A stretch of 64,000 nucleotides of DNA, taken from Promethearchaeota archaeon (GTDB taxonomy: Archaea; Asgardarchaeota; Lokiarchaeia; Sigyniarchaeales; SOKP01). Where the stretch lies: the NCBI GenBank assembly GCA_048941285.1, contig JBHLNS010000002.1, positions 1 to 64,000 on the forward strand, in the 5' to 3' direction. Below the pieces are notes generated by a model. It was not told where the DNA came from. It made no database searches and saw nothing but the letters and a program-made list of their open reading frames with translations. Positions 1-64,000 of the stretch are shown one piece after another (positions within the stretch are counted from its first letter, which is position 1; each line of letters opens with the position of its first letter). Made by a program: the position numbers and the translations under genes.

Positions 1-2990
1 TAAAGTATCATTTGCATAAAAATTAATTTGAAAGGGACCCTGATCTAAACTATTCCATATATCATTGTCTAATACAGGGTCCAGTTCTGTTATTTGGATT
101 TCATATGATCCAATGCTGTACCATAATGAATCAAAATTAGGATCTAAAGCATACACATCTAAAATGGGCGGTTTGTTATGATATGTGTTATTATAAGGCT
201 TGTCGAATACAATAATAGGTGCTATTGTATCTTTATATAGCACTAAAGTAAAAAGATTATTGAGATGACCAAATGTATCATTTGCATAAATGAAAATTTG
301 ATACAGACCTTCGGGTAATTCATTCCAAATTATCCAGTCGAGTGATTGATCAGTATTATTTGTTATAATTATATTTTTTATTCCATTTCCATACCAAAGA
401 GTATCAAAATTTGGATCAAAACAAGCAATATTAAATATTGGAGGTGAATTGCTTGTTGATCCATCTAAAGGTGAATTTATAATGATTAATGGAGCTAATG
501 TATCTTTAAAAATAGTGAATACATAGGTATCATTAATATTTCCAGCAGTATCATTTGCAAAAATATAGATTTTATGTTCCCCTTGTTCCAAGCTGTCCCA
601 TATTAAAGAATCAATCGGTTGTTCAATGCCATTTATCAAGTTGCCGTAAAATGGTCCAATTTCATACCAAAGACTATCCGGATTTGGATCATAAAATGAT
701 ATGTGAAGTAGTGGGGGATTACTCCAATAACCTTCAAAAATTGGAAGATTTATTATTACTTCTGGGACAAAAAGGTCCTTTCTTATTTCAATAGTATCAA
801 AACCAACATTCCCTACAGTGTCATTTACATAAAATTCAATTGTCACTGTCCCATTTCCGTATTCATCCCAAGTTGTTTGATTTATAGGGAGTATAGTAAT
901 TCCATCAGTTTTTATGAAATAATTTTTATGTGAATTTCCCAAAAGAATATACCAAGAATTGTAGACATCTACACTGCCAATATAAACTCTAAACTCTGGA
1001 GCATCATATCCAAAAACTGCATTATTTTCAGGTTTTATGATCGTAATTATGGGGGCACTTAGATCTTTTATGATTATAATCTCTGTGGAATCAAAGTTAT
1101 TCATTAAATCATTTGCGTAAAAGTAAATTGTAACTGTACCATTTCCGACCTCATCCCAAACACTTTGTTCTAAAATTCCCGTCCAAGTATAATTTAGAGT
1201 TGTAACACTGTCATTTTTCAGTTGATACCATATATTATTTAGGTTATTCTCATCAACGAAAATATCGATATCTGGAGCTGATTCACCAAATACATCATAA
1301 GGATCTGGATAATTTATTATTATTTTAGGAGCAATTATATCTTTTCGAACTGGTAGATATTTCACCCCTAGATTGCCCAATGAGTCATTAGCGTAAAATA
1401 TAATATGAATAGTTCCATTTCCTATTTGATCCCAAATACTTTGTTCTATAACTCCCGTCCAAGTACTATTCAAAGTTATTATTGTTCCATTGTATAACTG
1501 ATACCATTTATCAGATAAGTGAGGATCATAAAATTCTACATCGATAATAGGAGAAACTATTCCAAATAAATCATTGGCATTAGGACTATTAATTATTATT
1601 CTGGGAGCAATTACATCTTTTCTCGTTATGAGCTTTTCAGATTCAAGATTGCCTATCATATCATTAGCATAGAAAATAATAGTAACAGTTCCATTCCCAA
1701 TCTCATCCCAGACATTTTTTTCAATAAATCCTGTCCATGAATGATTCGCAGTTGTAATTGTTCCATTATCAATTCGATACCATATGGAATCCAAATTTGG
1801 GTCATCAACATCTAGACCTATATCAGGAGGAATAGTACCATATAAGCTAAAGTTTGAAGGATAATTGATAGAAATAATTGGAGCAATAATATCCTTTCTT
1901 ACTGTTATAAATTTAGATGCGAAATTAGAACGTGAATCATTAGCGTAAAAAATGATATTGACTGTGCCGTTTCCCATTTCTTCCCATACAACTTGAGAGA
2001 GACTCCCTAACCAAGTATGATTTGCTGTAGTCGTAATTCCATTTACTAATTGATACCAAACCGTATCCAGATTACTATCGAATATGTTGATATCTATAGT
2101 TGGGCTTGTAGCTCCAAATAAATCATATGGAGCAGGGCTGGTGATTGTTATTTTTGGTGCAGTTACATCTTTAATGACTGTAACGTCTGAGAATCTTACA
2201 TTCCCTAATGTATCATTAGCATAAAATCTTATTGTTAGTACACCTGATTTAAATTCATCCCAAACAAATTGTGGAATGGTACCAGGCCATATGTAATTTG
2301 CAGTTGATTTGGTGCTATTAAATAATTTGTACCAAATAGAGTCTAAATTAGGATCTTGTATATTTAAATCCACGTTGGGAGGTAATCGTCCAAATAATTC
2401 AAAAGGATATGGTTCGTTTATTGTTATGTCAGGTGCTGTTATATCTTTTCTAACTATAATTGAATTTGACCCAATTTTTCCCATTGAATCATTAGCATAA
2501 AATTCAATTGTAATTAAGCCCGTTTCGAACAAATTCCATGCTGTTTGATCTATTATTCCACTCATTTCGGTAATTGTGAAGTTGGTTATCCCATTGTCCA
2601 AAGTATACCAAATTTTACCTAAATTTTCTTCATTTATCGAAATCTGATAATTTGGTGAGATAGACCCATATAAATCATAATTTTCTGGAGAAACTATAGA
2701 GACTCTTGGGGCTAAAATATCTTTATGCAGATTTAAAAAATTAAGATTGTTGATATTTCCCGCCGAATCGTTTGCGAAAAAGATAATTGTAAAGGGACCT
2801 TCATTGGGCAGCGTATTCCATATCGAAAGTTCAAGAGGTTGTGAAGTTCCATTGATTAAGGTAACTTTAAACCCTCCTATCATATACCATAGCGAATCAA
2901 AATGCATATCCGAAACTGTTGCTTGAATATCTGGTAGGACATCCCAATAAGTATTATTAAGAGGAGAATTAATGATAATATTAGGAGCGG
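1..2990 (-). repeat. Roughly 11 divergent coding Ig-like repeats (type A: KDxxAPxIxIxxP...DPNLDxIWY...WDxxGNGTVTIxFYANDxxGN) in the distal part of the giant protein
   Basis: Recurrent FYAND/WY motifs about every 250-290 bp; similar units recur at ~21930-22750. Confidence 0.75.
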
Positions 2991-5900
2991 ACATGTCGAG
3001 TCCGATAGTATCAGAAAATTGGGAAATTCTACCAATATTATCCTTAATTTCATAATAAACAAGTTTCGAAGCACCTTCTACAGTGGATAATATCCATGAT
3101 TTTGAAGTGCTAGGAGTTTCCCAAGGAGTCCAAGAAATAGCATCATTACTATACCGTACTTGATCGACTCCTGAAGTAAGATCGCTATATGTTAAGGTAA
3201 GGCTCACACTGGGAGAGGTGGTCCATAAATCACCACCATTAATTTCAATTGAACCAGTAGGATCAACTGTATCAAGCCCTATGATGTCAATAAATTGGGA
3301 GGTTCTCCCGGCAGTATCTTTTACTTCATAATAGACAGTTTTCGAGCTTCCATCTCCTGTAGATAATGTCCATGCTTTAGTAGCACTTGGAGTTTCCCAA
3401 GCAACCCAAGAAATGCCATCATTGCTATAACGTACTTGATCCACTCCAGAAGTCCCATCATTATATGTTAACGAAAGGGTCACACTTGTTGAATTTGTCC
3501 AAGAGTTTCCCTCATCGATTTCTATAGTACCTGTGGGGTTAACTGTATCAAGCCCTATACTGTCGATAAATTGAGAAATAAATCCAACATTATCCTTAAT
3601 TTGATAATATATGATTTTAGATCCATCTCCACTTGATAAAGTCCAAACCCGAGTGGCACTTGGAGCTTCCCAAGCAGTCCAAGAAATGGCATCATTACTA
3701 TAACGTACTTCAGCTACTCCTGAGGTAAGATCATTATATGTTAGGTTAATATTCACACTAGTAGAGGTAGTCCATATATCACCATCATTAATTTCAATAG
3801 AGCCTGTAGGACCAACTGTGTCAAGTCCTATTGAATCTGAGAACACAGAAGTTTTACCCGCGTTGTTCTTTATTTCATAATACACTATTTTGGGCCCATC
3901 CCCTCCAGATAACGTCCATGCCTTGGTAGCACTGGGATCTTCCCAACTTGTCCATGAACTACCATCGTTACTATAGCGTACTTGATCCACTCCTGAAGAA
4001 GCATCACTATATGTCAATGTAAGAGTCACACTAACAGAGGTAGTCCACGCATCATTATCATTAATTATTATGGATCCTGTTGGACCAGTTGTATCTAATT
4101 CAATAGTATCAGTATATTGTGTGAAAAATCCAACATTATCTCTAATTTCATAATATACAGTTTTAATACCTTCTCCAGCAGATAATACCCACTCTTTAGT
4201 TGCATTAGGATCTTCCCAACTTGTCCAAGAGCTTCCATCATTACTGTACCGAACCTGGTGTACCCCAGAAGTGGCATCATTATATGTTAATGTAAGAGTT
4301 ACACTAGTAGAGCTTGTCCACGCAACATCATTATTAATTACAATGGAACCTGTAGGACCAGTAGTATCGAGCCCAATAGTGTCAGAAAATTGGGTGATAA
4401 ATCCAACATTATCCTTAATTTCATAATATACACTTTTAGAAGGACTATCTCCTTCAAGTAATGTCCATGCTCTTGTAGTATTAGGAATTTCCCAAGCAGT
4501 CCAAGAAATAGCATCATTGCTGTAGCGTACTTCAGCAACTCCTGAAGTATCATCAGTGTAGGTTAAAGTAAGAGTAATATCAATAGAAATAGTCCATAAA
4601 TCACCACCATTAATAACAATAGATCCCAAAGGACTAATTGTGTCAAGTCCGATTGTATCTGAAACTATAAAAGTCCTCCCTGCATTATCTCTTATTTCAA
4701 AATATACAGTTTTAATTCCTTCTCCTCCAGATAATGTCCATACTCTAATAGCAGTTGGAACTTCCCAACTAGTCCATGAGTTTCCATCATTACTATATCG
4801 TACTTGATCAATTCCGGAAATGGCATCATTATATGTTAGGGCAAGGCTAACGGTAGCAGAATTCGTCCAGGCGTCACCATCATTGATTTCAATGGTACCT
4901 GTAGGATCAGTACTATCCAGTTGAATAGTATCAATAATTTGAAATGTTAATCCTGCATTATCTATCATTTCATAATATACGGTCTTAAGTCCCTCTCCCG
5001 AAGATAATATCCATTCTTTAATAGCGCTAGGAGCCTCCCAGCTTGTCCATGAACTACCATCATTACTATAACGTACTTGATAAACTCCAGAAGTAGTATC
5101 AAGATAATTTAAGGTAAGGGTTACACTTGTGGAATTCGTCCAGGCATCGCCATTTTCGATTTCGATAGATCCAGTAGGATCAACAGTATCCAACCCAATA
5201 GTGTCTGTATCTTGAAAAATAGAACCTGCATTGTTCCTAATTTGATAATAAACAGTTTTAGAGGCTGTATCTCCTGAAGGGATAGTCCACGCTTTTGTAT
5301 CAACTGGATCTTCCCAATCTGTCCAGAGAATACCATCATTACTATATCGTACTTGATCCACTCCAGAAGAAGCATCACTATATGTCAATGTAAGAGTTAC
5401 ACTAATGGAAGTAGTCCACGCATCATCATTGTTAATTATAATAGACCCTGTAGGACCTGTGGTATCTAGTTCAATCGTATCAGAAACTTGTAAAACTTTA
5501 CCTGCGTTATCCTTTATTTCATAATATACAGTTTTAATCCCATCACCAGAAGTTAGTGTCCAAATCCGAGTTGGACTAGGATCTTCCCAAGCAGTCCATG
5601 AGCTACCATCATTACTATAGCGTACTTGATCCACTCCTGATGTGCCGTCGTTATATGTTAGGGTAAGACTTACATTAATGGAACTGGTCCAGCTATTTCC
5701 ATTATTAATTATTATAGATCCTGTAGGATTAGTTGTATCCAATCCAATTGTATCATTATCTTGAAAAGTTAAACCAGCTTTATCCCTTATTTCATAATAC
5801 ACTGTTTTAAGAGGCGCATCTCCTGCTGGTAATATCCATATTCTAGTACTAATAGGTGTTTCCCAAGCACTCCATGTACTACCATCATTACTGTATCGGA

Positions 5901-8900
5901 CTTGGTCCACTCCAGAGGTTACGTCGTTATATGTTAATGTAAGAGATACACTGGTAGAGGTTGTCCAAATATCATCGACATTAATTACTATAGAACCATT
6001 AGGATTAACTGTATCGAGCCCAATTGTATCTGAGAACACAGCGGTTCTTCCAATATTATCCCTTATTTCATAATACACGCTTTTAGATCCATCTCCCGGT
6101 GTAAGTGTCCAAACCCGAGTGCTATCAGGGGCTTCCCAACTTGTCCATAAACTGCCATCATTACTATAACGTACTTGATCCACTCCGGAAGTGGCATCAT
6201 TATATGTCAGTGTAAGAGTGATACTCGTGGAACTGGCCCAACCATCACCATTGTTAATTATAATGGAACCTGAGGGACTAGTAGTATCCAGTCCAATATT
6301 ATCAGTATCTTGATAAGTTAATCCTGCATTATCTCTTATTTGATAATAGACGGTTTTAACACTGCTATCTCCTGTTGTTAATACCCATACCTTATTACTG
6401 CTAGGAGCTTCCCAACTTGTCCATGAGCTGCCATCATTACTATAGCGTACTTGGTCCACTCCAGAAGTCGCATCATCATACGTCAGATTGAGTGTTATAC
6501 TGGTAGTATTAGTCCATATATTACCACCATTAATTTCAATAGAACCTGAAGGAATAACTGTATCCAAACCAATAGAATCAGTAACTTGAATGGTCATACC
6601 AGCATTGTTCCTTATTTCATAATATACAGTCTTAAGCCCATCCCCAGAAATAACGATCCAAGGGCGGGTATCAGTAGGATCTTCCCAATCAGTCCATGAA
6701 ATTCCGTCGTTACTATACCGTACTTTATCCACTCCAGAAGAAGCATCGTTATATGTTAAAGTAAGAGTCACACTAGGAGAGGTGGTCCACGCATTATTAT
6801 TGTTAATTATTATGGAGCCTGTAGGGCCTGAAGAATCTAATTCAATAGTATCAGAAGTTTGATAAATTAAACCTGCATTATCCTTTATTTCATAATATAC
6901 AGTTTTAATTCCATCACCAGAAGTTAATGACCAAGCTCGTGTGGGATTAGGATCTTCCCAGGCAGTCCATGAACTGCCATCATTACTGTAACGTACTTCA
7001 ACCACTCCTGAAGTAATATCATTGTAAGATAAAGATAATATTACGCTTGTAATGTTTGTAAATGCATCGCCATCATTGATTTCAATAGATCCCATTGGAG
7101 TCATGGTATCAAGTCCAATAGTGTCTATAAATTGAGAGATTATTCCCGAATTATCTCGTATTTCGTAATACACAATTTTTGAAGCATCATCTCCCCCTAG
7201 TAATGTCCATACTTTAGTAGAACTGGGAACAACCCATGAAGTCCAGGAATCACCGTCATTACTATAACGTACTAAATGGACTCCTGAAGTAGCATCATTA
7301 TAAGTTAAGTATAATAATATACTTGTGGTGTTCGTCCATAAATCACCACCATTAATTTCAATAGAGCCTGTAGGACCTACTGTGTCAAGCCCTATAGTAT
7401 CGGTAAATTGAGAGGTTCTTCCAGAATTATCTTTCACCTCAAAATAAACTGTTTTAGAAACAGAATCACCTCCAAGTAATGTCCAAGCTTTAGTGGTGCT
7501 AGGTGCTTCCCAAGCGGCCCAGGTCAAACCATCATTGCTGTATCTTACTTCCACCACACCTGAAGTGGCATCGTTATATGAAAGAGTAAGAGACACACTA
7601 GTAGAACCGGTCCATGTGGCGCCCCCATTAATTGTAATAGAACCCGTAGGATTAGTTGTATCCAACCCAATTGTATCAATAATTTGAAAAGTTAATCCCG
7701 CATTATCTCTTATTTCAAAATATACAGTCTTAATTCCATCTCCTATGGGTAATAACCAAGCTCTTGAAGCACCGGGAGCTTCCCAAGCAGTCCAAGAAAT
7801 ACTATCATTGCTGTATCGTACTTCAGCTACACCTGAAGTAGCATCAAAATATGTTAATGTAAGAGAGACGCTTGCGGAGGTAGTCCATGCATCACCACCA
7901 TTAATAACGATAGAACCCGTAGGATCAGTAGTATCCAACCCAATAATATCAAAATCTTGGAAGATTAAACCGGCAGTGTCTCTTATTTCATAATATACAG
8001 TTTTAGTTCCATCTCCAACAGGTAAGACCCATGATCTAATATCACCGGGATCTTCCCATGCAGTCCAAGAGATACCATCATTACTAAATCGCACTTTATC
8101 AACTCCAGAAGTATTATCAATATAGGTTAACGAAAGAGTCACCCCAACAAAGTCAGTCCATGCATCATCGTTATTTATTTCGATAGATCCTGTAGGATTT
8201 ATAGTATCAAGTCCTATAACATCGATAAATTGAGAGATTCTCCCAGTATTATCTTTGACTTCATAATAAACCATTTTGGAGTCTCCGTCTCCCTCAGACA
8301 ACGTCCATTCTTTTATTGTTCCAGGAGCTTCCCAAGCAGTCCATGAAATGCCATCATTACTATAACGTACTTCTGCTACTCCAGAAGTAGCATCATCATA
8401 AACTAAATATAATAATACGCTCGTGGAAGTTATCCATGGATCTTCTCCATTAATATTGATTGAACCAGTAGGATTTACTGTATCAAGTCCAATTGTATCT
8501 GAAAAAATTGAGCTCCTTCCAGCCCCATCCAGGAGTTTGAAGTAAACAGGTTTAGAGCTTCCATCTCCCAGAGGTAAAATCCATGCTTTCGCTGCAGTGG
8601 GAGCTTCCCAAGCAGTCCAGAAGATACCATCATTACTATAGGCCACATCAACCACACCAGAAGTTGCATCGCTATAACTTAAAGAGAGTAATACATTTGT
8701 GGAATTCGACCACGTTTCATCACTATTAATCACAATCGAACCTAGAGGATCAACGGTATCAAGTCCAATTGTATCCGAAAAGACAGAAGTTCTTCCTGTA
8801 TTATCTTTCACCTCGTAATACACAATTTTAGAGAGCGAATCACCCACGGGCAAGATCCATGATCTCGTAGCACTAGGATCTTCCCAATTAGTCCAAGACA

Positions 8901-11900
8901 AGGTGTTATTACTAAACCGTACTTGATCTACGCCAGAAGTAGCATCATTAAATGTCAATGATAGAACAACACTAGGTGAGGTAGTCCATAAATCGCCCCC
9001 ATTGATTGTAATGGATCCCGTAGGATTAAGGGTATCTAGTCCAATAGTATCAATATATTGCGTGGAGAAGCCAACATTATCTCTTATTTCATAATAAACA
9101 GTTTTAGATCCATCCCCAGAAGGTAATGTCCATGCTCGAGTACTGCTTGGACTTTCCCAAGCAGTCCATGAGATTCCATCATTACTATATCGTACATCTG
9201 CTACACCAGCACCATCATCATTATATATCAGGGTAAGGGTCACACTGGGAGAGGTGGTCCACATATCATTATTGTTAATTATGATAGATCCTGTTGGACC
9301 AGTAGTATCCAATCCAATAGTATCAGTAGTTTGAAATATTAATCCTGCATTGTCCCTAATTTCATAATATACAATTTTGGATCCATCCCCTGAAGCTAGT
9401 GTCCACGTTCGGGTAGGACTAGGATCTTCCCAACCTGTCCAAGAGCTACCATCATTGCTGTAACGTACTTCACTTACGCCAGAAATCGCATCGTTATATG
9501 TTAGAGTAAGAACCACACTAGCAGATGTAGTCCATACATCATAATTATTAATTAATAAAGAACCTGTTGGCTCAGTATTATCTAATCCAATAGTATCATT
9601 ATCTTGAAATGTTAAACCAGCATTATCTCTTATTTCGCAATATACAATCTTAGATCCTTCACTAGGAGTGAGTGTCCAAGCGCGAGTGTAACCAGGATCT
9701 TCCCAGCTTGTCCAAGAGATGCCATCATTACTAAAACGAACTTGATCTACCCCAGAAGTGACATCATTATACGTTAATGTAAGATTAATATTAGTAGAAG
9801 TAGTCCATGCATCATCATCATTAATTATAATCGAAACTGAAGGTTTAGTGTTATCAAATCCAATAGAATCACTGGCTTGAAAGGTTAAGCCAACTTGATC
9901 CCTTAATTCATAATATACTGTTTTAAGACCATCACCAGAAGTGAGTGTCCATCCGCGAGTGTCACCAGGATCTTCCCAACTTGTCCAAGAAACACCGTCA
10001 TTACTAAAGCGTACTTTATCAATCCCCGAGGTAGCATCATTATATGTCAATGTAAGGGTAACGGTTGATGAAGTAGTCCATGCATCATCATTGTTAATTA
10101 TAATGGAACCAGTAGGAGCTGATGTGTCAAGCCCTATAGTATCATTAAATTGAGAAGTTCTCCCAGCATTATCTTTAACTTCATAATAGATAAACTTAGA
10201 AATTCCATCACCTAAAGACATAATCCAGGCTTTTGTAGCACTTGGATCCTCCCAACTTGTCCATGAATTGCCATCATTACTGTAACGTACTTGATCGACC
10301 CCAGAAGTTGCATCATTGTATGTCAACATAAGCGTTACACTAGTTGAGGCAGTCCAAAAAGCATCATTATTAATAATAATAGATCCAGTAGGATTTAAAG
10401 TATCAAGTCCTATATTATCTGAAAAAATAGATTTTCTCCAAACATTGTCTCTTATTTCATAAAAAACAGTCTTGGATCCATCTCCAGTATTAAGTGTCCA
10501 AGCACGCGTATCACTTGGATCCTCCCAAGCAGTCCAAGAACTACCATCATTACTAAAACGTACTTTATCAATGCCAGAAACTCCATCACTATAAGTTAAT
10601 GTAAGAACTACATCTATTGAAGTGGTCCAGACATCATTAATGTTAATAGCTATGGATCCTGTAGGGGCGCTAATATCTAGTTCAATAATATCGGTAGTTT
10701 GAAAAATTAAACCAGCATTATCCTTTATTTCATAAAATACAGTCTTTATTCCCTCCCCTGAAGAAAGGATCCAAGCCCGAGTATCAGTGGGATCTTCCCA
10801 AGCAGTCCATGAAATTCCATTGTTACTATAACGTACTTTTGTTATCCCAGAAGTAACATCACTATACGTTAAATATAATAATACACTCGTGGAATTTATC
10901 CAAGGATCTTCACCACTGATTTGGATTGATCCAACAGGATTTATAGTGTCGAGTCCAATAGTATCTGTCGTTTGAAAGATTAGACCCGCATTATCTTTTA
11001 TTTCATAATATACTATCTTTGAAGCTGCATCTCCAGCAGGTATTATCCATACTTTAGTTGTGCTAGGCGCTTCCCAGCTAGTCCATGAGCTGCCATCATT
11101 ACTATAACGTACTCCATTAATTCCAGAAGTAGCATCATTATAGCTTAAAGATAATATTACCGAAGTAGAATTAGTCCATGTATCACCCCCACTAATTTCA
11201 ATAGATCCTATAGGGTCTACCGTATCAAGCCCGATAGAATCAGAAAAAACAGAAGTCCTTCCGGCATTATCTCTTAATTCATAATATACAGTCCTAGATC
11301 CAGCTCCTACAGTAAGAACCCATGCTCTACTGACACTAGGAACCTCCCAAACGGTCCATGAACTGCCATCATTACTATATCGCACTTCCGCTAAACCAGA
11401 AGTTGCATCATTAAATGTCAACGTAAGAATTACACTGGTTGAGTTAGTCCATGCATCATTATCGTTGATTATGATAGAACCAGTGGGATCCCCTGTATCA
11501 AGCCCTATAATATCAGTAGCTTGAAAGATTAAACCCGCATTATCTCTTATTTCATAAAACACGGTTTTGGAAGCTGCATCTCCAGTAGGTAATATCCATG
11601 CTTTAGTAGTACCTGCAATTTCCCAAGTAGTCCATGAGCTACCATCATTACTAAATCGCACTTTATCAACCCCAGAAGTAAGATCATCATATGTTAATGT
11701 GAGAGTAACACTAGTTGAGGTACTCCATTCTTCCCCACCATTAATTTCTATCGATCCGGTGGGTGTTGATGTGTCAAGCCCAATGACATCCATGAATTGA
11801 GCTATTCTCATAGCGTTGTCTTTTACTTCATAATATACTATCTTAGGTGTTCCATCCCCAGCTGGTAATATCCATGCTTTTGTGGCACTAGCAGCTTCCC

Positions 11901-14900
11901 AAGCTGTCCAAGAAATGCCATCCTGGCTGTAACGTACTTCACGGATTCCAGAAGTAGCATCATTATATGTTAAAGTGAGACTTACACTAGTAGTATTAGT
12001 CCATGCATCATTATCGTTAATAATTATGGATCCTATAGGATTTACCGTATCAAGACCAATCGTATCAATAAACTGAGATATTCTCATGGCATTATCTTTA
12101 ACTTCATAATATACTGATTTGGAAGCTGCATCTCCCGAAGATAATAACCAAGCATAAGAACCACTAGGTGCCCCCCAAGCTGTCCAAGATATTCCATTAT
12201 TGCTGTAACGTACTTCTAATACTCCAGAAGTAGCATCATCATATGTTAAAGTGAGAATTACACTAGTAGTATTAGTCCATATATCGTTGTTATTGATTTC
12301 AATCGAGCCAGTCGGATTTTCTGTATCAAGGCTAATTGTGTCGGTAAATTGTGAAATCTTACCAGCCAAATTCCTTATTTCATAATAAACAGTTTTGGAT
12401 CCATCCCCAGATGTAAGTATCCAACCTCTCGTAGCCAGAGGGGCTTCCCAAACAGTCCATGAACTGCCATCATTACTATAGCGTACTTGATCCACACCAG
12501 AAGTGACATCTTCATATGTTAAAGTGAGTGTTACACTTGTAGTGTTAGTCCATTCATCACCATTATTAATTTCTATGGAACCTGTAGGTCCAGTTGTATC
12601 AAGTTCAATAGAATCAGCATCTTGAAAAATTAAACCTGCATAATCTATTATTTCATAATATACAGTCTTAGATCCATCCCCAGAAGAAAGGATCCACGCT
12701 TTGCTATCAGTAGGAGTTTCCCATGCAGTCCATGAACTCCCTTCATTCATATAGCGTACTTGGTATACGCCAGAAGTGACATCATTATAAGTTAAAGTAA
12801 GAGTTACGCTAGTAGAGCTAGTCCAAGTATCGCCATTATTAATCTCAATTGAACCAGAGGGAATCACTGTATCAAGTCCAATATTGTCATAAAATTGAAC
12901 AACTCGCTCTGCCATATCTTTTATTTCATAATATACCACCTTAGATATGTCATCTCCTGCAGACAAGGTCCATGATTTAGAAGTACTTGCAGTTTCCCAG
13001 GCGGTCCATAAGCTTCCATCATTACTATACCGTACTTGATACACACCAGAAGTCGCATCATTAAATGTCAAAGTAAGTGTCACATCATTAGAAGTACTCC
13101 AAGCATCGTTATTGTTAATAATTATGGATCCTGTTGGATCAGCTGTATCAAGTCCTATAGTGTCAAAAGTTTGATAGATTAAACCCGCACTATCTCTTAT
13201 TTCGTAATACACGGTTTTCGAAGTTGCATCCCCAGCTGCTAAGGTCCATGATTTAGAATTACTCGCGGTTTCCCAGGTAGTCCATGAGCTACCATCATTA
13301 CTATACCGTACTTGGTTCACACCAGAAGTTAAATCGTTATAAGTTAATGTAAGAGTTACACTGGTAGAATTACTCCATATAGCATCATTGTTAATTAAAA
13401 TGGTTCCTGTAGGATCTGCAGTATCAAGTCCTATAATATCAAAAGTTTGATAGATTAAGCCCGCATTATCTCTTATTTCATAATACACGGTTTTCGAGGC
13501 TGCATCTCCAGCTACTAAGATCCATGATTTAGAAATACTTGCAGTTTCCCAGGTAGTCCATGAGCTACCATCATTACTATATCGTACTTGATTCACTCCC
13601 GAAGTCGCGTCATTAAACGTCAATGTAAGAGTTACGCTAGTTGAGGTACTCCAATCTTCCCCACTATTAATTTCTATCGATCCTGAAGGGGTAAATGTAT
13701 CAAGACCAATAGTATCCGTAAATTGAGCTGTCCTCATAGCGTTATCTTTGACTTCATAATATACTACCTTGGGAGTTCCATCCCCAGCTGGTAATATCCA
13801 TGCTCTGGTAGCACTAGGCGCTTCCCAAGCTGTCCAAGAAATACCATCTTGGCTGTAGCGTACTTCAAGGACTCCAGAAGTGGCATCATTATAGGTTAAT
13901 GCAAGAGATACACTCGTAGTGTTACTCCATGCATCATTATCATTAATAATTATAGATCCTGTAGGATTTACCGTATCAAGACCAATAGTATCAGTAACTT
14001 GAAAGATTAAACCAGCATTATCTTTTATTTCATAATATACAATTTTCGAACTTCCCTCTCCTGAGGGTAATATCCATGCTTTTGTAGCACTAGGTGATTC
14101 CCAAGAGGACCAAACACTTCCATCATTACTATAGCGTACTCGATAAACTCCAGAAGTGACATCATTATAAGTTAAAGATAATATTACATTAGTGGAATTT
14201 GTCCAGATATTACCACCATCTATTTCAACAGATCCAGTAGGATTTAAAGTATCAAGCCCTATTACGTCAGAAAAGATAGAAATTCTCTGAGCATTATCTC
14301 TAATCTTGAAATATACTGTTTTAGGGGTTCCATCGCCAGAAGATAACGACCATACTCTTGTAGCACTTGATGCCTCCCAAGCGGTCCAAGAACTTCCATC
14401 ATTACTAAAACGTACTTTATCAATGCCAGAAGTGGCATCGTTATAGTTTAATGTGAGAGATACGCTGGTTGTATTAGCCCAACTATCACCATCATTGATT
14501 ATGATGGATCCTGTTGGATTTACTGTATCAAGTCCTATTATATCTGAAAACCTAGATACTCTTTGAGCGTTATCTCTAACTTCGAAGTATACAAATCTGG
14601 GAGTTCCATCGCCGGAAGGAAGTGTCCAAGCTCGAGTATCACTAGCTGTTTCCCATGGAGTCCAAGAAATGCTATCATTACTATAGCGTACTTGATCAAC
14701 TCCAGAAGTGGCATCATTGTAAGTTAATGCGAGTGCTACGCTGGTTGTATTAGTCCAACTATCACCATCATTGATTATGATGGATCCTGTGGGATCTGCT
14801 GTATCAAGCCCTATCATATCATAATCTTGAAAAGTTAGACCAGCATTATCTTTTATTTCAAAATAAACAGTTTTAGAAGCACCATCTCCCGCTGGTAATG

Positions 14901-17900
14901 TCCAAGCTTTGCTAACACTAGGAGCTTCCCAGGTACTCCAAGAGATGCCATCATTACTGAAACGTACTTGATAAACTCCAGATGTGGCATCATTGTATGT
15001 TAATGTAAGAGTTATACTGATAGTAATAGTCCATAAATCATCATTATTGATGATTATAGAACCAGTGGGTGCAATTGTATCAAGTCCAATTGTATCAGTA
15101 GTTTGAAAGGTTGAACCCGCATTATTCTTTACCTCATAATATACAGTCTTAGGTCCTTCACCGGAGGATAATATCCAAAACCGTGTGTCGCTAGGATCCT
15201 CCCAGGCAGTCCAAGAACTTCCATCATTACTGTAACGTACCTGATCCACCCCAGACGTATCATCATCGTATGTCAGACTAAGAGTTACACTTGTAGAGTT
15301 TGTCCATGCATCGTTATCATTAATTATAATGGATCCTGTAGGGCCACTAGTATCCAGTTCAATGCTGTCAGTATCTTGAAAGGTTAAACCAGCATTGTCC
15401 CTTATTTCATAATATACTGTCTTAATTCCATCACCAGAATTAAGTGTCCATGCCCGAGTGGCACTAGGTGCTTCCCAAGCTGTCCATGAGCCACCTTCAT
15501 TACGATATCTTACTTGATCAATTCCAGAAGTGGCATCATTATAAGTTAAAGTTAATAGTACGCTCGGATTATTTGTCCAAGTATCATCATCATTGATTAT
15601 AATGGTTCCCGTAGGAGTTGCTGTATCAAGCCCAATAGTATCAGTAACTTGAAATATTAAACCTGCTTTATCTCTTATTTCATAATAAACACCCTTAGAA
15701 GAACTATCTCCTGAGGATATTGTCCATGATCTGGTCACACTTGGTATTTCCCAAGAGGTCCATGCAATTCCATCATTACTGTAGCGTACTTGTTCAACAC
15801 CAGAAATTACATCATCAAAAGACAAATATAATAGTACATCCATAGAAATTGTCCATGCATCACCACCATTAATATCAATCGATCCCGTAGGATTCACGGT
15901 ATCAAGACCAATTGTGTCATTAAATTGAGAAATTCTTCCAGAATTGTCTCTCACTTCGAAAAATACTGCTTTAGCGGCTTCATCACCTGAAGTAAGAATC
16001 CACAATCGAGAGACATTAGAATCCTCCCAAGAAGTCCATGAAATAGCATCATTACTATAACGTACTTGATTCACCCCAGACATAACATCATTATATGTTA
16101 ATGCTAGAAATACGCTTGTAGAGTTGGTCCATGCATCGCCACCATTAATATCGATAGAACCCGTAGGATCTGCTGTATCAAGCCCGATTGTATCAAAAAA
16201 GACAGAACTTCTGCCAGCATTGTCTCTTAATTCGTAATAAACTGTTTTTGACACATCATCACCAGAAGTTAATATCCATGCTCTTGATATACTCGCAGAT
16301 TCCCAAGTAGTCCATGTACTACCATCATTACTATATCGTACTTGATCAATTCCAGAAGTTATATCGTTATAAGTTAATGTAAGAGTTACACTAGTTGATG
16401 TACTCCATGTTTCATCATTGTTGATTATAATGGATCCCATAGGATTCAAAGTATCAAGCCCGATTGCATCTGTAAATTGAGAAATCCTTCCAGCATAATC
16501 CTTTATTTCATAATAAACCGTCTTAATCCCATCACTTAAAGAAAGAGTCCATGCTCGAGTGCCGCTTGCAGATTCCCAAGCTGTCCATGTAATACCGTCA
16601 TTACTATATCGCACTTGTTCAACTCCAGAAGTTAAATCATTATAAGTTAATGTAAGAGTTACACTAGTTGATGTACTCCATGCTTCATCATTGTTGATTA
16701 TAATGGATCCCGTAGGATTCAAAGTATCAAGCCCAATAGTATCAGAAACTTGAAAGATTAAGCCTGCTTTATCTCTTATTTCATAATAAACCGTCTTAGA
16801 AACGCCATCTGGAGTAGATAGAGCCCATACTTTGGTGGCATTAGGTACTTGCCAACTTGACCAAGTAAGACCATCATTACTATAGTGTACTAGATCAACT
16901 CCAGAAGTAGCATCATAATAAATTAAATATAATATAACACTTGTAGAATTGGTCCAGATATCACCATTGTTAATCTCAATTGAACCTGTAGGTCCAGTGG
17001 TATCCAATCCAATACTATCAGTGATTTGATAAGTTAAACCTGCGTGATCTCTAATTTCATAATATACAGTTTTGGATAAACCATCTCCAGCAGGTATTGT
17101 CCAAGCTTTAGTAGTACTAGGTGCTTCCCAATCGGTCCACAAAATACTATCATTACTATAACGTACTTCAAGTACTCCAGAAGTAGTATCATCGTATGTT
17201 AAGGTGAGTGTTAGACTAGTTGATGTACTCCATGCCTCATCGTTGTTGATTATTATGGATCCTGTAGGTACTGAAGTATCAAGTCCAATAGTATCAGTAT
17301 CTTGAAAGGTTAAACCAGCATTATCCCTTATCTGATAATATACCATCTTAATTCCATCTCCTGAAGACAACATCCAGACTTTAGTAGCACTTGCATCTTC
17401 CCAAGCTGTCCATGTACTGCCGTCATTACTATATCGCACTTGTTCAACTCCAGAAGTTAAATCATTATAAGTTAATGTAAGAGTTACACTAGTCGATGTA
17501 CTCCATGCTTCATCATTGTTGACTATGATAGTTCCAGTAGGATTATTAGTATCAAGTCCAATAGTATCAGTATCTTGAAAGGTAAAACCAGCATTGTCCT
17601 TTATTTCATAATAAACTGTCTTAATGCCATCTCCAGAAATAAGTGTCCATGAACGGACACTGCTAGGTGTTTCCCATGAAGTCCATGAAATTCCATCATT
17701 GCTGTATCGTACTTGATCAACCCCAGAAGTGGCATCATTATAAGTTAAAGCGAGAGTTACGCTTGTAGAATTAGTCCAATTGTAATCATTATTGATCTCA
17801 ATAGAACCACTGGGATCAGCTGTATCTAGCCCAATAGTGTCAATAAATTGAGAAATAATTCCTGCGTTATTCCTAATTTCATAATATACAGTTTTAGGTC

Positions 17901-20900
17901 CATCCCCGGAAGGAAGTATCCAGGCTCGAGTATCACTAGCTGCTTCCCATGGAGTCCAAGAAATGCTATCATTACTGTAACGTACTTGATCAACTCCAGA
18001 AGTTGCATCATCATAAACTAAGAATAATGAGACACTTGTAGAATTGGTCCAAATATCACCATCATTAATCTCGATTGATCCTGTAGGTCCTGTTGTGTCT
18101 AGCTCTATAGTATCAGAGGTTTGAAAGATTAGACCCGCATTATCCCTTATTTCATAATACACTATCTTGGTTCCATCCCCAGAAGTGAGTGTCCAAATTC
18201 GAGTATCACTAGGCGCTTGCCAAGAAGTCCATGTACCTCCCTCATTACGATATCTTACTTGATCAATTCCTGAAGTGGCATCATTATAGGTTAAGGTGAG
18301 GGTTACACTAGTTGAAGTACTCCATCCATCATCATTGTTGATAATAATAGATCCAGAGGGATTATTAGTATCGAGTCCAATAGTATCAGTATCTTGAAAG
18401 ATTAAACCCGCATTATCTCTTATTTCATAATAAATAGTTTTAGATACCCCATCGCCAGCAGGTAATGTCCACATTTTAGTACCATATGCATCTTCCCAAG
18501 CAGTCCATGAATCTCCCTCATTACGATATCTTACTTGATCAATTCCAGAAGTATCATCATTAAATGTCAATGTAAGAATTACACTGGTTGATATGGTCCA
18601 TCCCTCTTCATTGTTGATTATTATTGATCCTGAAGGTACCATCGTATCAAGTCCAATTGTATCATTAATTTGAAAGATTAACCCAGCACTGTCTTTTATC
18701 TCATAGTAAACAACTTTGGATGCCGCATCTCCAGAAGATAATATCCAGGCTTTATTAATATTTGCAGCTTCCCATGCTGTCCATGTGCTACCATCATTGC
18801 TGTAGCGTACTTCATCGACTCCAGAAGTGGCATCACTATAGGTTAAAGTAAGAGTTACACTGGTTGAAGTAGACCAAGTATCTCCGCCATTGATATCAAT
18901 AGATCCAGTAGGATCAATAGTGTCAAGTCCAATAGTATCAGAATCTTGAAAGGTTAAACCAGCATTATCCTTTATTTCATAATATACCGTCTTAATTCCA
19001 TCGCCGGAAGGAAGTGTCCAAGCTCGAGTATCACTAACTGCTTCCCATGGAGTCCAAGAAATGCTATCATTACTGTAGCGTACTTGATCAACTCCAGAAG
19101 TGGCGTCATTATATATTAAGGTAAGAACTATGTTAGGTGAAGTAGTCCATTCATTATTATCATTAATTAAAATAGATCCAACCGGATCAGCTGTATCAAG
19201 CCCAATAGTGTCAATAAATTGAGAAATAATTCCTGCGTTATTCCTAATTTCATAATATACAGTTTTAGGTCCATCCCCGGAAGGAAGTATCCAGGCTCGA
19301 GTATCACTAGCTGCTTCCCATGGAGTCCAAGAAATGCTATCATTACTGTAACGTACTTGATCAACTCCAGAAGTTGCATCATCATAAACTAAGAATAATG
19401 AGACACTTGTAGAATTGGTCCAAATATCACCATCATTAATCTCGATTGATCCTGTAGGTCCTGTTGTGTCTAGCTCTATAGTATCAGAGGTTTGAAAGAT
19501 TAGACCCGCATTATCCCTTATTTCATAATACACTATCTTGGTTCCATCCCCAGAAGTGAGTGTCCAAATTCGAGTATCACTAGGCGCTTGCCAAGAAGTC
19601 CATGTACCTCCCTCATTACGATATCTTACTTGATCAATTCCTGAAGTGGCATCATTATAGGTTAAGGTGAGGGTTACACTAGTTGAAGTACTCCATCCAT
19701 CATCATTGTTGATAATAATAGATCCAGAGGGATTATTAGTATCGAGTCCAATAGTATCAGTATCTTCAAAAATTAAATTAACATTATCTTTTACTTGATA
19801 GTATACAGTTTTAGAAATATCATCCCCACTAGATAACATCCAGGCTTTAGTAGCACTAGGTGCTTCCCAATCCGTCCATGAAATACCGTCATTACTATAA
19901 CGTACTTCAAGTACTCCTGAAGTTGTATCATCATATGTTAGAGTAAGGGTTACGCTGATAGAGCTAGTCCATGCATTATCATTATTGATTATGATAGTAC
20001 CAGTAGGATCACTAGTATCAAGTCCAATAGTATCATTTATTTGAAAGATTAAACTTGCGTTGTCTCTTATTTCATAATAAACAGTCTTAATTCCATCACC
20101 AGAGGACAATGTCCATGATCGAGTATTGCTAGGATCTTCCCAAGGAGTCCAAGAACTACCATCATTACTATAACGTGCTTCAAGCACTCCAGAAGTTGCA
20201 TCGTTATACGTTAAGGTGAGAGTTACACTTGGAGAAGAAGTCCAAGCATCATTGTTATTGATTAATATGGATCCTGTAGGATTTACTGTATCAAAACCAA
20301 TAGTATCATTATCTTGAAATATTAACTTAGCATTATCTCGTATTTCATAATATACAATCTTAAATCCATCCCCAGGAGTAAGCGACCATGCTCGAGTATA
20401 ACTTGGTGCTTCCCAAGGAGTCCAAGAACTGCCATCATTACTATAACGTACTTCAAGTACTCCAGAAGTTGCATCATTATAATTTAATGTGAGAGTTACG
20501 CTGGAGGAGGTGGTCCATGCATCATCACTATTGATTATAATAGATCCTGAAGGTTGAATTGTATCAAGTCCAATAGCATCAGAGGTTTGGTAGATTAACC
20601 CTACATTATCTCTTATTTGATAATATACATTTTTAGGTCCATCCCCGGAAGGAAGTATCCAAGCTCGAGTATTACTAGCTGCTTCCCATGGAGTCCAAGA
20701 AATACTATCATTACTGTAGCGGACTTGATCAACTCCAGAGGTAATATCATCATAAATTAAAGATAATATAACACTTGTAGAATTGGTCCAGGTATCTCCA
20801 TCGTTAATTATAATAGAACCTGTAGGATCCGTCGTGTCCAACTCTATATTGTCAGAAATTTGGAAGATCAAGCCAGCATCATCCCTTATTTCATAATATA

Positions 20901-23900
20901 CAGTTTTAATTCCATCTCCAGAAGTGAGAGTCCAAGCTCGAGTATCACTAGCTTCTTCCCATGCAGTCCATAAGCCGCCTTCATTACGATACCTAACTTG
21001 ATCAATTCCCGAAGTAATATCATCATATGTCAATGTAAGAGTTACACTGGTTGAAGTAGACCAGGTATCTCCACCATTGATATTAATAGATCCAGTAGGA
21101 TCTACAGTATCAAGTCCAATGGTGTCGAAATATTGAGAAATTCTCCCTGCTACATCTCTTATTTCATAGTATACAGTTTTAGCGATATCATCCCCACTAG
21201 ACAAAATCCATGCTTTATTAGTACTAGGCAACTCCCAACTCGTCCACGAAATACCATCATTACTATATCGTACTTGATCAATTCCCGAAGTAGCATCATT
21301 ATATGTCACGGTAAGAGTTACACTGGTTGAAGTAGACCAAGTATCTCCACCATTGATATTAATAGATCCAGTAGGATCTACAGTATCAAGTCCTATCGTA
21401 TCATTAAATTGAGAGACAATTCCCGCTGTATCCCTTATTTCATAATAAACTGTTTTAATTCCATTACTGGGATTAAGAGTCCATGTTTTAGTAGTACTCG
21501 CTGCTTCCCATTCTGTCCATGAACTCGCATCATTACTGTAGCGTACTTCTAAGACTCCAGAAGTGACATCATTATATGTCAAAGTGAGCGTTACACTTGT
21601 AGAAATAGTCCATGTTTCACCCCCATTAATCTCGATGGAACCAGTAGGATCAACCGTATCAAGCCCGATTGTGTCAACAAATAGAGAACTACTTCCTGCA
21701 TAATCTTTTATTTCATAATATACCGTTTTAATTCCATCACCAGAGGGTAATGTCCATGATCGCGTATCAATAGGATCTTCCCAAGGAGTCCAAGAACTTC
21801 CATCATTACTATAACGTACTTTATTAACTCCAGAATTATCATCATTATACGTTAATGAAAGAGTTACGGTTGCTGAGATGGTCCATATAGCACCACCATT
21901 AATCTCGATGGAACCAGTAGGTAATAATGTGTCTTTATTAACTTGGGTCATTTCAGACTGTACATTACCTGCAGAGTCATTAACATAAAATGTTATATTA
22001 ACGATGCCATCTGGCACAGAATTCCAAGCATTAAAATTAATGGATTCATTGATTTCAAAATAAAATTTTGTAATTTCAGTATTCAAAGTGTACCACATTT
22101 TATCTAAATTGTTATCAGAGATCTCAACAATGAAACTTGGAGGAGTGTTATTAAAGAATTGCCCTCCTATTGGTGAAATAATATTAATAGAGGGTATAGT
22201 CGTATCTTTATATACCTTTACAAAAGCAGAAGCTGAATTCCCCGCTGTATCATTTGCATAAAAAGTAATTGTAATTTGTCCATCTGTCAAACCAAGCCAT
22301 CCTTCTAAAGTGCTATTTTCAAGGAAGAAGTGTTTAGTTAGTTCACCATTGAAGATAAACCACATTTTATCTAGATTTTCGTCCCTAATTTGAACAATAA
22401 AATGTGGGATGGTATTATTAAAGACTTCATTTTCATTTGGAGAAATAATATTAATAGAAGGAAAATTGGTATCCTTATATACATTTACTGATTTAAAATT
22501 AACATTACCTACTGAATCATTAGCATAGAAATAAATTATATTAAATCCATCTAACAAACCATTCCATGCTGTTTGATCTATCGAACTATTTGAATCGAAG
22601 AAGTATTTTAGAGGATTAGTATTTAACATATACCACATGCTTTCTAAACTCTTATCAAGAATTTCTACATTAAAGGAGGGGCTTATTGATCCTATAAATT
22701 GTCCTTCATATGGTTTGTTAATTATTATTACTGGATTTGTTGTATCTATAACATTAATTGAATCACTAATAATATTCCAGTTATTATTATTATCTTCTAT
22801 ATATATTTTATATTGTTTAGTACCTACAGAATCGGGAATCCATAGATCATATTGCCACTTGTTCCCATAAATGTTCACCATTGAATAGTTAAATCCCCCG
22901 ATTTCGAGTAAAATTTGATTTATTCCTGAGAGATCAGATGCATTAATGGCAATAGTCTCAATATTCCCCAATTCTAGTGGATCTGAACTTTCACTTAAAT
23001 CTGAAAAAGACGGGGGGGTTGTATCAATTACTTGAATATAACCAATAATGGAATTCCATTTCAGGTTAATATTTTGAGCATAAATTATATAGGTATAATT
23101 TCCTGTATAAAGAGGAGTCCAAGTATCATTTTGCCATAAATCTTCCCCAACATAAGCCATTGAGTAATTTTGATTATCAAATTCTATGAATACATGTATG
23201 ATCCCAGCAAGATCTGTAATACTAACTGTTATATTTACATTATTACCCAATTCTATAGGATCTTCATTTTCAATAATATAATTGAACTGAGGTTTGAAAG
23301 TCTCTTCAGAACCTAAAAATATTATTGGTTCATTAGAAACTAATAATCTAATTTTTAACTTATCAAAAGATGAGATTGCGTTTGTAGTCCAGGTCATTAA
23401 TCCAATTTGACCGGGATTTAAATGATCAGTATCAGTCATATTATTTTTTAAAATCCCATTTAAATATACCAAATAATTTGATCCTAAAACCTCGATTTTC
23501 AGGTGATACCATTGGCTATCTATTAATACTGATTCATCATTTAGTGTATTGTCAAGTGTATAGGGGATATCATTAGTCCACTTTCCAATAGCTACCTCGT
23601 ATTCCCAAAATCCAATTCCTGCGGTATAAAAATTTTGGTTATTTTGATGTCGGAACATTACTCCCGCCCCAAAATTACCACCACTGCTGTTTATAAATAC
23701 TTCAATTGATGCATTCTCAACCAAATATGTATTAATTAAACTTCTCCCATCCACAACAAATTGATTTTCCACATATTCATTATTATTTACAGACCAAGTT
23801 CCATTAATAACAGTCCAGCCGTTTGCAGATCCATCAGGTTGGGTAAAATCATCAAAAAAATCATAAATTTTACTTTTATTTGTTAGGGGTTTGTTACAAT

Positions 23901-25350
23901 CTTTACACCCATAATATAGGTAATAGCTCCCATCATATGTATTGGGACTGACTGAAGTTTGAGTTTTAAACCATATTCGGGTGTCAAGTGTATTGAAATT
24001 TGTTTCATTTATACGATGGAGTTCTTCCCATACCTCACTAGTTTTATTATACCATACTATACGGAGATCTTTGCCATCATCTCGAAGCTTTCCTGCTGAA
24101 ATTAAATTAGCTGTATTTACTGAAACATTTACAGAATAACCTTCAGGAAGTTCTTTCGAATATTTATTGACCAATTTTAATGGTACTCGATATGCATATG
24201 ATGAATTCCACCAATTATTGAGTGGAGGTATAATTACATTCACTATTATATCCTCCATACCGAGATATCCTTTCGAATCATTCACATAAAACCTAATTTT
24301 ATGTATCCCATTATCCAAATTATCCCATAAATCTTGTTCAAAAACATCAATAATTTCTTCTTTTAGTATTCCTGATAGCGATAGAAATGAAGAATTTTTA
24401 TTTGCTAATTCATACCAAAAAGTATCTCCTTTCCCTTCATCTATTATTGCTTTAAAATCTGCTGCAAATGTTCCATAAGTTGAGTAATTTAATGGATAAG
24501 ATATTAAGATTTTTGGAACATCCCACCAAATTGGATAAAGATCTTGACTATTAGCATTACCAAAGATATTGTCATAAGGTATATCTCCAATATTATCGTC
24601 ATTAGTATCCTTTCCTGTGTAATTATCCCAATAATTACCAATTGATGAGTTATACCATGAATTAAAGTTAGCTTTAGCATCATCTAAAGCATGCTTTCCA
24701 TTCTCATAAAATTTGTTTTTATAAAAATTATTGTTCTTACTATTGGGTCCATTTAAAGATATCCCGTAATTAGTATTATTTCTTATTACGTTATCTATTA
24801 CATAATTTCTTTTACAATTGTGAATTAAGATTCCTATATTTTTATTGTTTGATATGGAATTATTAGAAATTATCCCATCATCAGTAGTATATAATTGGAG
24901 GCCTATAGTTGCATTTTCTATTATATTATTCTTAACAATAAAGTATATCCCCTTAGAATTAGAAATAGAAATCCCTATATCATAGTCTTTAGCATTAATA
25001 ATTACATTCTCAATGATATATGGATCATTAATTAGCCCGTTACCAGTGCACCATGGGTATGATTGATTAATTACCTCCCAAGTCATTAAAGCATTACTTT
25101 GATCAATTTCTATATGATCTACTAACCAGTAACCTGATTCTTTGGGATGTATGGGCAGGTCTTCAATATGATTCTCAATATTATTATTAGGTTGGTTGAG
25201 TTCTAGATTGATTGGACAACTAATAAGTAAGATAAAACTAAATAAAATAAAAATAAAATAAAAACTTGATTTCCTACCTTTCTTATATCTAAAAAACAAT
25301 AAACAAAAAAATCCAATAAGGAATACTAAAGATTCATATGGAACAAACAT
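1..25350 (-). CDS. Giant multidomain surface/adhesin-like protein (>8450 aa, C-terminus beyond window): hydrophobic N-terminus, NosD-like beta-helix, DUF2341-like, ConA/DUF1080-like, then Ig-like repeat arrays
   Basis: ATG at 25350 gives MFVPYESLVFLIGFFCLLFFRYKKGRKSSFYFIFILFSFILLISCP...YPWCTGNGLINDPYIIENVII. The same frame reads sense at spot checks (24060, 21960, 19800, 12060, 3180, 30 -> QINFYANDTL). The ORF track lists no closed long ORF in this frame, consistent with no stop before base 1. WWNSSYAYRVPL..GKDLRIVWY..YYLYYG (~23900-24220) is DUF2341-like; FFDDF..WTVINGTW..WYHLKIEV (~23340-23870) is ConA-like. Confidence 0.9.
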   Translation of the reverse strand, partial: MFVPYESLVFLIGFFCLLFFRYKKGRKSSFYFIFILFSFILLISCPINLELNQPNNNIENHIEDLPIHPKESGYWLVDHIEIDQSNALMTWEVINQSYPWCTGNGLINDPYIIENVIINAKDYDIGISISNSKGIYFIVKNNIIENATIGLQLYTTDDGIISNNSISNNKNIGILIHNCKRNYVIDNVIRNNTNYGISLNGPNSKNNNFYKNKFYENGKHALDDAKANFNSWYNSSIGNYWDNYTGKDTNDDNIGDIPYDNIFGNANSQDLYPIWWDVPKILISYPLNYSTYGTFAADFKAIIDEGKGDTFWYELANKNSSFLSLSGILKEEIIDVFEQDLWDNLDNGIHKIRFYVNDSKGYLGMEDIIVNVIIPPLNNWWNSSYAYRVPLKLVNKYSKELPEGYSVNVSVNTANLISAGKLRDDGKDLRIVWYNKTSEVWEELHRINETNFNTLDTRIWFKTQTSVSPNTYDGSYYLYYGCKDCNKPLTNKSKIYDFFDDFTQPDGSANGWTVINGTWSVNNNEYVENQFVVDGRSLINTYLVENASIEVFINSSGGNFGAGVMFRHQNNQNFYTAGIGFWEYEVAIGKWTNDIPYTLDNTLNDESVLIDSQWYHLKIEVLGSNYLVYLNGILKNNMTDTDHLNPGQIGLMTWTTNAISSFDKLKIRLLVSNEPIIFLGSEETFKPQFNYIIENEDPIELGNNVNITVSITDLAGIIHVFIEFDNQNYSMAYVGEDLWQNDTWTPLYTGNYTYIIYAQNINLKWNSIIGYIQVIDTTPPSFSDLSESSDPLELGNIETIAINASDLSGINQILLEIGGFNYSMVNIYGNKWQYDLWIPDSVGTKQYKIYIEDNNNNWNIISDSINVIDTTNPVIIINKPYEGQFIGSISPSFNVEILDKSLESMWYMLNTNPLKYFFDSNSSIDQTAWNGLLDGFNIIYFYANDSVGNVNFKSVNVYKDTNFPSINIISPNENEVFNNTIPHFIVQIRDENLDKMWFIFNGELTKHFFLENSTLEGWLGLTDGQITITFYANDTAGNSASAFVKVYKDTTIPSINIISPIGGQFFNNTPPSFIVEISDNNLDKMWYTLNTEITKFYFEINESINFNAWNSVPDGIVNITFYVNDSAGNVQSEMTQVNKDTLLPTGSIEINGGAIWTISATVTLSLTYNDDNSGVNKVRYSNDGSSWTPWEDPIDTRSWTLPSGDGIKTVYYEIKDYAGSSSLFVDTIGLDTVDPTGSIEINGGETWTISTSVTLTLTYNDVTSGVLEVRYSNDASSWTEWEAASTTKTWTLNPSNGIKTVYYEIRDTAGIVSQFNDTIGLDTVDPTGSININGGDTWSTSTSVTLTVTYNDATSGIDQVRYSNDGISWTSWELPSTNKAWILSSGDDIAKTVYYEIRDVAGRISQYFDTIGLDTVDPTGSININGGDTWSTSTSVTLTLTYDDITSGIDQVRYRNEGGLWTAWEEASDTRAWTLTSGDGIKTVYYEIRDDAGLIFQISDNIELDTTDPTGSIIINDGDTWTNSTSVILSLIYDDITSGVDQVRYSNDSISWTPWEAASNTRAWILPSGDGPKNVYYQIRDNVGLIYQTSDAIGLDTIQPSGSIIINSDDAWTTSSSVTLTLNYNDATSGVLEVRYSNDGSSWTPWEAPSYTRAWSLTPGDGFKIVYYEIRDNAKLIFQDNDTIGFDTVNPTGSILINNNDAWTSSPSVTLTLTYNDATSGVLEARYSNDGSSWTPWEDPSNTRSWTLSSGDGIKTVYYEIRDNASLIFQINDTIGLDTSDPTGTIIINNDNAWTSSISVTLTLTYDDTTSGVLEVRYSNDGISWTDWEAPSATKAWMLSSGDDISKTVYYQVKDNVNLIFEDTDTIGLDTNNPSGSIIINNDDGWSTSTSVTLTLTYNDATSGIDQVRYRNEGGTWTSWQAPSDTRIWTLTSGDGTKIVYYEIRDNAGLIFQTSDTIELDTTGPTGSIEINDGDIWTNSTSVSLFLVYDDATSGVDQVRYSNDSISWTPWEAASDTRAWILPSGDGPKTVYYEIRNNAGIISQFIDTIGLDTADPVGSILINDNNEWTTSPNIVLTLIYNDATSGVDQVRYSNDSISWTPWEAVSDTRAWTLPSGDGIKTVYYEIKDNAGLTFQDSDTIGLDTIDPTGSIDINGGDTWSTSTSVTLTLTYSDATSGVDEVRYSNDGSTWTAWEAANINKAWILSSGDAASKVVYYEIKDSAGLIFQINDTIGLDTMVPSGSIIINNEEGWTISTSVILTLTFNDDTSGIDQVRYRNEGDSWTAWEDAYGTKMWTLPAGDGVSKTIYYEIRDNAGLIFQDTDTIGLDTNNPSGSIIINNDDGWSTSTSVTLTLTYNDATSGIDQVRYRNEGGTWTSWQAPSDTRIWTLTSGDGTKIVYYEIRDNAGLIFQTSDTIELDTTGPTGSIEINDGDIWTNSTSVSLFLVYDDATSGVDQVRYSNDSISWTPWEAASDTRAWILPSGDGPKTVYYEIRNNAGIISQFIDTIGLDTADPSGSIEINNDYNWTNSTSVTLALTYNDATSGVDQVRYSNDGISWTSWETPSSVRSWTLISGDGIKTVYYEIKDNAGFTFQDTDTIGLDTNNPTGTIIVNNDEAWSTSTSVTLTLTYNDLTSGVEQVRYSNDGSTWTAWEDASATKVWMLSSGDGIKMVYYQIRDNAGLTFQDTDTIGLDTSVPTGSIIINNDEAWSTSTSLTLTLTYDDTTSGVLEVRYSNDSILWTDWEAPSTTKAWTIPAGDGLSKTVYYEIRDHAGLTYQITDSIGLDTTGPTGSIEINNGDIWTNSTSVILYLIYYDATSGVDLVHYSNDGLTWSSWQVPNATKVWALSTPDGVSKTVYYEIRDKAGLIFQVSDTIGLDTLNPTGSIIINNDEAWSTSTSVTLTLTYNDLTSGVEQVRYSNDGITWTAWESASGTRAWTLSLSDGIKTVYYEIKDYAGRISQFTDAIGLDTLNPMGSIIINNDETWSTSTSVTLTLTYNDITSGIDQVRYSNDGSTWTTWESASISRAWILTSGDDVSKTVYYELRDNAGRSSVFFDTIGLDTADPTGSIDINGGDAWTNSTSVFLALTYNDVMSGVNQVRYSNDAISWTSWEDSNVSRLWILTSGDEAAKAVFFEVRDNSGRISQFNDTIGLDTVNPTGSIDINGGDAWTISMDVLLYLSFDDVISGVEQVRYSNDGIAWTSWEIPSVTRSWTISSGDSSSKGVYYEIRDKAGLIFQVTDTIGLDTATPTGTIIINDDDTWTNNPSVLLTLTYNDATSGIDQVRYRNEGGSWTAWEAPSATRAWTLNSGDGIKTVYYEIRDNAGLTFQDTDSIELDTSGPTGSIIINDNDAWTNSTSVTLSLTYDDDTSGVDQVRYSNDGSSWTAWEDPSDTRFWILSSGEGPKTVYYEVKNNAGSTFQTTDTIGLDTIAPTGSIIINNDDLWTITISITLTLTYNDATSGVYQVRFSNDGISWSTWEAPSVSKAWTLPAGDGASKTVYFEIKDNAGLTFQDYDMIGLDTADPTGSIIINDGDSWTNTTSVALALTYNDATSGVDQVRYSNDSISWTPWETASDTRAWTLPSGDGTPRFVYFEVRDNAQRVSRFSDIIGLDTVNPTGSIIINDGDSWANTTSVSLTLNYNDATSGIDKVRFSNDGSSWTAWEASSATRVWSLSSGDGTPKTVYFKIRDNAQRISIFSDVIGLDTLNPTGSVEIDGGNIWTNSTNVILSLTYNDVTSGVYRVRYSNDGSVWSSWESPSATKAWILPSGEGSSKIVYYEIKDNAGLIFQVTDTIGLDTVNPTGSIIINDNDAWSNTTSVSLALTYNDATSGVLEVRYSQDGISWTAWEAPSATRAWILPAGDGTPKVVYYEVKDNAMRTAQFTDTIGLDTFTPSGSIEINSGEDWSTSTSVTLTLTFNDATSGVNQVRYSNDGSSWTTWETASISKSWILVAGDAASKTVYYEIRDNAGLIYQTFDIIGLDTADPTGTILINNDAIWSNSTSVTLTLTYNDLTSGVNQVRYSNDGSSWTTWETASNSKSWTLAAGDATSKTVYYEIRDSAGLIYQTFDTIGLDTADPTGSIIINNNDAWSTSNDVTLTLTFNDATSGVYQVRYSNDGSLWTAWETASTSKSWTLSAGDDISKVVYYEIKDMAERVVQFYDNIGLDTVIPSGSIEINNGDTWTSSTSVTLTLTYNDVTSGVYQVRYMNEGSSWTAWETPTDSKAWILSSGDGSKTVYYEIIDYAGLIFQDADSIELDTTGPTGSIEINNGDEWTNTTSVTLTLTYEDVTSGVDQVRYSNDGSSWTVWEAPLATRGWILTSGDGSKTVYYEIRNLAGKISQFTDTISLDTENPTGSIEINNNDIWTNTTSVILTLTYDDATSGVLEVRYSNNGISWTAWGAPSGSYAWLLSSGDAASKSVYYEVKDNAMRISQFIDTIGLDTVNPIGSIIINDNDAWTNTTSVSLTLTYNDATSGIREVRYSQDGISWTAWEAASATKAWILPAGDGTPKIVYYEVKDNAMRIAQFMDVIGLDTSTPTGSIEINGGEEWSTSTSVTLTLTYDDLTSGVDKVRFSNDGSSWTTWEIAGTTKAWILPTGDAASKTVFYEIRDNAGLIFQATDIIGLDTGDPTGSIIINDNDAWTNSTSVILTLTFNDATSGLAEVRYSNDGSSWTVWEVPSVSRAWVLTVGAGSRTVYYELRDNAGRTSVFSDSIGLDTVDPIGSIEISGGDTWTNSTSVILSLSYNDATSGINGVRYSNDGSSWTSWEAPSTTKVWIIPAGDAASKIVYYEIKDNAGLIFQTTDTIGLDTINPVGSIQISGEDPWINSTSVLLYLTYSDVTSGITKVRYSNNGISWTAWEDPTDTRAWILSSGEGIKTVFYEIKDNAGLIFQTTDIIELDISAPTGSIAININDVWTTSIDVVLTLTYSDGVSGIDKVRFSNDGSSWTAWEDPSDTRAWTLNTGDGSKTVFYEIRDNVWRKSIFSDNIGLDTLNPTGSIIINNDAFWTASTSVTLMLTYNDATSGVDQVRYSNDGNSWTSWEDPSATKAWIMSLGDGISKFIYYEVKDNAGRTSQFNDTIGLDTSAPTGSIIINNDDAWTTSSTVTLTLTYNDATSGIDKVRFSNDGVSWTSWEDPGDTRGWTLTSGDGLKTVYYELRDQVGLTFQASDSIGFDNTKPSVSIIINDDDAWTTSTNINLTLTYNDVTSGVDQVRFSNDGISWTSWEDPGYTRAWTLTPSEGSKIVYCEIRDNAGLTFQDNDTIGLDNTEPTGSLLINNYDVWTTSASVVLTLTYNDAISGVSEVRYSNDGSSWTGWEDPSPTRTWTLASGDGSKIVYYEIRDNAGLIFQTTDTIGLDTTGPTGSIIINNNDMWTTSPSVTLTLIYNDDGAGVADVRYSNDGISWTAWESPSSTRAWTLPSGDGSKTVYYEIRDNVGFSTQYIDTIGLDTLNPTGSITINGGDLWTTSPSVVLSLTFNDATSGVDQVRFSNNTLSWTNWEDPSATRSWILPVGDSLSKIVYYEVKDNTGRTSVFSDTIGLDTVDPLGSIVINSDETWSNSTNVLLSLSYSDATSGVVDVAYSNDGIFWTAWEAPTAAKAWILPLGDGSSKPVYFKLLDGAGRSSIFSDTIGLDTVNPTGSININGEDPWITSTSVLLYLVYDDATSGVAEVRYSNDGISWTAWEAPGTIKEWTLSEGDGDSKMVYYEVKDNTGRISQFIDVIGLDTINPTGSIEINNDDAWTDFVGVTLSLTYIDNTSGVDKVRFSNDGISWTAWEDPGDIRSWVLPVGDGTKTVYYEIRDTAGLIFQDFDIIGLDTTDPTGSIVINGGDAWTTSASVSLTLTYFDATSGVAEVRYSNDSISWTAWEAPGASRAWLLPIGDGIKTVYFEIRDNAGLTFQIIDTIGLDTTNPTGSITINGGATWTGSTSVSLTLSYNDATSGVVEVRYSNDGLTWAAWEAPSTTKAWTLLGGDSVSKTVYFEVKDNSGRTSQFTDTIGLDTVGPTGSIEINGGDLWTNTTSILLYLTYNDATSGVHLVRYSNDGDSWTSWVVPSSTKVWTLLGGDDASKIVYYEIRDNSGIISQFIDTIGLDTMTPMGSIEINDGDAFTNITSVILSLSYNDITSGVVEVRYSNDGSSWTAWEDPNPTRAWSLTSGDGIKTVYYEIKDNAGLIYQTSDTIELDSSGPTGSIIINNNNAWTTSPSVTLTLTYNDASSGVDKVRYSNDGISWTDWEDPTDTRPWIVISGDGLKTVYYEIRNNAGMTIQVTDSIGLDTVIPSGSIEINGGNIWTNTTSITLNLTYDDATSGVDQVRYSNDGSSWTSWEAPSSNKVWVLTTGDSSVKTVYYQIRDNAGLTYQDTDNIGLDTTSPSGSIIINNGDGWASSTSITLTLTYNDATSGVDQVRYSNDGSLWTSWEAPDSTRVWTLTPGDGSKSVYYEIRDNIGRTAVFSDTIGLDTVNPNGSIVINVDDIWTTSTSVSLTLTYNDVTSGVDQVRYSNDGSTWSAWETPISTRIWILPAGDAPLKTVYYEIRDKAGLTFQDNDTIGLDTTNPTGSIIINNGNSWTSSINVSLTLTYNDGTSGVDQVRYSNDGSSWTAWEDPSPTRIWTLTSGDGIKTVYYEIKDNAGKVLQVSDTIELDTTGPTGSIIINNDDAWTTSISVTLTLTYSDASSGVDQVRYSNDGILWTDWEDPVDTKAWTIPSGDTASKTVYYQIRNNAGSIFQDTDTIGLDTVDPTGSIEIENGDAWTNSTSVTLTLNYLDTTSGVYQVRYSNDGSSWTSWEAPSAIKEWILSSGEGLKTVYYEMIDNAGLTFQIIDTIQLDSTDPTGTIEINDGDAWTNSATVSLALTYNDAISGIDQVRYSNDGNSWTSWEVPTAIRVWTLSGGEGIKTVYFEIRDNAGRTFIVSDTIGLDTISPLGSIVINGGDLWTISIDITLTLTYTDDTSGVAEVRYSNDAISWTAWEIPNTTRAWTLLEGDSPSKSVYYEIKDNVGFITQFSDTIGLDTTGPTGSIVINNDVAWTSSTSVTLTLTYNDATSGVHQVRYSNDGSSWTSWEDPNATKEWVLSAGEGIKTVYYEIRDNVGFFTQYTDTIELDTTGPTGSIIINDNDAWTTSVSVTLTLTYSDASSGVDQVRYSNDGSSWTSWEDPSATKAWTLSGGDGPKIVYYEIKNNAGKTSVFSDSIGLDTVGPTGSIEINDGDIWTTSTSVNINLTYNDLTSGVAEVRYSNDAISWTAWEAPSATRVWTLSSGDGSKIIYYQIKDNVGFISQFIDSIGLDTVNPTGTIEIDEGNSWTNSTSVTLSLTYNDGTSGVDQVRYSNDGISWVAWETPSATKAWTLSTGDGSSKTVYYEVKDTAGRTSQFIDIIGLDTVDPTGSIEINGGDLWTTSPSVSLTLTYSDLTSGVDQVRYSNDAISWTPWETPSTSKSWILSTVEGASKLVYYEIKDNIGRISQFSDTIGLDMSAPNIIINSPLNNTYWDVLPDIQATVSDMHFDSLWYMIGGFKVTLINGTSQPLELSIWNTLPNEGPFTIIFFANDSAGNINNLNFLNLHKDILAPRVSIVSPENYDLYGSISPNYQISINEENLGKIWYTLDNGITNFTITEMSGIIDQTAWNLFETGLITIEFYANDSMGKIGSNSIIVRKDITAPDITINEPYPFELFGRLPPNVDLNIQDPNLDSIWYKLFNSTKSTANYIWPGTIPQFVWDEFKSGVLTIRFYANDTLGNVRFSDVTVIKDVTAPKITITSPAPYDLFGATSPTIDINIFDSNLDTVWYQLVNGITTTANHTWLGSLSQVVWEEMGNGTVNIIFYANDSRSNFASKFITVRKDIIAPIISINYPSNFSLYGTIPPDIGLDVDDPNLDSIWYRIDNGTITTANHSWTGFIEKNVWDEIGNGTVTIIFYANDMIGNLESEKLITRKDVIAPRIIINSPNANDLFGIVSPIIDVEFYDPHLSDKWYQLYNGTIITLNSTWTGVIEQSIWDQIGNGTIHIIFYANDSLGNLGVKYLPVRKDIIAPKIIINYPDPYDVFGESAPDIDIFVDENNLNNIWYQLKNDSVTTLNYTWTGILEQSVWDEVGNGTVTIYFYANDLMNNFDSTEIIIIKDLSAPIITIIKPENNAVFGYDAPEFRVYIGSVDVYNSWYILLGNSHKNYFIKTDGITILPINQTTWDEYGNGTVTIEFYVNDTVGNVGFDTIEIRKDLFVPEVIINLPIFEGYWSNPPLLHISFYDPNPDSLWYEIGPFYGNLINGIEQPIDSLIWDSLEQGEHKIYIFANDTAGNINDTYVFTIFKDTLAPLIIINSPLDGSTSNSPPIFNIACFDPNFDTLWYGNGIKNIIITNNTDQSLDWIIWNELPEGLYQIFIYANDTFGHLNNLFTLVLYKDTIAPIIVFDKPYNNTYHNKPPILDVYALDPNFDSLWYSIGSYEIQITELDPVLDNDIWNSLDQGPFQINFYANDTL
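2990..21930 (-). repeat. Tandem coding array of about 69 units of 273/276 bp (91/92 aa); consensus DTxxPTGSIxINxxDAWTxSTSVTLTLTYNDATSGVDQVRYSNDGSSWTAWExPSxTRAWTLxSGDGxKTVYYEIRDNAGLxFQxxDTIGL
   Basis: Counted by eye from the recurring DTxxP and 'catcattact' (SND) motifs at ~274-bp spacing; the short ORFs in the track here are off-frame shadows of this array. Confidence 0.9.
17828..19766. repeat. Exact 568-bp direct repeat (17828-18395 and 19199-19766), offset 1371 bp = 5 repeat units
   Basis: Line-by-line comparison showed no mismatch across the block; shadow ORFs 17826..18014 and 19167..19385 have identical translations. Confidence 0.85.
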
Positions 25351-25995
25351 AAGAATTTATATTAAATATTTTAGTCTAATACTATTATTGATTTACATTT
25401 CTCGTTGATTTCTATTTTGGACACTCAAATTTAATCTCTGTGGATTAGACATTTATTCTAAATTATAGCACAATATAAAAAGTTTTATCTTTTTTTTCCA
25501 AAAATGAAAAAATTCTAACCGAATTAATTTTGACTTTAAAATAATATTATTTTATTTATATAATCCTATGAAAAGAATGTAGAAATTTTTAATAAATTAG
25601 TTTATAATATCTTTAATATATTATGTTCTAGCACCTTACTTGTGGGTGTGCTCTAACTTTTGATAGAAAAATCTATTTTAAAGCTCTAATTCTTACCCAG
25701 CATAAATTTTTAATATTTTTTTTCTTGATATTCTATAAAATTTCAAAGATTTTTTAATTATTTCAATCAAAATAGTGTCCTCAATTAATTTCTGTTAAAA
25801 TTCAATAATACCAAAGAATATAGTGACTAAATCATAATTTTAATTATAAAAATGAGAAAAAATTTGGAAAAAAAAATCCTTTAATAATTAGTTTATATTG
25901 AAAGCTTATTTTAATTGTACAATATTTTGAACTAATAAATAATTATTAGATTTTTTCCTTAGTAATTTAGCACATTACTAAACTAAAATTAGGCT

Positions 25996-26271
25996 TTATT
26001 GTATTAATTTATATAATTCTTTTAATAAAAAATACATACGTTTCCCTTTAGGTGTAAGTTCAAAATAGGATACTTTGTTATGATTGTCGACAAGAAGCAA
26101 TTTTTCTTTTAATAATTGATTTTTTATACGGAGAAATGAATTATAATGACTAAATTCATTGAGTTTTTGGTAAAATAAATGCTTATCTGCTCTATAATTG
26201 TCAAATAGAGAAAGCACATTAAATGTATTATATAATCCTCTCTTATTGAGTAATATCCTTAATTTTTCCAT
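25996..26271 (-). CDS. Small winged-helix DNA-binding protein (putative regulator)
   Basis: 91-aa basic protein with wHTH wing-type C-terminus YFELTPKGKRMYFLL. Confidence 0.6.
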   Translation of the reverse strand: MEKLRILLNKRGLYNTFNVLSLFDNYRADKHLFYQKLNEFSHYNSFLRIKNQLLKEKLLLVDNHNKVSYFELTPKGKRMYFLLKELYKLIQ

Positions 26272-26420
26272 ACTTAAAAACTATTAATTTATTAAAATAT
26301 TCTTATCCCAATTTATCTATAAAAATTCTAATTAAAAATATTATGCTAACTCATTTTAAGAATTTGCAATAATTTAGATAATAATCTAATTGTATTAAAG
26401 GAAGAATTTTTGTTATCAAA

Positions 26421-26752
26421 AAGACGCTTGAGATATATACCCACGCTTCTGTCAGAGGAGTAGTCACCCACACCTCTGGGGAGCATCAAACTAAGCGGCC
26501 TACCTAAAGCTAGCTCCAAGTACATTATTGCTTTCATTTGGCCTTGCACCAAGGTTTTAGCTCGTTCCAACCATTCCTTCATACAATTTCTCTGGCTTAT
26601 ATCCAAGTCATTAATATACGTAAGAAGGCAGTGTCGTTTCAGTTGCTAAATTACGGTTCTCACCGTAGTAGTTTTCTACACCTTGCTTGGAGTGTGGCGT
26701 GAGGTTCCTCAGCGGGATTATCCCACCGTCAGCTCCATATCTCACTCGTCTC
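26421..26752 (-). ncRNA. rnpB: Archaeal RNase P RNA
   Basis: Minus strand reads GAGATATGG...GCTGAGGAACCTCACGCCAC (CR-I, P4 5' strand) and ends ACAGAAGCGTGGGTATATATCTC (CR-V). CACGC/GCGTG forms P4; GAGATAT/ATATCTC plus GACG/CGTC forms P1. GC-rich ~330-nt island in AT-rich DNA with a TATA box upstream. Confidence 0.9.
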
Positions 26753-26771
26753 TTGTTTTAAAGGTTAAGTA

Positions 26772-26787
26772 AATATATAAATTTTTG
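26772..26787 (-). promoter_or_regulatory. BRE-TATA promoter of rnpB
   Basis: Minus strand CAAAAATTTATATATT lies ~20-35 nt upstream of the predicted RNA 5' end. Confidence 0.55.
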
Positions 26788-26901
26788 TCTCTTAATTTAT
26801 TAAAATTTCTCGTTGATTGCGAATTAATTTATCTTTCCACGTGAGAATCCTAATAAATTAAAATAAATGGAATTAAATTCTAGTAGATATTTTCTATTAA
26901 A

Positions 26902-27726
26902 ATGAGAAAAGTTAATATAGGTTCTAAAGGAGAAAGTATACCAGTTTTAGGACAAGGGACTTGGGGTATTAAAAAGGGAAGAAACAAAAATTATTATGAA
27001 AAATGGAAAGAATCATTAAGAGAGGGTATTGAACTGGGAATGACTCATATCGATACAGCAGAATTTTATGGTTCTGGTACATCTGAGAGAATAGTTGGAG
27101 AATTGATTAAAGAATATGACCGTGATGATCTTTTTATTACAAGTAAACTGTTTCCTAAACATTTTGGATATAAATCCATGATAAGAGCATGTATGAAAAG
27201 CTTAAAAAGGCTTGATATAAAATATCTTGATTTATATTTAGTACATTTTCCATCATTTTTATTTTCTAAAATCAAAAAGCATATGAAGGTTATGGAACAG
27301 CTCTTAAATGAAGGAAAAGTAAGATATATTGGTGTGAGTAATTATTCTGTTAAACAATTTAAAATTGGGCGAGAATGCCTTAAAAAATCAGAGTTAGTAA
27401 CTAATCAACTACAAGCCAATATTTTAAGTCAAAGACATATTCATGAGTCATTACCTTATTATCAAAAAGAAGGAGTCATTTTAACAGCTTATAGCCCTTT
27501 AAGTCATTGGGGTTATACTAATTTAAAGGGAGATGTGAGAGTAAAATTAGAAAAAATAGCTGAAAGTCATAATGTAAGTATTCAACAAGTTGCAATTGCT
27601 TGGCTTATAAATCATGAAAAGGTTATTGCCATTCCTAAAGCATTTCAATTGAAACATGTAATAGCGAATGCAGCAACAGCAAATATTGAATTATCAGATG
27701 AAGAGATTAAAAGTTTATATTTATAA
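26902..27726 (+). CDS. Aldo/keto reductase
   Basis: LGQGTWG, IDTAEFYG, ITSK, DLYLVHFP, RYIGVSNYS, AYSPL and AIPK motifs. Confidence 0.93.
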   Translation: MRKVNIGSKGESIPVLGQGTWGIKKGRNKNYYEKWKESLREGIELGMTHIDTAEFYGSGTSERIVGELIKEYDRDDLFITSKLFPKHFGYKSMIRACMKSLKRLDIKYLDLYLVHFPSFLFSKIKKHMKVMEQLLNEGKVRYIGVSNYSVKQFKIGRECLKKSELVTNQLQANILSQRHIHESLPYYQKEGVILTAYSPLSHWGYTNLKGDVRVKLEKIAESHNVSIQQVAIAWLINHEKVIAIPKAFQLKHVIANAATANIELSDEEIKSLYL

Positions 27727-28569
27727 TCAATATGATTTTTTAAATTTTGTATCTTTAGGTAATGCATAAGAAATTATATCGCAATATTTTTGAAATCCTA
27801 ATTTTCTATAAACTCGTTCGCCCAATGATGATGCTTGAAGCACTCCAACGTAATAACCCATGTTATAGGCATCAATTAGTGCTGTTCTACTTATAGTAAG
27901 TCCAAATCCTTGATTTCTATAGTTAGGTAATGTTGATACTGCATGAAGACCTGCTACCCCAGAAGAGAGATATAATAATAAGGTAGAAACTGGTAATTTA
28001 TTGAATTTTCCTAGGTAAAAATGCGCCTCTTTTTGTAATTGAATGAATTTCAGATGCTCAATATCTATGCTTAAATCAAAAACTTTTGAGACAACCCCCG
28101 ACCATTGGATTAAAGACTTTTCATCTACTACTTTTTCAATCATCAAATCATTTTCAATATTTTGACCTCTTTTTAATTTATCTAGCTTAACAGCCATTCC
28201 AACCTGATGATAAACGTTAGAAAAACCAAATTTCTCAAGTTGGGAACCTAAGTTTTGAGGTTTTGTAAGTGGTCCTATTGTCCAGCCATTAGGAGCTTTA
28301 CCTTTTCTAATAAGAGTTCTAATATTTTTTATTTCATTCTTAATAGTTTTCTTGTCAAAACTTGCTTTAAATATACAATCTGGCCAATCTGAATTCTGTG
28401 CTCGAACCCAGCTTACTTTCTCATCAAAATTTGAAGTAAAATTAGAATGTTTGGAGGATTTAATATAAAATTCATCCAAATTTTTTTCAATATAATAATT
28501 AATGGCTTCAGGGATTATGGTCCTCAGTTTCTCTCTCATTATATCCCTGCTAATGCAAAATTTATTCAT
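27727..28569 (-). CDS. GNAT family N-acetyltransferase (tandem GNAT-like domains)
   Basis: AVSTLPNYRNQGFG acetyl-CoA motif, LQASSLGERVYRKLGF. Start chosen at ATG 28569 to avoid overlapping the upstream gene. Confidence 0.85.
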   Translation of the reverse strand: MNKFCISRDIMREKLRTIIPEAINYYIEKNLDEFYIKSSKHSNFTSNFDEKVSWVRAQNSDWPDCIFKASFDKKTIKNEIKNIRTLIRKGKAPNGWTIGPLTKPQNLGSQLEKFGFSNVYHQVGMAVKLDKLKRGQNIENDLMIEKVVDEKSLIQWSGVVSKVFDLSIDIEHLKFIQLQKEAHFYLGKFNKLPVSTLLLYLSSGVAGLHAVSTLPNYRNQGFGLTISRTALIDAYNMGYYVGVLQASSLGERVYRKLGFQKYCDIISYALPKDTKFKKSY

Positions 28570-28570
28570 T

Positions 28571-29575
28571 TTATAAATGGAATTCGGTCCCAATCACACC
28601 CATTACATGTGAAGGATGGCGATGCATTATTCTATTAAATTCAAAACCAGTACAATGCATACCACACGTTATTTCTGGATTTAAACTTTCAATAAAAGAA
28701 ACAATTTTCTCAATATTTTCACTCTTCTCCATTTCTTTATGAAATCCTCCAATAAGAGCATAAATTTTATTAATTCCTGTTAATTTTTGGCCATGTTTAA
28801 TTATATTTATAAGACCAGTATGACTGCATCCTGTAACAACAACTAAACCTTTATCTTTAATATTAATATATAACGCAATTTCTTCTCTAAAAGTATGTTT
28901 TTCATATTCTGTTTTACTTACTCCTAAGTATAATCCCCTTGGAAGCTCTGTTTCATCAAATATTTCAATCTCTCCACTTGTCATTATTCCATTATAGATT
29001 TTTTCAGGTAGTTTTGTCTCTATTATTTTTACATTATTTTTGTTTGCACGTTTGTGAACAAGTTCTCTTTTAATTCGTCTTGATCTTCTGTAGAATTGGA
29101 TTTTTCCTTCCTTTTTTAATTTTTTAAATGAAGAACCGAAATCATTGGAAGATAATTCATCTCCAGATACAGTTCCCGCATAGTAACCCTCAGCAAGGCT
29201 GAGTGGACTAATATATACTTCGCTTCCTTCTTTCATTTTGGAAATCATCGGAATTAATGCTCCGAAATGATCTAAATGACCGTGGCTTATAACTAATTTT
29301 TCAATGTCTTTAAATTTAATTTTAAATTGTACTAAATTATGAATCACGGTTTGTAGATAACCTGCTGTATCAAATAAGATAATATGACTAGTTTTTCCAT
29401 CTAAAATTTTAATAATCATTGCAATTCCATGTTCCCCAACTGTTCCAAAAGAATTGTGCCTTGGTTGGATTACTTTATCCTTAAATTTTTTGTCAGTTGG
29501 CAAAGTCATACTTGTTCTATTAGACGCTATTACTTTTACTATTAGTTTCCCGCTTTCTATACTTCCAATATTCAT
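28571..29575 (-). CDS. MBL-fold metallo-hydrolase
   Basis: EHG, ILFDTA, ISHGHLDHFG, TGCSHTG, IGGFH, MHCTG. Confidence 0.88.
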   Translation of the reverse strand: MNIGSIESGKLIVKVIASNRTSMTLPTDKKFKDKVIQPRHNSFGTVGEHGIAMIIKILDGKTSHIILFDTAGYLQTVIHNLVQFKIKFKDIEKLVISHGHLDHFGALIPMISKMKEGSEVYISPLSLAEGYYAGTVSGDELSSNDFGSSFKKLKKEGKIQFYRRSRRIKRELVHKRANKNNVKIIETKLPEKIYNGIMTSGEIEIFDETELPRGLYLGVSKTEYEKHTFREEIALYINIKDKGLVVVTGCSHTGLINIIKHGQKLTGINKIYALIGGFHKEMEKSENIEKIVSFIESLNPEITCGMHCTGFEFNRIMHRHPSHVMGVIGTEFHL

Positions 29576-29723
29576 ATTCCTTATATTTTAATGTTATTAA
29601 CTTAATACTTATCATAATTCTTTTTTCTTAATAAATTGATAAGGCAAAATAAAGGAATTAACTATAAATATTGTTAAAACCAAAACCACATATAATATAG
29701 TGCTATAATAGGAAATTTTTAAT

Positions 29724-31094
29724 TTGAACGAGAATAAAATTTTAAGAAAATTAGAAGAAATTGTGGGTAAAGATTATGTTTCAAATTCCCTCGAAGATCT
29801 ATATATCTATTCTCAAGATCCCGGTGCTTCTTTAGCCCGCCCAGTTGATTTTGTGGTAATGCCGAAAGATACTGAAGAGATTCAAAAAATACTAAAATTA
29901 GCGAACGAAGAAAAAATACCTATAATTCCAATGGGCGGCGGCTTAACTCTTAGTGCTTTGGTAGTTCCTATATACAGAGGAATTGTTATTGATATGAAGA
30001 GGTTGAATAATATCATTGAAATTAATGAGGGTAGTCGTTATGCTCTTATTGAAGCAGGAGTAACTACTGGTCAATTATTATCTTATTTAAATTATAATTA
30101 TCCAGATCTGCAACCTCCTATTCCAGATGCCCCTCCCTCAGCGACAATAGCAGGAAATGTATTAATTCATGGTTCTGGTTATCTTTCTCAGAGATATGGG
30201 GATCATGGCTCAATGATTAATGGTTTGGAAATTGTCCTCCCTAATGGGGATATATGCAAATTAGGTTCTTGTGCAACCTCAAATTATTGGTTTAGTAGAG
30301 GTCCCATTCCAGATTTGATTAGTATGTTCATAAGTTCATTTGGTACAATGGGTATTATTACAAAACTCTCTTTAAAATTATACCCTAAACCAAAATTTAG
30401 AGATATTGTATTTGGATTATTACAAGATTCAAAAGATTTACCACAACTTCTAACTAATATAACAAAACTCAATATTGCAGAAGATATGCTTCTGGGAATG
30501 CAAGATAAACCAGATTGGATGAAGGGTTATATATTCATAATGACTTATATTACGGGAGATAATCAAGAAGATTTAGACCGACAGAAAAAAATGCTGAAAA
30601 AGGTATATAGGAAAAGCAACGCCAGATTTATGAAAGCTCCTGATAAAATGCATAATCTGTACATGGAAAAACCTATTTTTGCAGCGGGAGCAGCCGATTA
30701 CCGAAAGGGTGGAGGATTTGAATATGTTGGAGCATTTATGCCACTTGAAAAGGTTCCAGAAGGATATATGAAAGGTGCTGAAATTTCAAGAAAATATGGA
30801 ATCCCCCCAACAATAGGGTCACGATTGATGAGTGGGACACATACAATTATTATGTTCTTTTCTTATGCATTTAATAGAGCAGATCCAAAAGATATGGAAA
30901 ATGCTAGAAATGCTCTCCATGAAACAAATAAGCTTGCTTTAGAATTAGGTGGAATTCCATGGAAAGCGGAATTGGCAGGACAAAAATTAATTCTTGAAAA
31001 AATGGATCCCAATTATAAAAAATTGTTGAAAACTATTAAAAACACTTTAGACCCCAATGGGATAATGAATCCAGGAAATTGGGAGGTGAAATAA
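29724..31094 (+). CDS. FAD-binding oxidoreductase, GlcD/D-lactate dehydrogenase family
   Basis: VVMPKDTEEI, PMGGGLTLS, EAGVT, ATIAGN, SSFGTMGIITK, C-terminal DPNGIMNPG. Confidence 0.9.
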   Translation: MNENKILRKLEEIVGKDYVSNSLEDLYIYSQDPGASLARPVDFVVMPKDTEEIQKILKLANEEKIPIIPMGGGLTLSALVVPIYRGIVIDMKRLNNIIEINEGSRYALIEAGVTTGQLLSYLNYNYPDLQPPIPDAPPSATIAGNVLIHGSGYLSQRYGDHGSMINGLEIVLPNGDICKLGSCATSNYWFSRGPIPDLISMFISSFGTMGIITKLSLKLYPKPKFRDIVFGLLQDSKDLPQLLTNITKLNIAEDMLLGMQDKPDWMKGYIFIMTYITGDNQEDLDRQKKMLKKVYRKSNARFMKAPDKMHNLYMEKPIFAAGAADYRKGGGFEYVGAFMPLEKVPEGYMKGAEISRKYGIPPTIGSRLMSGTHTIIMFFSYAFNRADPKDMENARNALHETNKLALELGGIPWKAELAGQKLILEKMDPNYKKLLKTIKNTLDPNGIMNPGNWEVK

Positions 31095-31096
31095 AT

Positions 31097-32269
31097 TTGA
31101 CTTTAGAACAAAAACAGGATTGGAGAAATATAATTCATCGATGCTTTCGATGTGGTTACTGTAAATATACTGATGACTTTAGCGAATTCAATTGCCCAAG
31201 TTATAAAAAATTTAGATTTGAGACTTATAGTACAGGGGGCAGATTATGGCTAATTTATGGTATTTTAAGTGGTGAGATTAAATGGAATGAAGGTATTGTC
31301 AATGCAATATATGCTTGTACTACATGTGGAAATTGTACTGAAAATTGTAGATTTGATAAATTTAAAGATTTTTTAGTTGATTTCATTGAAGCTGGCAGAG
31401 CATTAGTCGTTGAAAATGGTTTTTGTCCTGAAAAGCAAGCAATTTTATTACAACGAACTAATAATCCTCAATATTTCAATCCATATGGAGAACCTAACTC
31501 AGATAATTCTCAATTAAAAGAGAAATATAATTTGCAAGATGATGCAGAATGGGTTTACTTCATAGGGTGCACCTCTAATTATCGACAGAAAAACTTAAGA
31601 GATGCAACTATAAGATTTCTTAAGAAAGCGAATATAGATTTTACATTAATCGATGAACATTGCTGTTGTAGTCCATTACTTCGAACAGGTCAAAAAGATC
31701 TTGTAAAAGATTTTATGAACTATAATATCAACCAAATCGTTAGAACTGGAGCAAAAAAGATTATAACTTCATGTGCTGGCTGTTATCGAACTATAAAAAA
31801 AGATTGGTTAAAATTAGATGCTAGTTATGAGTTTGAAATATATCATACTGTTGAATTAGTTAAAAAACTATTAGATGAAGAACGAATTTCAATCAACTCA
31901 GAATTTCAAAAATCAGTAACCTATCATGATCCTTGCCATTTAGGCCGCCATATGGGTATTTATGAGATTCCGCGAGGCGTTTATAAAAAAATTCCAGGAA
32001 TCGAATTATTGGAAATGCGTCGAAACCGTGAAAATGCTTGGTGTTGTGGTGCTGGGGGAGGTGTAAAGATAGGTTACCCTGAATGGTCATTGGAAGTCTC
32101 AAAAGAGAGATTGGATGAAGCTAAAGAAACAGGTGCTTCAGTAATATCTTCAATATGTCCTTTTTGCAGAACGAATTTATCGGATGCAAATGAAAAGTAT
32201 AATATGGATTTTGAAGTAATTGATCTGATGGAAATTTTAGATAAACTTGATATTGATATAAAGAAGTAA
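31097..32269 (+). CDS. Fe-S oxidoreductase with CCG domains (HdrD/GlcF-like)
   Basis: CFRCGYC, CTTCGNCTENC, EHCCCSP, SCAGC, YHDPCHLGR, WCCGAGGG, ICPFC. TTG start at 31097 directly follows the preceding gene. Confidence 0.9.
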   Translation: MTLEQKQDWRNIIHRCFRCGYCKYTDDFSEFNCPSYKKFRFETYSTGGRLWLIYGILSGEIKWNEGIVNAIYACTTCGNCTENCRFDKFKDFLVDFIEAGRALVVENGFCPEKQAILLQRTNNPQYFNPYGEPNSDNSQLKEKYNLQDDAEWVYFIGCTSNYRQKNLRDATIRFLKKANIDFTLIDEHCCCSPLLRTGQKDLVKDFMNYNINQIVRTGAKKIITSCAGCYRTIKKDWLKLDASYEFEIYHTVELVKKLLDEERISINSEFQKSVTYHDPCHLGRHMGIYEIPRGVYKKIPGIELLEMRRNRENAWCCGAGGGVKIGYPEWSLEVSKERLDEAKETGASVISSICPFCRTNLSDANEKYNMDFEVIDLMEILDKLDIDIKK

Positions 32270-32301
32270 AAATAATAGAAAGAATAAAAATTAATTTTAA
32301 T

Positions 32302-33315
32302 TTAGTAATTTAATTCTTCACCAAGTGCCATGCGAGCTAAATCGCTTAGCAAATAATTCTTTAATCCATTCCTCTCAACTTTGGATCCTAAAACATCTTT
32401 ACATGCAGGGCAGTTATATACGCATGCTTCAGCGCCATGATCAAGCATATCTTTGACATTCTTATTTTGGGTAGGTCTAACTAATTTACTTTTGCCTATC
32501 CATGAAAACCCTCCAGCACAACATAATGCATTTATTCTATCATACTCTCTCGCGACGCGTTCTACTCCAATTAATTCACAAATTTTATCAACCCACTCAT
32601 CAGTCTCAGGTATAAATCTATTGGAACAATTTCTTTGATACGCAATTTTCATATTAAGTTTTTTCAATTCTGATTCGTGTTCTTTTAGATAATTATATAT
32701 ATATTCAAGGAGATGAATCGGCTTAAATGGCACCTCAATATTATTTCTTTGACAATAAGATGTCCAAAGTCCATAGCATTCGTCATGCCAACAAATCAAT
32801 TCTTTTATTCCATGTTTTTTTATATTGTCAATTATAATTGGAACCCTTTCTCTTATTACCGAATCTCTAGCAAGGTGATGATACATTAAATTACAATAAA
32901 AAGCACGACCGCTTATATATTGCATATTTTCAAACATTTGCCCTTTCATTTCTTCCTCATTTATTCTTGAAAAAGTACATTTATGAAAAACAGGTTTATT
33001 AGGATCAATTTCTTTTATTATTAATTCATCAGGAGGTTTAAACCGATTAATCAAGTCATTTATAAACGTTGGAGGAATATCGAATGAATTATATTTTTCC
33101 TGTAATTCTGTTTTTAAATCAAATGGATGTGAATTATATGGACAATATTCGTCACAAGCAAAACATGTAACACATTGCTTTAAGACGAATGAATCCTCTC
33201 CATTAATCATTTTTTCCATTTCAATTCTCGCTGTTTCTTTATCAATATCCATCCATTGGCATCGAGTTAAGCAATCAATATTTTCACATTCAGAACAATG
33301 AGATTTATCAAACAT
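32302..33315 (-). CDS. (Fe-S)-binding protein with CCG-like domain
   Basis: CSECENIDCLTRC, CVTCFACDEYCP, LCCAGG, NCPAC. Confidence 0.82.
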   Translation of the reverse strand: MFDKSHCSECENIDCLTRCQWMDIDKETARIEMEKMINGEDSFVLKQCVTCFACDEYCPYNSHPFDLKTELQEKYNSFDIPPTFINDLINRFKPPDELIIKEIDPNKPVFHKCTFSRINEEEMKGQMFENMQYISGRAFYCNLMYHHLARDSVIRERVPIIIDNIKKHGIKELICWHDECYGLWTSYCQRNNIEVPFKPIHLLEYIYNYLKEHESELKKLNMKIAYQRNCSNRFIPETDEWVDKICELIGVERVAREYDRINALCCAGGFSWIGKSKLVRPTQNKNVKDMLDHGAEACVYNCPACKDVLGSKVERNGLKNYLLSDLARMALGEELNY

Positions 33316-33475
33316 TTTTATAACATTTTTAAAATGTAATTTTTAAACTCTTTAATTTTGAAGATTTATAATTAATAAATTTAGAAGATTAATTTAATTT
33401 TATTAAAAATAGGTTTATAGAATTTGAAAAATTCTAATTAAAAGCAATCTGCAAACTACGTGATAGATGGTTAAG

Positions 33476-33500
33476 GAAAAAAAATTTAAAAAAAAAGAAA
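33476..33500 (-). terminator. Oligo-U terminator downstream of hppA
   Basis: A-runs on the + strand (T-runs on the coding strand) ~30-55 nt past the stop. Confidence 0.4.
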
Positions 33501-33530
33501 ATATTAGTTTAATGGTTTAAAAAGGGTTCT

Positions 33531-35627
33531 CTAAATTAAAAAGGCCAATAATCCCGCTCCACCGTTGAAGAGAAGTAAGAATCCCATAAAAATAGATGCA
33601 GTCAGTGACATTACTACTAAGAGAGTATTTATACTAGGACCTGCAGTATCTTTAAATGGATCTCCAACAGTATCTCCTGTAATAGACGCCTTATGAGTTT
33701 CAGTCCCTTTTCCTCCTAGATTACCATCTTCTATCCACTTCTTAGCATTGTCCCAAGCTCCACCTGCATTAGACATCATTACTGCAAAAACAAATCCAGA
33801 TAAGATCGCCCCTGCTAGAAATGCCCCTAATGAAGCAACTCCAAATATAATGCCTACCGCAATAGGGATAGCAATTGATATTATACTCGGTAAAAGTAAT
33901 TCTTTTAGTGAACCTCTTGTAGCGATATCAATTGTTCTACTAAAATCAGCAGCTACTTCACCCGTAAGGATTTTTGGATTAGATTCAAATTGTCTTCTGA
34001 TTTCATCCACCATCTTTGCTGCGTTTCTTTGTACAGCTCGTATTAATAATGCTGAAAATAAAGCTGGAACTACTACACCTATGAATCCTCCAATCAAAAC
34101 TTTCACATCTAATAAATCTATAATCGCAATTCCTGCTTCTTGTGCATAAGAAAATAATAATGCTAATACTGTTAGATTAGCGGCTCCTATCGCGAACCCT
34201 TTTGTTATTGCCTTAGCAGTATTACCCGCAGAATCTAGTCTATCAGCAGTACGGATAATATCATCACCTAATTCTCCTTGTTCAGCAATAGCTCTAGCAT
34301 TATCAACTATGGGCCCGTAAGCATCATTAGATACTATGGTTCCTACAATTGCTAACATTCCAACAGCTGCCATTGCAACTCCAAGAAATCCGTCTAAAAC
34401 AAATGCAAAGGCCATAGCAAATGAAATGCCAATTGCAGGAGGAACAACACTAATCAATCCATATGAAAACCCAGAAAGAATAACAACAGCGTGCCCTTCT
34501 TGTGCTGCATGAGCCATATTGCGCGTTGGCTTTTTATCATCTCGAGTAAAATAGTCACTAGTAAATCCTATTATTAACCCACTTGCTAACCCTAATAAAA
34601 CAGCAAAATAATCTAACCATATTTTTCCATAATAACTTGGATCCAACAATGGATCTAAAGTCATCAACAGGGCAAAAAGTCCCCCCAGTCCAGCAAAAAT
34701 AATTGTAGCGATGTAAGTTCCAGAATTTAAAGATTTTCCTGGATCTTCAGAACCTTTCCATTTTATTAGAAAAATCCCTATAAGGGATGCGATTAATCCC
34801 ACTCCTGCTAATACTATAGGATAAATTACAAACGATCCTGAAAGATCTCCAGCAACTAACGCTGCTGCTAAAATCATTGCGGCCACTATAGACGCTACAT
34901 ACGAGTCAAACAAATCACTACCCATTCCTGCAATATCACCAACGTTATCACCAACATTGTCAGCAATGGTTGCTGGATTTCTTGGATCATCTTCGGGGAG
35001 ATTATATTCTGCCTTTCCAACAAGATCAGCCCCTACATCAGCAGTCTTTGTGTATATACCACCACCACACTTCATAAAAAGTGCTATACTGCTCGCACCA
35101 AAACTAAAACCTAATACAATCAATGGTTCTTGAAAAATCCAATAAAGAGTTGATACTCCAATTAAAGCAACTCCTACAACTGCTAACCCCATAACTGAAC
35201 CTCCAAAGAAAGCAATATCGAATCCTTTCTTGGTACCAACTGTACAACCCTGGGCTGCACGAGTATTTGCTTTAACACCAACATACATACCCAACCAACC
35301 AGCTAACATAGAACCTATTGCCCCAATTAAATATGCAAGAGCCTGTTCCCAATTTAGATGTCCAGTGATAATTGGAATTGTATCGGCTGTCATTTCAGTA
35401 GGCAAAAGTAGTAACATAATTGCAAAAAGTACACCAACAAAAATCCCCAAGATTTTATATTGAACTTTAAGATAAGTTGTAGCTCCTTTCTCAATATATC
35501 CAGCTACCTCCACCATTTTTTCATTTCCCGGATCTTCCTTTAGAACTAGACTTCTAAAATATAAAGCCATTGCTATTGAGATTACTCCAGCAATTAAAGC
35601 AACAATTAAAATTATTGGTACAGCCAT
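33531..35627 (-). CDS. hppA: Membrane-bound ion-translocating pyrophosphatase, probably K+-independent H+-PPase
   Basis: GGGIYTKTADVGADLVGK, EDDPRNPATIADNVGDNVGD, GDTVGDPFKDTAGP. GNTAKA has Lys at the K+-dependence determinant. Confidence 0.95.
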   Translation of the reverse strand: MAVPIILIVALIAGVISIAMALYFRSLVLKEDPGNEKMVEVAGYIEKGATTYLKVQYKILGIFVGVLFAIMLLLLPTEMTADTIPIITGHLNWEQALAYLIGAIGSMLAGWLGMYVGVKANTRAAQGCTVGTKKGFDIAFFGGSVMGLAVVGVALIGVSTLYWIFQEPLIVLGFSFGASSIALFMKCGGGIYTKTADVGADLVGKAEYNLPEDDPRNPATIADNVGDNVGDIAGMGSDLFDSYVASIVAAMILAAALVAGDLSGSFVIYPIVLAGVGLIASLIGIFLIKWKGSEDPGKSLNSGTYIATIIFAGLGGLFALLMTLDPLLDPSYYGKIWLDYFAVLLGLASGLIIGFTSDYFTRDDKKPTRNMAHAAQEGHAVVILSGFSYGLISVVPPAIGISFAMAFAFVLDGFLGVAMAAVGMLAIVGTIVSNDAYGPIVDNARAIAEQGELGDDIIRTADRLDSAGNTAKAITKGFAIGAANLTVLALLFSYAQEAGIAIIDLLDVKVLIGGFIGVVVPALFSALLIRAVQRNAAKMVDEIRRQFESNPKILTGEVAADFSRTIDIATRGSLKELLLPSIISIAIPIAVGIIFGVASLGAFLAGAILSGFVFAVMMSNAGGAWDNAKKWIEDGNLGGKGTETHKASITGDTVGDPFKDTAGPSINTLLVVMSLTASIFMGFLLLFNGGAGLLAFLI

Positions 35628-35896
35628 AATTTTTCACTTAATTTTATAGTATTTTTTTAGATTTTTTGTTATTCAAATTAATAATAATATCACTCAAAAT
35701 TACTTAAATCATTAAAATATTTTGAATTTTAAAGAAAAATTAACTTGAAATGAAGTTGATTTTATAATTATAACTTAAAACATATCAAATTATATTTCTT
35801 AATTAGGTAAAATGAACCCTTGCTTTTCAAAATAAAAATAGTTATTAATATCTATCTAACTTAATAATATTCAATAAAAAATTTAGAAAATATTGG

Positions 35897-37012
35897 GTGA
35901 ATTCAATCACTTTACAAAATCAGAATGAAAAAGAAGTTACAATAAAGGATCAAATGAAAAAATTCCTAATAAAAGGCTTTTATGGATTTAATACAGTACT
36001 AACATTTGGTTTAGGTCAAAGGCTTGGTATTTTTGATTATCTTTATGAAAAAACTAAATCTTCAACCGCAGGATCATCATTATCTTCAATTATTTTTACT
36101 ATAGAAGAAATTTCTGAAAAACTTAATTTAAATCTAAAATATATAGATGCGTGGGTTCATTTAGGTCTTGTGTGTGGTCTTTTCGAAATCAACGATGCCA
36201 TTAAAAAAGAAATAAAAACTGCTCCACATGTGTATAGTTTATTAATTGACTGCAATCATATGTTTTATGTTGGAGATACTATTGGTGCTTTTTATTACCT
36301 TGCACCATATCAAGATTCTATATTTGAGTATATTAAGGGTAGAAAACAATTAGGTACCAAAGAATTCTATAATGAATATCCTGAAGATGTAATTAGAGCT
36401 ACACAGAGGATGAGTGCGAGAGTTGGATCATTGGTCGAGAGGTTATTTTCTAAGAATTTTAAGGATTTTTGTAGATCTTTAACAAGTGATTCATCTATTC
36501 TATCAGTAGGTTGTGGTTATGGTTATACTTTAGCAATGTGGGCAAAAAAATATAAGAAAGCTCAATTTGTAGGTATTGATATTGATTCTCGAGGGACATT
36601 AGCTGCTCAAAAGTTAATAGAAGAAAATAATATGAGTGATAGAGTTGAAATTCTTGAAATTCCACTTGATAAATATACTAAACAATCAGAAAAAAAGTTT
36701 AATTTGATATTATTAAATCAAGTGCTCCATGAGATGGAAAAGGATAAGGCTTATCGATTTAATGTGTTCAATGATCTTTATGTTTTGTTAAAAGATGGTG
36801 GAATTTTGCTTGTTGGAGAGAGTATGATACATGACACTTTTGATTGGCAACAGGAATTCCAGCTTTTTGATGTTATGCATAAATTTCTTGAAGCAGATTT
36901 TGCGGGTTTTTATGACGAGATAACTTTTAAAGAATTTATTAATTCTACACCATTTAAAGACTATGAATTTATAAAAGACAAGGGAACTTATTTCTGGGTT
37001 TTACGAAAGTAA
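35897..37012 (+). CDS. Class I SAM-dependent methyltransferase with N-terminal helical/wHTH domain
   Basis: ILSVGCGYG, FVGIDID, VLHEM, LLKDGGILL. Confidence 0.85.
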   Translation: MNSITLQNQNEKEVTIKDQMKKFLIKGFYGFNTVLTFGLGQRLGIFDYLYEKTKSSTAGSSLSSIIFTIEEISEKLNLNLKYIDAWVHLGLVCGLFEINDAIKKEIKTAPHVYSLLIDCNHMFYVGDTIGAFYYLAPYQDSIFEYIKGRKQLGTKEFYNEYPEDVIRATQRMSARVGSLVERLFSKNFKDFCRSLTSDSSILSVGCGYGYTLAMWAKKYKKAQFVGIDIDSRGTLAAQKLIEENNMSDRVEILEIPLDKYTKQSEKKFNLILLNQVLHEMEKDKAYRFNVFNDLYVLLKDGGILLVGESMIHDTFDWQQEFQLFDVMHKFLEADFAGFYDEITFKEFINSTPFKDYEFIKDKGTYFWVLRK

Positions 37013-37028
37013 AATTAATTATAGAAAA

Positions 37029-37158
37029 ACGGAATTAGAAAATTTGAAGTGCTTATTATGGATTAATCACAATGGTTTTTCCAAGTAAGCGCGGATGTTG
37101 GAATTGCAAAGAAAAAGGTTCCAGGAAGAAAAATAAAAGGTTAATTATTAGTTATTAA
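37029..37158 (+). pseudogene. Possible decayed small zinc-ribbon gene, or a 28-aa CxxC sORF (37072-37158)
   Basis: ELENLKCLL in one frame, then GLITMVFPSKRGCWNCKEK in another; restoring 2 nt (TG) near 37060 gives CLLCG...CWNC. Confidence 0.3.
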
Positions 37159-37306
37159 ATTGTTTTATAATCAAAACTGTTTTTATATCACAATATTAAA
37201 TTAATTAGGATATTTTTCTTATTATAATTGCAAAGGGAGTATAATAAAAAGTAAATCTATAAGCTTATTTCATTTTAATGTAAAATAAATCTGAGTGAAA
37301 GTTTTT

Positions 37307-38251
37307 ATGGAAGAATTAAGTTGCGAAGCTCTTATTATTGGTAGTGGACCAGCAGGGTTAACTGCGGGGATTTATTGTGCTCGTGCAAATAGAGATGTTA
37401 TAATTCTAGATGGAAAAGAACCATCTGCATTAGCAAAAACTAAAGAAATTCAAAATTGGCCTGGAGAAATTGATATCAGGGGTAAAAAACTGTTAGAAAA
37501 ATTTAGGGCTCATGCTGAAAGTTATTCAGAAAATGTGCGAATTATTCAAAGTGATGTTATTTCACTAATGCTTGGAATGGGTGTAAACAGAATCTCAACA
37601 AGAACAGTAAATATAACGTCTGATGTTGTTATAATTGCTACGGGAGGAGGTACACGAAAAGAAATAATAAAAGGAGAGGATTCTTTGCTTGGATTCGGTG
37701 TTTCCTATAGTGCCTTATGGGATGGACCCTTATATAAAGATAAAGTAGTCTATTTATATGGTAATGACGCGGAAATGTTGGATGATGCTTTAGCCCTTCA
37801 ACAAATGGGTTGCATCGTTCGAGTAATCACAAATATTGAAATTGAAAAATTACCTGAAAATTTATATGATGTAAAAAAAGCTGGAATTGAGATTTTTGAA
37901 AACTTGGAAATAATTGAAGCCGTTCCAAATTCAGAAGGTATTATTCAAAAGATTTTATGCAGATCTACTAAATCTAATTCAGAAGCGGTAGAAGAAATAA
38001 AGGAATTTGAACTTAGTTGTTTATTTATATTATCTCATATATCTTCAAATTCAATTTTTAAAAAATCTGGAGTAGAATTAGATGAAATGGGAAATATTAA
38101 AGTTGATGAAGAACAAAAAACAAATCTAAAAGGAGTTTATGCTGCTGGCGATTGTACAGGAGGAGCTTTTCAAGTTATATTTGCTGTGGCAGAAGGTGGT
38201 CGTGCAGGAATTAATGCTTGCAAATACCTTCGACAATTAAAAAAAGAATAA
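37307..38251 (+). CDS. Thioredoxin reductase-like flavoprotein lacking the redox CxxC
   Basis: IIGSGPAGLTAG, ATG and GVYAAGD FAD motifs present, but GVSYSALWDG replaces GxSYCxxCDG and YGNDAEM replaces GGGxxA. Confidence 0.85.
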   Translation: MEELSCEALIIGSGPAGLTAGIYCARANRDVIILDGKEPSALAKTKEIQNWPGEIDIRGKKLLEKFRAHAESYSENVRIIQSDVISLMLGMGVNRISTRTVNITSDVVIIATGGGTRKEIIKGEDSLLGFGVSYSALWDGPLYKDKVVYLYGNDAEMLDDALALQQMGCIVRVITNIEIEKLPENLYDVKKAGIEIFENLEIIEAVPNSEGIIQKILCRSTKSNSEAVEEIKEFELSCLFILSHISSNSIFKKSGVELDEMGNIKVDEEQKTNLKGVYAAGDCTGGAFQVIFAVAEGGRAGINACKYLRQLKKE

Positions 38252-38377
38252 AATTTAGAATGCATTACACTCTCTTTTTTACTTTCTTCTCGAAAAACCT
38301 CACAGTTAAATTAAATATATATCCTATAAAAAAAATTCAAAAAATTTATACCATTATTAAAATTAATATGCCTAAAT

Positions 38378-39355
38378 TTGAATGAAACTACAAAATATTG
38401 GGGATTAACCTTGTCTCAAGATAATGAATTTGATCTAATAATTATTGGTGGTGGTCCCGCAGGATTAACAGCAGCAATTTATGGAGGAAGAATGGGTTTG
38501 AAGACTGCTCTGTATGAAGGTAAAGGGTTTGGAGGTTTAGCAGGGACAACACCCAAAATTGAAAATTATCCTGGATATATGAGTATTAATGGTCTGGAAT
38601 TAACTGAAAAAATGAGGGAGCAAGCTGAAAAATGGGGAACTACCTTCTTCTTTAATGAAGTTTCTATGATCAACCCAAAGAGTATGACCATAACATCTTA
38701 TGAAGGAGAAGTGAAAGCTAAAGCAATTATAATTGCTACTGGATCAAAACATATGACACTTGGATTGTCAAATGAGTTTCAATTAGTGGGAAATGGTATA
38801 TCTTATTGTGCCACTTGTGATGGCCCTTTATTTCGAGATCAAGTAGTAGCTACGGTTGGTGGTGGTAATGCTGCAGGGTTAGAAGTAATTTATCTTTCCG
38901 GGGTCGCAAAAAAAGTTTATCTTATTCATCGACGTCACTGTATGCGTGCAGAAGCGTGTATCGTAGATGAAGTTGAATCATTACCCAATGTTGTGCCAAT
39001 GTATAATTGTACTATTGAAGAAGCAATAACAAAAGATGGCAAGTTGGGAGAATTAAAAATCAAAAATCTTGAAACTGGTGAAAGTTCTAATATTAATGTA
39101 AATGCACTCTTTATAGCAATAGGCGTTAAACCACAAAGTGATTTAGCGAAAAAAGCAGGGATAGAACTCGACAAAGATAAATTTATTAAAGTTAACAGAA
39201 ATCAAGAAACTAATTTTTCAGGGATATATGCAGCAGGAGACGTAACAGGTGGAATACGACAAGTAACAACTGCAGTAGGCGAAGGAACAACTGCTAGTAT
39301 GAATGCTTATCTTTTTATCAAAAAAGGATGGTACGGAGAAGGATTAACTAAATGA
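38378..39355 (+). CDS. trxB: Thioredoxin-disulfide reductase
   Basis: GGGPAGLTAA, ISYCATCDG, GGGNAA, IHRR, GIYAAGDVTG. True start may be TTG at 38411. Confidence 0.93.
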   Translation: MNETTKYWGLTLSQDNEFDLIIIGGGPAGLTAAIYGGRMGLKTALYEGKGFGGLAGTTPKIENYPGYMSINGLELTEKMREQAEKWGTTFFFNEVSMINPKSMTITSYEGEVKAKAIIIATGSKHMTLGLSNEFQLVGNGISYCATCDGPLFRDQVVATVGGGNAAGLEVIYLSGVAKKVYLIHRRHCMRAEACIVDEVESLPNVVPMYNCTIEEAITKDGKLGELKIKNLETGESSNINVNALFIAIGVKPQSDLAKKAGIELDKDKFIKVNRNQETNFSGIYAAGDVTGGIRQVTTAVGEGTTASMNAYLFIKKGWYGEGLTK

Positions 39356-39423
39356 AATCTTTTTAAAATATATACCTAGATATCACACAATAATTTGTAT
39401 TATCTTGATAATTTCCATATAAT

Positions 39424-40347
39424 ATGGAAAATTACAAAATTTCTGATTTTTTGGAAGATTTCTTAGTCGCAAAAGAGGTTGAAGAAGGTTGCTCGTCATC
39501 TACAATTAAAGCTTACCGTTATGATCTTTATAAATTCATTGAACTTGTAGGAGATCTCCAAATTAATTCTCCTTTAATTCGTCAAAAAATTCGACTTTTC
39601 CTAAAAAAATTAAATGAAATGGACTATACTAAAAAAGGTGTAGGAAGAAAAATAGCTTCATTACGGTCTTACTTCAAATTTCTAACCTTAAATGAGTTTA
39701 TTTCAAAAGATCCTATGAGTACTATCAAAACACCGAAAATAAAACTCGAAGAAAGTTTACCAAAATTCTTAAGAATTTCTGATATGGAAAAGATCTTCGA
39801 GAAACTAAAAGATCGACGAGAATTTAACTCAAGAAAGAGTGAACGCTATTATTTAATTGTTCGATTATTATATTCTACTATGGCAAGAGTAAGTGAATTA
39901 TGCAATATAAAAATTAAGGATATAGATTTTGAAAGGGGTTATATTAAACTCCGAGGAAAAGGAAATAAGGAACGGATTGTTCCAGCTGATCATAAGACTT
40001 TAAAAATTTTCGAAGAACATCTCAAAAACAGAATAAGTTATGATACTGAAGATTTTCTGTTAGTTAATACGAGGAACCAACAATTAAGTCCTAGAGTCAT
40101 ACAGACAGATATTAAACTCATTAAAGAAAAATGTGGATTTGCTGATTCTAAAATAATAACTCCCCATGTTTTCAGGCATACTGGAGCAACTCATTTAAGA
40201 CGTTCAGGTATGGATATTAGCGAATTACAAGATATATTAGGACATTCGAGTCCAAACACGACGCGAATTTACGCTAAAAATGACATAACTAAGTTAAAAG
40301 AATCTTATTCTCAGATGCACCCTATCAACAATCTAGATAAATTATAG
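39424..40347 (+). CDS. xerA: Tyrosine recombinase XerA/XerC-D family
   Basis: ARVSEL, GKGNKERIVP, TPHVFRHT, ILGHSSPNTTRIY: full R-K-H-R-H-Y catalytic set. Confidence 0.9.
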   Translation: MENYKISDFLEDFLVAKEVEEGCSSSTIKAYRYDLYKFIELVGDLQINSPLIRQKIRLFLKKLNEMDYTKKGVGRKIASLRSYFKFLTLNEFISKDPMSTIKTPKIKLEESLPKFLRISDMEKIFEKLKDRREFNSRKSERYYLIVRLLYSTMARVSELCNIKIKDIDFERGYIKLRGKGNKERIVPADHKTLKIFEEHLKNRISYDTEDFLLVNTRNQQLSPRVIQTDIKLIKEKCGFADSKIITPHVFRHTGATHLRRSGMDISELQDILGHSSPNTTRIYAKNDITKLKESYSQMHPINNLDKL

Positions 40348-40484
40348 ATATTAACATAGTTTTTTAATTAAAAAATTTTTTATAGAAAAAAGATAATTCG
40401 AGTATAGTATAAGAAAATTTATACTTAGATTGTTCTTTTATTACATATCAATTAAATTATAATTTCAAAATTTATCGATTTGCC

Positions 40485-41678
40485 ATGGACGAGGATGAAT
40501 TCAGAAAACAGTTCATGAAAAAGTCAGTTTTTAGACAAGCTAGTTCCCTAGATTTAAGTTATGTGCCAGATAAGTTATTTTGTCGAGATGAAGCTCTAAA
40601 AACATTAATTTTCAATTATAGGAGGATTATGGAAGAAAAGGAACAACCTTCTATTAATTGTTTGATATTAGGGAAGGGAGGTGTAGGAAAAACTTGTACT
40701 GCGCGTTTTTTTGGAAAAAGTTTTAGAACAATAGCAATTGAAAATGATGTTAAACTATTCCTAGAATATTTTAATTGCATTAATTTTCGTTCCAAAAGTA
40801 AGATTATTAGAGAGCTGCTCGCCAAATATCAGCATGGCAGTGGTAGAGGTTTTTCAGACGATGAAGCATTAAAATTAATTCTCTCACAACTAATTCGAGA
40901 TAACGGTTATATGTTATTAGTCATTGATGAGATTCATCTCTTAAAATCCGATGAAGTTTTAGCATTTCTAGATATTGCAGAGACATTTGGCCATCAAAAT
41001 GCCAAGTTATCGTTGCTTCTAATTTCAAGAAGCAAGGATTGGATGAGTATTGAAACTGAAAGAATATTAAGTAGATTGAACGAGAAAATCGTATTAAAAC
41101 CCTATAATTTTGATGAATCTCTTCAAATTTTAGAATATCGTAGTGACCTTGCATTAAAAGAGAATGTCATAGATGAGGAGTTATTAACAATGATTGCTCA
41201 AATCGTAGTTGATCATAAAAATATGAGGCATGGTATCGAGATTTTACGAAAAAGTGGGTCATATTGCGATAAGGAAGGGATTGATCGCATAAACGCTGAC
41301 ATAATTAGAGAAGCTTCAAATGATGTTTATCCCACTTTTAGAAATGATATTGTAGATCAATTAAAAGACCAAGAATTATTGGCATTATACGGAATTGTGC
41401 GATCATTAATTGATAAAGGAGAACCATTTACTTTAGTTGATGATGCCTTTGAGGAATATAATGCAATATGCGAGAACTATTCAATGGAACCTCATGTTAA
41501 AATGAGTTTTAGAAAATACGTTCGCCAACTTACTCAATTAAAAATAGTAGCCTCTAAAACAGTAAGAATTGAAGATGCTACGCGTGGAAGACATCTAGAA
41601 ATAACTCTGCTAGATATACCAGCAGTAAAACTACTAGAATTATTAGAAAATATTTTTGAAAGAAAATTCAGTAGTTAG
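40485..41678 (+). CDS. cdc6: Cdc6/Orc1 AAA+ replication initiator homolog
   Basis: YVPDKLFCRD, Walker A GKGGVGKT, YFNC, Walker B VIDEIH, C-terminal winged helix. Confidence 0.9.
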   Translation: MDEDEFRKQFMKKSVFRQASSLDLSYVPDKLFCRDEALKTLIFNYRRIMEEKEQPSINCLILGKGGVGKTCTARFFGKSFRTIAIENDVKLFLEYFNCINFRSKSKIIRELLAKYQHGSGRGFSDDEALKLILSQLIRDNGYMLLVIDEIHLLKSDEVLAFLDIAETFGHQNAKLSLLLISRSKDWMSIETERILSRLNEKIVLKPYNFDESLQILEYRSDLALKENVIDEELLTMIAQIVVDHKNMRHGIEILRKSGSYCDKEGIDRINADIIREASNDVYPTFRNDIVDQLKDQELLALYGIVRSLIDKGEPFTLVDDAFEEYNAICENYSMEPHVKMSFRKYVRQLTQLKIVASKTVRIEDATRGRHLEITLLDIPAVKLLELLENIFERKFSS

Positions 41679-41774
41679 TTAAAAATTCTCTACAAATAAA
41701 CAATATGACTCTCTTTTAATTAATTTCTAAATAAATTTCACTTATTATCTAGAATTTCTGTATTTATTCTACTT

Positions 41775-42005
41775 TTAATAATTTTCTTTATCAGATTTAG
41801 AGGAAGAATACCATTCAAGCCATTCTTTTCTACGATTTTTCTTTTGCTGGACACTATCAGTATCTGTAATATTTTCACTCCTTACTTTCTGCCAATATCT
41901 GTCCAACTCATGTCTTGAAAGCGACAATCCACACGATTGACAAACAACTTGCTTTATAGCTGAATGATATTTCATAAATCCTCCGCACTCAGGACAACGA
42001 GCCAT
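41775..42005 (-). CDS. Small zinc-ribbon protein
   Basis: CPECGG...CQSCG, 76 aa. Confidence 0.75.
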   Translation of the reverse strand: MARCPECGGFMKYHSAIKQVVCQSCGLSLSRHELDRYWQKVRSENITDTDSVQQKKNRRKEWLEWYSSSKSDKENY

Positions 42006-42142
42006 CTTTATAATTTATTGTATCAATTATTGTTTATATATTATATTAATAGAATTAATTAGTGTTAAAATATTTTTTGACATAAAATATAAACTCTAAT
42101 TATTTGTATGAAACATATAAACTATTTTTATGGTGTTGAGAA

Positions 42143-43378
42143 ATTAAATCAGATGTATTTTATTTTACTGCTCGAACACACTCTCATGAGCAGAGTATGA
42201 GCAAGTTTAAAGGTTTATTGGGATTGAAGAAACTCGGGTTTGAACAAAAAATTAATAATAGCAATCGAATAGTAATTAAAACTCACTTTGGAGCATTAGA
42301 AAATACCAGATATATCCGTCCGAGTTATATTCGTTTTTTGTGCGATTATGTTAAAGAAATTGGAGGAATTCCATCTGTAGCAGAGTCTTGTGGATGGGGT
42401 ATACCTGAGAATGTTTCAGGGATTCATACAGAATATTCTGGCAGAGCTACTGAAGAAGAATATTTATATGCTGCTTTAGTTCATGGTTTTACAGAAGAAA
42501 CTATGGGTGCTCCAATTCTTATGTTAGATGGAAAAGATGGAACAGACATAGAGGTACAAGAAATTAATGGGAACAAATTTAGTGAAGTATTAGTAGCTGG
42601 ACGTTTAAAAGAGTTTGATTACATGATATTGGCAACTCATTTTAAAGGACATGCAGGTGCGGGTTTTGGTGGTTCGATAAAAAATTTAGGAATTGGATGC
42701 GTATCAAAAGGTGGGAAAGTTGAAGCTCACACTGGCAAAACTTTTGAATTTAATTTTGAGAATTGCAATCCAGAATGTAAGAATTGTGTTAATATATGTC
42801 CTTCAAATGCTTTATCTAAAGATAAAAATAGTAAACTGATTTTTAATAAAGAAAAATGTAAATTATGTTATATGTGTGCTTCTGTATGTAAGGATAAAGT
42901 TATTAATTTAGGGACCGTTTCTCGTGAAGAATTTATCACTCAGATGGTAGACAACGCTAAAGGAGTTGTAGAATATTTTGGAAAAGATAAAATATTTTAT
43001 ATAAATTACGCGATAGATATCACCTATCAATGCGATTGTACAGGGGGTTCAGATGTCCCCTTTGTACCAGATATTGGAGTTTTAGCATCATTAGATCCCG
43101 TCGCATTGGATCAGGCAACTATAGATCTAATCCATAATTCTTCAATTAGTCCTCACTCGGTTCTTTCTGATGTGAATAATATTCCAACTCAAGGACCTTT
43201 TGAATGGCTTTCACATATTCCTCGCTTTAATCCAAAATCAGGTGAGATGGATTTTAATTTAGATGGAAATTCATCAAAACACTGGGAGTTACAATTAGAT
43301 TTAGCTGAAAAAATTGGTTTAGGTTCCAGAGAATATAATTTAATAGAGGTAAAGTCTGAAAAAAAAGATAAAAAGTAA
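42143..43378 (+). CDS. DUF362 domain Fe-S protein with 2x[4Fe-4S] ferredoxin insert
   Basis: VIKTHFG, THFKGHAGAGFGGSIKNLGIGC, CKNCVNICP, CKLCYMCASVC, CDC, ASLDPVALD. Frame is open upstream of ATG 42197 back to ATT 42143. Confidence 0.88.
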   Translation: MKSDVFYFTARTHSHEQSMSKFKGLLGLKKLGFEQKINNSNRIVIKTHFGALENTRYIRPSYIRFLCDYVKEIGGIPSVAESCGWGIPENVSGIHTEYSGRATEEEYLYAALVHGFTEETMGAPILMLDGKDGTDIEVQEINGNKFSEVLVAGRLKEFDYMILATHFKGHAGAGFGGSIKNLGIGCVSKGGKVEAHTGKTFEFNFENCNPECKNCVNICPSNALSKDKNSKLIFNKEKCKLCYMCASVCKDKVINLGTVSREEFITQMVDNAKGVVEYFGKDKIFYINYAIDITYQCDCTGGSDVPFVPDIGVLASLDPVALDQATIDLIHNSSISPHSVLSDVNNIPTQGPFEWLSHIPRFNPKSGEMDFNLDGNSSKHWELQLDLAEKIGLGSREYNLIEVKSEKKDKK

Positions 43379-43419
43379 AATTATTTTATTTAAATATCTC
43401 AAATTACAAAAATCTTTTT

Positions 43420-43896
43420 TTAAAGAAAAGAGTTCCATGCATTTAAAATATCTTCGCCCTTTACTTTAAATTTACTTGAGAGTTTTTTTAGGTTTAAATG
43501 ATTTACAATTCCATCTTCCCAGATATTATTAATACCTTGAACAATTGCCTTTACATAATCTTGGTTTTCAGTATATATATCAATTTTATTCACATGATTA
43601 TCTGTGCTGTATGCAACATATCCTGAAATCTTATCAAGAATTTCAATGTAAACATTTGCCTGTGGTGCTAAATAAAAAAATTTTGCACTTCTTCCACCAG
43701 TAGTAGATTCACTTATAATTGCTGAAGGATCAATGTTTTTAATCCAATCTTCTATGAGATATGCGACATCTGGTTTAATTTTCGAAAATTTGGCTTTAAT
43801 TTTCTTCGGTGAATAATAAAATGTATATTGTGATTTGTTCATCATTCCTATTTTTTTAGCTTGACTTTGAGCTTCTTTACCCATTAGCTTCACCAC
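43420..43896 (-). CDS. Hypothetical protein
   Basis: 158-aa ORF filling the intergenic space; no recognised motif. Confidence 0.7.
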   Translation of the reverse strand: MVKLMGKEAQSQAKKIGMMNKSQYTFYYSPKKIKAKFSKIKPDVAYLIEDWIKNIDPSAIISESTTGGRSAKFFYLAPQANVYIEILDKISGYVAYSTDNHVNKIDIYTENQDYVKAIVQGINNIWEDGIVNHLNLKKLSSKFKVKGEDILNAWNSFL

Positions 43897-43990
43897 TATA
43901 AATATTTAATATTTAAATGTTAGGTAAGAAATAAATGTAAACTTAATTATTTAAATCAATTTAACAATATAGTTAAGAGAGTTCAGTATT

Positions 43991-45334
43991 TCAAGAGGAT
44001 ACTGTTAAATTATTAAAGACCATATATGGAAATAGAGAATTTTCAAAAAACTCTCGTTCTTTCGAAATGTATTGACAATCTCCAAGCATTTTGATAACAT
44101 TACCACTAATATTGCCAAGTTTGATTGGATATTCGATCTTTCCATTCTTAATATAATAACCATTTCTAATTTCTGCTCCAAAAGCTCCTGACAATTTACT
44201 TGGATTTAACCAGGAAAATTGATCAATATAATAGCCTTCATTAATTTCAGAAATAATATCATCCAAATTCATAGTTCCAGGTAATATCTCAAGGTTACTT
44301 ATTCCATTATTTATAATTTCTGTTCTTATATCTCTTATTGCATTTCCGGTTGAACTTTGATTGGAAAATATTGCATATCTCTGATCGTAAATATATTTCT
44401 GGAAAATGCCATTCTTGACAATTTCGGTTCTTTGACGCGGGGAGCCTTCAATATCCCATCCATTGGTTCGTAATCCTCCTTTTAATAACCCATCATCTAT
44501 AATAGAGATTTCTTCAGAAGCTACTTCTTGATCAATTTTAAATCGAGATATTTTTTGAAAAAAAGCTCTTCCTGAAGAATGATTTTCTATTACAGGGTTG
44601 AGTGCTTTATTTAATACTTGCGGAGAAAAAATAACTGTTGCTTTTTCCTTCGGTTTAGGTACTTTCGCGATTAATGAATCTTGAGCTAGTTTTACCCAAT
44701 GTTCTACTCTTTCTGGAAAATTTAATTGATCTTTATCTTTAATAAATAAATAAGGCCAGTATTCTGATAATTTTCCCTCTTTTTGAGATTTCAAAGAGAA
44801 TTCTACAAAAAAATACGTTTTTATATTGCTCAAATTGAGATCATTACTATTTCTTAAAGAGATCTTATCGATATGAACACGAATACGACCGAAAGTAGGC
44901 TGAATTTCTTTATATTGTTGTATCTCTGAAATTAATTCTTCAGCTAGAATATTTTTAGTATTCAAGGGGTCTTGAATTACTTTTTTATCAGCAATAATTG
45001 TATCATGAAAAGAAGCTTGACCAGGAAAATAAAATTTTGAGCCTAAATTACTTTTTGCTATTGAAATGCATATATCTATATTTCTCTCAATTTCTTTTCG
45101 ATCTAAAGAATTCCCTTTTACCAATCCAACACCGGTTTTATCCTCCTTATGAGTCAGTATTCGCAAAAAGTATTTAAAATCATTAATATCTCTTTCAGTA
45201 TCAACCTTATCTTTTAGAAATATTGATTCATATGATTTTCCATCTGTAAGAAAAATCTCATAATCAGTGATATGCTTGTCTTTTATTTCCTTTTCTATAA
45301 TATCTATTTTCTCATTAGACAATTTTTCACTCAC
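43991..45334 (-). CDS. pmbA: PmbA/TldE metalloprotease partner subunit
   Basis: WDIEGSP, GNAIR, SGAFG, GYYIKNGKIEYPIK; no HExxxH; overlaps the tldD stop. Confidence 0.88.
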   Translation of the reverse strand: MSEKLSNEKIDIIEKEIKDKHITDYEIFLTDGKSYESIFLKDKVDTERDINDFKYFLRILTHKEDKTGVGLVKGNSLDRKEIERNIDICISIAKSNLGSKFYFPGQASFHDTIIADKKVIQDPLNTKNILAEELISEIQQYKEIQPTFGRIRVHIDKISLRNSNDLNLSNIKTYFFVEFSLKSQKEGKLSEYWPYLFIKDKDQLNFPERVEHWVKLAQDSLIAKVPKPKEKATVIFSPQVLNKALNPVIENHSSGRAFFQKISRFKIDQEVASEEISIIDDGLLKGGLRTNGWDIEGSPRQRTEIVKNGIFQKYIYDQRYAIFSNQSSTGNAIRDIRTEIINNGISNLEILPGTMNLDDIISEINEGYYIDQFSWLNPSKLSGAFGAEIRNGYYIKNGKIEYPIKLGNISGNVIKMLGDCQYISKEREFFENSLFPYMVFNNLTVSS

Positions 45335-46713
45335 CCTGGACTAATTAAAACTTCATTGATCCTAAGATAACTACCTCCATCACTAACAGGTACCTTATCA
45401 TAATGACCCTTTCCACACACACCACCATGGAATTTTGTAGAGTCTTTACTTATTGCATCGATGTTATTTAGAACATTTAAGACATGTCCACTTAATGCGA
45501 TTGATTTTAAAATTTGTGTTCTTTCACCATTTTTTATTAAATATCCTTTCTTGGATGTAGCTTGTAGCCCACCCCCTAAAGGATCCTCCATTCCGAAAAA
45601 TGAATGATTACACATTACACCTTCTTTAATTTCAGATATAATTTCTTCTAGATCATAATCCCCTGGTTCGAAGTAGGTATTAGACATTCTTGGATGAACT
45701 ACATGAGCGTAACTTTGCCTTCTTCCGTTTCCTTGAGGATCTTTACCAATTACTGAGGCACTTCTTCTGTCATAGATGAAATTTGTTAAAATTCCATTTT
45801 CTACTAAAATATTTTTTCCTGCTTTAATTCCCTCATCATCAAAGAAATAAGATCCTATCTGACCTTCCATATTAGGCGCATCACATATTACACATATGTC
45901 TGAAGCAACTTGTTTATTCAATTTATTCTCAAGATAACTTCTTCCTCTTAAGATTTGATCCGCTTCTAAACCATGACCAAAACTTTCATGTGCAATAATT
46001 CCTGCCATTGATGGATCCACAATTATAGGAAATTTCCCAGATGGAGGATTTTTAGCCTTTAACATATCTAGAGAGTTATTTACAATTTTTTCCAATTTAG
46101 AGTTATTTAAATCATCAAAAATTTCAAAACCTGCTTGGCCTTCAATTACTGAATGATCATAATCAACTGTATTACCTTCTTTAACAATAGGAAAAATAAA
46201 AAATCTCAACCGTGGAATGACTTGTCTTAATTGACTTCCTTCATTATTCACAAAAATACGAGTTATTTCAGATTCTTGATATTTTAATTGACACATTAAA
46301 ATCCGTTCATCATAATTTTGAATAAAGTTGTAAATATCTCTAATTTTCTTTAATTTTTCTTCAATGGGTATATCTCTTGAGTCAATTTTCGGCTTAACTT
46401 CTTTATTCAGAATCCAACCTGCTAATTCCGCAAGTTGTTCACCTTTATTAATTACTTTGGGTATTTTTTCGAGAGCTTTATTAATATTAGAAATATCATC
46501 AAAAGCTACTTCTTTCCAATTTCCATCAAACGTTCTGGCTACAATTCCAGAAGTTTTTACGTTTATTGAAACTATTTCTGTAGAAGGATTTTTTTCAATG
46601 TATGTAACCGATTGTGAATCATATAAAATGTCAAAATATTGGTTTTTTCGGTTAAAAGAATTTGCACTCTCTTCAAAAGCAGAAATAATCTGATCATAAG
46701 AATGATCAATCAT
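45331..46713 (-). CDS. tldD: TldD metalloprotease
   Basis: HESFGHGLEAD, FDDEG, GNGRRQ, PRMSNTY, CGKG. Confidence 0.92.
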   Translation of the reverse strand: MIDHSYDQIISAFEESANSFNRKNQYFDILYDSQSVTYIEKNPSTEIVSINVKTSGIVARTFDGNWKEVAFDDISNINKALEKIPKVINKGEQLAELAGWILNKEVKPKIDSRDIPIEEKLKKIRDIYNFIQNYDERILMCQLKYQESEITRIFVNNEGSQLRQVIPRLRFFIFPIVKEGNTVDYDHSVIEGQAGFEIFDDLNNSKLEKIVNNSLDMLKAKNPPSGKFPIIVDPSMAGIIAHESFGHGLEADQILRGRSYLENKLNKQVASDICVICDAPNMEGQIGSYFFDDEGIKAGKNILVENGILTNFIYDRRSASVIGKDPQGNGRRQSYAHVVHPRMSNTYFEPGDYDLEEIISEIKEGVMCNHSFFGMEDPLGGGLQATSKKGYLIKNGERTQILKSIALSGHVLNVLNNIDAISKDSTKFHGGVCGKGHYDKVPVSDGGSYLRINEVLISPG

Positions 46714-46799
46714 GTGAAGATAAATTTGAGATTAAATAAGATATTTATTTTTTTAGTGGATAATTAACAAATAAGTTTGCAGAAATTTATTTTGAATAT

Positions 46800-47711
46800 T
46801 TAAATTTCTAAATCTAAGGATTGGTGATTTGGATTTGAATTTTTTTCAAGATAACTTATCCTTTTTTCTAAGATAGTCATTGTTTCGATTATGTTATTGA
46901 GAACTTTGTTTGTTTCTCTAATCTCATATTGGAGGTCACCAAGCTGATTAAGAAGGAATGACAATACCTTTGATTCTCTTACAGGTTCTATTAACCAATT
47001 AATAATGTTTTGTAAAAATTTCCGATTATCGAATGTATTTATACCTATTCTTGAATTTGAAGTAAATATATCAATATCTCCGATTGCTACAACTTTCCCT
47101 TGTCCAAATTCTGTATATGAAGCAATAATTTGCTGTTTCTCTTGATCTTTACTCCATTCTTCAGAAGTATTATTATAAATTTCAGACCAAACAGATCTTT
47201 CATTTGATTGCAATAATATTTTTGCTTCTTTATTTAAAAATAAGGAACAAGATCCTCCGATAATAATTTCTCTTAGATTTTTTGTAATTTGATGTTTTAT
47301 AAAATCTTGGATATGTAAAATACTAGTACAATTTTGATTATTACTATTTATCTCTTTAATTATGTTTTTCTCAAAGAAGATACCGAATTTTCCTGAAATG
47401 TCATTTAGATTAGTTTTTTGAAGGTAATCCGCCCCGTATTCACTTAATAACAATAATCCCCCTCCATTTCTTACATAATCAATAATATGTTTAATTTCTA
47501 AACTTGAAAAGAAGTCGTCAATTGGGTTGCCAAGAATTAAGAGGTCAATATTTTCTAAAATTTCTCTTGTGATATGACTGTTTTCATTTTTGATAATTTT
47601 AAGATCTTGTTTTCTAAGGAGATCTAAAAATTCACTAAATTCGTCCTCATCAGTATTCAACATTTCATTATGAGCGAGATCAATTAGGACAGTTTTCTTA
47701 AAAGTAGGCAA
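46800..47711 (-). CDS. GIFT/GldG/DUF4350-like (class I glutamine amidotransferase-like fold) protein with C-terminal coiled coil
   Basis: LIDLAHNE, DLLILGNP, EIKHIIDYVRNGGGLLLLSE, GQGKVVAIGDIDIF, NRKFLQNIINWL. Confidence 0.7.
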   Translation of the reverse strand: MPTFKKTVLIDLAHNEMLNTDEDEFSEFLDLLRKQDLKIIKNENSHITREILENIDLLILGNPIDDFFSSLEIKHIIDYVRNGGGLLLLSEYGADYLQKTNLNDISGKFGIFFEKNIIKEINSNNQNCTSILHIQDFIKHQITKNLREIIIGGSCSLFLNKEAKILLQSNERSVWSEIYNNTSEEWSKDQEKQQIIASYTEFGQGKVVAIGDIDIFTSNSRIGINTFDNRKFLQNIINWLIEPVRESKVLSFLLNQLGDLQYEIRETNKVLNNIIETMTILEKRISYLEKNSNPNHQSLDLEI

Positions 47712-47916
47712 GATTCTTTAGAAGGGAGTGTTTTTGTTTATTTTAGATTTATAAAATAAGTTTATGACTTACAAGAAAATTCGAATATAAAAATCATTAC
47801 CTAACTAATGGATTTCTGTTCTTATCAACCAAAAATTTTTTAAAGTTAATATAATAACTTATTTTGGACTCAAAAAAGATTATAATTATACAAAATTATC
47901 AAAAGGAAAATGACAT

Positions 47917-49249
47917 ATGAGTAAAACTATTGCCGTTATAGGCCTTTCGTGGGGAGTTTAGTTTTGCATGCCGCATACTAACCCTATACGAAGGCAAAGG
48001 CAAATTTGTTGACTTTTTAGCACAAAAGGCAGACATTGTTGTTCGATACAATGGAGGGAATAACGCGGGCCATACCATAAATGCTAATGGTGTCAAATAC
48101 AAGTTTAAGTTAATGCCATCTGGAGCTCCTTTAGAAAAAGAGGGTGTAATAGCCAATGGTTGTGTGGTAGATCCAAAAATCTTGCTAGAAGAAATTGAAA
48201 ACCTAAGGAAATTGAATAAAAAAGTCAATTTGAAACTGAGTTCTACAGCTCATGTAATTTTTCCCTTTCATCGTATCTTAGATGGATTAGAAGAAAAAAC
48301 AAAAGGAAATTATGCTGCTGGGACCACAAAAAGAGGAATTGGCCCTGCTTATTCGGATAAAGCAGCTCGGTGGGGTTTAAGAATCTTTGATTTAATAAAT
48401 CCTGAACTCTTGCAATCAAAATTAGAAAAACTGTTTAAAATTAAGAAAGACCTCATATCGTTATATGATCCCAATGTAGATATTAATTTAGAAGCTATCT
48501 ATGAAGAATACAAAACCTATGGGGAACAATTAAAACCTTTTGTAATTGATACAACATATTATTTGAATAAAGCTGTTGATTCTGGAAAAAAAGTTCTTTT
48601 TGAAGCAGCTCAAGGTAGTCTTTTAAGCATTGATTTTGGAATGTACCCTTACGGGACTTCTTCTAATGCAAACGCTTTAGGTATTTCGTCAGGTACTGGA
48701 ATTCCCCCTAAAAAAATTATGAAGGTAATTGGAATTGTAAAAGCATATACTTCTCGTGTTGGTGAGGGTAAATTCCCCACAGAGTTATTTAACGAAACAG
48801 CGGATAAAATCAGAGAACAAGGACATGAATATGGAACTGTAACAGGAAGACCAAGAAGGGTTGGATGGCTAGATCTTTTTAATATTCAATATGGAATTAT
48901 GATTAATGGTGTTGATAAAGTCATTATAACTCTTTTGGATGCGTTACAAGGGATTAACCCAATCAAAATTTGTATTGGCTATGATTTAAAAGGCATACAA
49001 CTTGAAAGTTGGCCAATACAATCAGAACTAATTGAAAATTGTGAACCGATTTATAAAACTTTTGAAGGTTGGGAGGAAAAGACTAGAGAAGAATGGTTGG
49101 ATATAGCGAAAAAAGGATATGATGCCCTCCCAGAAACTATGAAAACGTATATTCAAGCAATTAAAAATATCCTTAAAACTGATGTTGCAATGGTTTCGAT
49201 TGGACCAGATAGAAAGGAAACAATAGTGTTAGAAGATGTGAATTTTTAA
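47917..49249 (+). CDS. purA: Adenylosuccinate synthetase, split: join(47917..47956,47988..49249), 433 aa after removing a 31-nt insertion
   Basis: Joined frame reads [43 protein letters not shown] and continues in frame into ORF 48113..49249 (GTTKRGIGPAY, EAAQG, YTSRVGEG, EYGTVTGRPRRVGWLD). Confidence 0.93.
47957..47987 (+). other. Candidate bulge-helix-bulge/loop (BHB/BHL) intron in purA mRNA
   Basis: TTTAGTTTTGCATGCCGCATACTAACCCTAT interrupts G|AC (Asp14). 4-bp central helix GGGG/CCCU, bulges AG^U and AU^A, inner stem UUAGU/ACUAA, outer exon stem GCC-UUCG/CGAAGGC. Confidence 0.75.
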
Positions 49250-49269
49250 TGTTTTTCTTTTCTTCTTTT

Positions 49270-49830
49270 TTATTTAAAACATACTAAACCAAACCGATAA
49301 ACAAATTCATTAGGAGGCCATTCTATTTTGAAATTTAGGTTTTTTACAGTCTGAGTTACATCAATTCCGACTGCTTCCATCGAATATCTCTTTTTACCTG
49401 GATATCGACAAGGATTACCTGCATCATATGTACAACCTTTATCTTTTTCATTAAAACATACTCTACAAAATCCATCCCATAAAATAAGTATATCATCATA
49501 AAGGTCTTGATACTGATGTATAAATAAACTAATTTGTTGTTCTAACTTATCTCGTAGAAGATTTTTCATAAAAAAAGCACTTTTTATATTATTTTCATTT
49601 CTGTTAGGATGTTTTCGTTTTTCTTTATAAACATGCTTCTGTAAATTGTAAGAAACGTATATAAGAAAATGCTTTTTATATTTTGAAACTTTTTGTTCTA
49701 AATATGGTGCTTCCGGTGGGCAAGCCCAAGAATGACCATAACTAGGGCATTTAAAACCAGAATTAATACAATAATTTTGTATTTTTCGATCAAATATAAT
49801 ATCCTTAAACTGTATTTCAAGAAAAGGCAA
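49270..49830 (-). CDS. DUF2284 family metal-binding protein
   Basis: CPSYGHSWACPP, GFCRVC, CRYP, RYSMEAVGIDV. Confidence 0.85.
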   Translation of the reverse strand: MPFLEIQFKDIIFDRKIQNYCINSGFKCPSYGHSWACPPEAPYLEQKVSKYKKHFLIYVSYNLQKHVYKEKRKHPNRNENNIKSAFFMKNLLRDKLEQQISLFIHQYQDLYDDILILWDGFCRVCFNEKDKGCTYDAGNPCRYPGKKRYSMEAVGIDVTQTVKNLNFKIEWPPNEFVYRFGLVCFK

Positions 49831-49990
49831 GAGAGCTTATTATATTTAAATTAAGTTGATTTCAATTAATATTGATTTTTTTTTAAATTATAATCCCTTT
49901 AAAACTAATCTAAAAATAGAAATTTTTTTTAATAAATAAATGATATCTATGACTATTACATCCTATTAGGTAAATTAATAAACTTTTGAT

Positions 49991-50653
49991 GTGAGACGAA
50001 TGAAATTAAAATTAAAAAGCGAGAAAAGAAATCAGCTACTGAATGCAGCAAGTGAATTTAATAATGAAGTTTTAAATGGTTCCCTATTACTACATGATTG
50101 TATAACCGATTTAGTAAATGAAAAGTTAGATAAGAAAAGATTAGACAAAGTTATTGAATGTGAACATAATGCAGACCGAGCTAAAGAAAAATACATTGAT
50201 TTACTTTATAAAGATCAGCGAGCGCTTCCTTTTCTAGTTGAAGATCGTTATAGATTAATCAAATATTTGGATTTTGTCTCTGATGGCTCAGAAGAGCTGG
50301 CAATGGGGCTAAAAGTATATCCTTTTGATCTCTTTGATGATATTAGAGATAAAGTAAAAATACTTAACGATTTGTATCAAGAAACAATTGATACTTTAAT
50401 TGATATGGTAAATCTTATGGAAACAGATTTTAAAACTGCCTACCAAAAAAGTTTTCACATAGAAACTCTAAAACGAAGCGCTCGTGAAGCAAAATATAAC
50501 ATCCTAGAAAAAATTTATCAAAAACCTAAAGAAAAATCTCTTCGTGTATATTTAACATCAAAAATTTGTATAAAAATGTTTGATATGATAATTAGGGCTG
50601 AAGAGATAAGCGATTTTCTTAGAAGTTTAATAGTTAAATACCCAAGCAAATAA
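49991..50653 (+). CDS. DUF47/PhoU-like phosphate transport regulator
   Basis: ECEHNADR, REDR-like EDRYRL, helical-bundle pattern; directly upstream of a PiT transporter. Confidence 0.82.
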   Translation: MRRMKLKLKSEKRNQLLNAASEFNNEVLNGSLLLHDCITDLVNEKLDKKRLDKVIECEHNADRAKEKYIDLLYKDQRALPFLVEDRYRLIKYLDFVSDGSEELAMGLKVYPFDLFDDIRDKVKILNDLYQETIDTLIDMVNLMETDFKTAYQKSFHIETLKRSAREAKYNILEKIYQKPKEKSLRVYLTSKICIKMFDMIIRAEEISDFLRSLIVKYPSK

Positions 50654-50668
50654 AAAAAGGCGATTTAA

Positions 50669-51625
50669 ATGGCTTTTTCAATAATTTTAACAATATTTTT
50701 AGTTATAGCTATTGTTATCTCTTTTGGGATAGGTGCGAATGATGAAACTTTCGCCGGAATCTATGGTTCGAGAATTTTAAAGATGAAGCAAATTCTTATC
50801 TTAGCAACTATTTTTGCAATTGTAGGAGCATTTATTCTAGGTGGAGCAGTGAGTAAAACTGTTGGTGATGATTTACTATTAAGTATTGATAATGCTATAG
50901 TTATAACGATTTTAATTTCTACTGCTATTTGGTTGATTTTATCCTCCGCATTAGGATTGCCAATATCTACTACACATGCAACAATTGGAGCAATAATAGG
51001 CCTTGGAATAACCCCAGTTGTGAGTATACAGTGGCTAAAAATTGTTGAGTTAAGTCTCTGGTGGATATTGTCTCCAATTATTGGTTTTGCTGCTTCATTT
51101 TTAGTTTATAAGCTTATGCATCATTATAAACTAAAGCATCTAAATAGCTTTCAGAGTTTTGAAAGGACAGAAAAATTCTTTTCATACATTGTATTGATAG
51201 TTATCTGTATAACAGCTTTTTCAAGAGCTGGAAATGATTGCTCAAATGCAGTAGGTATAGTTGTAGGGATAGGAGAAATACAAATAGATCTACTTCTTTT
51301 ATTAACTGGCTTAAGTCTAGCTGGAGGTTTAATAGTATTAGGAAGAGGTGTTATTAAAAATGTTGGAAGAATTACAGAATTATATCCTAGTACTGCTTTT
51401 GCTACACAAATCCCTACAGCAGCGATTTTATTTCTTGGAACAGCACTAGGAATTCCTTTATCTGGATCTCATATGCTAGTTGCTTCAATGATCGGATTAT
51501 CAAAAGCAAGCCATACTCCTGTTAGAAGAGGGATGTGGAAAATTGTACTAATCTGGTTTTTAACCTTTCCTATGGCAGGAATTCTCTCAATTATTTTATA
51601 TATTCCTATAAGTAGCTTTTTATAA
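50669..51625 (+). CDS. PiT family inorganic phosphate transporter
   Basis: GAND, GLPISTTHATIG, AGNDCSNAVG, GIPLSGSH; polytopic hydrophobic. Confidence 0.92.
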   Translation: MAFSIILTIFLVIAIVISFGIGANDETFAGIYGSRILKMKQILILATIFAIVGAFILGGAVSKTVGDDLLLSIDNAIVITILISTAIWLILSSALGLPISTTHATIGAIIGLGITPVVSIQWLKIVELSLWWILSPIIGFAASFLVYKLMHHYKLKHLNSFQSFERTEKFFSYIVLIVICITAFSRAGNDCSNAVGIVVGIGEIQIDLLLLLTGLSLAGGLIVLGRGVIKNVGRITELYPSTAFATQIPTAAILFLGTALGIPLSGSHMLVASMIGLSKASHTPVRRGMWKIVLIWFLTFPMAGILSIILYIPISSFL

Positions 51626-51642
51626 GTTAAATAATAATTTTT

Positions 51643-52671
51643 TTATTTATTTTTCCATATATTTTCAGTATAACAAGGTACAGGTATATCTTTCATGGTT
51701 AATAATCCAGGTTTCGCATCAATTATCTTAGGTATTAAATTAGCAACCATTGCTGCGGTACCAATATCACCGTGAACGCCACCCATAATTTTTTGATGGA
51801 TATTCGGATTTCCTTCTATTATAACACTATCAAATTCTTCATGATCACCAGCAAATGCTAAAAAATCTAAGACAATTATTTCCTTATTCAGCTTTTTAGC
51901 AATAGCTTTACTCTGCAAACCACAAACATACCCTTTTGGTACTTTTTCTCCATAAGAAGTAATAATTTCCTTTTCAGAAACTATAGGTTTTGGTGGGATC
52001 TCTAAAATCTCATCATATTCAATTCCAAGAGCAGCTGCAATCATTTGAATTGATTGAATTAAACCAACATGACCAGTAATTTCTTTATCTTTAATTTTAT
52101 TATCAAATTCTTCTGGCGTTAAACCCGTTCCTATCTTACGTTGGAAAGATACTCTCCTTTTTGCAGAATTCATCATCCGTATTACTTTAATTGATTCTAC
52201 AAATTGACAAGGTGCTGTGATGACAATAGGTAATAGATCCATAAGATACCCTGGATTAATTCCTGTCCCTATAATCGATACATTTAGTGATTTTGCTAGC
52301 TGATTTAATTCTTCAGAAAGTTTGGGATAATATTGAAATGGATAAGATAATTCCTCGCATATGGAAATCACATTAATTCTTGATTTAACAGCTTCCACAA
52401 TTATTGGCGAATTCTTTTCTAATGAAGAAGATGTGGCAATAATGACAACATCAACTTTCTCCTTCGAAAGGATCTTTTTAGAGTTTGATTCTATAATTAG
52501 ATCTTCTTTGTTACCAATATCAAAAAAATCAGATAGTTTTTTCCCGTTAAATTGAGGATCTATGTCTACGACTCCCTTCAATTGTATATTATTACGGGTA
52601 AGCAATAGTTTTACTATTAATTTCCCCATTGGTCCTAAACCTACTTGAACAACTGTGAATTTTTTTTTCAT
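51643..52671 (-). CDS. Dihydrodipicolinate reductase-like / 2,4-diaminopentanoate dehydrogenase family NAD(P)-dependent amine dehydrogenase
   Basis: VGLGPMG, ISICEELSYP, GTGINPGYLMD, GHVG, GGVHGDIGTAA. Confidence 0.8.
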   Translation of the reverse strand: MKKKFTVVQVGLGPMGKLIVKLLLTRNNIQLKGVVDIDPQFNGKKLSDFFDIGNKEDLIIESNSKKILSKEKVDVVIIATSSSLEKNSPIIVEAVKSRINVISICEELSYPFQYYPKLSEELNQLAKSLNVSIIGTGINPGYLMDLLPIVITAPCQFVESIKVIRMMNSAKRRVSFQRKIGTGLTPEEFDNKIKDKEITGHVGLIQSIQMIAAALGIEYDEILEIPPKPIVSEKEIITSYGEKVPKGYVCGLQSKAIAKKLNKEIIVLDFLAFAGDHEEFDSVIIEGNPNIHQKIMGGVHGDIGTAAMVANLIPKIIDAKPGLLTMKDIPVPCYTENIWKNK

Positions 52672-52735
52672 TTGAAAAACCTATTTTAATTATTTTATGA
52701 ATAGGATATGAATGTTTATATCTATTAAAAGAATT

Positions 52736-54076
52736 TTAACTAAAAGTTGTTTGAGATACCGGTTTAGCAATTGCTTCAACTGTTTCTTGTATTTGGACAA
52801 CATTTTCGTGAGTATGAGCCATAGAAATCGATCCTAATCCATGTAATCCTGAAATATTTCGATTAAAAAGTGATAATTGAATTAAAGCTTCACGCTTTTT
52901 ATCTTTAAATTCAATAATTTCCCCAATCGAAGGATTTTCAATCCATTTTGTAAGAGCATGAAGCACTACTATCGATTTATAACCTTTAGCTATGATCGGT
53001 AATTTCTTTTCTAGAAAATATTGGTTTAGATTATTTAACAAATTATCACCTTCTTTGTTTATTCGAGAGTAATTTCTTTTTGAATTCTTTAAGATTTCCA
53101 ACGTCTTTAGCCCCGCAATCATACTTAATGGATATCCAGAGAAAGTTCCGCCTCCAATTAAAACTTGATTCTCTATACCAGGTTTCGATTTCTCAATAAT
53201 TTCTTCTCGACCACCAATGGCACCTATTGGCATTCCTCCACCAATAATTTTACCCATTGTGGTTAAATCTGGAATAACATCTATCTGGTTTTGGAATAAT
53301 GAATCTGTGAATCGATAACCCGTTATAACCTCATCAAAAATAAGAAGAATATCATATCTCTCAGTTTCCTCCCGCAATCTTTTTAGAAATTCTATATCGA
53401 CTGGAAATCCACCACCACCACCCAAAATAGGCTCTAAAATAATTGCAGCTAAATTATGAGAATTTTTCTTTATTAAATCAAATGTTTTTTCATTATTAAT
53501 TTCAAAAGTAATAATACCTGCTTCACTTGCGTTTGGAAGACCTGGAGGCCCTATATCACCAAAAATCCCTCCTACATCATAATATAAGGTGTCATTTGCC
53601 CCATGCCATCCCATTTGAGCTTTCCCTATAACTTTTCTCTTAGTAAAAGCCCGCGCTAGACGTGACGCGTACATAGTTGCTTCAGTGCCACTAGTACAAA
53701 AACGCATTTTTTCAATACTAGGATTGTCTCTTATAATAGCCTCAGCTAATTTAACTTGGTGTTCTGTATTGGTTCCAAAATGCCATCCATAAGAGACGTA
53801 TTTTTTAATAATATCTCGAATTTCAGGAGGATTATGTCCTAAAATCATAGCAAAATGTCCATTCCAACAATCAAGATACTTATTATTATCAATATCTGTC
53901 ATGAAGGCACCATTGGCAGAATTTATAAAAATTGGAAAAGCACCAATTAATTGTAACCCAAATGTTCTTATATTATGAGAAATCCCACCAGGTAATACTT
54001 TAATAGCTTTTTCCCATAATGCCTTGGTTTTAGGTCTATTACTCTGATAAGTTTTTATTTCTTCTTTGAGATACAT
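52736..54076 (-). CDS. Class III PLP aminotransferase, glutamate-1-semialdehyde aminomutase-like
   Basis: LPGG, ILGHN, FCTSGTEATM, LIFDEVITGYR, DLTTMGKIIGGGMPIGA. Confidence 0.85.
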   Translation of the reverse strand: MYLKEEIKTYQSNRPKTKALWEKAIKVLPGGISHNIRTFGLQLIGAFPIFINSANGAFMTDIDNNKYLDCWNGHFAMILGHNPPEIRDIIKKYVSYGWHFGTNTEHQVKLAEAIIRDNPSIEKMRFCTSGTEATMYASRLARAFTKRKVIGKAQMGWHGANDTLYYDVGGIFGDIGPPGLPNASEAGIITFEINNEKTFDLIKKNSHNLAAIILEPILGGGGGFPVDIEFLKRLREETERYDILLIFDEVITGYRFTDSLFQNQIDVIPDLTTMGKIIGGGMPIGAIGGREEIIEKSKPGIENQVLIGGGTFSGYPLSMIAGLKTLEILKNSKRNYSRINKEGDNLLNNLNQYFLEKKLPIIAKGYKSIVVLHALTKWIENPSIGEIIEFKDKKREALIQLSLFNRNISGLHGLGSISMAHTHENVVQIQETVEAIAKPVSQTTFS

Positions 54077-54261
54077 CTAAACCATAGAATTTATTGTATA
54101 GTTTGATATATATATTATATTTTAATAATTTAGATAAATTTCTGTGCACTTCAAATTATTTTTAAATAATTGTTTAAGTTTAAAAATAAAATACATTAAT
54201 CAGTATTGCGTGACATGGCGTTAAAAGGAGAGGAGATAATTAAAATTATAGGATGAGAAGA

Positions 54262-55566
54262 TTAGTCAATTTTAGCTCCACAGGTAGGACAATTTTCAAC
54301 TAAAGCACCACAAGTCGCTCCGCAAATTTTACAGAGCTTTATTGTTACAGCTCCTCTCTTCTTTGGAGGCTGTAAAGCTGTTATTGAAATGGGCTTTTCT
54401 TTTTGTTCAGAAGATTTTAAAGGTTCGGTTCCCACCAATTTATTTGTATTTTTAGTACCTATGGTGATTTCTTGGCCAAAAAAGCCCCCTATTTTTACTT
54501 TTTTAGTAACCTCGGGTTTTTTTTCTAATTCTGTTAGTAAGGTTCCAGAATCTGCTTCTTCCTCTAAAATTTGTTGGTCTTCAATTTCTTCTATAGTGGT
54601 TATTTGAGAAATAGGTTCTTGCAAATCAACTTCATGTAATTCTTCTTCTAAATCTTCCTCAAAAACTATATTAACAAATTCTTCGTCTAACTTTAAAAGT
54701 GTTTCACATTGAACACATCTGAAAACGTGGCGTATGCCAATATTTTTTGCAATTGAGTATTTTGCACCACAACAATTATGATATTTAGCATTACAATTAT
54801 AACATTTATGAATCTCATCAGAATGTGCTTCACAAATAGGACATAACTCTTGTTCACATATATCACAAATCTCTTCATCTTCGGGAGATAAACTAATAAG
54901 ATCTACTGCTAAACGTTCATAGAAGACTTTGTCATCAGTTAAAACCTGTTCAGATTCTTCGGTCTTAATAACTTTAAATTCTTTTTTATTCTGAATCAAT
55001 GAATCTAATATATTTGACAAAAGCTTTTCATTCGGACAATAAAATGTACCTCCGTGGGTCTCACTTGAAATTACTTTTAATTTGACATCATCTTCATAAA
55101 ATTTATCATCTCCTACACGTATGATGTCAATAAAAGCTGAAAATTTTTTTGCCTTGATCAACAAATCATAGAGTGCATTATAATATTCTTCAGATAATTT
55201 GCTTGGAGCATCTGAAATAATTATAACTCGATAATTTTTTCTCGCTTCACGACTTTTTCTAAAAATATAAGCAAGGATTTCATATAACCCATTCTCTAAA
55301 TAACTCTGTTCAATTTCCCTTCTTTCCCATGCCTCGTCAATAGTGTTCAAAACGGTTTCTACATCTTTTAAATTATAAACGCTAATAGGGTTATCATCTT
55401 TTTGGAATAAGACAACTCCATAAGAAGTTAAAGCATTATACTTATCTTTTTCTTTGATAAAAGCATTAATCGCTTTCATTAAAGACTTCTTTTTAAGAAA
55501 ATTTGAAATTAAATCTATGAAAAATATAAACTCCTCAGAATTCACGGCTTCGGTTCTTGGCAACAT
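54262..55566 (-). CDS. vWA-like domain + PHD/RING-like Zn finger + C-terminal Zn ribbon (paralog 2)
   Basis: FIFFIDL..., RVIIISDAPS, IDIIRV, THGGTFY; CDICEQELCPIC..CYNCNAKYHNCC..FRCVQC; CKICG..CPTCG. Confidence 0.7.
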   Translation of the reverse strand: MLPRTEAVNSEEFIFFIDLISNFLKKKSLMKAINAFIKEKDKYNALTSYGVVLFQKDDNPISVYNLKDVETVLNTIDEAWERREIEQSYLENGLYEILAYIFRKSREARKNYRVIIISDAPSKLSEEYYNALYDLLIKAKKFSAFIDIIRVGDDKFYEDDVKLKVISSETHGGTFYCPNEKLLSNILDSLIQNKKEFKVIKTEESEQVLTDDKVFYERLAVDLISLSPEDEEICDICEQELCPICEAHSDEIHKCYNCNAKYHNCCGAKYSIAKNIGIRHVFRCVQCETLLKLDEEFVNIVFEEDLEEELHEVDLQEPISQITTIEEIEDQQILEEEADSGTLLTELEKKPEVTKKVKIGGFFGQEITIGTKNTNKLVGTEPLKSSEQKEKPISITALQPPKKRGAVTIKLCKICGATCGALVENCPTCGAKID

Positions 55567-55701
55567 TTTAGCATCAATGATAAACTAATAACAGAAGTTT
55601 TATTTATTTTTATCTCTAATTATTATAATTTCTTTTTAATTTAATTCTAATAAAAAATTATATTATAAAAGTGTTATAAAATTCAAAGTGTACACTCTTT
55701 A

Positions 55702-57057
55702 TTATAATTTCGAGCCACAATTAGAGCATTTTATTTGTTGAGAATCATTCTGTCTCCCACATTGAGGACAAATTGTAAAGCGAGGCCTTTTCCTTTCTCT
55801 TTCATTTATTGATGAGATTGCTTTTTGGGGTATTAATTCTCTGTCTTTTTGAGCAGTAAAGTTTGACTTAAATGATGTTTGGGTAGCTCTTTCATATACA
55901 ATTTTATCACCTACTTTCTTTACTGTATAGACTTTTCCAAAAAACCCTCCAATTCTAATGGTTTTAACCCTTTCCTCTTCAGAAGAAAAAAAATCATCAA
56001 TTTCTGTGCTGGGATTGACATCTTCATTTTTTTTTTGTTCCAGAATAGATGGTGTTGATGGTAGTGGTTTGATTTTAGGAATTTCTTTAGTAATTGTCAT
56101 TAATTCTTCTTCCTCCAGGTATTCTTTTACAGTACTCACTTCCACTTCACCAGAAACCTCAATAATCTCATCTTCATCAATTTTTAGCAGTACATCACAT
56201 TCTTTATTTGGACAGCGAAAAATATTTGGAATACCTATATTATGATTTATTACATGGTTTGTAACACAGCAATTGTGGAAACTTGAATTGCAATCTTCAC
56301 AAACTACTGGTAAATCATAAATATCAACGCAAACAGGACAAACCTCCTCCTTACAGAAATAACAAACAAGACCTTCTACACTTTCTGGTTTTTTCAAAGG
56401 TTTTGCCAAATGATTATAAAAAGCATAATCTTCTTTACTTATTCTAATACGTTCAGGTTTATCTACAAATGTTGATACAAATTGTTTGGTTTTTACTAAT
56501 TTCTTAATTATTTCAGAAAATTCTTTTCGATCCTTGATATAAAAGATGCTTCCCTTAGTATCAGCCGCAAGTAAATTCAATTTTACATCATCACTAAAAA
56601 ATCGTTCACTAATGCCTGAGACTCTTATGATCTCTATAAATGTTGGAAAATTTTTAATTTTAGATACAAGGTTAAATAGAGCGTTTTGATAATCTTCGGA
56701 TAAATCAGAAGGTGTGTCAGTAATAATTATAATTCTATTATATTTAGATTTCTTTCTCACTGTTTCAGCAATATAGGAAAAAATATAAAATAATCCATTT
56801 TCAAAATAACTTTGTTGTTTTGGGCGTGTTTTCCAATTCTCTTCAATGGATTTTGCAATTATTTCAGAATCTTTTTTATCATTAATAAAGATTGGATTTC
56901 CTTCTTCTTGAAATATCAGAAGAGAATAATGGCCTTTTATATTTACTTTGTTTTTTTCCTCAATATAATATTTAATAGATTTTATGATTTCCTTTTTCTT
57001 TAATATATCTTTCGTTAAATCCAAGTAAAAATAGATATCTTCAATCATTACTTTCAC
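55702..57057 (-). CDS. vWA-like domain + PHD/RING-like Zn finger + C-terminal Zn ribbon (paralog 1)
   Basis: IYFYLDL, RIIIITDTPS, IEIIRV, TKGSIFY; CYFCKEEVCPVC..CEDCNSSFHNCC..FRCPNKEC; CPQCG..CSNCG. Confidence 0.7.
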   Translation of the reverse strand: MKVMIEDIYFYLDLTKDILKKKEIIKSIKYYIEEKNKVNIKGHYSLLIFQEEGNPIFINDKKDSEIIAKSIEENWKTRPKQQSYFENGLFYIFSYIAETVRKKSKYNRIIIITDTPSDLSEDYQNALFNLVSKIKNFPTFIEIIRVSGISERFFSDDVKLNLLAADTKGSIFYIKDRKEFSEIIKKLVKTKQFVSTFVDKPERIRISKEDYAFYNHLAKPLKKPESVEGLVCYFCKEEVCPVCVDIYDLPVVCEDCNSSFHNCCVTNHVINHNIGIPNIFRCPNKECDVLLKIDEDEIIEVSGEVEVSTVKEYLEEEELMTITKEIPKIKPLPSTPSILEQKKNEDVNPSTEIDDFFSSEEERVKTIRIGGFFGKVYTVKKVGDKIVYERATQTSFKSNFTAQKDRELIPQKAISSINERERKRPRFTICPQCGRQNDSQQIKCSNCGSKL

Positions 57058-57234
57058 ATTAACTAATTAAAAGTGATAATGTATCTCTACTATTATTAAT
57101 AATGTTAATGATAAAACCTCCTTAAATATTTTTTAGAAAAGAAATTGATATAATAAATAGAAATAAAAATTCAAATAAGTTATTAATTTATATCGAATAG
57201 TCAAAAATATGTAAAATAAATTGGTGAAAAATAA

Positions 57235-59220
57235 ATGGATGACTTTTTGAGAAAAATACAACTTTCAGAATATGCCATTGAAATCTATCTTAAAGCATTA
57301 GGAAAATTCTCCTATTCGTACTATGAGTTGTCTAATATTATACCTAAAGCATCCATAGAGCAATTTAATGATTCTTTAAAGGAACTTATAGATACTGGGT
57401 TATTAGTCCAATTACCATCTGGAAAAGATGATAGGGTAGTCCAATACTCTGTTTTACCTCCAATTCTCCCAATCTTGAATTATTATGAAAACATTAATGC
57501 TAATTTGCCAAACATTAAAAACTCAATTCAAGAATTAATGGTCAATTCAATTAATAAAATTTTTAAGGGGAATGATGCAGTAGAATTGGATAGTATACTA
57601 GAGACTTTTCAAGAGATTAAAAAAGATATCGATGAGGATTCCATTATCCAGAAACAAGAAGTTGAAGATATCGTAGCGGGAATGGAAGAATTAAAGCAAG
57701 TAAACAAAAAAATTACAGGGCTTCATCAAGATATAAAAGGTATAGTTCAAACTAAATTTGCAGATTTGATTAAAAATATTAATAATATTAAAACAACCTT
57801 AACTGAGAATATTAAAAAAAAGGAAATATTAACTCTTATCGAAGATTTATTCAAAGAAAAATATGATAACATAGTTTTAGATTTTACTACTAATCTAAAT
57901 GAATTAATCGAGAAAAAGTTTGATGAGAGCTTTAAACCAATAGAAAAAATTACTGAGACAATATTTCAATATAGAAACGATTTTAAAATGCTTCTATTGA
58001 ATATGTTAACTAATTTTGAGACTAATTTAAATAAAATTCATGAAGAACTTAAATATAATAATGATAATCTTTCTACTGCTATTATAAATGTTGAAAATAA
58101 AGTAATAGAGAGTTTGAATACGATAATTCAAAACTCTATTAATGAGGTTTCAGGCTTAAATAAACCAATTGAAGATGTGATGAAAAGTTATCTTCAAGAA
58201 ATAAGCCCGACTAAAACAGATCTCTCTAATTATGTTTGGATAATTCATAGTGTAATCAGAATTAACGAAACAATTCAAAACCTTATCTCAAATTCGAAAG
58301 AAAGTCTGACTATAATAATCCCTCATATAGAAAACCATATAGCACTCGAACAATTTGAAAACATTTCAAGTAATTTGAAAATAAGGCTAACTTCCTCAGA
58401 AGCACACACAAATAGTATTGTAAAAAGCTTTAAAAATATCACAAATGTTTTATACCGTAATTACCAAAACGAAAATTTGATAATTTTAAAAGCAGATGAT
58501 AAACAACTCTTTTTAGGAATAATTCAAGAGTCAAATAACTCATTAAATGATTTTATTGGAATTGGAACTAATTCCAGACCACTAATTAAGCAAATTGATC
58601 CTCTCATTAATAGTATTTGGGAAACAGCTTATTCAGACACTTTTCACGGGGTTCAAGTGGCAAAATCTGAATTTAGTAAAACAACACCTACTAAAACACT
58701 AACAACTGCTAAACCTATAATTAAAGAGGACTTTCAATCAGGTAAAATTGATAAAAGACCTATAATAATAGAAAAATACGATAAAGTAGCATCAGTTAAA
58801 GCCCCAAATCAAATCCAAGAAGTAGAAAGAGATGGTGATAGGGTGATGAAAAACCAATTAAAAGAAACTGTTAGTTCAATTACTCCAAAACCCCAATTGA
58901 AAGACTTAAAACAAAAATTAAAAGAAAAAATAGACTTTGTAACAGAAGCACAACCGAAAGCGAATGATAAAGCTGCTGTAGAAATTGATAGTGCTTTTAG
59001 AACGCTAATTATAAAATTGAATACCATTAAAGGCGATGAATTTAGCAAAGAATTGCAAAATATCGCTGATCTAATATTAGAGAAAAAAGGCTTTTCAGTA
59101 ACTTTACATAAAATAAGAAGTGTTATAAATCAGTTTAAAGATAAACTTAGTTTACTAGATGTAAATGATAAAAAAGACATTTTGGAATATATAGAAAATT
59201 GGAAGCAAAAATTGTTCTAA
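57235..59220 (+). CDS. TrmB-like protein: N-terminal wHTH, long coiled coil, PLD-like/TrmB effector-type domain
   Basis: LSEYAIEIYLKAL..LKELIDTGLL (TrmB-type wHTH); heptad-rich middle; WIIHS..IQNLISNSKESLTIIIP. Confidence 0.55.
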   Translation: MDDFLRKIQLSEYAIEIYLKALGKFSYSYYELSNIIPKASIEQFNDSLKELIDTGLLVQLPSGKDDRVVQYSVLPPILPILNYYENINANLPNIKNSIQELMVNSINKIFKGNDAVELDSILETFQEIKKDIDEDSIIQKQEVEDIVAGMEELKQVNKKITGLHQDIKGIVQTKFADLIKNINNIKTTLTENIKKKEILTLIEDLFKEKYDNIVLDFTTNLNELIEKKFDESFKPIEKITETIFQYRNDFKMLLLNMLTNFETNLNKIHEELKYNNDNLSTAIINVENKVIESLNTIIQNSINEVSGLNKPIEDVMKSYLQEISPTKTDLSNYVWIIHSVIRINETIQNLISNSKESLTIIIPHIENHIALEQFENISSNLKIRLTSSEAHTNSIVKSFKNITNVLYRNYQNENLIILKADDKQLFLGIIQESNNSLNDFIGIGTNSRPLIKQIDPLINSIWETAYSDTFHGVQVAKSEFSKTTPTKTLTTAKPIIKEDFQSGKIDKRPIIIEKYDKVASVKAPNQIQEVERDGDRVMKNQLKETVSSITPKPQLKDLKQKLKEKIDFVTEAQPKANDKAAVEIDSAFRTLIIKLNTIKGDEFSKELQNIADLILEKKGFSVTLHKIRSVINQFKDKLSLLDVNDKKDILEYIENWKQKLF

Positions 59221-59236
59221 AAAAATTCATAAGTTT

Positions 59237-60016
59237 TTACTGCACAGTAGTAAGATTCTTTTTCTTTGATATTTGATAGATATAAAAGCCTTTTATGATG
59301 AAGGATATTATTAATAAGAAAAATCCCAAAAAGATAATTGAACTGATAATTGATAACAAAAAATTGGGAGAACTAATACCTATTATACCAAAAGTGGGAC
59401 AAAGAGGTGCGATTATAAGGAAGAGAATATAAGTTCCTTTATCTTTTGCACCAAAACGAAGATAAGTAGTTATATTAAACCACCCAATTAAAATCATTAT
59501 GAAGGGGATTATAAATGAAGCTGCTATCAAAAGATTACCTATAGCCATAGAATAAAAATAATTAGCATAAAAATAAGTAATTAACAACAGTGCACTCACA
59601 GGAGTTGGTAATCCTGTGTATCCTAAACTCTCTATAATATTAAATCGTGCTAATCTAAGCATAGCCCCTAGAGTGTAACAAATTGCTCCAATTATAATAA
59701 AAATATCATAAATCGTATCAGTTTTGAAAGTTAAATATGTTAGAATTGCAGGGGTGACCCCAAATGTTAAAAAATCGCTTAAAGAGTCTAGTTCCTTACC
59801 CATTTCATTTATAGTTTTAGTTTTACGCGCAATATAACCATCAATCAAATCAGTACCTATCGAGATTGATATTAGAAAAAAACCTAATGAAAAAAACTCA
59901 ATAGTTCTAAAAAAAGCACATATTAGAGCAATAATTCCGAGAGAAGTTCCAACTAAAGTAATATAATCTTTTAATTTTAATATTTTTGGAATTTTGGATT
60001 CAGTAATATTGGACAT
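59237..60016 (-). CDS. pssA: CDP-alcohol phosphatidyltransferase, archaetidylserine/phosphatidylserine synthase type
   Basis: DLIDGYIARK...GKELDSLSDFLTFGVTPA, LRLARFN, GLPTP. Confidence 0.85.
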   Translation of the reverse strand: MSNITESKIPKILKLKDYITLVGTSLGIIALICAFFRTIEFFSLGFFLISISIGTDLIDGYIARKTKTINEMGKELDSLSDFLTFGVTPAILTYLTFKTDTIYDIFIIIGAICYTLGAMLRLARFNIIESLGYTGLPTPVSALLLITYFYANYFYSMAIGNLLIAASFIIPFIMILIGWFNITTYLRFGAKDKGTYILFLIIAPLCPTFGIIGISSPNFLLSIISSIIFLGFFLLIISFIIKGFYIYQISKKKNLTTVQ

Positions 60017-60169
60017 TCTGCTTGCCTATTTATTTTATATTAATAATAATTAACCCTTATTCCATTAAAACATTTTCATAAGGATATGATAACAAAATTG
60101 TTCACCCAAACTTTATAAAACTACATCAACATTCATTCCATAAAATAATTATTAAAAAAAAGAAAAAAA

Positions 60170-60883
60170 ATGCCATTATATTGTCCAAATTGTGGAGATG
60201 AAATTAAGGATGTATCCCAAAATTATTGCGAGAAATGTGGGTCTCCAATTCCTTCGAGTTTAAAATCAAAAGAAGGGACTACTTCACCTATAGTGCAAAA
60301 AACTTCAGTACCAGGAATAAGAAGTCAAGCTAAACCGGGAGGATTATTCGATATTAACAGAAATTATTATATTTTAAAGGAAAAATATTGGGATTGGGGT
60401 TCTGGTGATATTTTAGATGAGAATAATCAAATAATTGGAAAAATGAAAAGAGTCATATTAAGCATTAGAAGAAGAGTTGAGTTGCAAGAAGTTGATGGTA
60501 CTATAGCAGCTACAATCCATGCAAAAATAGTCTCCGCACGCGGAGCCCAAGATTTAAAAGATCCTCAAGGAAACTTAATAGCAAGGATTAAGAAAAAGAT
60601 ACTTACTTTTTTCAAGAATAAGTTCTTTTTAGAAGCACCTGATGGAACTCGATGGTATGAAGCTGTTGGTAATTTCTTTGGATTTAGCTTTAAAGTCTAT
60701 GATGTAACAACAGGTAATCTTATAGCAGAAATTGAAAAAGCTGACAGATGGAGAGATTTATTTCTTGGTGGATTATTAGATTTTAAAGATACTTATGCTT
60801 TAAAGATTCTTGACAATGAAACTGATAGAAGAATTTTAGTTGGATTTGTACTTTCAATTGACAATGTTCTTCATGATTATTAA
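60170..60883 (+). CDS. Zinc-ribbon + LURP-one-related/scramblase (tubby C-terminal-like) domain protein
   Basis: CPNCG..CEKCG; repeated beta units (DILDENNQIIGKMKR, VGNFFGFSFKV, DTYALKI) ending in a hydrophobic helix ILVGFVLSID. Confidence 0.75.
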   Translation: MPLYCPNCGDEIKDVSQNYCEKCGSPIPSSLKSKEGTTSPIVQKTSVPGIRSQAKPGGLFDINRNYYILKEKYWDWGSGDILDENNQIIGKMKRVILSIRRRVELQEVDGTIAATIHAKIVSARGAQDLKDPQGNLIARIKKKILTFFKNKFFLEAPDGTRWYEAVGNFFGFSFKVYDVTTGNLIAEIEKADRWRDLFLGGLLDFKDTYALKILDNETDRRILVGFVLSIDNVLHDY

Positions 60884-60893
60884 ATAAAACCTA

Positions 60894-60910
60894 TTTTTTT
60901 TTTCTATTTT
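60894..60910 (+). terminator. Oligo-T terminator
   Basis: T-rich run starting ~11 nt after the stop of 60170..60883. Confidence 0.45.
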
Positions 60911-61080
60911 ATAAAATTTAACTGCTAAAAAATAGCTTTATGTTTTTTAAAAAAAAAAATTTAAAACGCCTTAATTTATATTTTTTTTAAAATAAGTAAA
61001 TTTGAATGGAAATTTCAAATTTTTTTAGGAATTATTTATTAAACTTATATATAACTCAATATTGACACTACTGAAAGAAA

Positions 61081-62160
61081 ATGACTGAATTAGAAACTTT
61101 TATGGTTTATGAATTGGATGATTCTGGAGAAAAAATTAAATTAGATATAGAGGAAGATCAACTTCAGGAAACTTTGCATTCAGAACAAGTCTTAGTTATA
61201 ATCAGAGAAGATTTGCGGAGAATTTTCATCTGGAAAGGACCAAAATCACCCGTTCGAAAACGATTTATAAGTTCAAGAGTTGCCTCAGCTATTCAAGATG
61301 AATTAATGAAAGATTCTAGATATCATCGATGTAAAATAGTTTCTGTTGATGCAGGCGACGAGCCTACAGAATTCTTAAATGCGTTTAAAATAGAATCAAT
61401 GGAAGTTACTGAGCGACTAGAAGATATGCGTTATATTAGAAATATTGAACGAGAACGAGAAGTTCAAGCAACTATTACAGATATTACTCCAAAAGCAATT
61501 GAAACACAAGAAGAAGAATATTTTTCACCAGCATTACAAGATACTAATAATAAAGTAATAATTTCATCTTATGCTCAGAATATATCTCCACCAAAAACTA
61601 GTAGAACAATGGTAAAACCATATACGTTTAGCAAATCAGTAGGATTATCAGAAGAGCACGCCCAACAAATTAAAGATAAAATTTTAAAAACAAAAATTTC
61701 TAATGGTTATAAAAGAATAAACCTTATTTTAGGACATACCCTTTATGCTGCGGTTTCTAAATCTGCAAAAGTTTTTGGAAAAGATGTTGAAGACACTCAA
61801 TGGGAACCAGTGAAGAAGGTTCCAGAAGATATGATAGAATTAGAAAATCATTTATTAAGAGTCTATTTTGATGAAAACAAAGGAATTGTGGAAGCTGTGG
61901 AAGTATTAGAAAAGCCATCAACACCACTTGAAATAAATTTAATGAAGGAAACCTCGACCAGCTCCACAAAAAAGGTTGAAATTAGTGAAGAAATAATAGA
62001 TTTTCATTCAATGACAGTAAAAGACCTGAAAGCTTATGCTGAAGAGAAAAATATTGAAATATCTGCTCATTTGAGAAAGGCAGAAATAATAGAAATATTG
62101 GAAAAATATAAAGAAAAAAAACCAAGAAGAAAATTACCCGAGATTCCAAAATCTGATTGA
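61081..62160 (+). CDS. Asgard gelsolin-domain protein with C-terminal HeH/Rho-N-like motif
   Basis: LHSEQVLVII..RIFIWKGPKSPVRKRF..VDAGDEPTEFLNAF (gelsolin repeat); FHSMTVKDLKAYAEEKNIEISAHLRKAEIIEIL (HeH/Rho-N-like). Confidence 0.75.
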   Translation: MTELETFMVYELDDSGEKIKLDIEEDQLQETLHSEQVLVIIREDLRRIFIWKGPKSPVRKRFISSRVASAIQDELMKDSRYHRCKIVSVDAGDEPTEFLNAFKIESMEVTERLEDMRYIRNIEREREVQATITDITPKAIETQEEEYFSPALQDTNNKVIISSYAQNISPPKTSRTMVKPYTFSKSVGLSEEHAQQIKDKILKTKISNGYKRINLILGHTLYAAVSKSAKVFGKDVEDTQWEPVKKVPEDMIELENHLLRVYFDENKGIVEAVEVLEKPSTPLEINLMKETSTSSTKKVEISEEIIDFHSMTVKDLKAYAEEKNIEISAHLRKAEIIEILEKYKEKKPRRKLPEIPKSD

Positions 62161-62162
62161 AC

Positions 62163-62738
62163 TTATTCCTTCGTATCTTCTGATTTAGAATTATCTTCAT
62201 GAATTCCCCTGCTTTCTGGTTTTCCCTCATCCATTTCTTTTGGTTTGATCTTTTTTTTAATCTTTCTTAATCCTTCAATAGCTTCCTTTCGTACCAGTGC
62301 ACTTTCATCTTTTAGGGCTTTTGTTAATGCCTCTAGACTATATGGATGATGAATATCTCCCAGCTCATCTGCTGCCTCTTTCCTTACACTCTCATCTGGA
62401 TCATTTAATAAGACATATGTAAGAACTCCTAGAACACTCTTGTCTTCAAAGTCTCCTAATGTATCAACAGCCTCTTTTCTAACCTCAGGATCAGGATCAG
62501 ATACAGCGGTCATAGCTAATTGCTTTGAAATCTCGTCTTTTCCTATTGGTTCTATCTCACTTAAGTCAACTCCGCAATATTTACAGAAGTTATGGGTTAT
62601 TGTAATAGCGCGTCCACATGCAGGACAAATTCTATGGGTACTGAAGTCAATGAAATCTCTTTTAGGGCGATTAGATGCGTGTGTTACCTTATAAGGATTA
62701 AGGTTCGGATCTGGTCTAAAATTTTTATCCCTTCCCAT
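62163..62738 (-). CDS. Zinc-ribbon + HEAT-repeat protein
   Basis: CPACG..CKYCG; DPDPEVRKEAVDTLG, DPDESVRKEAADELG, DESALVRKEAIEGL. Confidence 0.85.
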   Translation of the reverse strand: MGRDKNFRPDPNLNPYKVTHASNRPKRDFIDFSTHRICPACGRAITITHNFCKYCGVDLSEIEPIGKDEISKQLAMTAVSDPDPEVRKEAVDTLGDFEDKSVLGVLTYVLLNDPDESVRKEAADELGDIHHPYSLEALTKALKDESALVRKEAIEGLRKIKKKIKPKEMDEGKPESRGIHEDNSKSEDTKE

Positions 62739-62846
62739 AATAATCTCAAGAAATTATTAATTCTATAGATGAATAATGTTGTTTTTCTTTTTAATTTTAA
62801 TTCAATAAAAATAAAATTGTTAAAATAAAGAGAAAGAGAAAATTTC

Positions 62847-63920
62847 TTATGCTATAGTAATATCTTTGCATAAATAGACATCTTGTACTGCATTCAAAAT
62901 TTTAATTCCTTCTACAGTCGGTTTTTTAAAAGCTTTTCTTCCTAATATTAACCCCATCCCTCCTGAACGTTTATTGATAACCGCAGCGGTTACGGAATCC
63001 TGTAAATCATTTCCTCCAGTTTCTCCTCCAGAATTTATAAGTCCAGCTCTCCCCATGAAACAATTTGCTACTTGGTAGCGATTCCATTCAATTGGGTGAT
63101 CTGTTGCTAACTTTTCATAAACCAGTTTATCTGTTTTACCAAATTTTAGATCAATAAAACCTCTACTAATTGTAGAAAGTTTTTGTTTTATAATATCTGC
63201 CTCAATAGTGACTCCAAGATAATTAGCTTGACTTTCTAAATCATTTGCGGTGTGATAATCTTTTCCATCTTTAATGAATTCTTCTTTATTCCTTAAATAA
63301 CACCAGAGTATACAGACCAATCCTAATTCATGAGCATATTTAAAAGATTCACTTATTTCTTGAATTTGGCGTCTTGATTCATTAGACCCGAAGTAAATTG
63401 TAGCTCCTACTGCTGCTGCTCCCATATCCCATGCTTGATCAACATTCGCAAATAGTGTTTGATCAGAAATTTCTGGTTTCGTTAAGAGCTCATTGTGATT
63501 TATTTTTACGATAAATGGGATTTTATGAGCATATCTCCTTGAAACAGAACCTAATATTCCAAGAGTTGACGCAACCGCATTACAACCCCCATTGATTGCT
63601 AATTTAATAATATTTTCTGGATCAAAATATGATGGGTTTACTGCAAAACTAGCAGAAGCTGTGTGCTCAATTCCTTGATCCACAGGTAATACTGAGAGAT
63701 AACCCGTTCCTGCTAACCTCCCAGTTTGATTAAATAATCGTTCCATATTATTCAACACTAAATTATTCCTATCAGTATGTACTATCACTCGTTCTATATA
63801 ATCAGGTCCAGGAGGGTGAATCATCTCCTTAGGTATTCCTTGACATATATGATTTAATAAATTTTCAGCATCAGTTCCCAATAGACTTTTTATTTCTTCA
63901 AAATTCATTTTAATCATCAA
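62847..63920 (-). CDS. fbaB: Class I fructose-bisphosphate aldolase (DhnA/FbaB type)
   Basis: [55 protein letters not shown]. Confidence 0.93.
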
Positions 63921-64000
63921 ATTTGCATTTAAATTTAAATTAATGAAGAAATAGGAGTGCTAAAATAAAATATTTTTCTTTTGGTTTCTGAGAAAAGAAA

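Follow-up and report, generated by a model that had tools for sequence, protein, structure and literature searches.

A candidate tRNA-type intron in the catalytic aspartate codon of purA from an Asgard archaeon

Inspection of a 64,000-nt stretch of DNA from a Promethearchaeota archaeon (the window) indicated that its purA gene is interrupted by 31 nt, 47957-47987, placed within the codon of the catalytic Asp. We propose, with a probability of about 0.85 judged from sequence, that this insert is an archaeal endonuclease-type intron of the purA pre-mRNA, belonging to the bulge-helix-bulge (BHB) class in a relaxed form and spliced by EndA and RtcB. We infer both the splicing itself and the involvement of these two enzymes. 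The features on which this proposal is built are as follows.

47917..47956, plus strand: purA exon 1, with the ATG, 13 codons and the G that is the first base of the Asp codon
47957..47987, plus strand: putative purA intron, 31 nt, phase 1, within the catalytic Asp codon, with an in-frame TAG at 47959-61
47988..49249, plus strand: purA exon 2, with the AC that completes the Asp codon, 419 codons starting at EGKGK and the stop at 49247-49249
47942..47949, plus strand: predicted outer exon-exon helix h, 5' strand GCC.UUCG, in Gly-Leu-Ser codons, pairing with 47989-95
47951..47954, plus strand: predicted central helix, 5' (exon) strand GGGG, in the Trp and Gly codons, pairing with 47982-85
47955..47957, plus strand: predicted 5' bulge A-G^U, cut expected after G47956; A-G-N in 18/18 sequences
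47958..47981, plus strand: predicted intron hairpin h', UUAGU 47958-62 with ACUAA 47977-81, apical UGC 47965-67 with GCA 47973-75, loop 47968-72
47982..47985, plus strand: predicted central helix, 3' (intron) strand CCCU; variants CCCC (G-U to G-C), CCUU (L090) and ACCU (G052, G042)
47986..47988, plus strand: predicted 3' bulge A-U^A, relaxed, facing U47950, or a 2-nt bulge if U47950 and A47988 pair; cut expected after U47987
47989..47995, plus strand: predicted outer exon-exon helix h, 3' strand CGAAGGC, in Asp-Glu-Gly codons

Read from the ATG at 47917, the purA frame runs into the TAG at 47959-61; the frame starting at 47990 is open for 419 codons, up to the stop at 49247-49249. Joining G47956 to A47988 creates a G|AC codon for Asp and a total of 13 + 1 + 419 = 433 codons. 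Both the WG-D-EGKGK motif and the 433-codon ORF are regained solely by excising 47957-47987, and the position of the junction is fixed, for AG at 47955-56 and AU at 47986-87 leave it no room to slide. Exon 2 is a full match to Adenylsucc_synt (PF00709, E 5.9e-154, profile positions 10-416 of 416), and the N-terminus of an intronless relative, msnniaiiglswgdegkgk, aligns to solved PurA chains. The start and peptide of exon 1 are the same in intron-bearing and intronless relatives. Within the window, the GDEGKGK P-loop of PurA with its catalytic Asp codon is present only once the insert is excised. A preliminary description of this locus had claimed that the TAG breaks purA unless these 31 nt are removed, and that the two predicted cuts coincide with the only junction restoring the motif. 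Its coordinates were all re-derived and found to be correct, and the Asp codon together with an open frame occurs at that junction only.

The pairings put forward for the central, inner, apical and outer helices in that description were all found in the sequence. Its reading of the 3' bulge as relaxed was also upheld, since RNAalifold pairs U47950 with A47988 and the 3' side is non-canonical. Folding of the single sequence gave a minimum free energy (MFE) of -21.6 kcal/mol (z -2.09, with 5 of 200 shuffles equally good), a modest advantage over shuffled sequence, in a structure that extends the central helix to 6 bp and differs from the BHB register. The arrangement nevertheless exceeds what chance would give. 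Its frequency was determined in this genome with the cuts fixed 31 nt apart: a central helix with 4/4 pairs occurs at 2.5% of positions, and its combination with an abutting inner helix of at least 5 bp at a rate of 2.6e-4. Adding an outer helix of at least 6 bp, in any of three registers, left 25 of 7,084,682 positions (3.5e-6).

Aligning the purA 5' ends of relatives, a check proposed in the preliminary description, revealed same-position inserts with covarying stems. Inserts of 30-32 nt at this site were found in 18 of the 54 genomes of the genus (17 by a pattern in which the third base of the Gly codon was left free, and one more with a G|AT codon), in one of 42 genomes sampled from a sister genus (G269) and on one metagenome contig (L090). 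The remaining relatives have an uninterrupted GDEGKGK. Pattern matches in G125 and G033 were discarded as not purA, and a reversed-pattern control gave 5 matches in 400 genomes. The intron body found at the identical site in G041 and G004 is a different one. In all 18 sequences checked, the predicted cuts again fall on the one junction that yields the Asp codon and an open frame. The Gly codon is GGA in 18/18 intron bearers, though the search pattern allowed any base there; intronless relatives use GGA, GGC, GGG or GGT.

The intron is more conserved than four-fold sites: identity was 0.74 in the intron versus 0.45 at those sites, and was higher in the intron in 91/91 pairs. Among 12 sequences, 89% of cells were paired, as compared with 27-44% when the partners were slid, and four pairs carried changes on both sides, a number reached by 1 of 500 shuffles; three such pairs lie in h' (UA/AU, GC/AU, UA/CG). 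The central helix was paired in 100% of cells (12 sequences); of 18 sequences, 17 form all four pairs (4/4) and G052 forms 3/4; examined by eye, G042 also has 3/4, with one mismatch as in G052, and L090 has 4/4 with two G-U pairs. The 5' bulge is canonical (A-G-N) in 16/18 sequences; in the MFE structures of G041 and G004 a loop replaces the 3-nt bulge, with four unpaired bases against one in G004 and a larger loop in G041. Helix h' abuts the bulge in 16/18 sequences. The outer helix was paired in 84.5% of cells (12 sequences), reaching at least 3 bp in 13/18 sequences and at most 1 bp in 5/18; sequences of the G017, G024 and G269 type lack it. The strict canonical register of the 3' bulge was formed in 0/18 sequences, a 3x1 loop or a 2-nt bulge being found instead. 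This side of the modelled structure fits the relaxed HBh'/BHL classes and not the canonical hBHBh'.

Based on these data, the transcript would fold so that the exon GGGG of the Trp-Gly codons pairs with the intron CCCU, presenting the bulges A-G^U and A-U^A on opposite strands of a core braced by the intron hairpin and, in most species, by the exon-exon helix. A heteromeric splicing endonuclease with (alpha-beta)2 architecture would cut after the second base of each bulge. RtcB would then ligate G47956 to A47988, so that the catalytic Asp of GDEGKGK gains its GAC codon and the ORF its 433 codons, and the 31-nt intron would be set free, probably as a circle.

The genome encodes the enzymes that this scheme calls for. 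Two ORFs matched PF01974 (104 and 69 bits) and are EndA paralogues; the first retains Tyr, His and Lys and can be aligned from end to end to PDB chain 3p1z_B (E 9e-35), and the second has its catalytic His replaced. The two EndA ORFs encode 198 and 201 aa. One RtcB is encoded (568 bits), and ARAGORN called an intron in 19 of the 31 tRNA genes. Asgard tRNA genes are described as heavily interrupted in bioRxiv 10.64898/2026.10.13.758758, and Asgard EndA is described in PMC5829648 as an (alpha-beta)2 enzyme with an L1 loop giving broad specificity. By extension from the latter source, the EndA of this genome is probably able to cut relaxed motifs.

Removal of the insert from RNA by a different route, such as another endoribonuclease, a small self-cleaving motif or a ligase other than RtcB, seems quite unlikely. 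The non-canonical 3' site of all 18 sequences and the absence of the outer helix in 5/18 would be compatible with such a route. The predicted cuts are symmetric, however, each lying two bases 3' of a strand of the conserved 4-bp helix; this is the signature of EndA, and the same cut geometry is stated for the cbf5 intron in PMC2738675. Relaxed motifs, moreover, are already reported in PMC5829648 as substrates of (alpha-beta)2 EndA with an L1 loop. At 31 nt, the insert is below the size of group I or group II introns. A search of Rfam returned only a sub-threshold hit to mir-567 (19.3 bits, where the gathering score is 90), and this identity was rejected.

Ribosomal recoding, by a programmed frameshift or by a translational bypass (hop) over 47957-47987, would leave the insert in the mRNA. 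A stop codon two codons past the break and a hairpin could suggest it, and this combination bears a loose likeness to the take-off site in gene 60 of phage T4. Recoding is nevertheless very unlikely. The length of 31 nt is no multiple of 3; a frameshift would replace the catalytic Asp by about 11 foreign residues, and the exon-2 frame has a stop within the insert in L012 and L015. A bypass cannot work because no GAC or GAT stands before the GAA in the DNA, the Asp codon requiring that G47956 be joined to A47988.

The longest plain purA ORF under table 11 spans 48113-49249 (378 aa). This is what gene callers would report, unless they call a broken gene, and it could be taken to mean that purA is a pseudogene or that an N-terminally truncated product is made from Met 48113. 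Both possibilities appear highly improbable. Of the 18 intron bearers checked, 17 have an exon 2 that stays open for 419 codons (in G004 for 67 codons only, locus L070), and its dN/dS has a median of 0.088 (range 0.039-0.150, 124 usable of 136 pairs). The signs of decay considered in the preliminary description, a second intact purA and relaxed selection on this copy, were both looked for: purifying selection is strong, and purA is single in this genome (G000) and in every intron-bearing genome of the genus. As regards truncation, conservation extends to the 13 codons of exon 1 and to the 41 exon-2 codons that lie upstream of Met 48113, and a product starting there would be devoid of GDEGKGK and GGNNAGHT. 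An assembly or sequencing artefact, a concern also raised in the preliminary description and favoured by nothing beyond the fact that the genomes are metagenome-assembled, has a vanishingly small probability, as the same site is occupied, in 19 genomes that were each assembled separately and on one metagenome contig, by 20 different yet related sequences with compensatory changes.

To follow the history of the purA intron, a quick gene tree (IQ-TREE, SH-aLRT, 42 rows, midpoint-rooted) was built after removal of the exact duplicates L032, L037, L039, L040, L042, L044, L045, L046 and L049; the non-Asgard loci L052-L064 are left out, as are G041, G004, G048, G052, G061, G042, G269 and L090, which were found later. 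Parsimony required five intron changes, of which at least three are forced by starred branches. Being a midpoint-rooted gene tree, it does not fix the sequence in which gains and losses took place. Within the family the intron is of long standing, and it was either lost precisely several times or transferred between lineages. A metagenome scan covered 17 loci, 15 of them with a 5' end; 14/15 were intronless and one (L090) bore the intron. Among these loci no intronless twin of any intron bearer was present, hence there was no hint of cDNA. Of four public RNA runs considered, X1 alone shared sequence words with the query (share 0.09), and no contig from X2-X4 mapped to the locus. The X1 RNA contigs map to 47600-47702 and 47780-47930, both short of the intron, and are uninformative on splicing.

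No report of a purA intron was found in the literature searched. Introns that split a coding sequence and depend on the tRNA machinery are presented in PMC7714728 and PMC2738675 as known from one gene only, the crenarchaeal cbf5. The cbf5 pre-mRNA intron (Watanabe et al. 2002; Yokobori et al. 2009, PMC2738675) is, like the one proposed here, short and located inside the coding sequence; the latter source describes an unconventional (relaxed) BHB that is cut where the second bulge residue meets the third, a catalytic Asp codon likewise split after its first base, hosts with a heteromeric splicing endonuclease, and a patchy distribution explained by lineage-specific loss, the purA intron being patchy too. 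The two differ in their host genes, cbf5 encoding an RNA-modification enzyme in Crenarchaeota and purA a purine-biosynthesis enzyme in Asgard archaea, and in that cbf5 splicing is backed by cDNA and in vitro work, whereas purA splicing is predicted from sequence. The 5'-UTR intron of HVO_1309 in Haloferax volcanii lies in an mRNA for which both in vivo and in vitro data on EndA cleavage at BHB sites are described (PMC7714728); that intron interrupts no codon, and its host has an EndA of a different type. Archaeal tRNA and rRNA BHB introns follow the same motif logic, half of the motif being built from exon. Unlike these, the purA host RNA is translated, so that the exon half is also under coding constraint (WG and DEG codons).

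The purA insert is very probably a genuine mRNA intron spliced by EndA and RtcB, and as such a new addition to a very small known class. A second case would mean that mRNA splicing by the tRNA route is no oddity of cbf5. The gene concerned here belongs to core metabolism, its hosts are Asgard archaea, and the intron is conserved, with covariation, in about twenty genomes. It would also provide a concrete substrate on which mRNA splicing of the non-spliceosomal kind could be studied in the closest lineage to eukaryotes. Gene callers will call this purA truncated or broken, and metabolic reconstructions of these Asgard metagenome-assembled genomes may wrongly score AMP synthesis as missing.

A functional parallel exists in eukaryotes with HAC1/XBP1, where a short intron is removed by a structure-recognising endonuclease, joined by an RtcB-type or tRNA ligase, and the frame is changed. 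The endonuclease is Ire1 and not the tRNA splicing endonuclease, and splicing is stress-regulated; the two systems work alike, with no homology implied. In our view it is unlikely that purA splicing serves as a regulated checkpoint and is not just a neutral scar. Were it the case, PurA, a GTP-consuming enzyme of the AMP branch, could be translated only after the tRNA-splicing endonuclease and RtcB, which depends on GTP, had acted, so that PurA would be gated on the supply of GTP and on the cell's capacity to mature tRNA. Asgard archaea, as the closest prokaryotic relatives of eukaryotes, would then have a counterpart to unconventional splicing of the Ire1/XBP1 type. Under a checkpoint, the conservation of the intron above four-fold sites and the differing bodies at the same site in G041 and G004 would reflect selection to keep an intron there.

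A screen of this genome combined BHB geometry with ORF fusion, using as controls a 3' cut shifted by 1 or 2 nt. The motif alone matched 52,644 times, and 2,023 candidates fused ORFs, versus 2,082 and 2,109 in the controls; stricter screens gave 4 versus 6 and 3, and 163 versus 173 and 170. With both exons of at least 40 codons, 33 candidates compared with 59 and 46. Genome-wide there was no excess over controls, in a screen that is weak for short exons and relaxed motifs; purA was recovered in a stricter version. A wider inference that core metabolic mRNAs in general are spliced in this organism is not supported, as the scan, a check proposed in the preliminary description, found only purA. 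Because no other gene showed the arrangement above background, an mRNA substrate would be an exception for this EndA. A blastn-short search for intron paralogues with 47950-47990 returned only the query itself in this genome (next best E 1.2), and cbf5 is uninterrupted here. On inspection of their sequences, eight of the candidates with two long exons look like common spacers between genes, in which a stop is followed by a ribosome-binding site and a start.

The purA reading frame opened at ATG 47917 and, after 13 residues, read GTT followed by a TAG stop codon at 47959-61 of the window. A second frame, open over 419 codons from 47990, began with a 13-residue stretch, led on to GGNNAGHT and covered profile positions 10-416 of 416 of the Pfam family Adenylsucc_synt (E 5.9e-154). 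Excision of 47957-47987 joined G47956 to A47988, giving TGG GGA GAC GAA GGC (WGDEG) and a purA of 433 codons; this junction is fixed, a shift by one base being impossible. The Asp restored by excision is the catalytic base (Asp13 in E. coli). Exon 1 and the start codon were common to intron bearers and intronless relatives, and the N-terminus of an intact relative's PurA matched solved PurA chains residue for residue through GDEGKGK. Sequence comparison makes the insert a well-supported candidate for a so far undescribed endonuclease-type intron in a coding sequence, and we put the probability that it would be removed by the proposed mechanism at about 0.85.

Same-position inserts in relatives, a comparison suggested in the preliminary description, were found in 18 genus genomes, in one genome of the sister genus (G269) and, as a further variant, on one metagenome contig (L090). 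In a first sample, an insert of 30-31 nt occupied the identical site in 10 of 22 genus loci; the other 12, together with all eight loci from the order's other families, read WGDEGKGK without interruption. A search pattern fixing only the codons flanking the site, with a gap of 12-42 nt, matched 17/54 genus genomes, and a second pattern with the Asp codon split as G|AT added G042. PurA was located in 49/54 genus genomes, one of which (G050) lacked the 5' end; the insert was therefore present in 18 of 48 assessable genomes, with one purA match in each bearer. Among 400 genomes of the phylum, the same 17 were matched along with G269 (1/42 in its genus), and the reversed pattern used as a control gave 5 matches; counts outside the genus are lower bounds, the pattern being blind to G|AT codons and non-Trp variants. 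Two further matches in this sample were rejected, as the places were not purA. Within the genus, G049 alone gave two full matches to purA (C26:145985-147232 and C55:3444-4691), neither of which fitted the intron patterns; the second may stem from another organism (contamination ~7%).

Every base pair listed for the insert in the preliminary description was found in the window sequence, and the stems covaried across same-site inserts as it had anticipated. In the minimum free energy fold (-21.6 kcal/mol, z -2.09), the AGU bulge on the 5' side and the hairpin of the intron were both retained, and the central helix grew to 6 bp; for 12 homologues, RNAalifold paired U47950 with A47988. Because of these two results, the modelled motif is canonical in its 5' half and relaxed in its 3' half. 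Across 12 distinct sequences, the proposed structure paired 89% of cells, against 27-44% when the 3' partners were slid by 1-3 columns. Four two-sided pair changes were observed, three in the intron hairpin (UA/AU, GC/AU and UA/CG) and one in the outer helix (UA/CG); a total of four was attained by 1 of 500 shuffles. When 18 sequences were checked singly, 17 had a complete central helix (4/4) and one had 3/4; A-G-N formed the 5' bulge in all 18, and a helix adjoined this bulge in 16. The outer exon-exon helix had at least 3 bp in 13 sequences and at most 1 bp in five; 0/18 formed the 3' bulge in its strict canonical register. The Gly codon, whose third base was left free by the search pattern, was GGA in all 18 bearers, and all four Gly codons were used in intronless relatives; the invariant GGA agrees with this codon being constrained by the motif's exon half, GGGG-AG. 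Geometry like that of purA, with two fixed cuts 31 nt apart, occurred at 25 of 7,084,682 genome positions. At the intron apex (47965-47975), GCA...CGCA was nearly invariant in 12 sequences, more than two G-C pairs require, and the loop was the most variable section of that apical part.

A pseudogene, which the preliminary description had tied to a second intact copy, is contradicted by the presence of one purA in the genome (3.55 Mb, 94% complete) and by exon 2 dN/dS among 17 intron bearers, with a median of 0.088 (range 0.039-0.150; 124/136 pairs usable) at dS near or above 1. The 31-nt introns (14 sequences) had a mean identity of 0.74, compared with 0.45 for the four-fold degenerate sites in these genes, and the intron value was the higher one in 91/91 pairs. 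On these comparative grounds, the interrupted purA is apparently in use. The RNA runs searched supplied no read or contig spanning the insert. Frameshifting into the exon 2 frame would put ~11 foreign residues in place of the Asp, and in the relatives' loci L012 and L015 it would run into a stop within the insert. Ribosomal bypassing of the insert cannot yield Asp, since the DNA has no GAC or GAT ahead of GAA. An assembly artefact is at odds with twenty related yet different versions from separate assemblies. Rfam gave nothing at the insert, and a self-splicing intron was rejected, 31 nt being too short.

A quickly built, unrooted gene tree of purA (42 rows) required five changes for the insert, and well-supported branches forced at least three of them. 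Given these changes and the lone sister-genus bearer, the simplest reading is that the intron was gained early and then lost precisely several times, as proposed for cbf5; transfer between lineages is a conceivable source of the distribution. The introns of G041 (L068) and G004 (L070) were 32 nt long and retained the site, the GGGG/CCCU helix and a hairpin. Their bodies were no more like that of the window than shuffled sequence (identity 0.50-0.54 versus 0.47, sd 0.07), and the PurA of G041 was no more distant than that of genomes whose intron identity was 0.74-0.87. Replacement or re-insertion at one site is possible in these two genomes.

The genome encodes one RtcB and two EndA-family ORFs. 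The 198-aa ORF aligned over its full length with PDB chain 3p1z_B (E 9e-35), including the N-terminal loop region. Because it retains Tyr, His and Lys and the 201-aa ORF has the His replaced, the pair would fit an (alpha-beta)2 enzyme. Publications on Asgard EndA describe this architecture, with the L1 loop and broad specificity (PMC5829648; bioRxiv 10.64898/2026.10.13.758758). ARAGORN found 31 tRNA genes and called an intron in 19, indicating that the splicing endonuclease is heavily used; the introns spanned 9-78 nt, apart from a doubtful one of 1953 nt. Some tRNA genes were probably missed owing to further or non-canonical introns.

According to PMC7714728, the intron of crenarchaeal cbf5 was the sole mRNA intron reported apart from that study's own Haloferax 5'-UTR case, and our literature search, with most subscription journals outside its reach, turned up neither a described purA intron nor an mRNA BHB intron from Asgard archaea. 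PurA would join a class with one confirmed coding-sequence example before. Three features of the cbf5 intron recur in purA, and both introns (PMC2738675 for cbf5) split a catalytic Asp codon between its first and second base (47956/47988 in purA). This shared split may be coincidence or reflect a bias towards conserved, G-rich codon contexts able to provide the motif's exon half. The host's own cbf5 was uninterrupted. Other frame-broken genes with BHB folds, for which the preliminary description had proposed a scan, did not emerge convincingly: genome-wide screens for the motif together with an ORF yielded no more candidates than their frame-shifted controls, and no sequence relative of the purA intron was found elsewhere in the genome.

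Three ordinary genes, none tied to RNA processing, neighbour purA:
45331-46713, (-) strand, PmbA/TldD metallopeptidase
49270-49830, (-) strand, DUF2284 metal-binding protein
49991-50653, (+) strand, PhoU_div/DUF47 protein

The ORF upstream of purA (46800-47711, (-) strand, 303 aa) weakly matched ABC_transp_aux and also matched the IFT52 GIFT domain (PF23355; 42.8 bits, cut-off 27.2), an otherwise eukaryotic domain of intraflagellar transport.
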